This document shows, piece after piece, positions 1 through 64,000 of a stretch of 64,000 nt of DNA (position 1 is its first letter; each line of letters opens with the position of its first letter). A program made the translations under genes and the position numbers. The notes beneath the pieces were generated by a model. The model was not told the DNA's origin and did no database searches. It saw nothing but the letters and a program-made list of their open reading frames with translations. The stretch comes from Podarcis cretensis (Eukaryota), in contig OX638164.1 of assembly GCA_951804945.1 (NCBI GenBank), forward strand, positions 17,422,001-17,486,000, given 5' to 3'.

Positions 1-230
1 CCGCTAAGATAAATGCATATTTGTATTTTCACAAATGTATTGATTTTCATGTGCACCCACTCCTAATATATGCATTTTCTTTTGGTGAACAGTGTTTGGT
101 TGGAGAAGTGCATTGCAAAATTCAGATAAATGCACATTTTGAACAACCGTTCTGTTTTGGTTCTCATTTTGTTTCAGAAAATGCCAGATCTGGCTTTAAA
201 TGCAATCTGAGTGGGAAATCTCCACCCCTA
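1..230. mobile_element. Truncated AT-rich lizard interspersed repeat, probably a non-autonomous DNA element ending in ...CCCCTA
   Basis: Resembles common lacertid repeats with TAGGG termini; other end lies outside the window. Confidence 0.35.
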
Positions 231-1019
231 ATGTCTACACAATGTCAGCCCCCTTGAGTGTCATGGGACTTGTGACTAGGTTAGGTGTGTACAGGACCAA
301 AGTCTTTAGCTTCATCTACACTTCTGCATTTGCCACAGCTTTCCCCCAAGAAAACCCACAAACATCCATCAGATTTTCTGCAGATTTACACTTATTCCAG
401 TTCAGCAATAAACAGTGAGTTTTCCGAGGAAAGAGGTAGGATGAATGCAAAACCTCTCGAACCCATGCTTTCTAGACACAGGACAAACACAAGTGTGATC
501 CAGCCTGACTTGCAGTCCTGCAGTTGCAATTTACTCTCCCATGGAGAAGCTCCACAGAAGGCCAACCTCTGCTTCCTGTAGATTAGCAAAAAGGTGAAAG
601 CCACTTCCTCTCCGTTCCTATCAGTTTCCTTGGTTACTGATCTCCAGTTACTCACCTGTGCCTTCCTGGCCTGGGCTGCACAACGTTGCCTTCTGCACAC
701 AAGCCCAGGACGTCAACAGACTCTCAAATGGAAAGGCAACGCTCCGTGGTAAACAAAGCCTGTGGAAAGAGGGGAGAGGACCTTGCAGAAGCATCAAAGT
801 TCAGAGGTGGCATCGTTTCTGAGTGATAAACAAGGTATGAAAAGAAGTGTTTGTCTTCTTCGTCATGATGTATCTCTCTCGGAAAAGGTAATGGCACTGG
901 AATTTAGCCTTTACAGTCTTGGGCTACTTCCTGCCCCAGAGCCAAGCTAAACTACTTACTATTGGTATTAGTGTTGTTATTATTATAATAGAAAAAAAAC
1001 CAACATTATTACTGCTACT

Positions 1020-1632
1020 ACATTTAAATATTAGTATTTCCTCCAAGGAGCTCAAGGTGTCATGTGTGGTTCTCCCCATTTTATCCTTGCAACAACCCTA
1101 TGAGGTAGGCTGAGAGACAGTGAATGGCTCAAGATCACCCCACCCACCAAAGTGAACGTCATGGCTGACTGGGTATTTGAACCCTGGTCTCCCAGGTGCT
1201 AGTCCAGCACTCCAACCACTAGGTAAAAAAGGGAAAGGACCCCTGGACGGTTAAGTCCAGTCAAAGGCGACTATGGGATTGTGGCACTCGTCTCGCTTTC
1301 AGGCCGAGGGAGCCAGCGTTTGACCGCAGACAGCTTTCTGGGTCATATGGCCAGCATGACTAAACTGCTACTGGTGCAACAGGACATGTGATGGAAGCCA
1401 GAGCGCATGGAAATGCTGTTTACCTTCCCACTACAGCAGTACCTATTTATCTACTTGCACTGGTGTGCTTTTGAACTGTTAGGTTGGCAGAAGCTGGGAC
1501 AGAGCAATGGGAGCTCACCCCATCGTGCAGATTCGAACCATCATCCTTCCAATTGGCAAGCCCAAGGGGCTCAGTGGTTTAGACCACAGTGCCACCCACG
1601 TCCCAATTCCAACCACATTGCCACCCTGGCTC
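1020..1632 (-). mobile_element. Squam3/MIR-like SINE, split by a Sauria SINE
   Basis: ccaaggagctcaagg...acaaccctatgaggtagg...tttgaaccctggtctccc...; head resumes after 1605. Confidence 0.6.
1221..1604 (-). mobile_element. Sauria SINE (diverged)
   Basis: Head GGGAC..GGTGGC, internal core shared with the other three copies, degenerate ACCTTT tail, TCCAACCAC target-site duplication. Confidence 0.85.
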
Positions 1633-2742
1633 ACACTTGGCATTGTGTAGCTGCTGGGTTTTTTGGTGATTTTTTTTTTCCTTTAAAGAGGGAATGTGCA
1701 TAATGATATTGGCAATTTCATTTTCTTTTAGTTTCCTAATGATACCTTAAAGTGATGCTAACAGCTGTTTTGCAAAAGATGCCCCATAGCCATTCATGTT
1801 TTTGGTGTCCCAGGAAAAATGGAGGATCTTATACATCGTTATTTTTTTATATGTCCCACCATGTTATCAGCCCAAAACAAATTTATTCCTCAGCCGCTGT
1901 TGGGTAAGGAAAATTGGCCAGTACTTTAAAAAAAAGGGGGGGGGAGAAGTATTACTCAAGAAGTATTACTCAAGACAGCAGCATATGCACGAGCTTCATC
2001 TAAATCTCACGCTGCTCTCATACGGCAAATTCCTGCCATGATAAGTAACTTGGGTTGAGCTAACCTTTCCCCATGGCATCAATTTGTAAGATAGGAGCTT
2101 TATCCATTTTGTTCTGTTACGGCCTCAGGCCAATATGGAAATCACAGAACCGTCTCTATTCCAACAGGGAGAAAAAGGCTAGAAAGAGTCTTCTTCATGG
2201 TTTGGTCATAAGCAACAGGCACCCAGGAAAAACCCTATGGTTCCTAGGACTATGTCCCCATCAGAAGCCATAGGCCTCCTCCTCAGTGGGCAGAAGAAGA
2301 GAGCACTGGCCCTGGAGATGGTCATCCTAAGTCAGATCCGCCTTCTCTGCCACTTCAGAAACTTCTGTGGTCTTTGGCCTTCCAATACTGGAGTTCTTCG
2401 CAGGGATGAAATGTCTGTGCATGTGCACACCAAGATCTGATACCCTTCCAGTCCTCCAAGGTGCCTGCACACCCCTGGAACTGGTGTAGTTAATTTCCTT
2501 CCCATTGATCTCATCTGGAGATAAAACTGTACCAAAACTGTACCAGAACAGAGCAGGATGGAGGAGCGGGAGAGATCTCTTCTACCCTTGCTTTCACCCA
2601 GCTGGCAAAGAGCCTAGCAGAGAATTGGATGGGGCAGGTGAAGGGCCTTCATCTCTTCTGCCCTACATGGGATGGCGTTCTTAGAAACCTGGTACAGGAA
2701 TGATGCCATCAAAGGGGGGGGAGAGAAGACTTGGTTACTGTA

Positions 2743-3131
2743 GTAAAGCATCTAGAAACGATGCCTTATGAGGAACAGTGGAGGGAGTTGGCTATTTTTA
2801 GCCTGGAAAACAAACAGAGAGGGGATATGATAACCACCTTCAAATATCTAAAGAGCTGTTGCATGGAAGATGCTGCTCCAGAGGGGAGGACCCAAATCAA
2901 TGGATTCAAATGATAAGAAAGGAGATTCTGACTAAACATCAGGAAGAACTTTCTGACAGTAAGAGCAGCTTAATGGACTCCCTCAGGAGGTGGTGGACTC
3001 TCCTTCTTTGAAGGTCTTTAAGCAGAGGTTGGATGGCCACCTGCCACAGATGCTTTAGTTGAGATTCCTGCATTGCAGGGGGTTGGATGAGATAACCCTC
3101 AGGGTCCTTTCCAACTATACAGTTCTATGAA
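2743..3131 (+). mobile_element. CR1 LINE 3' fragment
   Basis: ORF2 C-terminal remnant ([19 protein letters not shown]...RGDMI..FKYLK) and CR1 3' end ...ccttccaactatacagttctatga. Confidence 0.9.
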
Positions 3132-3485
3132 TAACTTACTATTTTGTCTATTGACTCCATAACAATCCTCCCTTTCCCAGCCGAACCCCAATATCTTCAT
3201 CTCTTCTTCTAGGCTAGCCTACAAACTTTCTTCTGCCAACACTGGAATGAAAAGTGAGCATTATTAGAAAGGGCGGTTGTTTGAGTTTTAGAAGGAAATG
3301 TCTCAGTAGAATCTTTGTGACAGGCCATCATTTCTTCTCCCAGGATTTTTCATGAGAAAGGAATCTGTAGTGCCTGCCGAGGGACACTGATTCATCCAAT
3401 TAAATCTTTGTAATGTTTAATTGCTTGAAGCAAGCTCTCTCAACAGGGATTGTGGAATCCGCTCTTATAATAAAACGTGATGGAA

Positions 3486-3630
3486 AGAATTAAAGAATTG
3501 TACCATTGGAAGGGGCACTGAGGATCATTTAGTCAAACCACATGCAATGCAGAAATACGCAGTTGTCCCATAAGGGGATCAAACCTGCAACTCTGGCATT
3601 ATCAGTGCATTGCTCTAACCAACTGAGCTC
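3486..3630 (-). mobile_element. tRNA-Ile-derived SINE with CR1-like tail (diverged)
   Basis: Reverse complement gives agctcagttggttagagc..tgctgataatgcc..gttgcaggtttgatcccc followed by CR1 3' end. Confidence 0.7.
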
Positions 3631-4332
3631 AGTTGAAGATCCCACCAAGGTATTTCCTTTTAAGAACCAGCTAACTCTCCTTCTATGCTGCTCTTCACTT
3701 CTCTGCATGCTGAAACGGACTAGTCTTTGGTCTGCAAATGCTCTTAAAATAAAGCAAAATTTATTTTTTTAAAAAAAAAGTTAAATCTCAGAGGGTCTAC
3801 AAACTCCATCCCTCCACCCAATTTTTAATGAACCACCACAGGCTCCAAACTTAAAACTTCCTTTTAATGTAGCTAACATTTCCAAAAGATTTGCATCATT
3901 TCTGCAGATCAGGAGTTGTTTTGTAACTCTCCTCAAAACACAGAGATCCAGGTTGTGCCAGGCACAGACTTGCAACCAATGGTGAGGAACCCTGGCTCCT
4001 GAGCCAAGGAGATTACAGGATGGAATTTGCATTGTGGAAAATGCCAAGGATCCAGCTGCCAGCACGGTTACAATCTAAGCAGGTATTGGCAAGGACTGTG
4101 CAAAAAGCACATTTTTTGGCTCATGCTAATGACAGCTTCCCCACCAGAAACCAGATTAAAAAGGCTTTTTGCCCACTCAAGTGCCTAATTTAAGGCAGTG
4201 CTTTGAGTAACGATTAAAAGATTTGTCGAAATCAGTGGGATCTAAGCTCTGCCAGCATGGTCTTAAGTACAAGCTTGGAGCTGGCCCGTCGCTTAATGAC
4301 AGCAACGTGGAGCGAGAGGAACTGCACATGTG

Positions 4333-4745
4333 AAGGTAAAGGTAAAGGTAAAGGTAAAGGTAAAGGTAAAGGTAAAGGTAAAGGTAAAGGTAAAGGTAAA
4401 GGTAAAGGAACCCCTGACCGTTAGGTCCAGTCGTGACCGACTCTGGGGTCATCTCGCTTTATTGGCAGAGGGAGCCGGCATACAGCTTCTGGGTCATGTG
4501 GCCAGCATGACTAAGCCGCTTCTGGCGAACCAGAGCAGGGCACGGCAATGCCGTTTTACCTTCCCGCTGGAGCGGTACCTATTTATCTACTGTACTTGCA
4601 CTTTGACATGCTTTCGAACTGCTAGGTTGGCAGGAGCAGGGACCGAGCAACAGGAGCTCATCCCATCGTGGTGATTCGAACCGCCGACCTTCTGATCGGC
4701 AAGTCCTAGGCTCTGTGGTTTAACCCACAGCGCCACCCACGTCCC
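4333..4745 (-). mobile_element. Sauria SINE with expanded (ACCTTT)12 tail
   Basis: Full head and body; (AAGGTA)12 at 4333-4404; GTGAAGG flanking duplication. Confidence 0.92.
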
Positions 4746-5733
4746 ACGTGTGAAGGGATGCACGCAAATTGAACAGCACAAAAGAGAACTTTTTTGCATT
4801 GCCTTGCACAAGCAAACACTTTTGCCCATGGCTAGCTTCTCACTGAGCTCGGCTCCTGCCTTACGATCAACTTCTGGGCCAACCTTAAGGATGCTCAGCG
4901 TTTGCATCGCATCTTGGTGACTCCCCTCTAATGTGGCTTGTATAATTCATTGCTCATGAGCAATTTGTCAAAAGCGGGTCAGCAAATCTCCTCGCAAGCA
5001 TCTCAATGGGTAAGTGGAGGAAAATTGCAAGAGCTGAAAGGGGCAAAACCTGCTGAACGCATCAGTCATCTTGTTCCGATGCAAAATGACCAGGCAGCTC
5101 TCTTAACTGCCTGCAGTTCAGGCCTTTTGACTTCATTTTCCATGCTGCTAACTTTGCACCAGCTCAGCTTATGGAAGTGGCAGCTGGGATGACCTCATAG
5201 CAAACAGCAAAGCATTTATACAGATTTATAGCTCACAAAGTACCAGGGATGCCTTATATAAAACATTGCCTCTGAAGGAGGCAGCTGTATGTAACCTCAG
5301 CAGCGGTGGGTCCCCAAACACCCATTTGCAGGAAACATTAAGGGGAGGATTTGCAAAGGGTGTAAGCCGGGCAGGTCTCATGCCCAATCCCTCACCCAAA
5401 TATTTGCCCTTGAAGCCAACACGCCAATGCCAGTCTTAGTTCTGGATTCAGAGCTTGGCTGGAGAAATCTATATTTGCAAATTTCTTCTGCAACTGGGCT
5501 CAAGGGGGTGTGGGTGTATGTGGCTCTCAAGTGGTCAACCTTCCAGGTCCTGTAAAGGCCCAGATCTGCATAGCTCATGTGCCTTCATCCTTACAAAGGT
5601 GGCAGGGAGACAGGTGTCCCTCAAAATGTGCAGCTCCACCCAGAGTTAAACACACAAACAAAAAACCCCAACCAGCAATGGTGCCTCATTTGTGTGGACA
5701 CAGAGAAATCCCTTTGGGGAAAGTTTCTAATTA

Positions 5734-5987
5734 CAGCGGTACTTCTAGATACGAACGAGATCCGTTCCGGAGCCCCGTTCGCATCTAGGGGTAAATGTAT
5801 GTAGCGACGGCACGTCTACACGCGCCGCTTTTCGCCGCTTCCGCGCATGCGTGTGATGTCATTTTCAGCGTCTGCGCATGCGCAAGCAGCGAAACCCAGA
5901 AGTAACACGCTCCGTTATTTCTGGGTTGCCACGGAGCGCAGCTCAAATGCGCTCAACTCGAAGAGTATTTAACCCGAGGTATGACTG
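5734..5987. mobile_element. CpG-rich Tc1/mariner(Tigger/pogo)-type MITE
   Basis: TA-flanked; imperfect TIRs CAGCGGTACTTC / GAGGTATGACTG. Confidence 0.7.
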
Positions 5988-6136
5988 TAGAGCACTCAGA
6001 GAAAAAGCTCAAATCCTCAAAGATTTTTGTTATTAAAATGCATTGGGCTTCCCTTTGATACCTCTCCTCATCTCAGGAATAAATCTATATTTGCAGCAGA
6101 GGTTGCTCCATTAGGGCAAATGGAGCACTGGCCCAC

Positions 6137-6616
6137 CATAGAATCATAGAATCATAGAATCATAGAATCATAGAGTTGGAAGAGACCACAAGGGCCATCG
6201 AGTCCAACCCCCTGCCAAGCAGGAAACACCATCAGAGCACTCCTGACATATGGTTGTCAAGCCTCTGCTTAAAGACCTCCAAAGAAGGAGACTCCACCAC
6301 ACTCCTTGGCAGCAAATTCCACTGTCGAACAGCTCTTACTGTCAGGAAGTTCTTCCTAATGTTTAGGTGGAATCTTCTTTCTTGTAGCTTGGAACCATTG
6401 CTCCGTGTCCACTTCTCTGGAGCAGCAGAAAACAACCTTTCTCCCTCCTCACTGTGACATCCTTTTATATATTTGAACATGGCTATCATATCACCCCTTA
6501 ACCTCCTCTTCTCCAGGCTAAACATGCCCAGCTCCCTTAGCCGTTCCTCATAAGGCATCGTTTCCAGGCCTTTGACCATTTTGGTTGCCCTCCTCTGGAC
6601 ACGTTCCAGTTTGTCA
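6137..6616 (-). mobile_element. Young CR1 LINE 3' fragment
   Basis: Uninterrupted ORF2 C-terminus (6232..6579: [29 protein letters not shown]...FKQRLD) and (ATTCTATG)n tail. Confidence 0.95.
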
Positions 6617-7000
6617 CCTCACCCTGCCCTCAGCCAGCCCCCACCTGCCTGCCTTCTTACTTACCACTGGGCCAGGGGGTGGCGCTGGCAGGCAGGTTCC
6701 TTCTCCTGAAGGGCCAACATTGTCCTTGTAGAACTCAGCAGGGAGGAGGATGCTGACTTAGCTGGCTCTGCCCATCATTGGCTCTGGCGCCACCTACTGT
6801 TGGCCTCCCTTCTAACCGGCCACTCTCAATGGGCACCTGCCACCACTGTTCTCCCTTTTCACAACAGCGGTATTCCAGGACAGCAGTGGGCACCTTGGTA
6901 TCTGGGAGGGCAAGATTCTGAACCCACCCCACTAGAAAGAGCTCCTACCTCAAGCAACTTGGGTGAAACCTCCCAGGCAGAATAATGGCCTGTAGAGCCA

Positions 7001-7226
7001 CAGTGGTACCTCGGTTTACATATGCTTCAGGTTACAGACTCTGCTAACGCAGAAATAGTACCTCGGGTTAAGAACTTTGCTTCAGGATGAGAACAGAAAT
7101 CATGCTGTGGCGGCGCGGCGGCAGTGGGAGGCCCCATTAGCTAAAGTGGTGCTTCAGGTTAAGGACAGTTTCAGGTTAAGAATGGACCTCCAGAATGAAT
7201 TAAGTTCTTAACCCGAGGTACCACTG
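7001..7226. mobile_element. Tigger/pogo-like MITE, family A, orientation 1
   Basis: TIR CAGTGGTACCTCGG / CCGAGGTACCACTG, TA on right. Confidence 0.85.
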
Positions 7227-8150
7227 TATTTTCATCATGAACCTTGCATGCCCAGAGTGGCACCATGCTTTGTTTTGTGGCCTCGGCAGTACCAATCCCT
7301 GAGCAACTTTGCTCAGGAAGACACAAGATGCAGGCTGGCCACAGCCCATTCGACACCACTTGGGTACCAGAGTACATCTCTGCATCTTGATGTATTTCAT
7401 CTTGACAGGCATTGTCACAAAAATCTCCTTTTTGCAAATGTCTCCTTTGAGGTATTCTGCAGCTGTTGCCTTTCACCACAACAGGTTCCTGAAATCCTAT
7501 TATGTGCAGGTGGGATTTGCGGGAGATGAGTTGCGTATAAAACAATCCCCTTCAGTTCTGCAGCTTTCACATAAGCCAGGCAGACAGTGGACATGTTGTG
7601 AAGCACTGCCTGATCACTCGCAGCCATTGTCCCTTCCCCTTAATTCACTTTGCCTTCCCTTTTCATTCATTGATTCGCTAGAGAATCAGCTTCAAGTCAG
7701 GTTTTATTCTCTCCCCCCCCCCCACAATGCTTTTATGTGTCAGCAGCCAGACTTCCACATCCTGCTGCATTGATAACACAATTCCAACAGCTCAATCTCT
7801 TTTACAGGTCTTCTCAGGTAGTTTCGGCAGTTTCTCCCGGAGAAGTGAAAATGGAAAGCCTTTCTGGCTCCAGGCTCTGATCTGGGTCTCCTTAGTCAGA
7901 CCAGAAAAACAGCAGCCCGGACAGCAGAAAAGCTCAGATCAGCAAGGGCTGGTTTGTCTCTAATACTGGATAGCAAATTTGGGGCAATCGTTTTTGACAG
8001 GCACAATTGCTGCTGCTCTTGTTTTCAGCATGAAAGGAAGCAAGATTGGATTGCCACGACTGCAACGCGGAGCCCATCCGATTATGATTTGCACAAAACA
8101 AAACCCAAATGATTCAAGAGTGGTGTAAAGTAGGATGGCACCAGCACAAG

Positions 8151-8297
8151 AGAATCATAGAATTGTAGAGTTGGAAGAAGGGGCCCCGAGGGTCATCTAG
8201 TCCAACCCCCTGAAATGCAGGAATATGCAATTGTTCCATATGGGGATCGAACCTGCAACCTTGGCATTATCAGAACCAAACTTTAACCAATTGAGCC
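8151..8297 (-). mobile_element. tRNA-Ile-derived SINE with CR1-like tail
   Basis: Same structure as the 3486 and 37009 copies. Confidence 0.75.
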
Positions 8298-8719
8298 ATG
8301 TCTGCCCTGAAAACAGGAGGTGTTTTCAGTGACACCTCTGCCAAACCCATCGCTCTCTGTAGGTGGTTGGAAATCTTGTAAGCAGGATCGGCTTGCATAA
8401 TTGTTAGCCCTCCAGATGCTGTGGGACTACAACTCCCATCCTTCCTCACTGATGGGAATTGCAATCCAGCAACATCCAGCAACAATTGGCTGCCCAATGT
8501 GCCTCATCCCAACGAAATGTCCCAGCAGCACGCTTACTGATTTCATCATTGTGAATCAAGCCAGAGGACTCATGTCGTGCAGGGAGTATCGTGAGAAAAA
8601 TCTGAACAGGTCAGAGGGGGATAACAAATATCGTCAGCAGAATGGAAAACAAGTCTTAGGGAGAAAGATGGACATTTTCAGCCCCAGGAAGTTTTAATGG
8701 GGCCACAACCGACCCAAAG

Positions 8720-9357
8720 GACTGCTGTGTGGGAAAGGGCAAGACTTGGTTCTCTGCTGCTCCCTAGAGGGCAGGACTAAATCTCATGGGCAGATCGCAG
8801 TTTGACATGGAACTCTTGATGATGAGTTCTAGTTACAGTGGTACCTCTGGTTAAGAACTTAATTCATCCTGGAGGTCCATTCTTAACCTGAAACTGTTCT
8901 TAACCTGAAGCACCACTTTAGCTAATGGGGCCTCCTGCTGTTGCTGCCGCTGCGCCGCCGCTGTGCAATTTCTGTTCTCATCCTGAAGCAAATTTCTTAA
9001 CCTGAGGTACTATTTCTGGGTTAGTGGAGTCTGTAACCTGAAGCGTCTGTAACCTGAGGTACCACTGTATTTAGGTTGTGGTGGGTGAGCTCTTCCTCCC
9101 TGGGACTGTTCAAGCAGAGGCAGACAGACAGACACCTGTTTGGGATGTTGCAACCTTCGATTCCTCGCAGGATGGCCTGCTGCAGCAGCAGCGCCTTCTC
9201 CACCAAACAATAGACTCTCCTTCCATTGAGCTTTTTAAACAGAGGCTGAATGGACACCTGCCAGGGATTCCTTAGTTGTGATTTCTGCACTGCGGGGGGT
9301 TGGACTAGATGGCCCTTGGGTGCCCCTTCCAACTCGACAGTTCCATGTTTCTATGAG
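8720..9357 (+). mobile_element. Degraded CR1 3' fragments, interrupted by the MITE
   Basis: ttctctgctgctcc.gagggcaggac; tctccttccattgagctttttaaacagaggctg...ttggactagatggcc...ccttccaactc..ttctatga. Confidence 0.75.
8836..9067. mobile_element. Tigger/pogo-like MITE, family A, orientation 2, inserted in an old CR1 fragment
   Basis: TA-CAGTGGTACCTC...GAGGTACCACTG-TA. Confidence 0.88.
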
Positions 9358-10391
9358 ACAGCTGTGACTTTCCTAAGCGTGTGGATCCACAGAGGCGAGA
9401 GCTTGTCTTTCCTGCACGAAGTGCCGCAATCCCACTTTGTGAGCCTTATTGAAAAGACAGCGGAAGCTGCAGGAAGGGGCTGCCAGCATAATATGCAGCG
9501 GGGCCACGAGGCTTAAGTGGCTGGCTGGCCCTGAATGACGAAAATGGGCTTCCCTTCCTGAAAGCAGACAAAGAGGCCTCAGACAACACACTTATGTGAA
9601 AATGCTTCCATGCTTTAAAGGAAATAGATGCCCCTAGAGAATGGGAAGGTCCTCTAGTCTCCCATCATCTGAGCTTCATTGCATGACCTTGATTGGGTTC
9701 TAGTATTGGGACACATCCTGGTCTAAAAAGCCCCAGACGCTGAAACCGTCCACTTTCCTCCTAGTTCTGTAGCTCTAAAGCACCTAGTGTTTTCTTTCAG
9801 CCCAGTGGGATGCAAACATTTCTAAATCCCCACAAAATGGACCGTGGATGTCCCCCCCTCTAGAGTGAGTGCTACAAGGAAGCTACTGGAGTCTGAAACA
9901 TGGGAGAAACCCGAAACAGGGATTAGGACAAATGCTACCTTCAAAATAAAGGTGTTTATTGAAGATGCTGCTGCAGCAGAAGTCCCTTTTGATTGTTTAA
10001 AAAATGCTCTCACACATACACTCCGTGGTACACTTGGAATAAAGATTAATCCAGTCCCGCGAACAAAATATGCAAGCAAAGTAGAGGAGCAAGTGCTATA
10101 GCAGTTTTCCTGACATTTATTGGTGTCTTTCCAGTTCAACAAGGATCAAAAGCAAGTAATTCCCCCAGCTTTTCCCAGCTGTCTAAAAATACCCTCTGAA
10201 TCTCAGTGGTATGTTGTGGCTCTGATAAGATGAGAGCAACAGCATTCCCTGGCTATCAGCCATCTTGCTCAAGTTTTGCAGAGACGGAGACTGATTTAAT
10301 GAATTGGGAAGGCTGTCAAACAACCAGTGAAAATCCCAGTTAGGGCACCCCTTCTAGGAAGAGACATGGGGTGCTGTTTCATCTATGTATG

Positions 10392-10436
10392 CATCCATCC
10401 ATCCATCCATCCATCCATCCATCCATCCATCCATCC
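10392..10436. repeat. (CATC)n microsatellite
   Basis: Direct observation. Confidence 0.95.
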
Positions 10437-10680
10437 TGTTTCATCCATGATCTCCAAATATCCCCATTCCCAGATTCAGGAATTCTGTAATTCTGTATTA
10501 AAAGGAGGGGGGCATTCTGACATTTGGAAAGGGAAGTGCTTTTAATCAGATTTGCACAAAGCTATGTAATTTGCATAGGGGGTGATGCAGGCAGCCCCTT
10601 TCAAGGCAAATTGTGGAGCTGGGTGACAAGGCTGGAATGTGGGGCAATTCTCACAACTCCTTCAGGGATGTAATAGGCAC

Positions 10681-11052
10681 TTGTTGTTGTTTGTTGTTTA
10701 GTCGTTTAGTCATGTCTGACTCTTCATGACTCCATGGACCAGAGCACGCCAGGCACTCCTGTTTTCCACTGCCTCCCACAGTTTGGTCAAACTCATGTTT
10801 GTAGCTTCGAGAACACTGTCCAACCATCTCGTCCTCTGCTGTCCCCTTCTCCTTGCGCCCTCCATCTTTCCCAACATCAGGGTCTTTTCCAGGGAGTCTT
10901 CTCTTCTCACGAGGTGGCCAAAGTATTGGAGCTTCAGCTTCACGATCTGTCCTTCCAGTGAGCAGTCAGGGCTGATTTCCTTAAGGTTTGATCTTCTTGC
11001 AGTCCATGGGACTCTCAAGAGTCTCCCCCAGCACCATAATTCAAAAGCATCA
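10681..11052 (-). mobile_element. Bov-B (RTE) LINE 3' fragment
   Basis: ORF 10710..11018 (RVPWTARRSN...LKLQYFGHL.RR.DSLEKTLMLGK.EG.RRRG.QR.RWLD...W.A.VHGV.KS.T) is the Bov-B RT C-terminus; (CAA)n tail. Confidence 0.93.
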
Positions 11053-11717
11053 CTAGTCCCTGTGATTCAGAGGTGGTTTCCTGAGTACCCCAGCCTAGAA
11101 TAAGATTGGGTGACTTACCTTGTTGATACGCTTCCCAAAGGTCACCCAAATATCTGAGCACTGAAGGAATAAAATAGAAACTTGTTGGGTAGGTATATTT
11201 GAACAGGACTGCTGACCACCAGCTAGGAAAGTCCTTGTTTTGAGGTATTGAGTGGAAGTTTCCCACACTGCCCTACCATTTCTTTATAGTGATGAGGACT
11301 AGAGACTTCCTCATTTTTTAACTGAACATACACGCTCAACAATTTATTGATTCCTATAAAACTGGCTTAATGAGGTGGAAGTTCAACATGCCTGACTTAC
11401 ATTCTGCACACTGATAGACATGGTCTCCTAAGTTATGGATTCCCCCTCTTCAAATAAAAATCAAAACAATACATCAAAGTAAGGGAAAGAAAGTTGGAAA
11501 TGAAATTGATATCACAGTGTTATAGAGTTGGAAAGGAACCCAGGGGTCATCTAGTCTAACCCCCTATAAACACATCGTATGTTTATGTTAATGATGTTTA
11601 TTGCCTTTCATGCATTTACGCATAGTTGTCTCAAACCAGTTTGAGCTGGCTTGATGTCTTTGCCAGTCTTCTTTCATTCAATCTCTTTGCTCAGATTCTG
11701 ACCACAATTTTATAACC

Positions 11718-11850
11718 TGCATTCAATAGAGAGATGGCCAGGGGATTTGGTGGGGTGGGAGGAAGAAATTTATAAGACTATGGATGCCAGATTTGTCCCT
11801 GGCACAACTGAGGGAGGCAATATTCATGATATTTTTTTAAAACAACACAG
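11718..11850 (+). repeat. Left arm of diverged inverted repeat (partner 12865-12998)
   Basis: Shares TGCATTC, ATGGCCAGGG.ATTTGG, an 18-bp exact TATGGATGCCAGATTTGT, AACTGAGG, CATGATA and AAACAACACAG with the reverse complement of 12865-12998. Confidence 0.85.
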
Positions 11851-12864
11851 ACACACAGATATTGTCCATGTAGCTTAATACTGCCTGCTCTGACTGACAG
11901 GCTTTCTCCAGAATCTCATTCAGATAAATGAAGCATCATATTTCCAACAACTTTTTGCCAGGTTCTTTTTATTAACAGGATCTGCCCAGGGGCTTTCTGC
12001 TCTGCTGCTCAGGTTCTGTCCTCCACCATCATAGTGGAACCCTGCCAGTCTTTCAGAGCAAATTGCACCTTTCTTGGGAGACATAAGAGGCAGCTAGCAG
12101 CAGAAACCACTGCATTTTGGTAACTCAGTAGTTCATGGCAGACTCAGCTTGTCCTCAACCATAGGAAGTGCTGCTTCCTGCAGGTGACCTGTTGCACTAG
12201 TTACTGGTAATTGACTTAGCAGAGTAAAAGCTGTAAGGGAGGGGCGGAGGCCTTCCATTTATTGACTCCAATGCTGGCACTCTGGGAAATATCTATAATT
12301 TATTTTGCTGTGCGGAAAACATTTGCTGCCAACTTCACTCTTGAAAGAGCAGAGTAGATAATGTAATTGAACCAGCAAATCATTTCCAGTATGGTCCAGC
12401 ATTTAGAGGGGTAGGACTCTAGAGGCCCATCCCTTGTCCTCTTGGAGGCCCAAGATTTTCTTTTTTAAAAAAATAAAAAATCATCACATTCATTTCCTGC
12501 TAGACTTAGCACTTAAAAGACACAGAGGTGTGATTTTAGGTCATGTACAGTGGGAGGGGGAAAGTAGCAAGACAAATACACACAGAGAGAGACACATTTC
12601 AGACCTTCATAACGGAAGAGTGATGACTATATGGAACAAGTTTCATTGATCAAAAACAAAAAAATGACTGCTCATATCTAGAGTTTTCCCATTCTTATGG
12701 TTTGTAAGTCCGAAGAGCAAAGTTTTCCAAGGTACACTTTTGTTGCTGTTTTCAAAATAAATACTCTCAGAACACAATAATACAATGATCTGTATGCTGC
12801 TTCTAATCCTTTTCGCTCTATGCAGATGACATTCCACTTTACTATTTGCTAAACCCTTGAACTG

Positions 12865-12998
12865 CTGTGTTGTTTGTTTGAAATTATCATGGATCACACC
12901 TTCCTCAGTTAGAACAGGCACAAATCTGGCATCCATACTGTATAAAACAGCTTCTTTCCACCAGCCCAAATTCCCTGGCCATAAAGTTCTAGAATGCA
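12865..12998 (-). repeat. Right arm of diverged inverted repeat (partner 11718-11850)
   Basis: Same shared blocks as the left arm, read on the minus strand. Confidence 0.85.
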
Positions 12999-14510
12999 CA
13001 GTTCATCGGACGAAATGGAGACAGTCCAACATCTCATTTTATGTTGTTTTGAGCTGTTCTGTGTACGGTCCAAGCTCACCACCACCCACCTTCCAGCTCC
13101 AATTCTACTTGTAGCAGGAGATCCGTGTATGTTTCCTGACAGGATACTGTGGTTCACCAGGAAGTGCTCAGGGTTCTCACATGCTCTGCCAATCCCTTTC
13201 TTCCCACCTGAGACTCAGGTGTGCATGAAGATGAGGTGGTAGTTGCATTCACACGACTCTTCACTTTCCGTGCACCAGCCAGAGAACTCACCCCAGTGCA
13301 TAGAACTGATTTCCCTGCCCAAACTCGTTTGAAGAGAGCTAAAGATGAAGGAACTGACTCTGTGAATGTTGGCCAGAGCATTTTCTTAAGCGATACAAGG
13401 AAAGAATCAATCCTCTGCCGCTGGGTAATGTGGCAGGGGGAACCAGAACTGGCAAACCACAACTGTCACGGATGAAATTTCATTCAGCAGGCAGAGACAA
13501 AAGTCAACCACATATCAGTGGGGCAACAATATAATCCTGAAATGGATGGAACGAGGTTGGAGGGGACAGAAGCATATCTTCCCCAGATCCCTCTTGTTTT
13601 TCTGAACCTCCATTTGCAATTATTCCATAGTCTACTGTATTACTACTTTTACTGACATGTTGTGACATAAACAGTGGCCAGGAAAATGGCTTCTTGCCTG
13701 CTGCTAGTCTCAGTGCCAAATCACCAAATAGGCAGAGTAGGCACTAGCCTATGGGCCCCACACCTTCTAGGGCCTCTTGCTCGCCTTTCCTCTGAACTGA
13801 AACTCAAGAGAGCCTCTCGCTGCTTCTTTCACTGGCTAGCTCTGCTTCCCCTTGCCGACGATAACAGATGCTCATGTACCAACCAGATACAGAGCAAATC
13901 CTCCTCACCCTTGTGCCCCCCAGCTGCTGGGTCTCTTTGCAGGCGAGGAAGTTCACGAGCAACCACCCCATGGTCTGTGGGGTGGCAGAAGGAACAGGGG
14001 ATTAAGCCAGCTTTTCGGGCCAGGCCAAGAGATCTCTCTTGGCTGTTCTACCTGAGCTGCTGGCATCAGCAGAAAGCTAATCGCAGCCAAGATAGGGCCC
14101 CATAATGAGAAAAGCGCCAACGCAGAGATGATCTTTGGAACTCTTAATTAAGTTTACTAGTTTGGAAGAACAAATCTGGTAATTGGACAAGATTGAAAAG
14201 AAAGGGGCACGGAGGGTGAGAGAAGAAAGACAAGCACCAGAGTGGTACTTAAAAAATGGTGTGGAGAAAAATCCTTTCCTGCTTCAAATATCCCCCCTCC
14301 AATTAATTTTTATTGACTGCTTCTAACTTTTAAAGTAGAGGGCCAGGCTCTCTTTCATAGCTCAGCAACGCAGAGTCTGACAATCAGAAAGGACTCTATT
14401 TTAGGGGCCTATTATAATGAGAGACGATCCATAGTTTCTCTACTCCTCCTTCACAATACCAGTATAGTATATAGTCCTGGTTCCTCATCTCAATAAAGGA
14501 TATAGTAGAG

Positions 14511-14751
14511 CAGGCATGTCCAACAGGTCGATCGCGATCTACCGGTTGATCGCGGGGCATCCCTGGTCGATCCTGGTCAATCGCGTGATCCTGATTGATA
14601 TCCTCCCACCTCCAAAAACAGAAAAAACCCAACAACTTTGCCTCTCTCCCAAAAAACTCAATGCAATGGGTCAATGCAATGGGTAGATTACTGCCAGGTT
14701 TTTTTTTATAGTAGGAGTATATCGCAGTCTCTTGGAAGTTGGACATGCCTG
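14511..14751. mobile_element. hAT (Charlie-type) MITE
   Basis: Perfect 14-bp TIR CAGGCATGTCCAAC / GTTGGACATGCCTG and perfect 8-bp TSD TAGTAGAG. Confidence 0.93.
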
Positions 14752-14784
14752 TAGTAGAGCAAGAAGGGGCCAACCAACCATCAA

Positions 14785-15085
14785 GGGGGATAGACCAAAG
14801 TTACAATCCTAGAGTATATTTAGGGGTTTTTTGAAGGGGGGAGGTGGATAAGAAAGGGGAGATGCATGGTACAGAGAAAGTGGAAATAGGTTTTTCTCAC
14901 TTTCTCACAATACTAATCTTGGGACCATCCGGTGAAATAGATTTGCAGGAGATTCAGCATGTTTTCCCACCCAACGCACAATTCAAGGATTCGCTACCTG
15001 ATGATGGGAGTGGTGATCTGCCTGCTTAAGTGGCCTTAAAAGGGGATGAAAATTCATGGAGGAGAAGATTGTTAATGGCTGCTGG
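14785..15085 (+). mobile_element. Old CR1 3' fragment
   Basis: Degenerate ...atgcatgg..gagaaagtgga..tttttctc..tctcacaatacta...aaattcatggagga... typical of older CR1 lineages. Confidence 0.55.
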
Positions 15086-15289
15086 TCACAATGACTAAAT
15101 TCAGCTTCCAGACTCCATCCTTTGGAGTAAAGGAGGGCATGGAGATCAACACTTTGCAGCAGTTTGGTGGTCACATTGGGGATTTTTCAATGGCCTCCCC
15201 CCACCCCCAGCACAGACAACTCACAGCTTATTCCTAAAAAGTTCATCCTTGAGAACCCTCTTCATAATTCATTTACAGAACAATTCTAA

Positions 15290-15485
15290 GCATGTGTGGT
15301 GTAGCAGTTAAAGTGTCAAACAAAGAACTGGGTGACCAGGGTTCAAATCCCCACTCGGGGTAACTTGGACCAGTCCCTGCCTCTCAGCCTAATGTACCTT
15401 GCAGGGTTGTTGTGGGGATTAAATGCAGAGGAGAACTATGGTACATCACCTTGAACTCCTTGGAGGAAGAGCAGGATACAAATGG
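15290..15485 (+). mobile_element. Squam3/MIR-like tRNA-derived SINE
   Basis: gtggtgtag.gtta..gtgt...gaccagggttcaaatccccactc...ctctcagccta..tacct..cagggttgttgtggggattaaat...ccttgaactccttggagga. Confidence 0.7.
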
Positions 15486-16761
15486 AATTTAAAAATAACA
15501 ACTCAATACAGTAATACTTGGAAGTATATGGCATGGCATCGAAAGGGTTCCCTTCCTATTAAGTGTGCATAGGCTCACAGCCTCTAGCCCACCCTAGTTC
15601 ACAGCTCTGAGGTGGGGCAGTTGTATTAAGCTAAAACATACATATGGCGTGTCCCAGTTAAGGCTGCAAGCAAATCCTAAACCATGGTTCATACTTCAAA
15701 ATAAGCTTGCATAGGATTGGGCCAAACTGGATATAATACAGGAATCCATTACAAGAACCTCTCACTTAAAATAAGTTAGAAGCAGCCAGGAAAGAGAAGG
15801 GAGTAGATGAAACAAATAATTTTTTATTTTGAATATCTGAACTGTGTCTAGTTTGTACCTTGGAGCCTCACCCCTTGTGGCCAAGTTGTAGAACTGCTTT
15901 GGAGGAAGATAGCCATCTCCATGTGACACTTGTGATGAAGAAGCTGCTCGTATCGCTCAGACACCCAACGCCTCTTTGTAAACTGTGATGTTACACTCAT
16001 CATCTCCAACCACCTCAGCCGAGATGCTTATTAATAGCAAGGACACGTCTGCATCCTGACAGCACCTTTCATCATCTCGCCTGGCGAGTGACACCATCCT
16101 TCTCAGCGACTTGAAATGGTTTGCTGACCCAGTCCTCAGAAATTGACTCCCTTGCAAACTGATCCTATACATCGTCAATCCAGGACGTGGTTTTGACAAA
16201 CTCCAGGTAAAAGACACACGACCCTACACTGCTAAGATTGCCCTTCACATTAGCAACTAATCAGGCGAGCAGACAGCAGCACTCTGAGATGAATGGGGCT
16301 GCCAGCACCTTTTGCGACAGAAGCTTCTGCATCTTGGGAAATGACCTTGGATCATGTGGTCGCTGTGCTTTTGGCAGAGGCTGAAGTTCCCTCCATCACA
16401 CCCCCAACCCAGATGGTGCAGATTAATGAGATTATTGTGTGTGGAACACTCTGAACAGTTGAGATGCACCAAGTATTAATGCTGCCATTCTGTGCATTGG
16501 ATAGGAGCTGCTTCTGTTCAGCTGGCACCTTTTGAGAGGCCCAGCTGCCATGAGTCTGTCTCCACCCTCTTCCCTGTCCTGTCTTCTATACCAAACTCTG
16601 CACCATTCCTTTCTTCTCTTCCACCCTTCCTCAAGGTTGAGTTTGTTATCGTATCTTAGGGCTCCTCCAAATGCCATTTATGCCGCATTCATCCTGGTTT
16701 GCTGCACAAAGCTTGTGCTGTGGTTAGATTACGTCCGCTTTTTGTTGGACATTTGCTCCGA

Positions 16762-16797
16762 TTTGTGTTTGTGTTTGTGTGTGTGTGTGTGTGTGTG
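16762..16797. repeat. (GT)n microsatellite
   Basis: Direct observation. Confidence 0.9.
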
Positions 16798-17144
16798 ATA
16801 GGACAATGATGGGAGGTTACAATACAATGAGCATCCATCCTGATTTTTGCTTGCAGGGTGTTTACATGTCATCCCATTTATCATTCGTTCACCTCTCATC
16901 ACCTTCCAAACAGTAAGAAGTCAGTACTTTTTAAAAACAAAACAAACAAAACAAAGTTTCTTTATTCTGCTAGGGCAACGGAGCACTTAAACTGCACAAA
17001 CCTAGTGTTAGATGCTTGAATCCCTCCCACAAAATACTGAGTCTGGAGGCACCCATAGAGAGGTGTGTTGTGTGGCTATGAAGGTACAAAGTTAACAGCA
17101 TTGCTTGGGGGCATTTTTTAAAAAGATGCTGTACTTTCGAAGTA

Positions 17145-17462
17145 GGGACGCGGGTGGCGCTGTGGGTTAAACCACAGAGCCTAGGACTTGCCGATCAGAA
17201 GGTCGGCGGTTCGAATCCCTGCGACGGGGTGAGCTCCCGTTGCTTGGTCCCTGCTCCTGCCAACCTAGCAGTTCGAAAGCACATCAAAGTGCAAGTAGAT
17301 AAACAGCGTTTCCGTGTGCTGCTCTGGTTTGCTAGAAGTGGCTGTTATGCTGGCCACATGGCCCGGAAGCTGAACGCCAGCTCCCTCGTCCAATAAAGCG
17401 AGATAAACACCGCAACCCGAGTCGGCCATGACTGGACCTAATGGTCAGGGGTCCCTTTACCT
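17145..17462 (+). mobile_element. Sauria SINE with internal deletions
   Basis: GGGACGCGGGTGGCGCTGTGGGTTAAACC head, B-box GGTTCGAATCC, ACCTT tail; TACTTTC(G/A)AAGTA target-site duplication. Confidence 0.92.
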
Positions 17463-17776
17463 TACTTTCAAAGTAGGCACTGGGCAGGAGTCGTCTATGA
17501 GTATATATCAAAGGAATTTGCATATCAAAGGAATCAGCATAGATTTCCTTCGCAGTTGTTTTTAAAATAACAAATACCAAACAGCTTGCTTGTGTGCAGG
17601 AACCAGGAGTGGGTTTTTGTGTGCCAGGGCTGCTGGTTCAGGTCCAGTACTGGAAGAAAGTTCCTGGGCTGAGCATGTGCTTAGAAGTGCCCTGACTTCC
17701 AAGAAGCTACCCTGTTCCCTCTCCTGCCACCATTTTGTACCTGACTCTAGTTAAAGAGTATTTTGGGGTTCTAAAG

Positions 17777-17912
17777 CAGGCATAGGCAAACTTGGCCCTC
17801 CAGATGTTTTGGGATTACAATTCCCATGATCCCTAGCTAACAGGACCAGTGGTCAGGGATGATGGGAATTGTAGTCCCAAAACATCTGGAGGGCTGAGTT
17901 TGCCTTTTCCTG
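17777..17912. mobile_element. Palindromic hAT MITE
   Basis: Nearly whole-element hairpin (CAGGCATAGGCAAACT...GTTTGCCTTTTCCTG) and perfect 8-bp TSD TTCTAAAG. Confidence 0.9.
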
Positions 17913-20900
17913 TTCTAAAGGAACCACCACCAAGTAGATCTTGCAAGCCTTAAGTCTTCCCACCCCAGTTGTACTGAATGTACTGAAAATAGGACAGAGA
18001 TGACTCTAGTGGAAGAGCAACCTGGGGGCAAAGAAGACTTCATGCAGACAATTCCTTGTGGGTTTTCGTGAACAGCTCTAAACATGGCTTATGTCCCAAT
18101 GGAAAGAAACAAATGCAAATATTAGTAGTGATTCCTTGCTCACAGATGCATTTGAAACTGTCTATGTAACTATAAGCAACACTTCACAGCTATCACTGTT
18201 TGGGAGATGAACTTCTTAAGGCTACGAAGGTCCCTTCTCTTTGTTGTGTTCCAGAAGATTCTTGGGGACAGCCTGCCCTTGTGAATGATCTTTGGTGCAA
18301 ACACAGAGGGAACTGTTGCCCCCTTTAATGACCTTCTGGAAGCTGGTGAAAATCTTCCATATTAATGTGGCTTCTTGGTCACAGATTGGGTTTAATCCAT
18401 TGCTCTTAGGGTTGCCACCCCACCCATTGTAATATTTATGTAATTTGCATTTTAAAATTGTTAAATTATGGTTTGCTTTCCAAAGTGAAGACAGGGCACA
18501 GAGATGGGCTGTTTCGCATCCCTTTCCTATCTATTTCCACCCTCCTGGGGGAAGTCCATAATATTCAATATTTGCAGCAGTTTCCCACATCTATTGTGGA
18601 AATATCTAAAGCCCACCCAAATCATTCAAATGTGAATGCACAGGTAGTAAGAATGCCCACACTGCTCCCGTTTCTTTCTTTCTTTCTTTCTTTCTTTCTT
18701 TTTTTTTGCCAAGCTGACTTGGCAGTGAGATTGGGGTTCAAAGAATACACCCTCTCTCTCTCTCCTCTCTATATATGCTGGAACAGGAAAGAGTGCACAA
18801 AGGGGGTAAACCAGGAGAGAGGAGGAACTGAGAAATGAGACTGCAGAGACAGATTTCAGGAGGGAAACTGAGAAAGCAGGGGTGATGGCTCCATATACCT
18901 TTGGTGATAGAGAGTTGGGAGAGTGAAAAGGGGGGATAGCAGTGAAAGTGGAGACCTGCAGTGCCAACAGAATGAAGACGGCTCACTACAAAGCAGAGAG
19001 CAAAAAAGGGAGAATTAGAGGATGGGTTAAACACACACTTAAAATTGTAACTAATTCTGCAGAGTACTGAGCGGCTGGGGGCCTTAAGCACTCAAAATAA
19101 TGCATCTCCAAAGCTTTTAAGAGAGCAATTGCACCCTCCAGTGGTTATTATGGGTAAAGCTGCAATATTTTTTCTCCTTGTGCGGTTTGCATGCTGGAAG
19201 TGATCTTCCCTTCCAGGATTTGCTTCCTACGGCTATCACTAATCTTACATGTTGTGTGAAATCTATTGTGTCAAGCAAGGCCTTACACTGCCCTATTGCG
19301 TCAGGTTTCCAAACAGTCCACTTGCAGCCTACCAAGTGCTTTCCCCATCAAATCCTCTTTTAGACAGTTATCCAAAGAAAACAACCAGTTGCTAATACGC
19401 AGAGAGCATGAGACTATTAATCTCAGGCTTGTGGGTTTAAGGCCCACAGTGGGTGAAAGATTCCTGCACTAGATGACCCTTGTAGTCCCTTTTCAACTCT
19501 ACAATTCTATGAAATCCTTATGAAATATACTGTAGTTTGGCAGGAAGCTAAAGGCGATGGTGAATTTGATGTCCCAGAATCTAGTGCTAACTATCTAAAT
19601 CACTCTTGGAGTAAGATGGTCATGCCTTGGGTCCATTGATTTCAATTGGAACATGACTTACTTGGATACCACCCAGTGCATTTCATGGCCCGTTTGAATG
19701 GTCCAGTGTGCTACAGTGGGAAACAATAGAATACCAACAGCTAGAGGCAAACTGATTTGCCTCTGCATCCAATGTTTCCCTTTCTAGAGACAAGCAATTA
19801 TCTTCATATGAAATTCCCTAGATCAGCAATGGGGTGCGCATTGGGACATTATACAAAGAAAGGGTGCAAACATTAAGGAGGTGGGCCGCAAGAAAGAGTT
19901 CTGGGCAAAAGGGTTCTCTGCATCAAATCAAATGAAGGGTTGAAGGACAAGGCAACATAAACCCCCTCGCTTGTTTCACTTGGGTTTCTTTTTCCAACAA
20001 AAATGAATGCATACTCGTGCAAATTCTGCCCTTAGTTTCACTACTCTTCCTCTGTTGTCTTCCAAAGCACTGAATTCTGGATTGTAAGCTTTTCAAGGTG
20101 GCAACCTGCCGTCTTTCACCTTGCAAACCACCAGATTCATTGATAGCTATATAGACTTATTGCCACTTGCACTGACATTTTCAGTGTGTGCTGAATTAAA
20201 TTGTTACCCAGAGTATATCCCTGGCTCTTGGAATTGTAAACCAGATGGGACCATGTGAGGATTGGAGAGGAGGCTTGGGTGGCCACTTTGTGATCTTTGC
20301 GAAGGAAAAGAGACAAGTGTGAATACTGTACATCGTAAGCCAGTCACTGCCCAGTGAGGATTTGGCTGTTTGCTCCCAATACGTACCTCCCACCAAAGAG
20401 TGCTTCATTGCCAGAGCCACCTGCTGCACACTGGGAAGTAGTGCTATTTTTAAAGCCTTCCTGGATGAAAACAAGGATTGATGGGATTATTTAATGCTCT
20501 TCTATTAAAGAACCCCCTTGAAGGTCAAACTTACTTGAGCAGGAATAAAAACACACACTGCACATGATCAACAGCTTCTCAGCGTGAGAATTCTTGCCAA
20601 GGTGGTGAGGAAAAATATGGACGTTTCAGAGTTACGCACTTCCGAGCAAGAAGCTGCCAGACTGGCTGCTTGCTCACAAGTAGCCACACCAGAAACCAGC
20701 CAGGACAGGATGCAGGCAGGTAAGGGTTGGGCTGATAAAAGGCCACAAACCTTTAAGGCTCCTCCTGAAGGCTTCTGAGCATCAGAGGCTATCATGGCCA
20801 GGCAGAAGGATGCATAGGAGAAGCTTAAAGCAGGCAATGGTTTCCTTGGAGGATGAAGTTACCTGTCAGGGAGTGGTAGTCTGGGCAAAGTACACCCCCC

Positions 20901-21242
20901 CCCCCCATAAACAGGGCCTCTCTATTCTGGCAGGAAGACAGAGTGCAACCTGCTCTGGAAGGAGCAGCTTCCCTAAACACTGAAGGCTCTTTTCTAAGGT
21001 CACTGAGGCTACAGGTACATGACAGAGGCTACTCAACCATCTACCAGCACTGGCTTTGCAGCATACCTGCATTATCTGCCATGGACTTCTGAGTGCCACT
21101 CGAACTGCAGGTCTCCACAACTGACCCCCATCCCCACCAATGGAGTGACAAACACACAGACACTACCAAGTAGGTTTTAACCTGGCTTCATTAATTGTTG
21201 AGTTGTACATCTGACTTTTGTGGGACTGTTAGGTTTGTTTGT

Positions 21243-21248
21243 TTTAAT
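21243..21248 (-). terminator. Candidate poly(A) signal ATTAAA for ARHGAP32
   Basis: tttaat on plus strand, just downstream (minus sense) of a U-rich CPE/Pumilio-element block. Confidence 0.55.
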
Positions 21249-21335
21249 AGCACAAGACACCTCAACTCTTGATCATAGCATTACAGTACAAATTAAAAAT
21301 TAAAAAATAAAAATAAACCGAGCACACCCGCCCCT

Positions 21336-21342
21336 TAACAGT
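21336..21342 (-). promoter_or_regulatory. miR-132/212 seed match (7mer-A1, ACTGTTA) in distal 3'UTR
   Basis: taacagt on plus; p250GAP/ARHGAP32 is an established miR-132 target in mammals. Confidence 0.55.
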
Positions 21343-21364
21343 GTGGAGAAAATGAGAATCTAAG

Positions 21365-21405
21365 TATTTACAAGGAATGGGTGGGAGTGCCACAAAATAT
21401 TTACA
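21365..21405 (-). promoter_or_regulatory. Two Pumilio response elements (UGUAAAUA)
   Basis: tatttaca at 21365-21372 and 21398-21405 on plus. Confidence 0.55.
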
Positions 21406-24400
21406 TGAAAGAGCATGAGTTCATCGGCATATACATTTTACACCAGTTTTCACACACAAAAGTGTAAAAAGAAGAAGAGAGAATAAAAAATAAGACACTA
21501 TATAAATTAAAGAGAAGAGAACACTTGGAGATCACCCAAGACTTCCCTGGGATGGTTCTCTCATGTGGCTCAAAAATGACTCAAGTTTTCCACAGCAGGA
21601 AAATAAACGGCACAACAACCATTTCTTGTTCGTTTTGCACTGGAACTACGCACTAGAAAACTTACTGAAGACACTGAAGTTACTGAGCACATGTTAAACT
21701 CTTCCATGCCCATCGCCTCAGTTTCCGTAGCACAAGGGTCTGGAGAAAATGTCATGCCGAAGCCACCTTTAGAAAGGAAAACAGAAACCCAGAACCTACC
21801 ACTCTGTTCCCCGACATATAATGTCACACTGCAGTCAGTCAACACTTTGTCATCAACGTACCTAAGGAGGTGAACTGGGGCTGGGGTGGGGGGAGAGTAT
21901 GCAAGGGCCCAAAACTCGCTCTTCCGAAAGGGATCAGAGTTCAAAGTGGGTTTTGGCTTTGTGTGGCAATTTCTGCCACGGATGTGCAATTCTTGATGAG
22001 ACCCCCCCCCCTCTGAGGAATAAGCCCCTGCCCTGGTTTTGTCTGCAAAGACATAGGCACAATGTTTTCACTGTCCTCTGCATAAAATGTTAACCTGATT
22101 TTGAGGGGAGTGTGGCTGGCAGCTGCTGCCTCTGCACAACTACCTGGCTGGACAGGACAAGGAGATGTCTGGGCCAAGAGTGGAGCTGTGTGAGGTGGGA
22201 CACTGGGGGTGGGGGGTACAGTAGACGCAGAAGCGAGGACAGCAAGAGGAAGAACTTAACAGAGGAGCAGAAGGAAACAGGTGCAGACTGGGGAGTAAGC
22301 AGGGTTAAGGAAGGAAGAGGAAGGTGAGAAGTACCTGCTAGATCTGTTCAAGGTGCCTATCATGAGCAGGACCCGATTCCCCTCTGAACAGACAGGGAAA
22401 CTCAGGAGTTAAGACGCATGCACCCTAACTGCGAGGGAATTCAAATCTGGATATCCAACGGTGGGAAAAAAGCAAGCTCCGCTGAAAGTTCAGCAAATGG
22501 CAATTTAGGTAAAGGCAGTGAGTGACAAAAACGAGCAAGAACCTGCCAGGTGAGGCCAAAGGTCAGGTGAGAAAGGGCTGGAATTTATGGCTGATTTAAG
22601 TTGAATTCCTCATTTAGCCTGTCTTCCCTTGCAGGCATTCCTCTGCTCTTCCACTGGTATGAGAGGTTACCTGACCACTTCCTTCCCGCTTGCTATTCCC
22701 TCTGTGGTGAGAGCAGAGCTGTGGTTGGGTTCAAAGACACAGAAACATGGAATGGGGCAAGAGACTTTTCTCTAATGGTTAGAGAGTCCCAAAATTAACC
22801 ACAGCACATGAGAAGGACTGCATAGTTAATTTTATGGCTTTCTTAGGTGAGGGGAAGAGGGTTTTGTTTTGTTTTTTAAAGGTACCAGCTACTCAAGTGG
22901 CAAAAATGTACAGGGAAAGAGGGCGATTGTCACTGCTCCTTCAAGCTTAGGAAACAGTTCCGAATTTAATCGCTTCCTTTTACACTCATGGCTGTACTGC
23001 CACACCACTGCACAACACTTTCTGGACCAACAGCCTCCAAGTCATGTTGGTGATTAGACACAAACAGAGCCAAGTAAAGTGGATTAAGCGAGGGGTGATA
23101 AAATTCAATGCCATGATTTTGAAACTGCTCTGACAAAATGGTCTGGCTAAGGGGACTCAAGTATGCTGTTTAAGCACCGTTATGGGAATTACAGAAAGTG
23201 GTAGAATTCAAAATCTGACCTGTGTGGGCACTTTATCTCTACAGGGGGATGAGATTTGTGAGCTGAGGGAAATTTCAGTGTTTGCTTAGGGCTGCCACAA
23301 TGTATTATGATTTACAGGAAGTTGGCTTGGTCCTGATCTTACCTGGAGGGCAGATAATGTAAGGCTGATATATGGAGAGGATACAAGGAAAATTAAGGCT
23401 TTCATGAAGACAGAGGCTTGTCCTGTAGCCCTCGCTACCTGAACCTCAAAATATTCTCAACATAATGGGATGTGCCTGCTGGAACTCTGGACAGAACCTC
23501 AATAGAGAGCAACACAGCCATTGCAAGAGGCTGAAGAACTTTACATGGCTGGATGCCAAAATCAAATGGACCTCGGGGGAAGTCTGTGCAGGCCACGGCA
23601 AGGCTTCTTCTGCTAGTCTGCACAAAGGAGGACAGCTAATTTGATCGCTTGTAGAAAGCAAAGCAAGCTTGCTCCATACAACTGCCAAACTGGAATGGTC
23701 CTATTTAGAGATTTCTCCTTTCAACTGCGAAACAAAAAATGTTGAACTTCCTTACCAGGGCAGGGGGTGGAGGCTGAGGTAAACCTGGTTCACAGTGAGT
23801 TTTCTGGCCACTAAATTTATATTTAACACAGTCAGGAGCAATGCCCCTAAAATAAGAATTACCAAATCATGAAAATAATCAAAACCAAGAGAGACGAGCT
23901 ATTCTTATTGTAACAACCCCAGACAAAGTTGGGAAATCCAAAGAACAAAATGGCAAGCTGTCTTTGAGAAGTGCTTTGTGCCCTGTAAAATATTTCTCTT
24001 ATCATTTTAAAGATGGAATGCTGTTGGACAAAAACATCAGTTCCAAGGTGGTTTGATCCAATTCCTTTCTTCTGGTGCTAGTGGAAAGTGTCTAGGGCAG
24101 AGAGATGCCCCAGCTGGATACTTCTTGTAGACTTCAGCCCTGCTACAGAGTTTTGTCGTTCAAGACCAAGAAAACACACTCCACTTTGGGCTGGGCTCTG
24201 GACATTCTGCATCTCATTTCAAGTTCGTAAAAACCAAGCAAAACCCACCGCGTCTTGCCTACTGAAATGTCACGTGTTTCCATGGTGGCTGCATGGCAAG
24301 AGCCTTCATTGCTCTGACTCTTACAAGGTGAAGTGGGAATCCTGAGGCATCTATTGGTTCCTGTTCCATCAAGGACAACATGTTTAAAAAGCACTGCATA

Positions 24401-25746
24401 TTTATATAACTTCACTAGAAAAGCAAACTAATACGCCATCTTGCTTCCACGGGGATCTTTTTTAAAAAACAAAACAAAACATGGGAGATCACAATGCACT
24501 GATGCATCAACGGCAGCATGGGGAGAATCAGCAGTCTAAATTCACAGAGTGGTTTGCCTTACTGACATGATGAGGGAGGTGCATATGGTGGAGGACTTGG
24601 TCACTAAATCCACACTTACATGCCCAGGCCCTTGTCACGACTCATAGAGAACCAGCAATGATCAGGGAACCGCCAGGCAGAACTACAGATTTACTTTGTT
24701 AACTGATGATGGAATGATATGTAGCAGGGAGGTTAAACAGCTTATCTCTCGCAGGCCTGCCTTGTTGAAATTCCTGGGCGGTGGGCCAGAGCCCAACTCT
24801 TCTGCCACTTCACCATTTCAGTTAGACTCACCCAGCAGAAAGGGTCTGCTATAGGAAACGCACTTGCTGTAAGAAGCTAAGAAATGCAGCTCTCGCTTAT
24901 CAAACCAAAGCACCATTTACAACAGTATCAATGCTGAGTTTCTCTCTCCCCAGACCCCCACCCTGGATTTCTCAATATTTGATGAAGTAGTTCATTTTGT
25001 GTTTTTTTACCTTTTAAGAAAAAAGAATTTACCTGGGCAACACTTCTTTCCCAGCTACCAGTAGGGTCACATCTTACTGCTATCAATGGACATATTTCTT
25101 ATTAGGTTGGGTCTAAGAAGCACTGGAAGAACATTTTAGCAGAAAGGTACCATTGCTTAAAAAATAAAATAAAATCTGGGATTGCAGAAGGGAAGAAATA
25201 ATGCGAAATAGTCTTTTCCCAGAGTTTGGTGAATTAAGCCTAAAAGAACCAAATTAAAATATTTACTAAATCTTGCCATTCAATAAATCTCTCTAGTGAT
25301 CACATACAAGGGAAGTTTACCTGGAGAAGAAATGTCTGCATCATCCTATCAATACATACATCATGCACAGGGCTCTGAAGCAAAGTGTCAAAGCTATGGG
25401 AAATGCCACTGTTCAAAATCTAAGGAAAGTGAGAACCATTTACAGCATGACCCCTGAATCTCAATCTCTGTTTCTGCTCTGCCTGGAGACTGATTTTTGT
25501 CTTCGAGGTTAACAAAAGCCTGCAAGACTGCTGCAACCTACTTTTTAGACCATGTGAGATAAAACTATACATTTACGATATAAAAACAGTAAGCGGCATG
25601 GGGGCTGGAGGGGAGGGAGCTGAGGGGGCGCTAATGGAGAGGGAGTTGCTTCGATGGGGTACTTTGTGTGTGTGTATCACTGAAAAAATAAACCAGTCCA
25701 CTGTCCAGCAGAGGCTGCTTACACTCTATACCTTCTGCCCCGGAGC

Positions 25747-27993
25747 TCACTCTGCATGGATCTCAGTCTCGGGCCTCTGCAGGCAGAGCTCTGTGGGCAG
25801 GAATGCTCCCTGGCCCAAGGCTGTGGCGTAAGTCCTACTATGCGGATGAGCCAAGGGAGGGACCAAGCCCCCTCCTGCAGCGTAACCCCCTCTTTGGTGC
25901 TGAGGCATGGTATGGTAGTCATCCAAGTTATCGTACTGGGACACCACCGTCATAGTGCTTTGGCGCTTGCCAAGGGTTTGGTACGGGTAGATGAGGGCAG
26001 CGTCCCGCTCTATGCTCTCGGGGTGCTGGAGCCGGAGGCTGTGGCTCCGTTCCGGCTTAGGGGGTGGTGCTGCGGACTGTCCGTAGTGCTCGCCCTCTTT
26101 AAAGCAGTCCCGGGTGTGTTTCTCAGCAGCGGCAGGCGGCCTGGCCCGATGCCTCTCCATATCAGGCCTGTCCTCTGCCAGCTTCACCTCCTTGTGGTTC
26201 AGTCTCAAGGCATCGTGGCTGGCTGGGGCGTACTTCCCACCGGAGTGCTGGTACCCGGTGGATTCTGGTGGTTCCTGGTGGCCCTTTGGTCGGTAGTCAG
26301 CATAAGGGGGCCCGTTTTTAGACTCCAGTGGCTGCCTGTGGCTGGCTTCATGGGGCAGGTGCATCCTGTGCTCAGACGAATTGCAACCCGCCTCATGCGG
26401 TTTCCTGCTCCTGAGGCTGCTTTGCTTTTGAGGGAGTGACGCTTTCTCAGACTGCCCATTCCCATAGGTTCCGTGGTAATGTGCTCTGTCCACGTCCGGT
26501 TCCGGATGTGGCACATAATAGCGCTCCTCCCCTTCAGGGGGCACTACTTTGCCTGGATACTTCCCTTCCTTTCCATCAGCAACCGTGAGGAGTCCAGTTT
26601 TCCCAGGATCGGATTTGCTGCGCAGGTGAACAACGTCCACAGTCCTCAGCTCGTCCTGCAGCAGAGGGGCGACGTTGTCATACTGGGACATGACAGGCCC
26701 TTTCACTTTCTGGCGTGCGCGGCTCTCTCGGCGAATGGACTGCACCCGGTACTTCTCCATGTCCTCCAAGTCCCAGGAGACGTACATGGGCTTGGAGTCA
26801 GGCGCAGGCGGCACATCCCTGCTAATGAAACTGTGCTCCTTGCCCGCCAGGTGTCCAGCGAGGCCTCCCCGGGGGTAGGGAGGCAGGCCAGGACAGCGAT
26901 ACAAACTCTTGGTCTGCAGTCGGGAGTAGGACGCAAAGTCTCTGCCCGGGAGTGGGTGCAGCGGCCTCAGCCTCATCGTGCCGTAAGGGTCCAGGTCATA
27001 AAACCCACTGTCGGCCGCCGAGTAGCAGGAGGGGCCGGAGGAGCTTGAATAGGGGCTGTACCGGTAATGAACCCGCCCGTTCTCAAAGTAAGGCTGCAGC
27101 TGAGTGACATGGTAATCTGTGTGGGGCTGATATGGCTTATATTGGTAGAGGGGCCTTGGGCAATACAAGGGCTCGTCGTCAGGAGGCACCTCGGTGCGGG
27201 AGATGGGGACTGACCGGATGGCAGAGGGAGCAGAGACGTGGAGCGAGTGCACTCTCCGGATGGAGGGGTAGGGGGGCGTTTCCTCCACATAACTCGTGCT
27301 CCTCATGGTGGGGCTCATGGAGGACAAGTACTCCACTCGGCTGCGAGGCTTGGCGTGATGGACGGACGCACTCTTCCCTTGAGTGGCGTAGGTGTTGTAC
27401 CTGGGGCCCATGGAGGTGGGGGCCTCCGACAGCGACGGGTAGCCAGGGTGCTGCTCAGACTTGCTGTGGTAGAGGTGGGAAGGGATGCTTTCAGCCCTGT
27501 ACTGGTGGGTAGATGTCGGCTTGTGATGCACGTAGTTCTCCGACACGGGGGGCTCGGGGGAGCTCTCTGGCTTGGAGTGGGAGAAATAGGCAGACTGAAG
27601 AGAGGTGTGTTTCGGAGGGGGAGGTGGGGGCGGAGCTTCCTCCACAGGTGGCGGCAGTGTGGATGCAGCCACAAAGGAGTGGTAACTGGCAGCATTCATG
27701 GGGTCCACGTTGTTTGAATGCATGGCTGCTGCAATTTTACTCTCCATCGTCCTCACGGGTGGCACCGGAGGTGTAAATCCATAGGAGGGCTGAGCTGGGA
27801 CTGATTCAGACCTCAGCTGCAGTGGGGGGGCCCTGGCATTCTCTCGAGGCTTTTCCAAGTGGCCTGGGTGAAGCGTGACATGAGGGGTGGCGGAAGTGCA
27901 CTGGATCGTGGCACTACCCTCGGTGACGAAAATGGGGGCTGGCTCAGCTGATCTAGGCTCGGGCAGTTTCTCAGAAGGTGCCTCTCCTCGTAC
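25747..27993 (-). CDS. ARHGAP32: ARHGAP32 terminal coding exon (VRGEAPSEK...RSKSDPGK...RPETEIHAE*)
   Basis: Core of 831-aa ORF 25747..28242; ccag acceptor at 27995-27994, phase 0; RRESRARQKVKGPVMSQYDN, RSKSDP and C-terminal IHAE as in vertebrate ARHGAP32; TGA at 25749-25747. Confidence 0.95.
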   Translation of the reverse strand, partial: VRGEAPSEKLPEPRSAEPAPIFVTEGSATIQCTSATPHVTLHPGHLEKPRENARAPPLQLRSESVPAQPSYGFTPPVPPVRTMESKIAAAMHSNNVDPMNAASYHSFVAASTLPPPVEEAPPPPPPPKHTSLQSAYFSHSKPESSPEPPVSENYVHHKPTSTHQYRAESIPSHLYHSKSEQHPGYPSLSEAPTSMGPRYNTYATQGKSASVHHAKPRSRVEYLSSMSPTMRSTSYVEETPPYPSIRRVHSLHVSAPSAIRSVPISRTEVPPDDEPLYCPRPLYQYKPYQPHTDYHVTQLQPYFENGRVHYRYSPYSSSSGPSCYSAADSGFYDLDPYGTMRLRPLHPLPGRDFASYSRLQTKSLYRCPGLPPYPRGGLAGHLAGKEHSFISRDVPPAPDSKPMYVSWDLEDMEKYRVQSIRRESRARQKVKGPVMSQYDNVAPLLQDELRTVDVVHLRSKSDPGKTGLLTVADGKEGKYPGKVVPPEGEERYYVPHPEPDVDRAHYHGTYGNGQSEKASLPQKQSSLRSRKPHEAGCNSSEHRMHLPHEASHRQPLESKNGPPYADYRPKGHQEPPESTGYQHSGGKYAPASHDALRLNHKEVKLAEDRPDMERHRARPPAAAEKHTRDCFKEGEHYGQSAAPPPKPERSHSLRLQHPESIERDAALIYPYQTLGKRQSTMTVVSQYDNLDDYHTMPQHQRGGYAAGGGLVPPLAHPHSRTYATALGQGAFLPTELCLQRPETEIHAE

Positions 27994-28838
27994 CTGGTGT
28001 GAGAAAGAACAGCAAGCATTAGTTGTGACCTCTGCACACTCTTGAGCAGGACAGAGGCAGACTTTGGTGACAAGCTGAACTGGTTTCTTTAGCTGGAATG
28101 GAACAACTTCACTGACCCTGCTCCTTACTGGGCTCATGGGAGTGGGTACAAGGTCTCCTTCACAAGCCTGGCAATATGGGCAAATGACTCCTTGGCTGGC
28201 CGGTGCAGTATTCTCTGCTCCCCAAGCACAGCAAGAGTTCACATCTGGATCTTAAGTAGAGCTTGCACATTCTTTGCTGCCTTTCAACAGGATTGCACCA
28301 CTACCATGGCAAAGGAAATGAAACCAGCTAGAGACTGGAAAAGCTCTATCTCAAAGCACATCACAATCCAAAGGCACCAGTTGTTGTCTATGGAAGGAAA
28401 AAATTTCCTTCCACTCCTCTGTAAGTAATTACAGCTAGCAGGCAAAGAACACCACCTGCTGCTGAGCTTGGCTGCTACATGTCTGCTTCCTTTGTTATGA
28501 CAACCCCAAGCATCAACCGACTGAAAGCTGACGTTCTCTATGGCTGACTTTCCCCAAAACCTCTTTGTCAAAGTTTTGCTATGTCTAGGAACTTCACTGG
28601 CAACTGGCAAAAAGTTATTAACCCCATCTCACCCTGCTGAACAAATCCAACCATTTTCTGTCTTTGAGGAGAAGAAAGCAAATTTAAAAGCCAGCAGAGA
28701 CAGGTAAACAGTGGTGAAGGCTGAGGATTAGCAATTTTGCCTAAGGTTTTCCCCATTAATCACGATGGGCATAATCTATTCTCCTAAGACTTCCAGGCTG
28801 AGCAGAGAGGGTGGAAGAGGAACCTGTGGATTATTTAC

Positions 28839-29869
28839 CTGACTGAAGCCACTGGAAGCTTTTGTAGCTGCAGCTGGGGCTTGCCCCACAGCTGGCTGAT
28901 GGTCCCCTGGTCTGTGCACTGGAGCTTGCTGGCTGCCAGCCAGAGCGTGCTGAGCAGTCATGAGCGGTGCTTCTCCCCATGTGTTGCTGCTGGTGGTGGT
29001 GACTGTGGTCGGCTGAGGAGCAATATTCGGGCTGACTACTCCAGGATCCATTTCTGTTGCTGCCGTCTGGTTCTTTATCATCATGTATGCCAGGACGGTT
29101 GCAGCTGCTTTCTCCCCAGCAGTGACAGGAGGGAACTGGGCTTTGTCTGCTGTGCAGACAGGAAAGTGGAGCTTGCTGGCATGAATTTGGGTCTTGTCCA
29201 AAGGGAGGCAAGTGTGGAGATGAGAGTTCTCCATGGGTATCTCTGCTGTAGGTGGTTCTGATTGAACTGCTCCTCTTGCGCAGGGATGATGATGATGAGG
29301 TGGAGGGGGAGGAGGAGGAGGGTGTTTCTGGTCCTCAGGCGTAACAGAATGAGCAAGGTGGTGGTTGTCTCCCAACATACAAGGATGGAAGTGGGTGTGG
29401 TCCCAGCTCATGTTAGTGCCACTGTGAACATCTCCAGACACTTCAGGAGGGAGGAGGGGATGGTCCCAATTTCCAGGTGTGCCATGTAAGTGATTGCTGC
29501 CCTCAGGCATGCCACTGATTTGAGGTGCCTGGTCTACAGGTAACCCACTTCTGTGGTGCTCTCCAAGTGCAGCTGCCTGAAAAGTGAGCTGGTTCTCTGG
29601 CAAAGCAGTATAGAGGTGGAGCTTTTCTGGAGTGATGCCAGAACACGGATGGAACATTTCTACAGTTCCTCCGCTTTCAGTCTCTGCCGCACCGGTACAG
29701 TCAGAATGAACGTCTGGCTTCTTCTGGGACTGAGCAGAGGCTTGTTGGGCAGACTCTGCCAGGGCTAAGGCTAGAATGCGTGCAGCGTTTTTCGGAGGAG
29801 GAGGAGGAGGGACAACAGAGACAGAATTGACTGGAACAGGATCCTGGGGGGAGTCGAGGGCAACTGCTC
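28839..29869 (-). CDS. ARHGAP32: ARHGAP32 penultimate exon (AVALDSPQDPVPVNSVSVVPPPPPPKNAARILALALAESAQQAS...SSGFSQ)
   Basis: Core of ORF 28776..29954; conserved PPPPPPKN.AR.LALALAESAQQAS motif; ctag acceptor and gtaaat donor; 1031 nt, phase 1/0. Confidence 0.92.
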
Positions 29870-30578
29870 CTAGTGGGAGGAAGAGTAGAAAAACAAAAAG
29901 AAGAGAATGATTTACTTTATCCTGTAAGGAGAGCGAGAAATTCCTATAGACCATTATAAAAAAATAGATTCTTCCAACATTTCACAGTGGCAACTCCTTG
30001 GCGTGACAAAGTGCATCTTCTGTCATACATGCAAACAGGACAGCAGTTCGGCGTGAAAAGCGCAAGAGATTGTCTAAAGTTTCCTGTTGCATTCCTAGAG
30101 AGCTAGGCAGCAGATAATGCAGAAAGAAAAGGTCAGAACCTTTTGATGGGATCTTGTGTACAATTTAATTTCAGGTTACTTTTGGCCAAAAAAAGGTCCC
30201 TTCTTCAAGTGTAGCCAGATTTATTTATTTATTATTTATTATTTTAAAAAAATTAAAAATAAAAGAGTTTATCAGGTGGCATATTGATTTGCAAGGACTG
30301 CAAGAGATCATTTCACGTTATGAAAGAGTGGAAAGATATAGGGATATATAAAATATTCAAGCATTTTTTTTGCGATGCAAGGAGGCCGCAGAGAAGCTTT
30401 GGGTTCCTTCAAAGCTTCCTATTAGGACCCGAGCAACCTCCACATGCTCTGGAAGACACGCACTCTGGATTTCTATTACCAGATTGTTTTCCCCCCTCTC
30501 TTTTTAAAGGCACGCAGAGAAGCAAGAGAGCTGGTTGCTTGTGAATTTAAAGAAAGAATGGAGGAAAGCACACTGTAC

Positions 30579-31457
30579 CTGGCTGTGTCTGTGCAGAAGG
30601 TACAGGCTTACTCTGGCTGCTGTTCAGGGGTTGCTCCACCTCTTCTAGAAGCTCCGGCTTCTTAGCATCTCCTTGACTCTGGAACTCCAGCTGGCATCCT
30701 TCGTTTGCTCTCCCCTCAGTGGCCTTCAAGGGGGACACCACCAGGTGGGGTGGAGACCTGCTTGTGGCTTCACTGGTGCCAGACATCCCTTTGGCCCAGT
30801 CTGGAGGACCTGCACTCCCTGCTCCCCCTCCGATGACAACATCCGGCATGTGGCTGGGCATGGTGAAGGAGATTGGCTCCAACAAACTCAGTGGCGGAGA
30901 CTTGAATGGCTTTCGCCCCATCTTGGGGGAGAAGGCATGGGCGACATTTTCAGAGAAAGTTATGGGTTTGGACGGTTTCTCTTCTGTTGGGCTCAAGTCC
31001 AGAGTGAAGAAAGGACTCATGGTCTTCTCCTGGTAGGGGGAAACTGGTTCTGAGCTGGTGGCACTGCCAGGGGTGTGCGACTGGCTGCCCGAGTCTAGTT
31101 CCTTCTTAAAGGTGTTTTGCTTATCTTTATTAAAGTCCACTGACTCCAACAGGGAGGTGCTGCTGTCAAGACACTCAGACTCTGCCTTGGGAGGGCTGCA
31201 CTGAAAAGACATGGGATCAAAATCCAGGCTAGCCACACCGATCTCAGGTGGGCTCAGGTCAACGTCTTCTGCTGACCTTGGAGAGATGAGGGCTGGGACG
31301 TGGATATGCCCCTCATCCCCGTCACTCTCGTGGTCATGCGGCACATTATCATAGGAATTGCAGCGGTTCATGTTTCCCAGGAGCTCCCCATTAAAGGAAG
31401 CAGACAATGCATCACTGCTAGACCTTGGTCTTCGGGGTCGAAACAGTTTAGATTCAC
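30579..31457 (-). CDS. ARHGAP32: ARHGAP32 exon (ESKLFRPRRPRSSSDALSASFNG...SAQTQP)
   Basis: Core of ORF 30547..31536; ctag acceptor and gtacag donor; 879 nt, phase 1/1. Confidence 0.94.
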
Positions 31458-31822
31458 CTAGCAAAGAAGAGAGCAGATTCCCATTAATATAGTCATCAGG
31501 TATATAAACTACAAGCAATGTTCTATTTTCTTCCACTTCTCTGTAACCAGAATAAAGATTGTGCTCAAAAGTTTGGTCTCATGTGTTTGGAGTCAGAATC
31601 ATTTCTTCCTTTGCCACACCCCAAACTATATCCCAATTATTCTTTCTAGAACTGCTAGAACTGCTGTGAAATTTTCTAGGCCGGTTTTCTGATGGTACAG
31701 CAATTCCTTAGAATTGCTGCTAAAATCAGTCAGACTGATTTGGCTCATTAAGGAATGTATACAAGCAACTTCCCTCTCCCATCACAAAGTTGAATCTGAC
31801 CAAAGACCTTTTTCCATCTTAC

Positions 31823-31897
31823 CATCTATAGCATGTAAAGACGAGAGGGACTCTTCACTCTTAGCTGAGCGCAGGGTCCCACTGTCTCCTCGCCCTC
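31823..31897 (-). CDS. ARHGAP32: ARHGAP32 exon (GRGDSGTLRSAKSEESLSSLHAID)
   Basis: TLRSAKSEESL motif by manual translation; ccag acceptor and gtaaga donor; 75 nt, phase 1/1. Confidence 0.94.
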
Positions 31898-32011
31898 CTG
31901 GATAACAAAAAACATTTTTATGCATTTAATAAATGGGAACATATTCTCAGAGACAGATATTTGTTTTTCTTTCATAAGAGGGGACACTTTTTATTTTAAA
32001 AGTCCTTAGAA

Positions 32012-32328
32012 CAGGTGTAGGCAACCTAAGGCCTGTGGGCTGGATGCGGCCCAATCGCCTTCTCAATCCGGCCCACAGATGGTCCAGGAATTTTATATGA
32101 GTAGAATGTGTCCTTTTACTTAAAATACATCTCTGGGTTATTTGTGGGGCTTGCCTGGTGTTTTTTTACATGAGTAAAATGTGTGCTTTTATTTAAAATG
32201 CATCTCTGGGTTATTTGTGGGGCATAGGAATTCGTTCATCCCCCCCCAAAAAAAAATACAGTCTGGCCCACCACATGGTCTGAGGGACGGTGGACCGGCC
32301 CATGGCTGAAAAAGGTTGCTGACCCCTG
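32012..32328. mobile_element. hAT (Charlie-type) MITE with internal duplication, in ARHGAP32 intron
   Basis: TIR CAGGTGTAGGCAACC / GGTTGCTGACCCCTG; perfect 8-bp TSD CCTTAGAA; the block ending catctctgggttatttgtggggc occurs twice. Confidence 0.9.
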
Positions 32329-32508
32329 CCTTAGAACATCGAGGTGATCTGAATCACAGTACTGAACAGCTTTCAAACTGTTCAAGATTAAAACTACAAG
32401 TGTAGCTGCTCTTTGATTGACTTCCCTGCATTCCACATGAAGTCAAAGTCAACGCTGCAATTGTTTCTGGCTTAGAATCTTACTGCCCTGGCTAAGAGGT
32501 CCGCATAC

Positions 32509-32654
32509 CTGCAAGGGCTATTGCCTTCATTTCGGAGGGCTCACTTGGGTTGCGCTGCAGCTTCCGTTTGGAGAGAGAAGACGACTTCCCCAGGTTGAAA
32601 AAGGAGCGCCAGCTGCCAACAGGAGATTTCTTCATCTTACTGGGTGGTCTCTTT
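32509..32654 (-). CDS. ARHGAP32: ARHGAP32 exon (KRPPSKMKKSPVGSWRSFFNLGKSSSLSKRKLQRNPSEPSEMKAIALA)
   Basis: WRSFFNLGKS motif in ORF 32492..32779; tcag acceptor and gtatgc donor; 146 nt, phase 2/1. Confidence 0.95.
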
Positions 32655-32819
32655 CTGAAGTGAGACAGCAAGAAGGAATTTGCACTTAACAGATTGTGAG
32701 AAATCTCTAATTGTGGCAAAGCATACCTAGCTGCAAAAAGAAGAAGAAAATCATTTACGGTAGTAATTTTGCTGCACATCCCTTACAAAATAAAGGCAAA
32801 CATAAAAAGTCAATAGACA

Positions 32820-32973
32820 NNNNNNNNNNNNNNNNNNNNNNNNNNNNNNNNNNNNNNNNNNNNNNNNNNNNNNNNNNNNNNNNNNNNNNNNNNNNNNNNN
32901 NNNNNNNNNNNNNNNNNNNNNNNNNNNNNNNNNNNNNNNNNNNNNNNNNNNNNNNNNNNNNNNNNNNNNNNNN
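32820..32973. other. Assembly gap (154 N) inside an intron
   Basis: Run of N; flanking exons join in phase, so no constitutive exon needs to lie in it. Confidence 0.99.
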
Positions 32974-33746
32974 CTTTAAAACTGTGTCTGTGATCCAACC
33001 TGAACAACTCAATGCTGACAGCACCCAATGCAAATGTCAGGTGAAGGGCAGGATGACAGAAGGATCTGCTTCCCTTACCCCTTCCTGCTCTTAGGCTCAG
33101 GTCTTTGGACAACCACAGCAAAGGCGCCACTACTGAGAAGACCCTATCCTGTTTCACTGTTGGGATTCCACCCCCTCATCTTGATGTTATGAACAAACAT
33201 GGCCATTTTCAGAATTATGATATAAAAATACTAAAAGTAAGAGCTGCTCTGCTGGATCAGAGCAAATGCCTATCTAGTCCAGCAGTCTGTTTTCACAATG
33301 GCCACCCAGACACCCAATGTGAGAAGCCCACAAGCAGGACACAAAGGCAACGATTAGAATCACACCCCAGGGATGTCACACACTACCAAAGATATTGCTA
33401 GAAAGGGAGGGAGAAAGTGTCAGTATTTTTTATTTTATTTTTGGTAGCTGCCCATTCCATGTTTGGTGCCCTCTTACTTACAACAGAGGAGCAAACCAAA
33501 CCCCAGTAGATGTGTGACCCATCAAGATTAGAGCTTCAAGTGCTGGCAAAATTCATGCAAGAGATTAATTTAAGGACTTTAAAGAGAGGTAAGCTTCTAA
33601 AGCCCCCCGTGCTTATGAAAAGAGCCCCCCACCTGCCGCTCTTTAACAGCCTCCCTGGTAAGTGTACCAGGCAACCAATGGGAGAAGTGGTGGTGCACAA
33701 GCTGATTAACAATGTTTGCCCCTGAAGCCCAAGGGACTCTCAATAA

Positions 33747-33771
33747 CTCTCTCTCTCTCTCTCTCTCTCTC
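33747..33771. repeat. (CT)n microsatellite
   Basis: Direct observation. Confidence 0.9.
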
Positions 33772-34628
33772 ATGAGTTTTGTGCTAACAAACTGTTATGT
33801 AGGACATTAGGGAGATGGGAAGGGAGAAAATCCTTCCCCTCTTCTCTTTTCATGCACCCACCACTGCAGTTCCCATCTTCACTGATTGGCAAAGAAGTAA
33901 ACCAATAGGGAGGGTGGTTTGTGGGTAATGGGAAGGGCTTGTGTTGATGGTAAAAGTAAGCAGTGATGGATTCTCAAATTAGCTCAGAAAAAAAGGAAAT
34001 TGGAAACCAGGGCGGGAAGGACCTGAAAAAGGCTCAACAACAAGAATTTCACCAGAGAAGAAACTGTCCAACCAAACACAGCCATAGGCAGGGTAGCTCT
34101 GGAGGTGGGATGACTCCACCCCCTGGGAGGGAAAAGGCTCTGAAGACCCTGCCAATCAAGTTCAGAGGGAGGTGTCGTCCTGTCAAAAGAATGTTCTGCA
34201 ACCTCCAATCCAGGAAGAGCTCTGGAAAGCTTGCCAATATTTAGGAAAAATCAACATCTAATTTCTCAATGGACCACCAACCACTAATTGAATAAAAAAA
34301 GTTATAGAATATAAAATATACTCACTGAGTGGTATAAGCAAGCAAGCAAACAAGCAAACAAACAAACAGCAATAACAAACTGTCTAAAACTGACATACTT
34401 AAGAATCTTTCAACAAAACAGCCAACAAAGACCCTGGAGATTGACCATGTATAAGGCAACTCCCCCCGCCCCCAGCAAACTCTGCTATTGATAATTTGAA
34501 AGTGATCATTAGAAAGGCAATGCACAACAGCCATACAGTCAGCTGCAACAATTCCCCTATGCAAGTCAGTCCTGTAGCTTAAAAGCAATAACAATGGACA
34601 CATGTCTTCTAAAGAAAACTGCCTCTAC

Positions 34629-34830
34629 CTTTCAGATGGGAAGTCTATGATTGTGTGGAATTTTCCCTGCAGAGCAGCAGGTCCTTCACCCACTTCAATG
34701 TACTTGCTGTCTGCCACGATTGGGGAATTTATCTGGGCCTGAGTTCTTGCTTGTGCTTCCTCCAAGGTGAGCAGTTTTGTGGAGGGCGAAGACACCAGCA
34801 GGGATTTCGGCCTTGATAAGGAACTGTGAC
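34629..34830 (-). CDS. ARHGAP32: ARHGAP32 exon (HSSLSRPKSLLVSSPSTKLLTLEEAQARTQAQ...GKFHTIIDFPSER)
   Basis: LLTLEEAQAR and FHTII motifs typical of ARHGAP30/31/32/33; gcag acceptor and gtagag donor; 202 nt, phase 1/2. Confidence 0.95.
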
Positions 34831-36339
34831 CTGCCAGAAAAATGCAAAACAAGGGCAGATGAAGATAAGACACCAGGGGAAGAAGCAACGACAAACCTGT
34901 GCAGTAGTTCAGGAGAGAGGTTTGTACAGTGCAGCACTTTGTTCCCTACATCCACACCAAAACAGAATCATATTACTGTTTGGTACTTTGAAAGCACGAA
35001 AACAAGATGAATGCAGGACCACAGTTGCATTAGGAAACTTGCTTGTAGAATGAAAATAAGTTTGGTTTGAGTTGATTTTGAGTTGATCAGTTGATTTTAT
35101 AATGTTATTTTCCCTGCCCTTTAGATGACGCTTTGGTAGGAATAAGACTGGACTGACAACTTTCTTTTAAAGCCATAGCAAACTGGATGTTTGAAGTTCT
35201 CCATTTGCTTCAAACACATTCGGTCAGCCTACATGCCACCCAAATGCAAACTGCCTAATGGGCGTTGAATGCTCCTTGTCACATCACACAGCAAACGTGT
35301 GTGTGCAAGTTTTATCTACAAATTAAACCTAAGCCAGTACAATAATCAGGACAATTATATGAATTTCCACAGTCCATTTTCAAGACTAACGAGCATGCTG
35401 ACTACTTTGTTTTCCAGAAGAGAGATTTCTTGGAGGTTGTATAACTGAAAGCAGGACCTGCTAGAGATGAGTTAGGAAAGTCTGTGTGCAGGAGTCATGC
35501 TGGGCCCAGGCACAACCTCAGCCAACGAATCCTTTGATGGCAACCCAGACCTTCCAATGATTGACAACTCAGGTGAGTAGTCAGAGCTCCCTGAAGCAAG
35601 CACTGACGCCACCTCCAGGGGATGCTCTCAAATAATCCTTGGGTTGGGTTGCAGACAGAAGAACCCATGGCTGACTCAAACCTGAAAGCCCAATGTTGCT
35701 GCATGACTCTTAAGTAAAGGGCTTGTAAGCAGCAAGACTTCTCAAGTGTAGAACAAATTCAGACACCTGCAGTTGGGAGGCCAGGCTGCATCAGGCTGTG
35801 GTTGGAGCCAGTTGCTAGAAGCATTGCCATGTTGTGCAGTTTTCCCTACTCCTTGCCTTGCCCTGGCCTGCTTTCTTCTGGACCTCCTTAGTTGCCACCC
35901 TTTCAACTCCTGTGTAATAATGCTACCTGCTATTAATTACTGGTTATCTTAAAGTTATTATTCTCTGCCTGTATTCCAGCCTTTTCCAAGGGAACCAAAA
36001 CTAGACACAATACCCTAGAGAGCATGTAAAATCAGAAGAGTATACGTCATGTGAAGCAAAAATTTGTCATGAAAGCTTTTAGAATTTAAAGCGCTATGAT
36101 CAGCATGGATCATGACAGTTAACAGGGGTCACCTTCCTATGCTTCCATTTTATAAATTTGTTAAGCATCATTAGCCCGCAGTGTAGGGAGGGATAATAAG
36201 AGACAACAAAAAGCCTGCATTTCTTCATTTAGGCAGTGAAGTATGAAAATGACACACTTTGATGCCGCTCTATACATATTTTGCAAGTTTTGGAACTCTT
36301 TGAATTTTAACCTGCTGTCTCTTCCCTGGGGAAACATAC

Positions 36340-36485
36340 CTGCACTTTCTCGAATCACAGAGCTTAGTTTGGAGCTAAAAAGGACATCCACATGATTGAG
36401 AATGAATTCCACAACCACTGACTGAATTCGCACCTCCATAAAAGCAGCCGTTCCACTGAAGCAAGCAGATTCTATCTGCTTTGAT
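36340..36485 (-). CDS. ARHGAP32: ARHGAP32 exon (SKQIESACFSGTAAFMEVRIQSVVVEFILNHVDVLFSSKLSSVIRESA), end of RhoGAP domain
   Basis: Within ORF 36161..36694; ttag acceptor and gtatgt donor; 146 nt, phase 2/1. Confidence 0.95.
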
Positions 36486-37008
36486 CTAAGGAAAAACATG
36501 AGAGATGACATGTTAGCAACAACCAAGCAGGGGGAACTCTGGATCAGCAGAATAACTTGATGTACAACACAACAGGCTTCTCTCCTTCTTGCGCAAGGAC
36601 AAACATTGTTTGGTGACTCCCATTCACAAAGAAGGCTACTTTCTTTGAAACTGCTGTCCTGGTTCTTTCTGAACTCCTTTGCTCTAATTAGCAATGTTCA
36701 TATAGTGCCCAAACTGCTCTGCAAGAAACTTTAAGCACTGCAGGTGGAGAAAGTTGTTTGTCTAGGTGGGAATGGAAAGATGCTGATGGACTCATGAATT
36801 CTCCAGCTACTAACGGGGAAGCAAACTTATTCTTGCAATAAAAGACTGGAAAAAGAGGGTATTTCCAATGATGGAAAGCCAAACTGTAAAAGTCTAAAAA
36901 GCAGCCGCACTGTGCACACATTGCTGCATAGCCTAGGGCCTATGGCTTGCACACCCTCTCCTACTGCATGTTGATGCTATGTAAGATGGTGATGATGTAT
37001 GTATTAAA

Positions 37009-37153
37009 AGCTTAGTTTGTTAGAGCGTGGTGCTGATAATGCCAAGGTTGCAGATTTGATCCCTATATGGGACAACTGCATATTCCTGCATTGCAGGGGG
37101 TTGGACTAAATGATCCTCAGGGTCCCTTCCAACTCTATGAGTCTATGAATCTA
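37009..37153 (+). mobile_element. tRNA-Ile-derived SINE with CR1-like tail
   Basis: agcttagtttgttagagcgtggtgctgataatgccaaggttgcag..tgatccc resembles tRNA-Ile; followed by ttcctgcattgcagggggttggact...ccttccaactctatga. Confidence 0.8.
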
Positions 37154-37978
37154 TTCCTACGTGAATACAGTGTTCCCCGCTTGCAAAATCTGCCCCTTGC
37201 AAAGGAGGGCTGCATAGTTCACCCGAGGAGGGCTTGCTTCCATATATATTTTAAGAAGTGTAAGCTGCATGCCTGAGCCTACATGCTGAACCAGCTCTCA
37301 GCAATACGTATTGTAATGGAGGCTGGCAAGCCATCCCTCAAGACAGTGCAAACCAAGAGGGAAATCCAAGTCTTGCAAGGTAAACACAGGCAAGTACCTT
37401 TTATTGATGTTGCTCACAGGTTAGAGCATTCAATGAGCTTAAAAAAATAATCCTTTTCAGCCCTGCCTTACAGGACGCAAGTGAATCTGATTAGCTGCCC
37501 AACTGGCTGGAGGGCCAGGTGACATGTTCACTGGCTAGGAGGCAGCTTTGCTGCCAAACTCTTGTTCCTCCTCCTCAGGGGAACAAGGAGTAGTGTGGGA
37601 AGTCATTCCCTCTTTGCCCCCTCAGTTTCCTGGGTTGCGCCAGCAATCTTCTCTTCTCTCCAATCACCTGACATTTCCTGCACAATGCATCTAACTGGGC
37701 TGAGGGCACATGTCTCCCTGTCCAGCTTAGCCGTGCTCCCCAGAGTCCCAGGCACATCTCTGTGTATGAGGACTCCAGATTCTTCTTCACCCACTGCTTT
37801 GCTTCATGTGTACATAGAGGTCCAATGTTGAACATGCAAGGTTCCATCAAAATCAAGAGGACCAAAGCCCCCTCCACCACCATCGTTCAGCTTGGCAGGT
37901 CCTGGATGCTGAGTGTAAACAAGACATAAGACTATCCTGGCTAAGATACCTCATCTTCAATCAAATAAAAAAAGGTAC

Positions 37979-38086
37979 CTCAGCAGATTTGGTGCCCAGA
38001 CAATCGCTAAGTTCTTTGTGTGCATGTTGGTGATGGCACAGTAATCAGCGAGGTGAGCCAAATGCCTCATTAGGAACTCGAGAGTC
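37979..38086 (-). CDS. ARHGAP32: ARHGAP32 RhoGAP exon (TLEFLMRHLAHLADYCAITNMHTKNLAIVWAPNLLR)
   Basis: NM..NLAIVWAPNLLR RhoGAP motif; CACTAAC branch point at 38113-38107, ccag acceptor, gtacct donor; 108 nt, phase 2/2. Confidence 0.95.
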
Positions 38087-38143
38087 CTGGAAAATGAAGG
38101 AGAACTGTTAGTGGTGAAAGCAAGAATATCACACAAGTTAGTA

Positions 38144-38360
38144 CAGTGGTACCTCGGGTTACATACGCTTCAGGTTACAGACTGCGCTAACCCAGAAATA
38201 GTACCTCGGGTTAAGAACTTTGCTTCAGGATGAGAACAGAAATTGTGTTTTGGCAGAGCGGCGGCAGCAGGAAGCCCCATTAGCTAAAGTGGTTAAGAAC
38301 AGTTTCAGGTTAAGAACGGACCTCCGGAACGAATTAAGTACTTAACCTGAGGTACCACTG
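38144..38360. mobile_element. Tigger/pogo-like MITE, family A, orientation 1, intronic
   Basis: TA-CAGTGGTACCTC...GAGGTACCACTG-TA. Confidence 0.9.
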
Positions 38361-40281
38361 TATATTGTCCTACACTTTGCAAAACAGAAAAAAAGAATGG
38401 CATTGATATGGATTTGTTTAGCAGCAAACTGAAGTGCTATAAAAATGTGTCCTGAACAAGGCCCAATATTCTGAAAAGTGCATTGACCCACAAGCCTTAT
38501 TAGGCCTGCCAGAGGTCCCAGTATGGCTGGTGAGACCATTTCCCCAAAGCCATGCTCATCTGCTTCGCACCTCACTGCATTGTGGCAGAAAGGTTGTTAA
38601 TTTATCCTATCGACCAGGCTTCAGGGAAATTTTACTGAAGCGTCACCATTCTCTGGTGGCCACTAGAGGGAGCGTTTGCAATATTCATCCAGCTAAAGTG
38701 TTGAGAAAGGAATACTGACAACCTAGTTCTTCTTCTGTGCTTGGATCATAATTAACAGAAATGTTTAACTGGGAATTTGAAGGTCTATAGTCTGTTGAAG
38801 AATAATGTGGTAGAGGGTCCAGGGATACAACCACACACAGCCACAGGTGTCTTGATGATCCGACTTCAGAATAAAACGAGTACACCACATATACAGCACA
38901 TATACTGAAGGCTCAAACCTGGCCTGTCAAGTTAATTAAGTTAACGGAGGCCAAAACCTGGCCCTGCAAGGGGGGAACTTAGGCATGTTACTGATTATAG
39001 GTTTCCTATAAAATACAATGCTATGTGTAGTGGTGGTGGAGGGTAATTCTGTGCTATCTTGGTCTATGAGGTTATTAGGAGCAGAGCAAGGAGGCCAGCG
39101 CCTGTAATGAGCCACAGCAACAACTATCCTCAGTTCATTCTAAGGGGGTTTCAGCATGCCAAGAAAACCACAGACATCCTAGGGAAAACTTGAATCTTCT
39201 CCTGTTCGCATTAAGACGTGTACATTGTATAACAAAGGAGGAACCAGCTTCTCGTACGGAACACAGAAATGGCCTGGTGCCTTCTCCAAGTTACTGTATC
39301 TCCGCCGCCACCACCACAGATCCTGCATGCCCACAGATGCTAAAAGCAGCCAAGTGCTGTAAGCCTCGTCAGAGAAAGCCTTGAAAGGTTTTGCAGGCTT
39401 CCCAACCACTTTCCTGACTCATTTTTGCCAGCATTCCCTACTGCCCTTAATGTGGGTTGCACTGAAGCTCTACTGAGTGAGCTGTCCTCGTTCCCTGCTG
39501 GCAGCTGAGCACATCTGCTGTCCCAGCTATAGTCAGGCATATTTATGCTTACATTAGCATTTTATATAGTTCACCTTAACTGGCAATCAAATTTGCAGAA
39601 TTTTGCCTAAAAGGCAAGATTGGCATACCTACATTTCTTGCAATTTCTTTCCATTTCACACCCTGGATTTTCTTGTTTCTACAGGGCCTCCTTCCTGCCT
39701 CCATTAAAATACCTTGCAGATCTAATGACCTCGGCTTTCCTTAACAAAATGAGACAGTTCTGCTATTACGGCCCCCATTCTTCCCCCCCCCCCCCGCCAT
39801 CATGCTTTTCATAATGTCAGCTACAATTATGCAGAATATATGTTGTTTGTCTTGTTACAGATCTAATTAAAGTCGAAGTCAACTTTATGCAGATACAAAT
39901 CCTTCAGCATGCACCCAACCATTTAATTTGATAGATGCAAGAATAATGCTGCTTCAATATGCCAGCCATCTTAGGGGGTATAAATTGGAAAGCGAACAGA
40001 AAATGTCAACCTTCCTTTTAAGAATGATTATATAATTGCACATTGAATGTGCAAAGCACTTTAGAAAGGAAGACATCAGCTCAGGCCCCCACACATAATA
40101 CAATGTGAATTTAGATTAGCGTGAATAGTCTTGGTCTGTCTCTGTGTCCCGGGAGAGGCAGAGGTGTGTTGCCAAAACTGCGTGGAAAAGGGGGCATAGT
40201 CTTGCACAATCAAAGGCACCCAGCAGGATATGAGAACATAAAAAAAAGAATGTGCATTGAGAAAGAGCTGATGATGCGAAC

Positions 40282-40364
40282 CTGTAGTGAGGTGGGGGTA
40301 ACTGCTGGATGACATCATGGATTTTGACTAATCGTTCTTCATCTGTAGCAGCAGACACAGCATC
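40282..40364 (-). CDS. ARHGAP32: ARHGAP32 RhoGAP exon (DAVSAATDEERLVKIHDVIQQLPPPHYR)
   Basis: ORF 40116..40358; ctag acceptor and gttcgc donor; 83 nt, phase 0/2. Confidence 0.95.
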
Positions 40365-40579
40365 CTAGAAAGAAACAAAAGCAACAAACCTCAATGCCAC
40401 ACATTTGCCGCAGGGTGCCTCCTATCTGGGTGGCTTCAGAATGCTGTCCTGCTGGTATGGCAATTAGCATGGAAGTCACAGTTCAATGAGGCTGAGAATG
40501 AACGGACACTTTCAGTATCCATTGTAGCAAGCATGGCGTTGCAAGGCAGGTATTGATCCTACATTAGAATGCAACAATA

Positions 40580-40745
40580 TTATTTATTGCTTTAGAATTC
40601 CACCCTGACTGCTACTGGTTAGGGAAGCGTATGTGCAGTTGTTCCCTATTTTAACCCTCACAACAGTACTGCAACAGAGACTGATTAGCCCAAGGTCACC
40701 CACTGAGCTATATCATTTGGTAGGGGATTTGAACCCTGGTCTCCT
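40580..40745 (-). mobile_element. Degraded Squam3/MIR-like SINE
   Basis: ccctcacaaca...gcccaaggtcaccca.tgagct...ggggatttgaaccctggtctcc. Confidence 0.55.
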
Positions 40746-41096
40746 CAATCAAAGTTCATCTGGTGCACTGCACTGCTCTGACAACTGAGCATGCTTCCCT
40801 TTGAGGTTGGAAGAAATTTACCTATTTCGTTGGAAATTCTAGATATCCTTGAGGCTTTTCCCCCAGATCCTGTTTCCGGGGGCACATCAAGCGCAAAAGA
40901 TAAGGTCATGAGTTGCACCGGAAGAACTGTGAATGAATACTCATGTAACAATTATATACAGGAAGCGTGCCAGTTCTTTAGATGGGAGTTTAATTTAGCT
41001 ACTGTTAAACGCAATGAAAAGGGGAGATATTTTTGAAGTGTGACTCACACTAATGCTGCCCAGGCAGTAAAAATAGGAGTCCCGTCTTGCACTTAC

Positions 41097-41241
41097 TGAA
41101 AATTTCTCATAGAGCTGATAGGTGAGCAGAGGATTTGGGAGTTCTCGGAAATAGAGCTTACAGAGCGAGCCCACACAATGTATATCCTGAATGTATACAT
41201 CTTTTGTCAAGTCAGGGATTTGCTCAGAGTCAAACTCATGC
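41097..41241 (-). CDS. ARHGAP32: ARHGAP32 RhoGAP exon (HEFDSEQIPDLTKDVYIQDIHCVGSLCKLYFRELPNPLLTYQLYEKFS)
   Basis: KLYFRELPNPLLT RhoGAP motif in ORF 40995..41210; ccag acceptor and gtaagt donor; 145 nt, phase 2/0. Confidence 0.96.
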
Positions 41242-42201
41242 CTGGAGACAAAGGGAAATAAAGAGAGAGAAAAGAGGATAATATATACTCAAAAGATGAA
41301 AAGGACTTTGTTTACAGGAGGAAACAAATGCCTCAAACCTCAAGCCACAAAAATCTGTGGTCCTACAGGTTCACATTTTTGCTAGTTTTAATAGCTTCTT
41401 GGGAGTCATTTTAGTTGGCTATAAAACCACCAAGCGTGCTCAACAATCAAACTGCCTGTAATCTGGAACACTCCATGAAATTGATTTCATGATATATACT
41501 CAACGTTCATGCAGCCAAAATTCAAGCAATTCCAATTATTATATGCAACAGATTTCTGGCTAGGTAGAGCTCCCCATCTGTCAGAATGAAAACAGCATTT
41601 CCTTTCAGTCTGAAGACCTAGAAAGAAAAATTGTGAACACCCACGGTCCTGCAGATCCAAATCACTGTATGCAGATTCTGTGCAAGCCACAGAGCCAAGA
41701 ATCACATGAGGAAAATTCTTCTGCAATGGCCTGTCTTGATGAGAGAGCCATAAAAAAACAAAACAAAAGCCATCTACAGAGGGCCACAGATGGCAGTGCT
41801 TGCTCCATGCTGCATAACGTGTCTGGAAATTGCTGTTTCAAATTAGCTAGGTTTAGACACACAGGAGCTAATATGGTGAGTCAGACAACTGGGATCAGAG
41901 AAGAGGCAAATGCTGCTTCTGAAGCCTGCATCCACAAGAGCCATAAATAAACTGCAAATTACTTGTTATCCCACAGTCATTCTGTATTCTGAAATAATAG
42001 ATTGTGGCCTCAGAGCAACACAACTGGTTTCTGTCCCAGCCAATGATACTTTTGGATTCATGGAAAAATACACGATACGTCAAAAATTAAGTGTTTTAGG
42101 AGCAAACCAGAAATAAATTCTCAATGGCATTCAGCAGCAAACCCCAAAAGTGACGTTAGCATGTTTGAGACTTGAAATCACAACACACACAAAATTCATA
42201 C

Positions 42202-42304
42202 CGTAGTTTCTGGATATTCGATGCAATCCCAGATAGACGGTATATTCCATCCACAATGCCATGCTTTTCAATGAATTCAGTGCAACTCTTGAGAACCTGA
42301 GGGA
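42202..42304 (-). CDS. ARHGAP32: ARHGAP32 RhoGAP exon (VPQVLKSCTEFIEKHGIVDGIYRLSGIASNIQKLR) with catalytic arginine finger
   Basis: GIYRLSG motif, Arg codon CGT at 42239-42237; ttaag acceptor and gtatga donor; 103 nt, phase 1/2. Confidence 0.96.
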
Positions 42305-45035
42305 CTTAAAAGCAAAAAGCAACAGTGTTGGTTGACCATTAGATACTCTTAGCATCACGTTCCCAGATTCTTCCTGGATACACAGATAGAAAGAAGCCCT
42401 TCGAGAAACTACACAGGTAAGAGATTTCTTAAATATCTTTTAAGTACAGCTAGTTCAGCGGGTGCTTCTGTTTTCTGTTAAGGCCAGACTGAAACCCAAA
42501 TCACTGCAATGTGTGGCTTCAGATAATGAAATACATGTTGTTCCTGTTTGCACAAAGTCTAAAGCAGCTGTCACCAAGCCAGCCAGCTTCAGCTGTATGC
42601 TTTCTCATGCCTCCAGCACTGAAGGCAGCAGTAGGACAGGTTCAGCTAAGCTACCACAGAACCAACTGGGCTACCCCGCTCCCTCCAAATCCTGACGTTT
42701 TGTAACTTGGGGTAGTTGTGACTGGTGGACTGCTTGTGGCAGCAGTGCTGGCTAGATGCATGTGTTTAACTTGAATCGCAAGTCTTTGAGGTATCTGCCT
42801 TCCATTTGTTTGGGGTTCAATATGGTGGATTTAGTAATAGCCCTTTGGATTAGATTCAGGTTCTGAGATTCCCATTTGTTAGCAAATATTTTTTAAATGC
42901 TGCATATGTGTGCAGTACACATGACATTTGACATATTGACTCTATGGCTGGGTTCATTTGCTTGGTTATCTGTTCTACGTTCAGTGTTGGAAGTTTCTTG
43001 TGCCTGGGACACAATTGTGTCAGGAAGCCCAATATCCTGCACAGGTGATGTTGCTTGATGGCAGGACCTTGCAAGTACATGCAACAGATGTGCACCTTTA
43101 GAGAATTTTCTGCCACTCATGCCACCACAATGATGCCCACCACACCTGCCATGTTGTATCCTTTCAGTGCATTTGGGAGGCACAGTGTGAGGTCAGGAAC
43201 TCCACCTCACCCTTTGGAAGAGCGGCAGTTTCATGATGATCACAAAGTTCAGCCAAAATGTTTGTACCCTTGGCACCATCCCCAAGCTACCATGTTCTGT
43301 TTCCTGATCTGCCATTTTAAACTGGATTGATCCTTCAAATCACAATTTTTCAATGGCATTGACCAGATTGGGCCATAGGTTTTTGGTTCAAAGGCGGGGA
43401 GCTCTATTATAAAAGTCTACCCTACTGCTGACTAATAAACACTAACAGCAAATTCCACCTTAAATTTAGTTTAACTTTAACTTTATAGACTTGTATGTCT
43501 GCAACAGAATGGAAAAAACAAGGTAAATCACATCTACAAATTGCAAAACAGTATGTGCAGTTAATCTGTAACTGAAAAACTAGAACACAGATTAGGATCA
43601 ATTGCAAGACAGGTACTATTAGACACACATTAACATTCCATCCAATATACCAACCCTGCTGGCTATTCTGCACAATCGGTTTCCTGCTCTATATCCCTAT
43701 CCTCCATGTAGGATGAAATCAGATTCTCCAGTCAAAACATCAGCATCTTTTAAGCATGTGTTGTTTTGGTTAAAAAATTACCACTCCACAGACACTCAAC
43801 TCCCCCCCCCCCCCATGCCATTCCCAGGGAAGTTTGCTTATTATTAAGGGATTCATAGGAGTTGGGGCAACATCACGGAAAAAACTACCAAAGTTATTTT
43901 TAGTTTTACAGTATAAACCTTGCTTTTCATCATACTTCTAAACTATAACATCTCCTTTCTAATTTCTAAATCTAGTCCTTGTCTCTGACACTTTGAATTT
44001 AAGATCCTCATATCTTCAATTCCTGCTGGATTCACACTATAACCCAAGTAATAGACCATAGTAAGGTCTGACATAAAATAGAGATAGGATAGGATAGGAA
44101 ACAGTTTGGAGTTATAAGACTGACCAACATATTAGGAGATGAATTAAAGGACTGAACACAAATACAAAGAATAATCAACACTTTCCCTTTTCTGTTTAGC
44201 TCCTATAATTCTCCTTTAACAGGAGGCTGAGGCACTGTACAAAAAATGAAGCCACACATTGTACAAGTTTCCTCCTGGTCCCTGGCATTGCCAAGAACAC
44301 CTGCCTGCGCTGCCTAATTGAAGCACCTTGTCACAGAGAACGACCTCAGCAGGCGTCCAGGCCTCTTGCCCCCCAGGGTTTCCTAGCCTTATAAACAAAC
44401 AGCATGGTAGTGCTGTATTTGTCATAATTAAATTTCAGGAGCACCCTACTGTGACATTTAACATCAAGCCAAAGCAGAAAACAGAAAGGAGACAGGGTGA
44501 TGGGGTGCAGTCACTGCAATATGTTCAATTCACTGGCTCATTCCCCATGCAAGAATGGGAATTAACATTGAACTGACAATGGATACAACAGCCTCATTTG
44601 CCCTCCAGGTACCACTAGTTGACAGCTAATTCTTTAGTTTAATTGTCACAATGGATAAGAGGACCTTGTCAACATTCAGCTGTGCCAGAAATGGCCAACT
44701 CCAAAATTCTTCAAAACAGGTTTGTCCCAATCATGTTTTAACTGGGTTGTATTGGGCTCCCTAACAGAAATTAAGATACCCACAAATATGCTTGACTGAT
44801 GCTTATGACTAAGTAGGCTTTTGTTCATTTAAGTCTCCCTACTTTTCTTGTTTTCTGTTTGGGTTCTCTCTCCCCCCTGCCCATCTCTAAGAAGGATGAT
44901 CAGGCATGATCAGTTTAATTACTTGTGAGAATCCATAGACTCAAAGTCCAATCCTGGACTGACAAATGTAACTGCACATATTACAAACTTATATAACAGT
45001 GTATGTGTAAAGATGTTGCTCTTTAAACCCAAGTA

Positions 45036-45276
45036 CAGTGGTACCTTGGGTTACAAACTTAATTCGTTCCGGAGGTCCGTTCTTAACCCGAAACCGTTCT
45101 TAACCTGAGCCGCGCTTTCACTAATGGGGTCTCCCGCTGCTGCCACGCCGCCGGCACACGATTTCCGTTCTCATCCTGGGGCAAAGTTCGCAACCCAAGG
45201 TACTACTTCTGGATTAGCGGAGTTTGTAACCTGAAGTGTTTGTAACCCGAAGCGTTTGTAACCCAGGGTACCACTG
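45036..45276. mobile_element. Tigger/pogo-like MITE, family A, orientation 2, intronic
   Basis: TA-CAGTGGTACC.TGGGTTACAAAC...GTTTGTAACCCAGGGTACCACTG-TA. Confidence 0.9.
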
Positions 45277-45416
45277 TAATGCCCTTTGGCACTGATCTCT
45301 CCATCTAAGTTTGTCTGACCCAGTGAGCTCCCAAGTGAGGTATCTATCATACATCCTTTGCTTTGTACCGAAGGATGAGGCAATCTTTGCAAGAGGCTTC
45401 CTTGTTCAGTTAACTA

Positions 45417-45666
45417 CAACCGTACCTTGGAAGTCAAATGGAATCCATTCCAGAAATCCATTTGACTTCCAAAATGTTCAGAAACCATATTGTGGCTTCT
45501 GATTAGCTGAGAAAGCTCCTGCAGCCAATCAGAAGCTGTGGAAGTCCCGTCGGACGTTCGGGTTCCAAAAGAACGTTTGCAAACTGAAACAATCACTTCT
45601 GGGTTTGCAGTGTTTGGGAGCCAAAACGTCCAAGTTCCAGAGCGTTCGACAACCAAGATACGACTG
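45417..45666. mobile_element. Tigger/pogo-like MITE, second family
   Basis: TA-flanked; imperfect TIR CAACCGTACCTTGG / CCAAGATACGACTG. Confidence 0.7.
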
Positions 45667-47413
45667 TATAGGGAAGTATTTTTTGTCTACATGAAGCTTC
45701 CAAATGGGCCATGTGTCCAAACCAACAAAGTATGAGAATGAGGGTTGTATTCAATGAAGCGCTAAGAGATTGTTCCATAAGTGCAACAATTTCTGCTTCC
45801 TGGTTTTCTGGTCTCCCCTTTCCACCCCCTCTCCCACTTGCTGTTCTGGGGGTTCTGTCTACCCTCTGGTACAGAGTTGGGGAATGTGGGGGGGGGGGGA
45901 GTCCTATTGCAATAATGGAAAATATTGTTCTGGCTTCTTCTGGTGTAACAATTTAATTGAACGCTCCCCCCAAAATTCATGCTCTTGATTGCAATCATAC
46001 AATTGTGGAGTTGGAAGGGACCACGGGGTCATCTAGTCCAACCAAACTTTCCAAAAGACCCGATTTTAATCTATTTGCTTATTAATAGGGCTTATTTCTC
46101 TTCAGCACAACCCTTAAGGTAACTTTCAGAACTCAAAAACACAATACAATATCCTTGATTTTAAATGGCATGTAGAGAACATGGAAGCCTTCCAGCAGAT
46201 TAAGATGGCAAAGATGTAAGACAAAGGAAGGGCAAAAGCATGATCACTTTTAATCTGTTGTTTTGTGTTTCCTTTTACATTCCAATAAATGGGGGAGAGC
46301 TGCCAGATATCATGTCATGTCGTGATCTTATCCTGGTCTTATCATGATACCCAGGTAACAGAAAGTCTATATTAGATCACTATGCTGATAGCCTGATGCT
46401 GACAGAATGACATCTGTAGTCTTCTGACTGATTACAAAGCATAAGCATTTTTGTTACATACACAGAAATACATGGAAGCGCAATTAACAGAGCTCAAATC
46501 AAGCCAGAGGCCTGGATTACTATTTTCAGTTCTTCGGTTTCTAGGCAACATGCCATCAGTGTTTCCCAGATACATCCCTGTCTGCAGAAACCTTAATAAA
46601 ATTAAACATGGTGAGCCTGTGGGATGCTGAGTACCACAAACATCTCCTGCAGAGAGATAAAGCAATCCGTTTGTGTTTTCTTTCTGATGCCAAAATGACT
46701 GTTCCTATTTCTAGAAATAGAAGTGGAAATTAAGGAATAAAGAAGAATTAAGGAGACAACAGTCCTCTCCATTAAGCTGCAAGAGGAATGTAATGTCTAA
46801 GCATCAAAAATATCCCTGGAGGTTTCAGAGATTTTGCTTCATTTCACCACATTGTGGAACTTGAGTGTGAAATGGGCCCTGGGCCCTGGATGTAAATAGC
46901 GTCAAGTGTGGATAAGGACTGTGTGGCACCCTCCAAGCTCTGGCCAAAGGAGGAAACACCAGGAAGGCAATGAACAATCCTAAGTGGGCCATGTGGCTTG
47001 GCACTTTCCAATAAAACATTCATTTCAGTTGTTCCCTGGTCTGAAAAAGCTGAAATTGTGGTGACAGGTCACTTTTTACTTCACCCAACAGCTCCACTGC
47101 TTTGCAAGCACAAGTGAAAGGGATTGCCACAACCCAGCTACAGCTCCACTAGGTTTGGCCCAATGCACTGAGCTTGCAATGGAGATGAGAACAACCCAGT
47201 TAACCCACGGCCATGTCTACTTCCTGAAGGTCAACCCAAGGGGATAATAAGCTTCTATTAGATACTGCAATCACTGTTTGTGGGGCTTCCCTTGTGCTTG
47301 ATCCAGAAGCTGCAGTTAGTGCAGAATGCTGCAGCATCATTGTTGAAAGGAGTGAGGCCTTGTCAGCATATCACACCTGTGCTCAGAGAGCTGCATTGAC
47401 TACTACTGCTACA

Positions 47414-47873
47414 AGTTCAAGGTGTTACTTACTATTAGTTTATAAAGCCTTTAACAACTTAGAACCAGTTTACCTAAATGATCACCTTACCCTGCATGTG
47501 CCCACTTCACTGCTCTGATCAGTGGATCAGACACTACTACAGGTGCCACATAATACCCATTCCACATTTGTAAGAAATCCATTGTTTAATGTAGCAGCAA
47601 CTACACTTTGGAACTCCCTGCCTATTGATATCAAGCAGGAGCCTTCCCTGTATTCTTTTTGGCACTTGCTGGAAACATTCTTGTTTAGGCAAGCCTATCC
47701 AGATGCTTAGAAAGCTGGTGTGAATTTTATTCTGTTTTGGTATTTTATCTTTTTGTATGTTTTAAAGTATTTCTTGTATTTTTTCTTGTTTTATCTTTTT
47801 GTAAATGGCTTTGAGGTTTTTTTATTTTAGGTTTTTCACAATCAGTTCACAATTTTTATGAAATAAATAAATA
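47414..47873 (+). mobile_element. L2-type LINE 3' fragment (degenerate)
   Basis: Remnant LLVYKAFNNLEP.YL.D.L...F.VAA.TLWNSLP.DI....SL.SF..LL.TFLF.QA typical of L2 ORF2 end; (AAAT)n tail. Confidence 0.75.
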
Positions 47874-50800
47874 ATTTTAACTGCATAGCTGCTGCCTAGG
47901 AACATGTTCCAAATAGCAAACTAGCTGCTCACACTGAATATTTCAGTTTACTCAGATCAGATTCCCTCCTCTGCTTTTGAGACTGATATGCCTCTTGCAT
48001 TTTAAGAGTCCAGGGGTTCTCAGTCTATTGCTGGAATAAGAATTATTTGTTCAGCCTGGGAGACCAAGGCTGCCCACCAAGTTCTGCTGAAACAGTATCA
48101 TTTTCACAATGTCCAAGCCAGGGCCATTTGGCCAGTTAATGGACCATGCCATACTGAAATGCTGCCACTCAGCTGAATTCCATGCACTGGCATAAAGTTA
48201 AATCATCACTAGAAAACTGGAACAATCACTGTAAAGCAAAGTGTAGTAATACATTTTGAATCTAAGTCCATGTAAAAAAAGAAAAAGGCAGAATTGTGGA
48301 TAGCCAGAAACGCTGCTCTTGAGTAAAAGGACTTAAAATAGTCAACTTTATTTGGACTGTGCTCTGTACTTAACCTGTATTTTCACATAAAGCTGATGAA
48401 TATCACAGCCGCTTCTATTTTATCACTCAGGTATTGCATTTAAATATCATCCCATTCTTTCTATTAGTTCCCAGACTTAACCAGTTTAATTTCAGAAGCT
48501 TGATATTAAAAGTGCTTATGTGAATAAAACTGCCTATATCATCTTCAGGGAATGTTATGTTTAAATTCTACGCTGTTCCAAAATGTCACCTCCAGCTGGT
48601 GTTTCATGAACATCCTGCCATCCTAGTGTAGATGACACTATCTATGCTGTTGTCTTATAAGTATTGATTCGTATTCATTCGCTGTAATGAACTTCACAGT
48701 AAGCAGTAGTAAAAAGCATTCCCAAAGCAGTAGCATCTCAAGAAAACCCAATGCTATAATGAACATATACTTTAGGACAAAATTTAAGAATTTGGACATC
48801 ATAGCTCCTCGCTGTATTTTTTTTTTTAAAAAAAGTTTGGAATGCTGGATCCTGTATTCAGGCTCAGGAAAGAGCCAAAAAGAATTAAAACTCAAGGTAC
48901 AAGTAAATATACAACAACTAGAGCTGGACTGAAATCTGTCAGATTAATTTCATAGTAAATTAGGTAAGAATTTTGAAGGCAAGAAAAGCAGTTTTAGGGC
49001 AGTCGCCCTGCATAGTTATTAACACCATGAGAATGGTGGCTTCAGTTTACCAAAATCTAGGACACTTAAAAATGGGCACATTACCATTCAAGTGATTTCA
49101 AATGGTTTTAGATCATCTTTAACCTGCTCTAGACCTTACTCCATGCTGCTGCTTCAGTTTCTACCAGAACAAAATCTAAGAGGTTTATTGCTTAATAGAG
49201 ATTGGCCCACCCCTTTTAGAATTAAAATGCACACTGTTTTAAAAGAAGAACGGTCTAGGTAACTGTAACAATCGCTGGCAAGAGCAACATTATGGATTCC
49301 ATGCCATTATATCTTGTAAGAGAAAAGACTGAAATGAGTTTGTAAAATCCAAAATGACTCAGTGAATTACCACTATGCCATGTATGTTTAAGGCTTCTAA
49401 ATTGTAACAGAAATAATATTAGTATAAGTAAAATCCATTCAAAGACTGGAATGCTTTGTAAATTCAGACTGTATATCTTTTGAAGACAAGCCTTTAACAT
49501 TGCTTAAATCTTCCTAATACATTGCTTAAATTTACCTTATCACAACTGCATGCATATGGGCTTTGAACCACATAATGCCTTCCTTTCACAGAATAAAGAA
49601 TTACCCAATTAATAGTTTTCTTTTGGGTCATTAACAACACACTTTTCCATATGCTGTGAAGCTGATTTTGCAGTTGTTTTACATAAATAGGGGGAAAGGG
49701 GCATAAGCAGGTAAATGTTTAAAGTAAATTAAAGAACAAGAGTCTCCTGTCAAGCCTTTTGTCCTCTGTGCTTACTAAAAACATATATCAACAATTCCTA
49801 TTAATTTCAGAATAGAAAAGAAAGCATCACATCTAATTCCCAATGGGAGCCAATGAACATGCACAGAGATGATGCAATACAGAATTATTATCGCAACACA
49901 AAGCAGTAAACAATGAAGCTGCTTTCCATTTGTAGGTGATGCTTAAAGATTCTCACCAGTTTCTTTTGGGCAAAGCGCTGTTTAACTAGGCCAATGGAGG
50001 CAGTAATTCTGAGGTGAGCTGCTGCCAACACCAGCTACCAACAAGGGGAAAGTAAAGAGACCCCAACCTAGTCAGGGGCTACAATATGCTAACAGAGGTT
50101 GCACACTATAAAACCACCAAGCATGGCAGGTGGCAGCAAAGCAGAACAAATTGGTAACCCCAGCTGAATGACGAACCACTACTCCTCAAGGAGTCTTGGT
50201 TTGTTTCCAAGTGTTTATTCAGCACAGGGTAGGGAAATGATGTTCAAAGCTAAAGAAACCAAAATACTGCAACTATTTCAAATAAATATTGATCAATATG
50301 ATTCAAGGAAACAACTAATGCCCAGCTTAATCACAAAGTTGTTAGGATGGAAAGCAAAGCTGGTATTTAATAACCCAAGTCTACTGAAGTTCTTGTTCTC
50401 CCTACATAATTTCCAGCCTGAGACAAAATTACATAAAGACTGTGCCACAGGTATTTCATGGCATCCTTGTAGATTCCACCCACATTTGATATGTTACAGC
50501 CTAAGTTTCCCAGCCAGTGGCATGTCGTGCTATACTGCAATGATCCTGCGCTTATGTGAAGACGCTGCACTTTTGACACGACCATTCCCAGAGCGGCCTG
50601 CCTCCCCAAACAGCCACATCCAAACATGTTGCCTCAGTTACTTTAAGCTGTTTGCTCTGTGATGGTGATGTTTTAGGCAATCTGGACAGCATTTGAATCC
50701 AATCCGTTGACTGCCTATCTTGATCTAGGTGGCACTTTTAACTCCACAATTATTTGTTACAATGCTACGTGCAGAGTGGGTAGAAAGGAAAAGTGGAGCT

Positions 50801-52858
50801 GCGTCTTTCTGTTTGGCTATAGCTACCTAAATAGTTTGGGCAGCCAAATCTCCATTTACATGGCATTTCACAGAATGACAGAGAGGCAGCTACCAAGCCA
50901 CCATGGTGCAGTTTAGAAGATAATCTCTGCAATCCTTCTTACTACAGTATTCAAGTCTTCAATAATCCATTAAAGTGAAAATAACTGTTACGGACAGGGT
51001 ATGAGAGTAATATACAGGAGCTCTCTCAGAAGATGCAATAGCCTGGCCTGAAATTTTGCCCATGGTGTCCTAAAATCCAGTTCCCTCTCACTTTTGCAGA
51101 GTTCTGAATTGACTCATTTTCTTCCTCTACAAATGAAGCTCCAAAATTCAAGTAATAATTCACAAGGGCGCTTTCAGAAAAGCACATTTGTCATGCTGCA
51201 TTTCATTTGCTCCTAGGATCATCCAGTCTCACTACCAATCCTAGAACATTGCCGGTCTGTGCATGCTTTCTCCTAGAGTTGCTTGGGTTTCCTGGGGTTA
51301 TATAATCAATGCTGACATTACAACATTGCCCCCATGCCCACCCAAATCAATTTGATACATGTGAACTATCATCTTTCCAATAGAAACTCTAGGAAACATA
51401 TGACTCATGTCCTGGATTCTGACACAGTTTCAAGGGAAAAAACAAAGTGCAAAATTTATGCAATGCTACAAACTGCCCTGCCATTTAAAGTTCAGCAAAA
51501 AATATCTTGGCAAATTTTAGTGCCTGTCATGGTGTAGGTCTTCATCCAATTAAGCACTTGAAACACAAACTGAAATGCAAGCAGGTAATGAGTTACAAGA
51601 AAAGCCCAAGGAACTGCAAATACACTGCAAAGCTCCCAGGGGTATGAGATCACCAAGCAGCAATGTAACATGCTAATTGTATAAGTATTGACACAAATAT
51701 TATTAATACTCAGGACTGAGGCAAAGCACATGTTTCAATGGATGATATAATCTTTAACTGGGTGATTTTACACTGAAGTGCTTAGCTTCTGAAAGGAAGA
51801 AGCCATAAAGAACAGAAGCACCATCAGGACACTACAGAAAACACCCAAGAAGCAGCAATACACAATGCTTCTCCTGAACCTTTCTCTGCAGGCTGAAGTC
51901 AGTATAACTAGAGCAGTACACACTCAAATGAATGTTTTGAAAATGTTTGGACTGTTAACAGACCAAGTGTGGATTATTAACAGATTGTCCAGTCTCAGGC
52001 AGAACTGACATCTATCAATTTCATTACAGACTATAGTACTTCAATATGCTCCTGGATTTATAAGAGAGGTGCAATGAATTATGTGTTTACCCGCCTGGGA
52101 TAATCAAGAGTTATCCCAAGGCAAGTTGCTAAGTGAAGAACTTCACATGCTTCTTCCCAAAGTCTACTCCAGGAAGGAAGGATTCTGCCACAGTACAGCA
52201 GTTTGGATCAGATAACCTTTTGGTCCATGTTGAGCCTTTAATTCTAGCTGTCTGTGGCTCTAGTCTTCTTATCCATTCAAATGTCAAAGTACAGCTACAG
52301 CAAACTCAGATTTTTGCCCCTTTGCCGTCACCTCTTAAGCAAAAGTTGGAAGATATAACAAGATGGACTTTGATGTGTGATGTCATTCAGTTGCCCAGAT
52401 TATTATTTATTCCAAATATTTTTCTTGAAAAATTAAAACAGCAATAACAATGCATCAGGGAGACGACATTTTATCCTTGGCTACCGTTCAGATGCCCTTA
52501 ACTCCTGGGAAAAATGATTGGCCTGATTCTTTCTTAAATCATCATCATGAAGACAACCTGCTTCTGTGAATAATCTCTGACTGATGTCAAAATAATAAAT
52601 TCACTCTCATATACTCTATGTAACACATCAAACTGTGATATTACAGAAGAGCTGGGTGCCAAGGCAGGAGTAATATTATGTCTTAACTGCATGGAAATCT
52701 TGGACTGCACTTTCTTAAGAAGAGTGAAGAGGTAGATGCTATAGGTGGAGCATTGTAATGGCTCAAAGAAAAGTAATGCTGGTCAGATCCAAATTGTTCT
52801 TTTAGAATTTGCATTGTAGGACACTCTTGAGCCAAAGCATAACATTTTCCTTACTTAC

Positions 52859-53008
52859 CATCATGACCAGAGTTGAGAAGATGTTCTCCAAGGTCGCAGC
52901 CAAATACCCTCTCTTTTAAGATCCCACGTTGCTTCAGTTTCTGTTTTGTTGGCCGAGACTTCATGAATGTGCGCAGGAAAGTAATAAGCTTGCCGTGTTT
53001 CTTTGACA
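52859..53008 (-). CDS. ARHGAP32: ARHGAP32 coding exon (VSKKHGKLITFLRTFMKSRPTKQKLKQRGILKERVFGCDLGEHLLNSGHD), start of RhoGAP region; contains MKSRP ATG at 52964
   Basis: Manual minus-strand translation matches the known ARHGAP32 segment; ttacag acceptor and gtaagt donor; 150 nt, phase 1/1. Confidence 0.95.
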
Positions 53009-54605
53009 CTGTAAAATTGAAGGGAAAATCTCATTTTGTGGCCAGATAGACAGGAAGGAAGATGTATAATACATTATTTCACTGAACCACAGTTCGTTCT
53101 TTTCAAAATCAACCCCTATTACTACCATGCACATATCTGATCAGTTTCTGCAACAGCCTCCTCCCTCTTCCCTTATATAAGTGATTCAGGGAAATCAAAA
53201 TCTGTAATGGAAGACAGAGTTAAGGTATAGTAGGACAATAGTTTTAATTGTTATGCTCTCCCCATCTCAGCAGTCTGCTTGTGCTTGGTATTTCGTAGCT
53301 TTCAGTCTAGTGGGGAGAAGAGGAAAGGAAGGAATGGGTAATGCAGCCCATATGTTTCCTTATGGTTTCATTTCCCGCCATGCTTGCAGGGCTAATCCTT
53401 TCATGTCAATTGCTTATGAACAGATCAGTGGTGGGACCCTGACAGGTGAGAAAAGGGAACAAGCATTTCAGAGAGGAAGGAAACTCACTCCTGTACCCTG
53501 TGCCCTGCCATAGCATAGTTCTCTGGCCAGTCTAGTCACTGCCAAGTGTTGGTCTGCCTTTACACATGTTTTATACATGTTTTCTTTATACATGTTTTAA
53601 ATGTTGCTAAGCAGGATGTCACATCAGCTAAGTAAGAACTCTAAACTTGAGACTGGAGGTAAGAGCACAACATCTAGCCAGGGCCCCAAATTAGCATTAC
53701 AAAAGGCACATTAATAGGGGGGATACAAACTCCATGTTCATATGGCCAGGCAAATAGCAAGTATCAAAAACAAAGAAGCATAAAACTCCCAAGTCTCTCC
53801 CACTGTAAAGACTGTGATGCTCTTCTTGACCTTTAATGTAAAAGGGAGTACAAGTTCTTAGTTGTGTTTTCCAAGTTCCATTGAATTAGAGACAATGCAA
53901 TTGAGATTCATACACGTAGCAATTACCCCTTGATGAGAAGGAAATGGCCTTATGCCAAAAGGTGAATAAACTTAGCATTAATTTCAATCGGCAAAGCTGT
54001 TCCATTTTAACTTCTTCTTTGAGCTAAAAAGGAAAAGCTAAGCAGTGTCTTACAAAAGATGCCTGCTCACTCTTACTAAATTGCTTTTGTTTGCAAGCAA
54101 TTCTCTAGAGACATTCTCTTCAAATAAAAGCCACAACATGAAGCCAGTTGCAACAGGACTTCCTTTATCTCCAGCCTTTTCAGTCTCAGGAAGCTATAAA
54201 GCAGTAGTACTGGCTATCAGGCCTTAAGAAAGGGGCAAGTCTACCATCTGTTTAACAGAACAGAACAGAAGAGAAGAGGAAAAAAAAGAAAAGAGAGGTT
54301 GGTGACAATCAAAGCACAGCAAGATAAAATACTCTTGTGAGGAAATAGCCATGGTTTCTTTATTTCAAGTGGCAAGATAATATATACCTGCCAGGACTCT
54401 CCAATATTAGGCAACTAACTGGGGATCCAAAACTGTTGGGTGCCGACAATTCCAAAGCAATGATACTTATATGGCAGGCCACTATAATACAGCATTTCAA
54501 CATATATGCATTATGACAATACTATGAAACAATAATTTAATACAGAACAGATGAAAAGAAAAATATGCTGAAGGTTATTACAATGAGAGTATCACTCCAA
54601 AACAT

Positions 54606-54968
54606 AAAGGTAAAGGTAAAGGTACCCCTGCCCGTACGGGCCAGTCTTGACAGACTCTGGGGTTGTGCGCCCATCTCACTTAAGAGGCCAGGGGCCAGCG
54701 CTGTCCGGAGACACTTCCGGGTCACGTGGCCAGCGTGACATTGCTGCTCTGGCGAGCCAGAGCCGCACACGGAAACGCCGTTTACCTTCCCGCTGGTAAG
54801 CGGTCCCTATTTATCTACGTGCACCCGGAGGTGCTTTCGAACTGCTAGGTTGGCAGGCGCTGGGACCGAGCAGCGGGAGCGCACCCCGCCGCAGGGATTC
54901 GAACCGCCGACCTTTCGATCGGCAAGCCCTAGGTGCTGAGGCTTTAACCCACAGCGCCACCTGCGTCC
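54606..54968 (-). mobile_element. Sauria SINE, distinct young CpG-rich subfamily
   Basis: (ACCTTT)3 tail, conserved core, CpG retained, 3' body differs from the other copies. Confidence 0.92.
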
Positions 54969-55704
54969 TACTCCCGAGTTCAAAACACACACTGCAGCTT
55001 TTTTTGTCAAATGCTGTTATGTTTTACAGCAGGGATTTACAGCAACCCATCACACTGGGTCCCAAGTACATCAGACCTTGGCTGCAGTCAAGGTGCTAAT
55101 CGGCAACATTTTTGTGCTAGCTGGCTGACTACAAACATTACCTTTTGCCTGGGTATTTTATGAACCTGACAAAGATTAAAAGGAAAGAAACAGCGAGATA
55201 CTCCCACCATCACTTCAAAAAAGCTTGAAAGCTTCTCTCTCTCCCCCCCCCCACCCCAATATATCCAGTTCCAGTTAAGTGTCTTGGTATTTGGGCTTCT
55301 CAGATTTGGCTGCTGTGTCTTCTAATCTCTTTTCAAGGGGAGCAGAGGATGATTGCCTGGTACTCCTAGGTTGCCAACCAGGAGAAATTGACTCTACTAA
55401 CGGTGGTGGGCTGGAGCTTAAGTTTTCCCCACCCTGATATACTTAAATTGAAAGGGAAGATACCAAGGACTATGCCAAAACAACTAGAGTTTTGTGGCTA
55501 AACAAATTTATTATGGCATGTGTTGTTGTGGACCAGAATCCAGTTCACTAATTTTATATTTTGGTCTGAAAAGTAATATCCAAATTCATAATAGCCTCTA
55601 TAGGTAATATATCCTAAAACACAGTATATATAGGCTTCTAGATAATAGCAAATACAGTAAGGGTGCAATCCAGTACTCAAGATACACTAGCTGAGGGACT
55701 GCAG

Positions 55705-55824
55705 TAGGAGTAGCCAATGCAATGCCCTCCAGATATTGTTGAGCTCTGTTGCTGATCACCCCTGGCTGACTTGGGCTGATGGGAATCCAACAATATCTGG
55801 AGGGAACCATGTTGGCTACCCCTG
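55705..55824. mobile_element. Degraded palindromic hAT MITE related to the 17777 copy
   Basis: gtagccaa..gccctccagatattgttg...caacaatatctggaggg..ttggctacccctg hairpin. Confidence 0.6.
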
Positions 55825-58800
55825 AGAAGCCCCACTACACTGGCAGAACATGATATGTTGGTGTCATGCAAGATACACCTGTGCAGCTGTGCTGATGGTG
55901 TGCCTGTTGCACCACCATGACTCTGCTGGAGTAGCATCCAAAATGAAATTGGACAGGACAAAGGAGGAGTAGACTTAAGTTGAAGTCCTATGTACCCTTA
56001 GGTCCCAAACACAGTGGAACTCTGTATCAAACACAAAGCTTGTGTAAGGAAAATTCTCCCTTTCAATTTAATAGAAAAATTAAAAGGAACAAAAGGCACT
56101 GCCTCCCATCTCTTGCCCCAAACGCCCCGCCCCATGTTGCCATGACCAAGAACTGGATTTGCCATTAGTCTGCAGCCAACCACAGCGCACCAACACTTGG
56201 ATATAACTCCGCAACAAGGGAGCTGTAACTCAGACAAAAGGGTACATGGCTGAATCATTCTGGCTTAACGTCATGTACTAAGAACATACAAGAGGTCTCT
56301 GAGGAAGGAACCAGTGCACAAATCAGCCTGCCAGCTAAACACACATGGAAATAGCATTTTGCTGACACTGCTCTTCCTAGAACGCTCACAGTAGGTAGCC
56401 TGCCTCAGGTCTCCAGACACCTCTGACCACTCATCTAACATGGTGATGTTGCAATGAGGTCATGAAGATGACATGTTGTAAAGATGAGCTGGCAACCACA
56501 GATCATACAACATTCCTACAATAGGGAGGCAACAGCAGAATACTCTATGCAGGTCAGTGAAGGGAGGAGGAAATCCGGCTACAAAGTGTCTCCCATATTT
56601 CCTCCCCCAACCAGCTGCATGTGAAATCTGTGTCTTGCCTCAACTGTACTTAAACCTTCTCCGCCATCAGCTGGGAGCAGTCTTCCCCACATGCAGGTAA
56701 GTTCTCTGCCGATCAAGGCCAGGAATTCCACTTCAGCCTCTGCCACTTCTGGTCAAACATGCATGAGTGCTTTTCCCTTACTGAATCACAGTCAGGGTGC
56801 ACAGAGCAGGGCAAAGGGGCATAAGAGTTCCACCACAGTCCTACACAGGAAGGTCTAAACATCTCACTGGTCACTGCAATTTCTTCCCCACTCCAGGATG
56901 GGGTGGGGAGGTTGAGCCCCAACCATGGACAGAGCACTCAAGTAGCAGCAATCATTCTTCTCTCCCTGTTCCTCACACCTATTCTGCTCCTACATCCAGG
57001 GAAGATGAGTTCCAACTTCTGACAACTGATTCTCCCTCCCTCCCTTTTGCTTTGCACAGTTATGTGCACACCACAAGGGAGACCCACCCTATGGCCAATA
57101 GCAGTGACCAAAACACACCACAAATGTTCCTCTGTAGGGTTACCACTCCTGTCAAGCTCCATATCTAACAGTTGATGCCTGTGTGCATAGAATGGGTGCA
57201 TAGCCTAGAGGGGCAAATCCATCTGCCGCTCTTGCTGCCCACTATTTGATGGTCAAAGGGGCAGAAACCCTGACAAGCCCATACACGTCTATTTTACTTC
57301 CAGAACTCACTCCATCCCTGATGCTATTCAATAAGTCTCTAATTTTGCTGTTTCTTTGCTACAAGCGATTGGCAAATACGGGCCAATGGTGGGTTTTCTT
57401 CCCATAGTGGGTCATGATCCCTTTCCCCAAGGGAGATGTTTGGGTGCTGTGCTATATGTCCTCTCCTTCCTTAACACACACATCGTACTTTGTGAGAAAT
57501 GTATGGCATAAGGGAAACCAAACATCTGCCTAGAGCTCCTGGCTGCTGGTCTCTTCCTGTCTGTGCCACAGTATCTTACAGCGTGGAAGGTGTTGTGGAA
57601 TCGTTGTAACTGGCAGGTTGTGTGTGGGATGTGATGATACCTTCCTGCCAGCATGGGTGGACTGGGGCCTCCCATTTCTGGCCATGTAATTTCCACAACT
57701 TCATGCCATGTCATTTTTACAACAACACCATGCTGACTAGGGCGGGCGGGCACTGGTGTGTTGCCATGGGTGCTGGGAGTGTGGCTGCCACTGTTGCTCT
57801 TCTCTGATTTTTGAAGCCACATTTTCCTCCCACCTCTCCATTCTCTGGGATGGATGGACGCAGGACAGAGTGGCTGTTGTGTCAGAGTAGTGGTAGAATA
57901 TGTCTCCCCTTTTGGCATTCTCAGGGGTTAAGTTCCTGTGAAAATGTATTCACACATCTTTCAAAAACATACAGCAACTAAAAGCTCCATGAAGCACATG
58001 GGGACAAGCATGCCTTTTCAATCCACTTTTAGGATCTAGTGACAATTTCACAAGAGTTCACAGATGAATAAAGTCACCTACACCATACCACTATTGATTA
58101 AAAAGGCATTTAAAACGTGTCCGTCCCTGGTTTGGACTCCTGATGGCAGTCGGATTGCTAACACAGGATTAGTAGCCTAGGAAAGAAAATCTTTCCACAT
58201 GCAGAATGACCCACATTCCCAGCTCACGGCCAGCATATTGGTTGCTTTTCCTGTTAACGGGTGATTTTACCCCCCTGCTGTGAGGAAAATGTTATGCTAA
58301 GGTCAAAAACTAGAACATGTGCAACTGCAGGGATTTAAGCTGATAGTCTGTTTAGGAGCAAAGTCACAGGAGAAACAAGAAGAGGATTCAAAGTATTACT
58401 TTGTTCTAGCCTTTGCTCTAAGTGGGTGGGTGGGTGAAATTCTAGTGACTGACTTAAAGGGAAAGAGGGCCATAAATAGCTAAATATGAACAGTCAACTG
58501 TTAACCAAGGCTGTGGGTATGTTAACATTTTGTACCAGAAAAATTTGAATTTTATACTGACTGTAAGTTATTCTAATTAAGCAATTTAACTTATTTTTTA
58601 TCTTTATTTATTTATTTATTTGTTTGTTTGTTTGTTTAATTTAATTTAATTTAATTTATATACCACCCTTCATCTGGAGAACTCAGGGCAGTTCACAAGA
58701 TAAAAATGCAGGATAAAAGGCTAAAATAAATAGTTAAAACAAAAACAAAACAAAACAATATCCACCCCCTCCCCCAAGTTATTTGCTTCTGCTAGTTGAG

Positions 58801-60594
58801 GCTTAACCAGCAATGCAAGGAACTGATGTCCCATCCCATGGCCATTGCAAATTCTACCAACTCAGGTCTGGCTCCAGAGCTAAGGACTGGAAGTTTACTC
58901 TGAACACATATACAGCAAGAGAATTCAGGGTGCTGAACTGTGCGCCCAGCACAGAGAATGAGCATGTTGTAATGTACCTGTTCCTAAGCATGGTGTGAAT
59001 TCTCTCACCATGAAACACATTTTGTTCTTGAGCCAGAGAATTTACACCATACACAGAAACTGTGCCCTTATAATTCCACACAGCATGTGTCAATCATGAG
59101 TGAAGCTACACGTCTGTCAACGCTGAGGTCAGCACCTGATAGAAGAACAGGATTAGCCATGTAATGCATTTTAAATCTTTTCCCTCTGTCAGATGCCCAG
59201 CTTTGTATTGATAGGCATGTGCAGTTTCAGTCATGACTAACATATAAGTGTTGACATACAGTAGACTTGCAGCTTACTCATGATTTACTTACATGATTGC
59301 AACTCTGGGCGAGTGACAGGAAACTAAATAAATAAATGGAGCGCGGAGGAGAAATGTTTGTTTACATGACAACGTATTTCACAAGAGAGTTTTCTTTGAC
59401 CCATCTTAATATGCCTGTTTAATAAAAAATATAATTATGCAGTCACATATTAATACAGTAGACTTGGGAGTTATTATTTATTATTATTTATTTTAATTAT
59501 TTTATTTTATTTATGCTGCCCTTAATCTGAGGATCACAGGGCAGTTTACAATATAAAAGCACAAAAATACACAACATAGCAACAAACATAAACAATATTG
59601 TGCCCTTCAACCATTTTTGGTCCAAGTAGATAACATCTAGGATTTCTGATAGGAGCTTGGCAGCTCTGGTCAGCCTTCTTTCCTATTACAGTCCTTTTTT
59701 TTATAGAAGCAGCAGCAAGAAGAAATTGTGAGCTACATCCAATTCTCTTGTGGCCCGCTGGGTACAGCAACTTGACTGCTGTTGATATAAAGGCATAATA
59801 CTGCCATAGTTTAAGCTAGAGGAAACAAAGCAAGTATAGGCCCAAGTGTCTGGGGAAACTCAGCCAGATGGGCGGGGTATAAATAATAAATTATTATTAT
59901 ATTCATACTGACTTGTATGAATATTACTGCTTGTAATATCACCCTGTTAAAAGGTTTGTTCTTGGCTACAGCTCAAGAACTTAACCATAAGCCCAGGTTC
60001 AGATATGATGCTAGGCCAAACCTTGGATTAGTGCAGTGTGGTGCAGGAGCAAAAAAGAAAGGGGTGGAGCAAGATGACCTCTGCAGTCTTGGGAAGCCAT
60101 TGCTGTGTTGTGCAAACAAGGCCATGTTGTCAAATACACGAAATTTCTATTTTCAATTTTTTAAAATATAAAAACGAAATCACTTCAAAGCAAGATACTA
60201 TTAATATATGACAGCACTTTAAAAGGGGCAGATTTTGAGATGATGCAAGAGAGCCAAACAAAAATACCGAAGTTATACAGAAAGGTGTTTCAGGGAGCAT
60301 GATTGTAAACTGAATTTAAGTACATAACAGGTATTTCCTAATTCTCACTCGAGTTCTATGTCCATCCCACTGCGCATGCAGGGGAGTAATCAAGTCCTAG
60401 TCTCTCTTATCTTAGCAGCAGTTTTCAGCTACATGTTATAATCAAGTTTAATTAAGCCACCTCACTGAGTTATTTTGTAGCTTGATAATCTAACATTCCA
60501 TCTGCACTGGATCTCTAGTATCTGATTAAGAAGAGCTGAATGCTTCATCTATCAGTAAAGCAGTGTTGTTCTACTGTCAATCGTACTTTGGGAA

Positions 60595-60752
60595 TAGAAT
60601 CACAGACTTGTAGAATTGGAAGAGACCAGGAAAACACTATCCAACCATCTCTAGTCCAACCCCCTGCAATCCAGGAATCTTTTGTCCTACGTGGGGCTTG
60701 AACCCACAAAGCTGAGATAAAGAGTCTTATGCTCTACTGACTGAGCTATCCC
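60595..60752 (-). mobile_element. tRNA-Lys(CTT)-derived SINE with CR1-like tail
   Basis: Reverse complement gatagctcagtcagtagagcataagactctttatctcag..tgtgggttcaagccccacgt resembles tRNA-Lys(CTT); followed by attcctggattgcagggggttggactaga...ttccaattctac. Confidence 0.75.
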
Positions 60753-61257
60753 AGGAAGATTGCATCAGTATTTAATGAAACATGCCCTAGCAAGCATGCC
60801 ACTCAATGTCTCAGTTGCTCAGAAAAAGCTGGTTGGAGCCTTGGATCAACAATGAAGTCATTTCCATTACAAATGAGCACTGAGCTAAAACAGAGAGCCA
60901 TCAATATATTGATTGGCAGGCAAAGTCTGCCAGGAGGTAATACAGTAAAAGGGCAAGTATCCTTAAGAAGAGGCTCTACTTCTCTCTTAAATGTTTTACA
61001 AAAACCCTCTCTTGAGCTCATTTCTACAATCAGCCATAAGCAGAGGGAAGAAAACATCTGTCAAAGTGAGACAGCTTGTTTTTTTTATTAAATAAACTTA
61101 TTAATTTATTAGTTTATCATTCTTATCAATGAATTAAATTCAAATACAAATCAAGTGTAGAATCATATTTGAGAGCAATATAAACAAATTCACTAAGCAC
61201 AGCTGCATGAAACATTTCGAATTTTTAAATTATCTGAGTTAAGACTATACTTTAGTA

Positions 61258-61430
61258 CATTTATATCCCATCTTCCACAGAGCTGAAGGTGTGGGCAGTT
61301 TTCTTTATCCTCATGTCCAGCCTGCAAGGTAAACAAGGATGAGAGATAGTGACAGGCCAATGAGCTTCAGGGCTGAGGTGGGGCTTGAATCTGGGACACA
61401 GGCTAAAAATTCTGGCCACTACACCACATT
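61258..61430 (-). mobile_element. Degraded Squam3/MIR-like SINE
   Basis: atttatatccca...tttatcctca...gagagatagtgac.ggcc..tgagcttc.ggctgag.gggg.ttgaa...ccactacaccac. Confidence 0.55.
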
Positions 61431-61507
61431 AGGTTGGGATCTGAAACAAAACTATTGAATCTGAGGCCTGCATTCAGACAGCACTTTATCCCTTTTTTCT
61501 GATGTTT

Positions 61508-62075
61508 CCTTACCTGTTCACGCTTAGAACAGAGTGGTCTTTTTTGGTGGCCCTGCTAAGTACCAAAGGAGTGTCACTAGTGGCAACAGCCATTCTCTCC
61601 CATTTTATCTCTATGCTCCTTCTACGAATCCAAGTGAAAAGCGTAACATTGGCTGGGGGGGGGGAGCAGTGCCATGGAGGAAACCCTGTCTCTCAATTGG
61701 TTGGGGCCAGGCTAACAGCCAATGGGTGCAGAGAGAAGATGGTCCCCGTATAGGCAGAGGCAAGCTGCAATTGGCTAAGGTCTGAGGAGCGGGGGCTAAC
61801 TCTCAAAAAGAGCATGATGACTTGAATTCAAGGTCATGGTGAGGCTTTGGTGCTTGTCATTAGTTTTTCTTTCTCATCGGTGTTGGGCATCATGGTGGTG
61901 GCTGCGGCAACAGAGGTGAGTCCCGTGTATGTTTGACGCACAGCTGGAAACTGCTGCATGTCAGCGGCCACAGCGCAAGGTGTGGGGAATGAAGACATTT
62001 GCCTTGGCGGCTATTGGCAGCCCCACAAGAATCTCATCATGGTGCTAGAACTACAACTCCCAGTGTGTATTGCAG
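61508..62075. promoter_or_regulatory. Candidate bidirectional promoter within or upstream of an ARHGAP32 intron
   Basis: Five CCAAT boxes, ZNF143-like, RFX-like and NR5A/ERR-like motifs, raised GC and CpG, and divergent strong splice donors at 61513 (-) and 61916 (+). Confidence 0.4.
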
Positions 62076-62692
62076 CTAAACTCAAGTGCTCCCCCCCAAG
62101 TGCCTTTGGAATGTGTGTGTGCTCTCCCTATGTTTTAATTATATGTTTTATTTGAAATTTATTAACTGCATTTATATCACAGTTTCCTCCAAGGAGCCCA
62201 AGGTGATGTGCATAGTTCTAAAATTCTTCTTCTTCTTCTTCCTCTATACCCTGCTTTTTTTATCCTGACAGGGACTCAATGTCTGTGTTATGTGCGCATA
62301 TATATATAGTATATTAAGTAATATTAACTATATTGCAAACACTTTAATTTATGCTATGGAAATTTAATTCAGCGTGTGGCCTGCGGGTTTTGTGTTGAAG
62401 TACTTTTGCAGTTCACTTGGTCTGAGAGGTTAGACCATCCTGGTTTAGAAGGAGCAAACAAACTGGGTTATGTAGGAAACAGCTCTCCCAAACTCTTTAT
62501 CCTCAGCAGTCAACATTTAGAGGTATACCAACACTCAATCTGGAGCTTGCATTTACTTGTTTGAAATAATAGCTACCTCCCTGAAGCTATCAAATCTTCA
62601 TCTAAAACCTTTCCTCGGTTTAAAGCCATTACCAAACCTTGCAAAACTGAATTCCAGAAGTTCATTACTGTGATGAACAGCACTTCCCTATA

Positions 62693-62934
62693 CAGTGGTA
62701 CCTCGGGTTAAGAACTTAATTCGTTCTGGAGGTCCGTTCTTAACCTGAAACTTTTCTTAATCTGAGGTACCACTTTAGCTAATGGGGCCTCCTGCTGCTG
62801 CTGCACCGCTGCTGCATGATTTCTGTTCTCATCCTGAAGCAAAGTTCTTAACCCGAGGTACTATTTCTGGGTTAGCGGAGTCTGTAACCTGAAGCATCTA
62901 TAACCTGAAGCATCTGTAACCTGAGGTACCACTG
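62693..62934. mobile_element. Tigger/pogo-like MITE, family A, orientation 2
   Basis: TA-CAGTGGTACCTC...GAGGTACCACTG-TA. Confidence 0.9.
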
Positions 62935-64000
62935 TATCATCTTTATCATTACTGTGCACCCTACAACCAATTCCAACACCATAGAAGAATCCCCATGAAA
63001 AATGTTAGAATCCAAAGTCTGCACACACTGGGCAGGAAAGATCTGCCAGCGGGGATCTGTTCTGCACAGGGCTTCCTACAAAATGGCTTGGGAGTGGGGT
63101 TTGATCTTGAGAAACTGCAATTGGAGACTGAAGGTGTACCGGTTCCTCTGCTGTTAATTAAATTTGATCAGCATGCTAAACAAAAACATGGTCGTGTGTG
63201 CGTGGCATATTTCCATGGCAACCTCAGTATTATAAAATTGTCTGTTCTTGCTTGTATGGAGACATAAGCAGGTGTGTGCCTAAGAAATGAATTTGCCACC
63301 AATGGGACAAAATGTACTGCATTTTCACATAGGTTTTCTTCACGTAATTTACTTGGCTCCCAAAAGCAGAAAGCAAGGGCAGGGACAAAAGGATATCTGG
63401 AACAACAATGGAAAAAGGACATAGAGAGCAACACAGCCCTGCAGGACTGTTTCACAGGTCATGCTAAACCTTGCGTTCTGCAACCTGGAATCCTCCATTG
63501 GCCATGTGGGTTGGGACTAAACATCTTGAGGGCAGCAAGCTGGGGAAGACTGTTCTAAACTATGATTTAGTGCTACAGGCGTGAACCTTGGGGTTCATGT
63601 GCTCCTTCTTCCCATCCCCACATGGCCATGAGATTGGAAATGCTCACTTCAGTTTTCATGCATAATTTTGTCTAAACTATGACTTTCGACAACCAAACCA
63701 GTTTCATGGTTTCCCTAAAACAGGCATGGGAACCCTCCAGAGCTCAGGCCAAATTAGGCCTGGCAGGGGTCTTACTATGGCCTGATAAATTTACGTTTAA
63801 GGTTCTACTCACGTGTGGGCACTTTTATCAGACCCAGACACAATTACAAATAAATTGGTTTAAAAAGCACCAACTGACCAAAGAGATTAGCTTTGCCCTC
63901 AAACAGTAGAGGCTGGAAGAGCCTTGGAGGTGAACTGGCTTGCTAGCCTGTAGACAGTGCAGCAGGGTGAAAAAGATGGTTTCCCCCCACCTGTTGGCCC

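Follow-up and report, generated by a model that had tools for sequence, protein, structure and literature searches.

A promoter-like block in an ARHGAP32 intron is very probably CLSPN 5′ DNA carried by an old hAT-type transposon

The 64,000-nucleotide stretch analysed here (the window) contains, at 61508-62075, a block that reads like a two-way promoter, with five CCAAT boxes, further factor motifs and a candidate first exon on either side. The question is what such a block is doing inside ARHGAP32, a brain gene that encodes a neuronal RhoGAP. The ARHGAP32 exon preceding the one with the peptide MKSRP carries the SH3 end; located by short peptide patterns, it ends ~16.7 kb past the right edge of the window. 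The intron between these two exons is therefore 27.7 kb long, and the block lies within it, 8.5 kb upstream from the exon with MKSRP. Long and short ARHGAP32 isoforms are mentioned in the literature (PMC12920178). The first-pass annotation of the block offered either an internal ARHGAP32 promoter coupled to a divergent antisense exon, or a CpG-decayed duplicate of the promoter of another gene pair. We found transposon ends around the block, a target-site duplication (TSD), a parent for its interior, four sister copies on other contigs and a loss of CpG. The block is very probably cargo of a 913-bp non-autonomous hAT-type transposon, copied from CLSPN and reaching from the DNA upstream of that gene through exon 1 into the beginning of intron 1. 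The cargo is a likely silenced passenger that decays neutrally in the ARHGAP32 intron, where it lies antisense to the host gene. The features are as follows.

52859-53008, minus strand: ARHGAP32 exon with MKSRP, matching PDB 3iug (RICS) with E 1.2e-4 over 18 residues
61469-61516, no strand: fragment of a different high-copy repeat, identified by repeat matches, with the leftward "donor" CCTTACCTG; outside the hAT-type element
61522-61529, plus strand: left TSD GCTTAGAA, 7 of 8 bases identical to 62443-62450 (chance ~6e-4)
61530-61589, plus strand: left end of the hAT-type element, a decayed terminal repeat and then a deletion relative to other members; matches members with other cargo
61590-62215 (approximate), plus strand: captured CLSPN segment, with ~300 bp before the ATG, the first coding exon and the beginning of intron 1, by alignment to the parent
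61696-61700, minus strand: CCAAT box taken over from CLSPN upstream DNA; the parent has the same letters at the aligned position
61770-61774, minus strand: second inherited CLSPN CCAAT box, by alignment to the parent
61818-61836, no strand: near-palindrome with an NR5A/ERR-like site, in this copy only; TCAAGGTCA is missing from the parent and the three covering sister copies
61892-61921, plus strand: copied CLSPN first coding exon and donor GTGAGT; eight codons, ATG to GAG, where the parent has MAAATE and the same donor
62050-62065, plus strand: ZNF143/SBS-like site from CLSPN intron 1, 14 of 16 bases kept
62216-62442, plus strand: right end of the hAT-type element, terminal repeat at 62429-62442; 72-92% identical to the right ends of other members
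62443-62450, plus strand: right TSD GTTTAGAA, pairing with the left TSD at 7 of 8 bases

All of the strings listed by the first-pass annotation were found in place. ATTGG occurs at 61648, 61696, 61770 and 62013 and CCAAT at 61719; the RFX X-box-like string GTCACTAGTGGCAAC stands at 61573, the near-palindrome at 61818 with its NR5A/ERR-like site at 61828, and the ZNF143-like string ACTACAACTCCCAG at 62050. On the plus strand, the ATG at 61892 reads MVVAAATE up to the donor GAG/GTGAGT (61915/61916). On the minus strand, an open frame of 80 nt runs from an ATG at 61593 to a donor at 61514/61513; when spliced computationally to 53008 it is out of frame and meets a stop inside the MKSRP exon, as had been suggested. 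Five CCAAT boxes in 568 bp have a local P of 0.005 and a P of 0.86 when the whole window is scanned; the 64 kb contain 121 CCAAT or ATTGG in total, with other clusters of five to seven at 1549, 33675 and 49605. A 26-codon open frame has a chance P of ~0.29, the ACTACAAYTCCCA core occurs eight times in the 164 kb examined, and CpG o/e at 61501-62000 is 0.35, so this is not a CpG island. Taken by themselves, the motifs are a weak signal. Elsewhere in the window, 54640-54970 is a young CpG-rich SINE-like copy (o/e 0.88), with a near-identical one upstream of locus L002; it mimics a CpG island.

A search of the animal's own genome for a CpG-rich parent gave five long paralogs of the block with 68-79% identity, on contigs C5, C17 (two), C6 and C8, and found the parent in the CpG island of CLSPN on C8. 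CLSPN (Claspin) is a DNA-replication gene. The direct match pairs 61602-62079 with G000:C8:30980465-30980039 (69% identity, E 8e-44), and sister copy L002 tracks the parent as far as C8:30979885. The parent is a single CpG island (38 CpG in 500 bp, o/e 0.90) in which exon 1, MAAATE up to the same donor, is followed by more exons in frame, and two of the downstream exons match human Claspin (PDB 7pfo_Q) with E values of 2.7e-6 and 4.7e-26. Exon 2 by itself has no PDB match; exons 1-2 have presumed homologues in other vertebrates. Terminal inverted repeat (TIR)-like sequence was absent from 60 kb around the parent at up to 2 mismatches. By alignment, C8 is the unambiguous parental locus, a TIR-less CpG-island site with the full Claspin gene. 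From the MAAATE exon and the Claspin exons at the parent it follows that the rightward "first exon" is a copy of CLSPN exon 1; its ATG, exon and donor are not a chance arrangement, since they can be aligned to the true CLSPN first exon. The exon has eight codons in copies (window 61892-61915 and L006) and six in present CLSPN (L004 1664-1681), and the transposon copies probably preserve an older state of CLSPN exon 1 and its promoter. The capture was at the DNA level, with upstream DNA, donor and intron 1 all retained, and the copy is not a retrocopy. Nor is it a segmental duplication: the flanks of the copies are unrelated apart from repeats. A literature search for CCAAT, E2F or NF-Y at the CLSPN promoter gave nothing specific.

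The proposal of a CpG-decayed duplicate is therefore right in essence and wrong in one point. The block is a duplicate with a CpG-rich parent, the CLSPN 5′ end, but that parent is not the promoter of a gene pair: the nearest divergent gene found there, AGO4 (E 1.7e-30), has its ATG 17.8 kb from the CLSPN ATG and a CpG island of its own, which speaks against a promoter shared by the two.

Short TIRs and an 8-bp target duplication are the signature of hAT transposons. The CLSPN segment, ~630 bp in size, lies between two ends of this form in an element of 913 bp (61530-62442), whose family we take to be hAT from the form of its TIRs and TSD. The family TIRs are 14 bp long, CAGGGTGGTCCAAC and its complement; the right end in the window matches at 12 of 14 positions and the left end at 9 of 10, the rest being deleted. 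Members with other cargo match the left end at 88% over 61540-61589 (L024), 83% (L032) and 92% (L050). The right breakpoint of the cargo is approximate and falls inside an intronic repeat, where the parent has an unrelated repeat. The first-pass annotation overlooked that the duplicate is carried in an element with TIRs and a TSD, and membership in a multicopy repeat, which it had itself named as a ground for refutation, thus applies to the block. The same TIRs and 8-bp TSD rule out an LTR or SINE origin.

The family is dispersed and carries no transposase. The genome search returned 144 candidates on many contigs, 40 of which were scored, and both ends were present in 17 of the 35 other family loci examined. 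Among these two-ended members the TSD agrees at 7 or more of 8 bases in 8 and at 6 or more in 12; three additional members, L070, L086 and L087, are perfect at 8/8. Members with both ends and 5 or more matching TSD bases out of 8 measure 315-1392 bp; L070 is ~2.0 kb owing to nested insertions. Members of ~350 bp lack the CLSPN cargo, and others hold unrelated interiors. Of the 69 loci with hAT transposase (PF05699), 30 were checked as possible autonomous partners, and none had matching ends within 1.5 kb. hAT dimerization domains occur in frames of 720-730 codons at G000:C4:61289727, C9:73864590, C4:72777541, C8:5672643 and C13:18597284, which are possibly intact transposases or domesticated genes; the three of these that were examined (L121, L125 and L126) show no ends of the 61530-62442 family. 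To the right of the element, 62693-62934 is a short TIR element with TA flanks, presumably Tc1/mariner-Tigger-like, with further copies in L003 and nested within L050.

CLSPN DNA is carried by five copies on four contigs: C15 (the window), C5, C17 (two) and C6. Outside the element, the flanks of the sister copies have only other repeats in common with the window. Compared with the parent, the copies have in common 32 non-CpG substitutions and 21 inserted columns, and the joint between left end and cargo falls at the same point in the window, L002, L003 and L005. A matching pair of TSDs occurs only in the window: L002 has both ends with a TSD of 3/8, only the left end is present in L003 and L005, and L006 lacks both; a further 5-8 kb of flank contained no right end for L003, L005 or L006. 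Pairwise non-CpG distances among the copies are 0.17-0.27, and no order of events can be read from a tree of the parent and the five copies, which has no root, a star-like shape and supports of 49-64. Contigs of organisms A and C bridge the left junction with ~2-5% difference, which makes the insertion older than those splits. From these data we infer one capture followed by several transpositions. Either a template switch or the repair of a gap, at the CLSPN CpG island while it was open, would have captured the CLSPN start a single time; a trans-acting hAT transposase would then have driven several transpositions, and germ-line methylation with CpG deamination would have followed in the copies.

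The same ends also carry other interiors. A second one is found in L024, L032, L040, L070 and probably L068; in the three tested (L024, L040 and L068), 519-663 bases align with 73-75% identity to a locus on C14 that lacks TIRs and is richer in CpG. This locus (L069, G000:C14:30012700-30013430) matches the second interior over ~700 bp and lies 1.4-2.1 kb upstream of the start codon of a CKMT1-like (mitochondrial creatine kinase) gene (gene match E 2e-5). Given that position, the family seems to have captured CpG-island DNA at least twice, from CLSPN and from the CKMT1 upstream region. A third interior type (L034, L047, L050, L086-L090 and L099) has no clear single-copy parent and is common to TIR-less, repeat-like loci, so not all of the cargo is promoter DNA. 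At least five further interior types were noted, in the group of L034, L047, L050, L086-L090 and L099, in L057 and L063, in L045 and L060, in L035, L036 and L033, and in L038.

Set against this history, the motifs of the block come from three sources: CLSPN, the transposon end and another repeat. Inherited from CLSPN are the CCAAT boxes at 61696 and 61770, the ATG with its donor and the ZNF143/SBS-like site; the parental GC box GGGCGG next to CCAAT 61770 now reads AGGCAG. The CCAAT boxes at 61648, 61719 and 62013 and the NR5A palindrome have no counterpart in the parent. CCAAT 61719 is a product of CpG deamination, since three sister copies read AACGG there, and the NR5A near-palindrome arose as a CpG-rich stretch of the parental sequence decayed. 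The X-box-like motif lies within the left end of the transposon and is absent from the CLSPN parent. Across the 27.7 kb of the ARHGAP32 intron, the canonical X-box pattern is matched once, at 63210-63222, outside the transposon and 770 bp to its right; as a candidate native regulatory site of the intron, this match is more plausible than the flagged motif.

The leftward exon has a different origin. Read from the capture junction, its frame crosses the transposon end and the target duplication and enters the flank, and the CLSPN parent has no ATG at the position where the frame starts. The donor belongs to the repeat at 61469-61516: most of the 40 scored genome matches to the block are to this piece, the donor string was present in three of four copies of the repeat that were examined, and summed contig depth over it is ~3000 compared with 55-80 in the unique flanks (run X10). 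As judged from these matches, the leftward "exon" is pieced together from the transposon end, the target duplication, flanking sequence and a different repeat. The last of these supplies the donor, which one contig of a related species (organism A) in possible RNA run X3 crosses unspliced. The "bidirectional" look arose because true CLSPN signals became linked to a transposon end and the insertion fell beside a repeat with a donor-like motif on the opposite strand. Past the window, at window coordinate 65171 (L017), the intron holds another strong donor pattern on the minus strand, which could possibly mark a true alternative first exon of short ARHGAP32.

Decay of the cargo was followed by comparison with the parent and with other organisms. 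The window copy has kept 7 of the 36 parental CpGs, and its differences from the parent are concentrated at CpG positions (32/74 vs 74/391 elsewhere, p=1.6e-5), with L002, L003 and L005 similar. The cargo shows no excess of interspecies conservation over its flank, with changes at 11/622 vs 5/229 positions in organism C (p=0.78) and at 13/151 vs 6/151 in organism A (p=0.15); organism C also has a 10-bp deletion that would remove CCAAT 62013. None of the sequencing runs listed with the locus is on record as RNA; five have a small share, and X1, X3 and X4, all from organism A, were examined as possible RNA over 61280-62520, with a depth of 2.4-4.3 for locus-specific pieces. No joint at either donor was seen in the contigs of these three runs, at this low depth and with no cover at 61748-62093. 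The pieces fit intronic pre-mRNA or DNA. On sequence grounds, the window copy is most likely non-functional as a promoter.

An unlikely alternative accepts the same hAT-captured CLSPN start and holds that this copy was exapted as an NF-Y/ZNF143 promoter or enhancer, giving an antisense transcript from 61915 or an alternative ARHGAP32 start. The window copy does retain both parental CCAAT boxes, the ATG, the donor and 14/16 bases of the SBS, and its private changes tend to avoid parental motifs (3/48 vs 54/336 elsewhere, p=0.083); three extra CCAAT boxes have appeared, and the insertion is old and common to organisms A and C. At least 30% of Pack-TIRs in three species are reported to be transcribed as chimeras (PMC8277862). 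Against this stand the lost CpG island and GC box, the lack of excess conservation, the missing joints and the unspliced minus donor in the low-depth contigs, a minus exon that would yield an out-of-frame upstream frame, and a CCAAT cluster that is not significant window-wide. Private changes of the parent itself are equally low in the motifs (3/48 vs 49/304). A comparison of the window with the parent alone gives motif changes at 3/55 vs 71/336 (p=0.005), a test biased by the fact that this copy was flagged for its motifs. Because the copy was chosen in this way, and L006 likewise keeps both CCAAT boxes, the ATG and the donor, exaptation is left as a minor possibility. Similarly doubtful is a wider version, by which the family repeatedly captured and scattered gene-5′ CpG-island DNA and the ARHGAP32 copy, having kept NF-Y sites, SBS, ATG and donor under selection, acts as a cell-cycle promoter antisense into ARHGAP32 or supplies a repressive upstream frame.

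The reverse direction, with the CLSPN promoter and exon 1 derived from the transposon, is very improbable. It would account for a parent with as many private changes as the copies (52/352) and without the segments that the copies have in common, and the unrooted, star-like tree allows it; but the parent has no transposon end, the segment holds the start codon of CLSPN and its first donor, which read on in frame into exons 2-3, and the same ends bear unrelated interiors or, in the ~350-bp members, no such cargo. Least credible of all is a native bidirectional promoter inside ARHGAP32, serving the short isoform and a divergent spliced antisense RNA, as its position upstream of the MKSRP exon and the rarity of donor patterns in that intron (two minus-strand matches and one plus-strand match) are outweighed by a block that is a dispersed repeat with TIRs and TSD, a plus exon that is CLSPN exon 1 and a minus donor that is a fixed part of another repeat.

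Captured CLSPN DNA in a hAT-type element thus remains the preferred reading, and a false promoter call is corrected: a two-way promoter can be mimicked when a captured gene start with its transposon end comes to lie next to another repeat. Bidirectional CpG-island promoters of the NF-Y/ZNF143 kind have CCAAT boxes and an ACTACA-type SBS near the first exon. The block resembles them in just these features and differs in having no CpG island at the copy, no divergent partner gene at copy or parent and a repeat composite as its leftward exon. The bidirectional architecture put forward for the block is not supported, as no two divergent genes start within ~1 kb at the parent, where AGO4 is 17.8 kb away, and the left exon of the copy is a repeat composite. 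If any copy were active, the finding would matter more, because it would show a DNA transposon rewiring one gene with the promoter of another. Searches for a published CLSPN-carrying element (squamate hAT capture, lacertid first-exon capture, and Pack-TIR with CpG island since 2021) returned none, in a scope that excludes most subscription papers, Repbase and Dfam.

The element has the tested defining features of a Pack-TIR as the class is outlined in a published survey (PMC8277862). Where the class calls for 100-5000 bp of internal host-derived sequence, ~630 bp of CLSPN lie between 61530-61589 and 62216-62442. The survey gives four multicopy cases in animals (1.4%) and kept elements with at least 90% identity to the parent ("young"); this filter, which does not define the class, is not reached by the window cargo at 69% (PMC8277862), and elements as old as this one would be missed by it. 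What is probably an old multicopy Pack-hAT is thereby added to a class reported as rare in animals (PMC8277862). The closest case described there is Pack-hAT-N8_XT of Xenopus tropicalis, a hAT element with 291 bp of CAPSL 5′ UTR in three copies (Tan et al. 2021, PMC8277862). Both have non-autonomous hAT ends around the 5′ sequence of a host gene, a parent on another chromosome, copies on several chromosomes and GC-rich cargo (PMC8277862). Unlike Pack-hAT-N8_XT, the CLSPN element carries ~630 bp with upstream motifs, coding exon 1 and a donor, is much older at 69% identity to its parent, shows distinct TSDs in only one of five copies, and belongs to a family whose ends carry several different interiors (PMC8277862). 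A further likeness is to plant Pack-MULEs (PMC5861414), TIR elements with GC-rich gene pieces that were amplified and then methylated, which differ from it in their long Mutator TIRs, whereas the element described here has short hAT-type TIRs, an 8-bp TSD and few copies per cargo. Plant Pack-MULEs favour GC-rich cargo (PMC8277862), and the apparent repeated capture of CpG-island DNA by the present family runs parallel to them.
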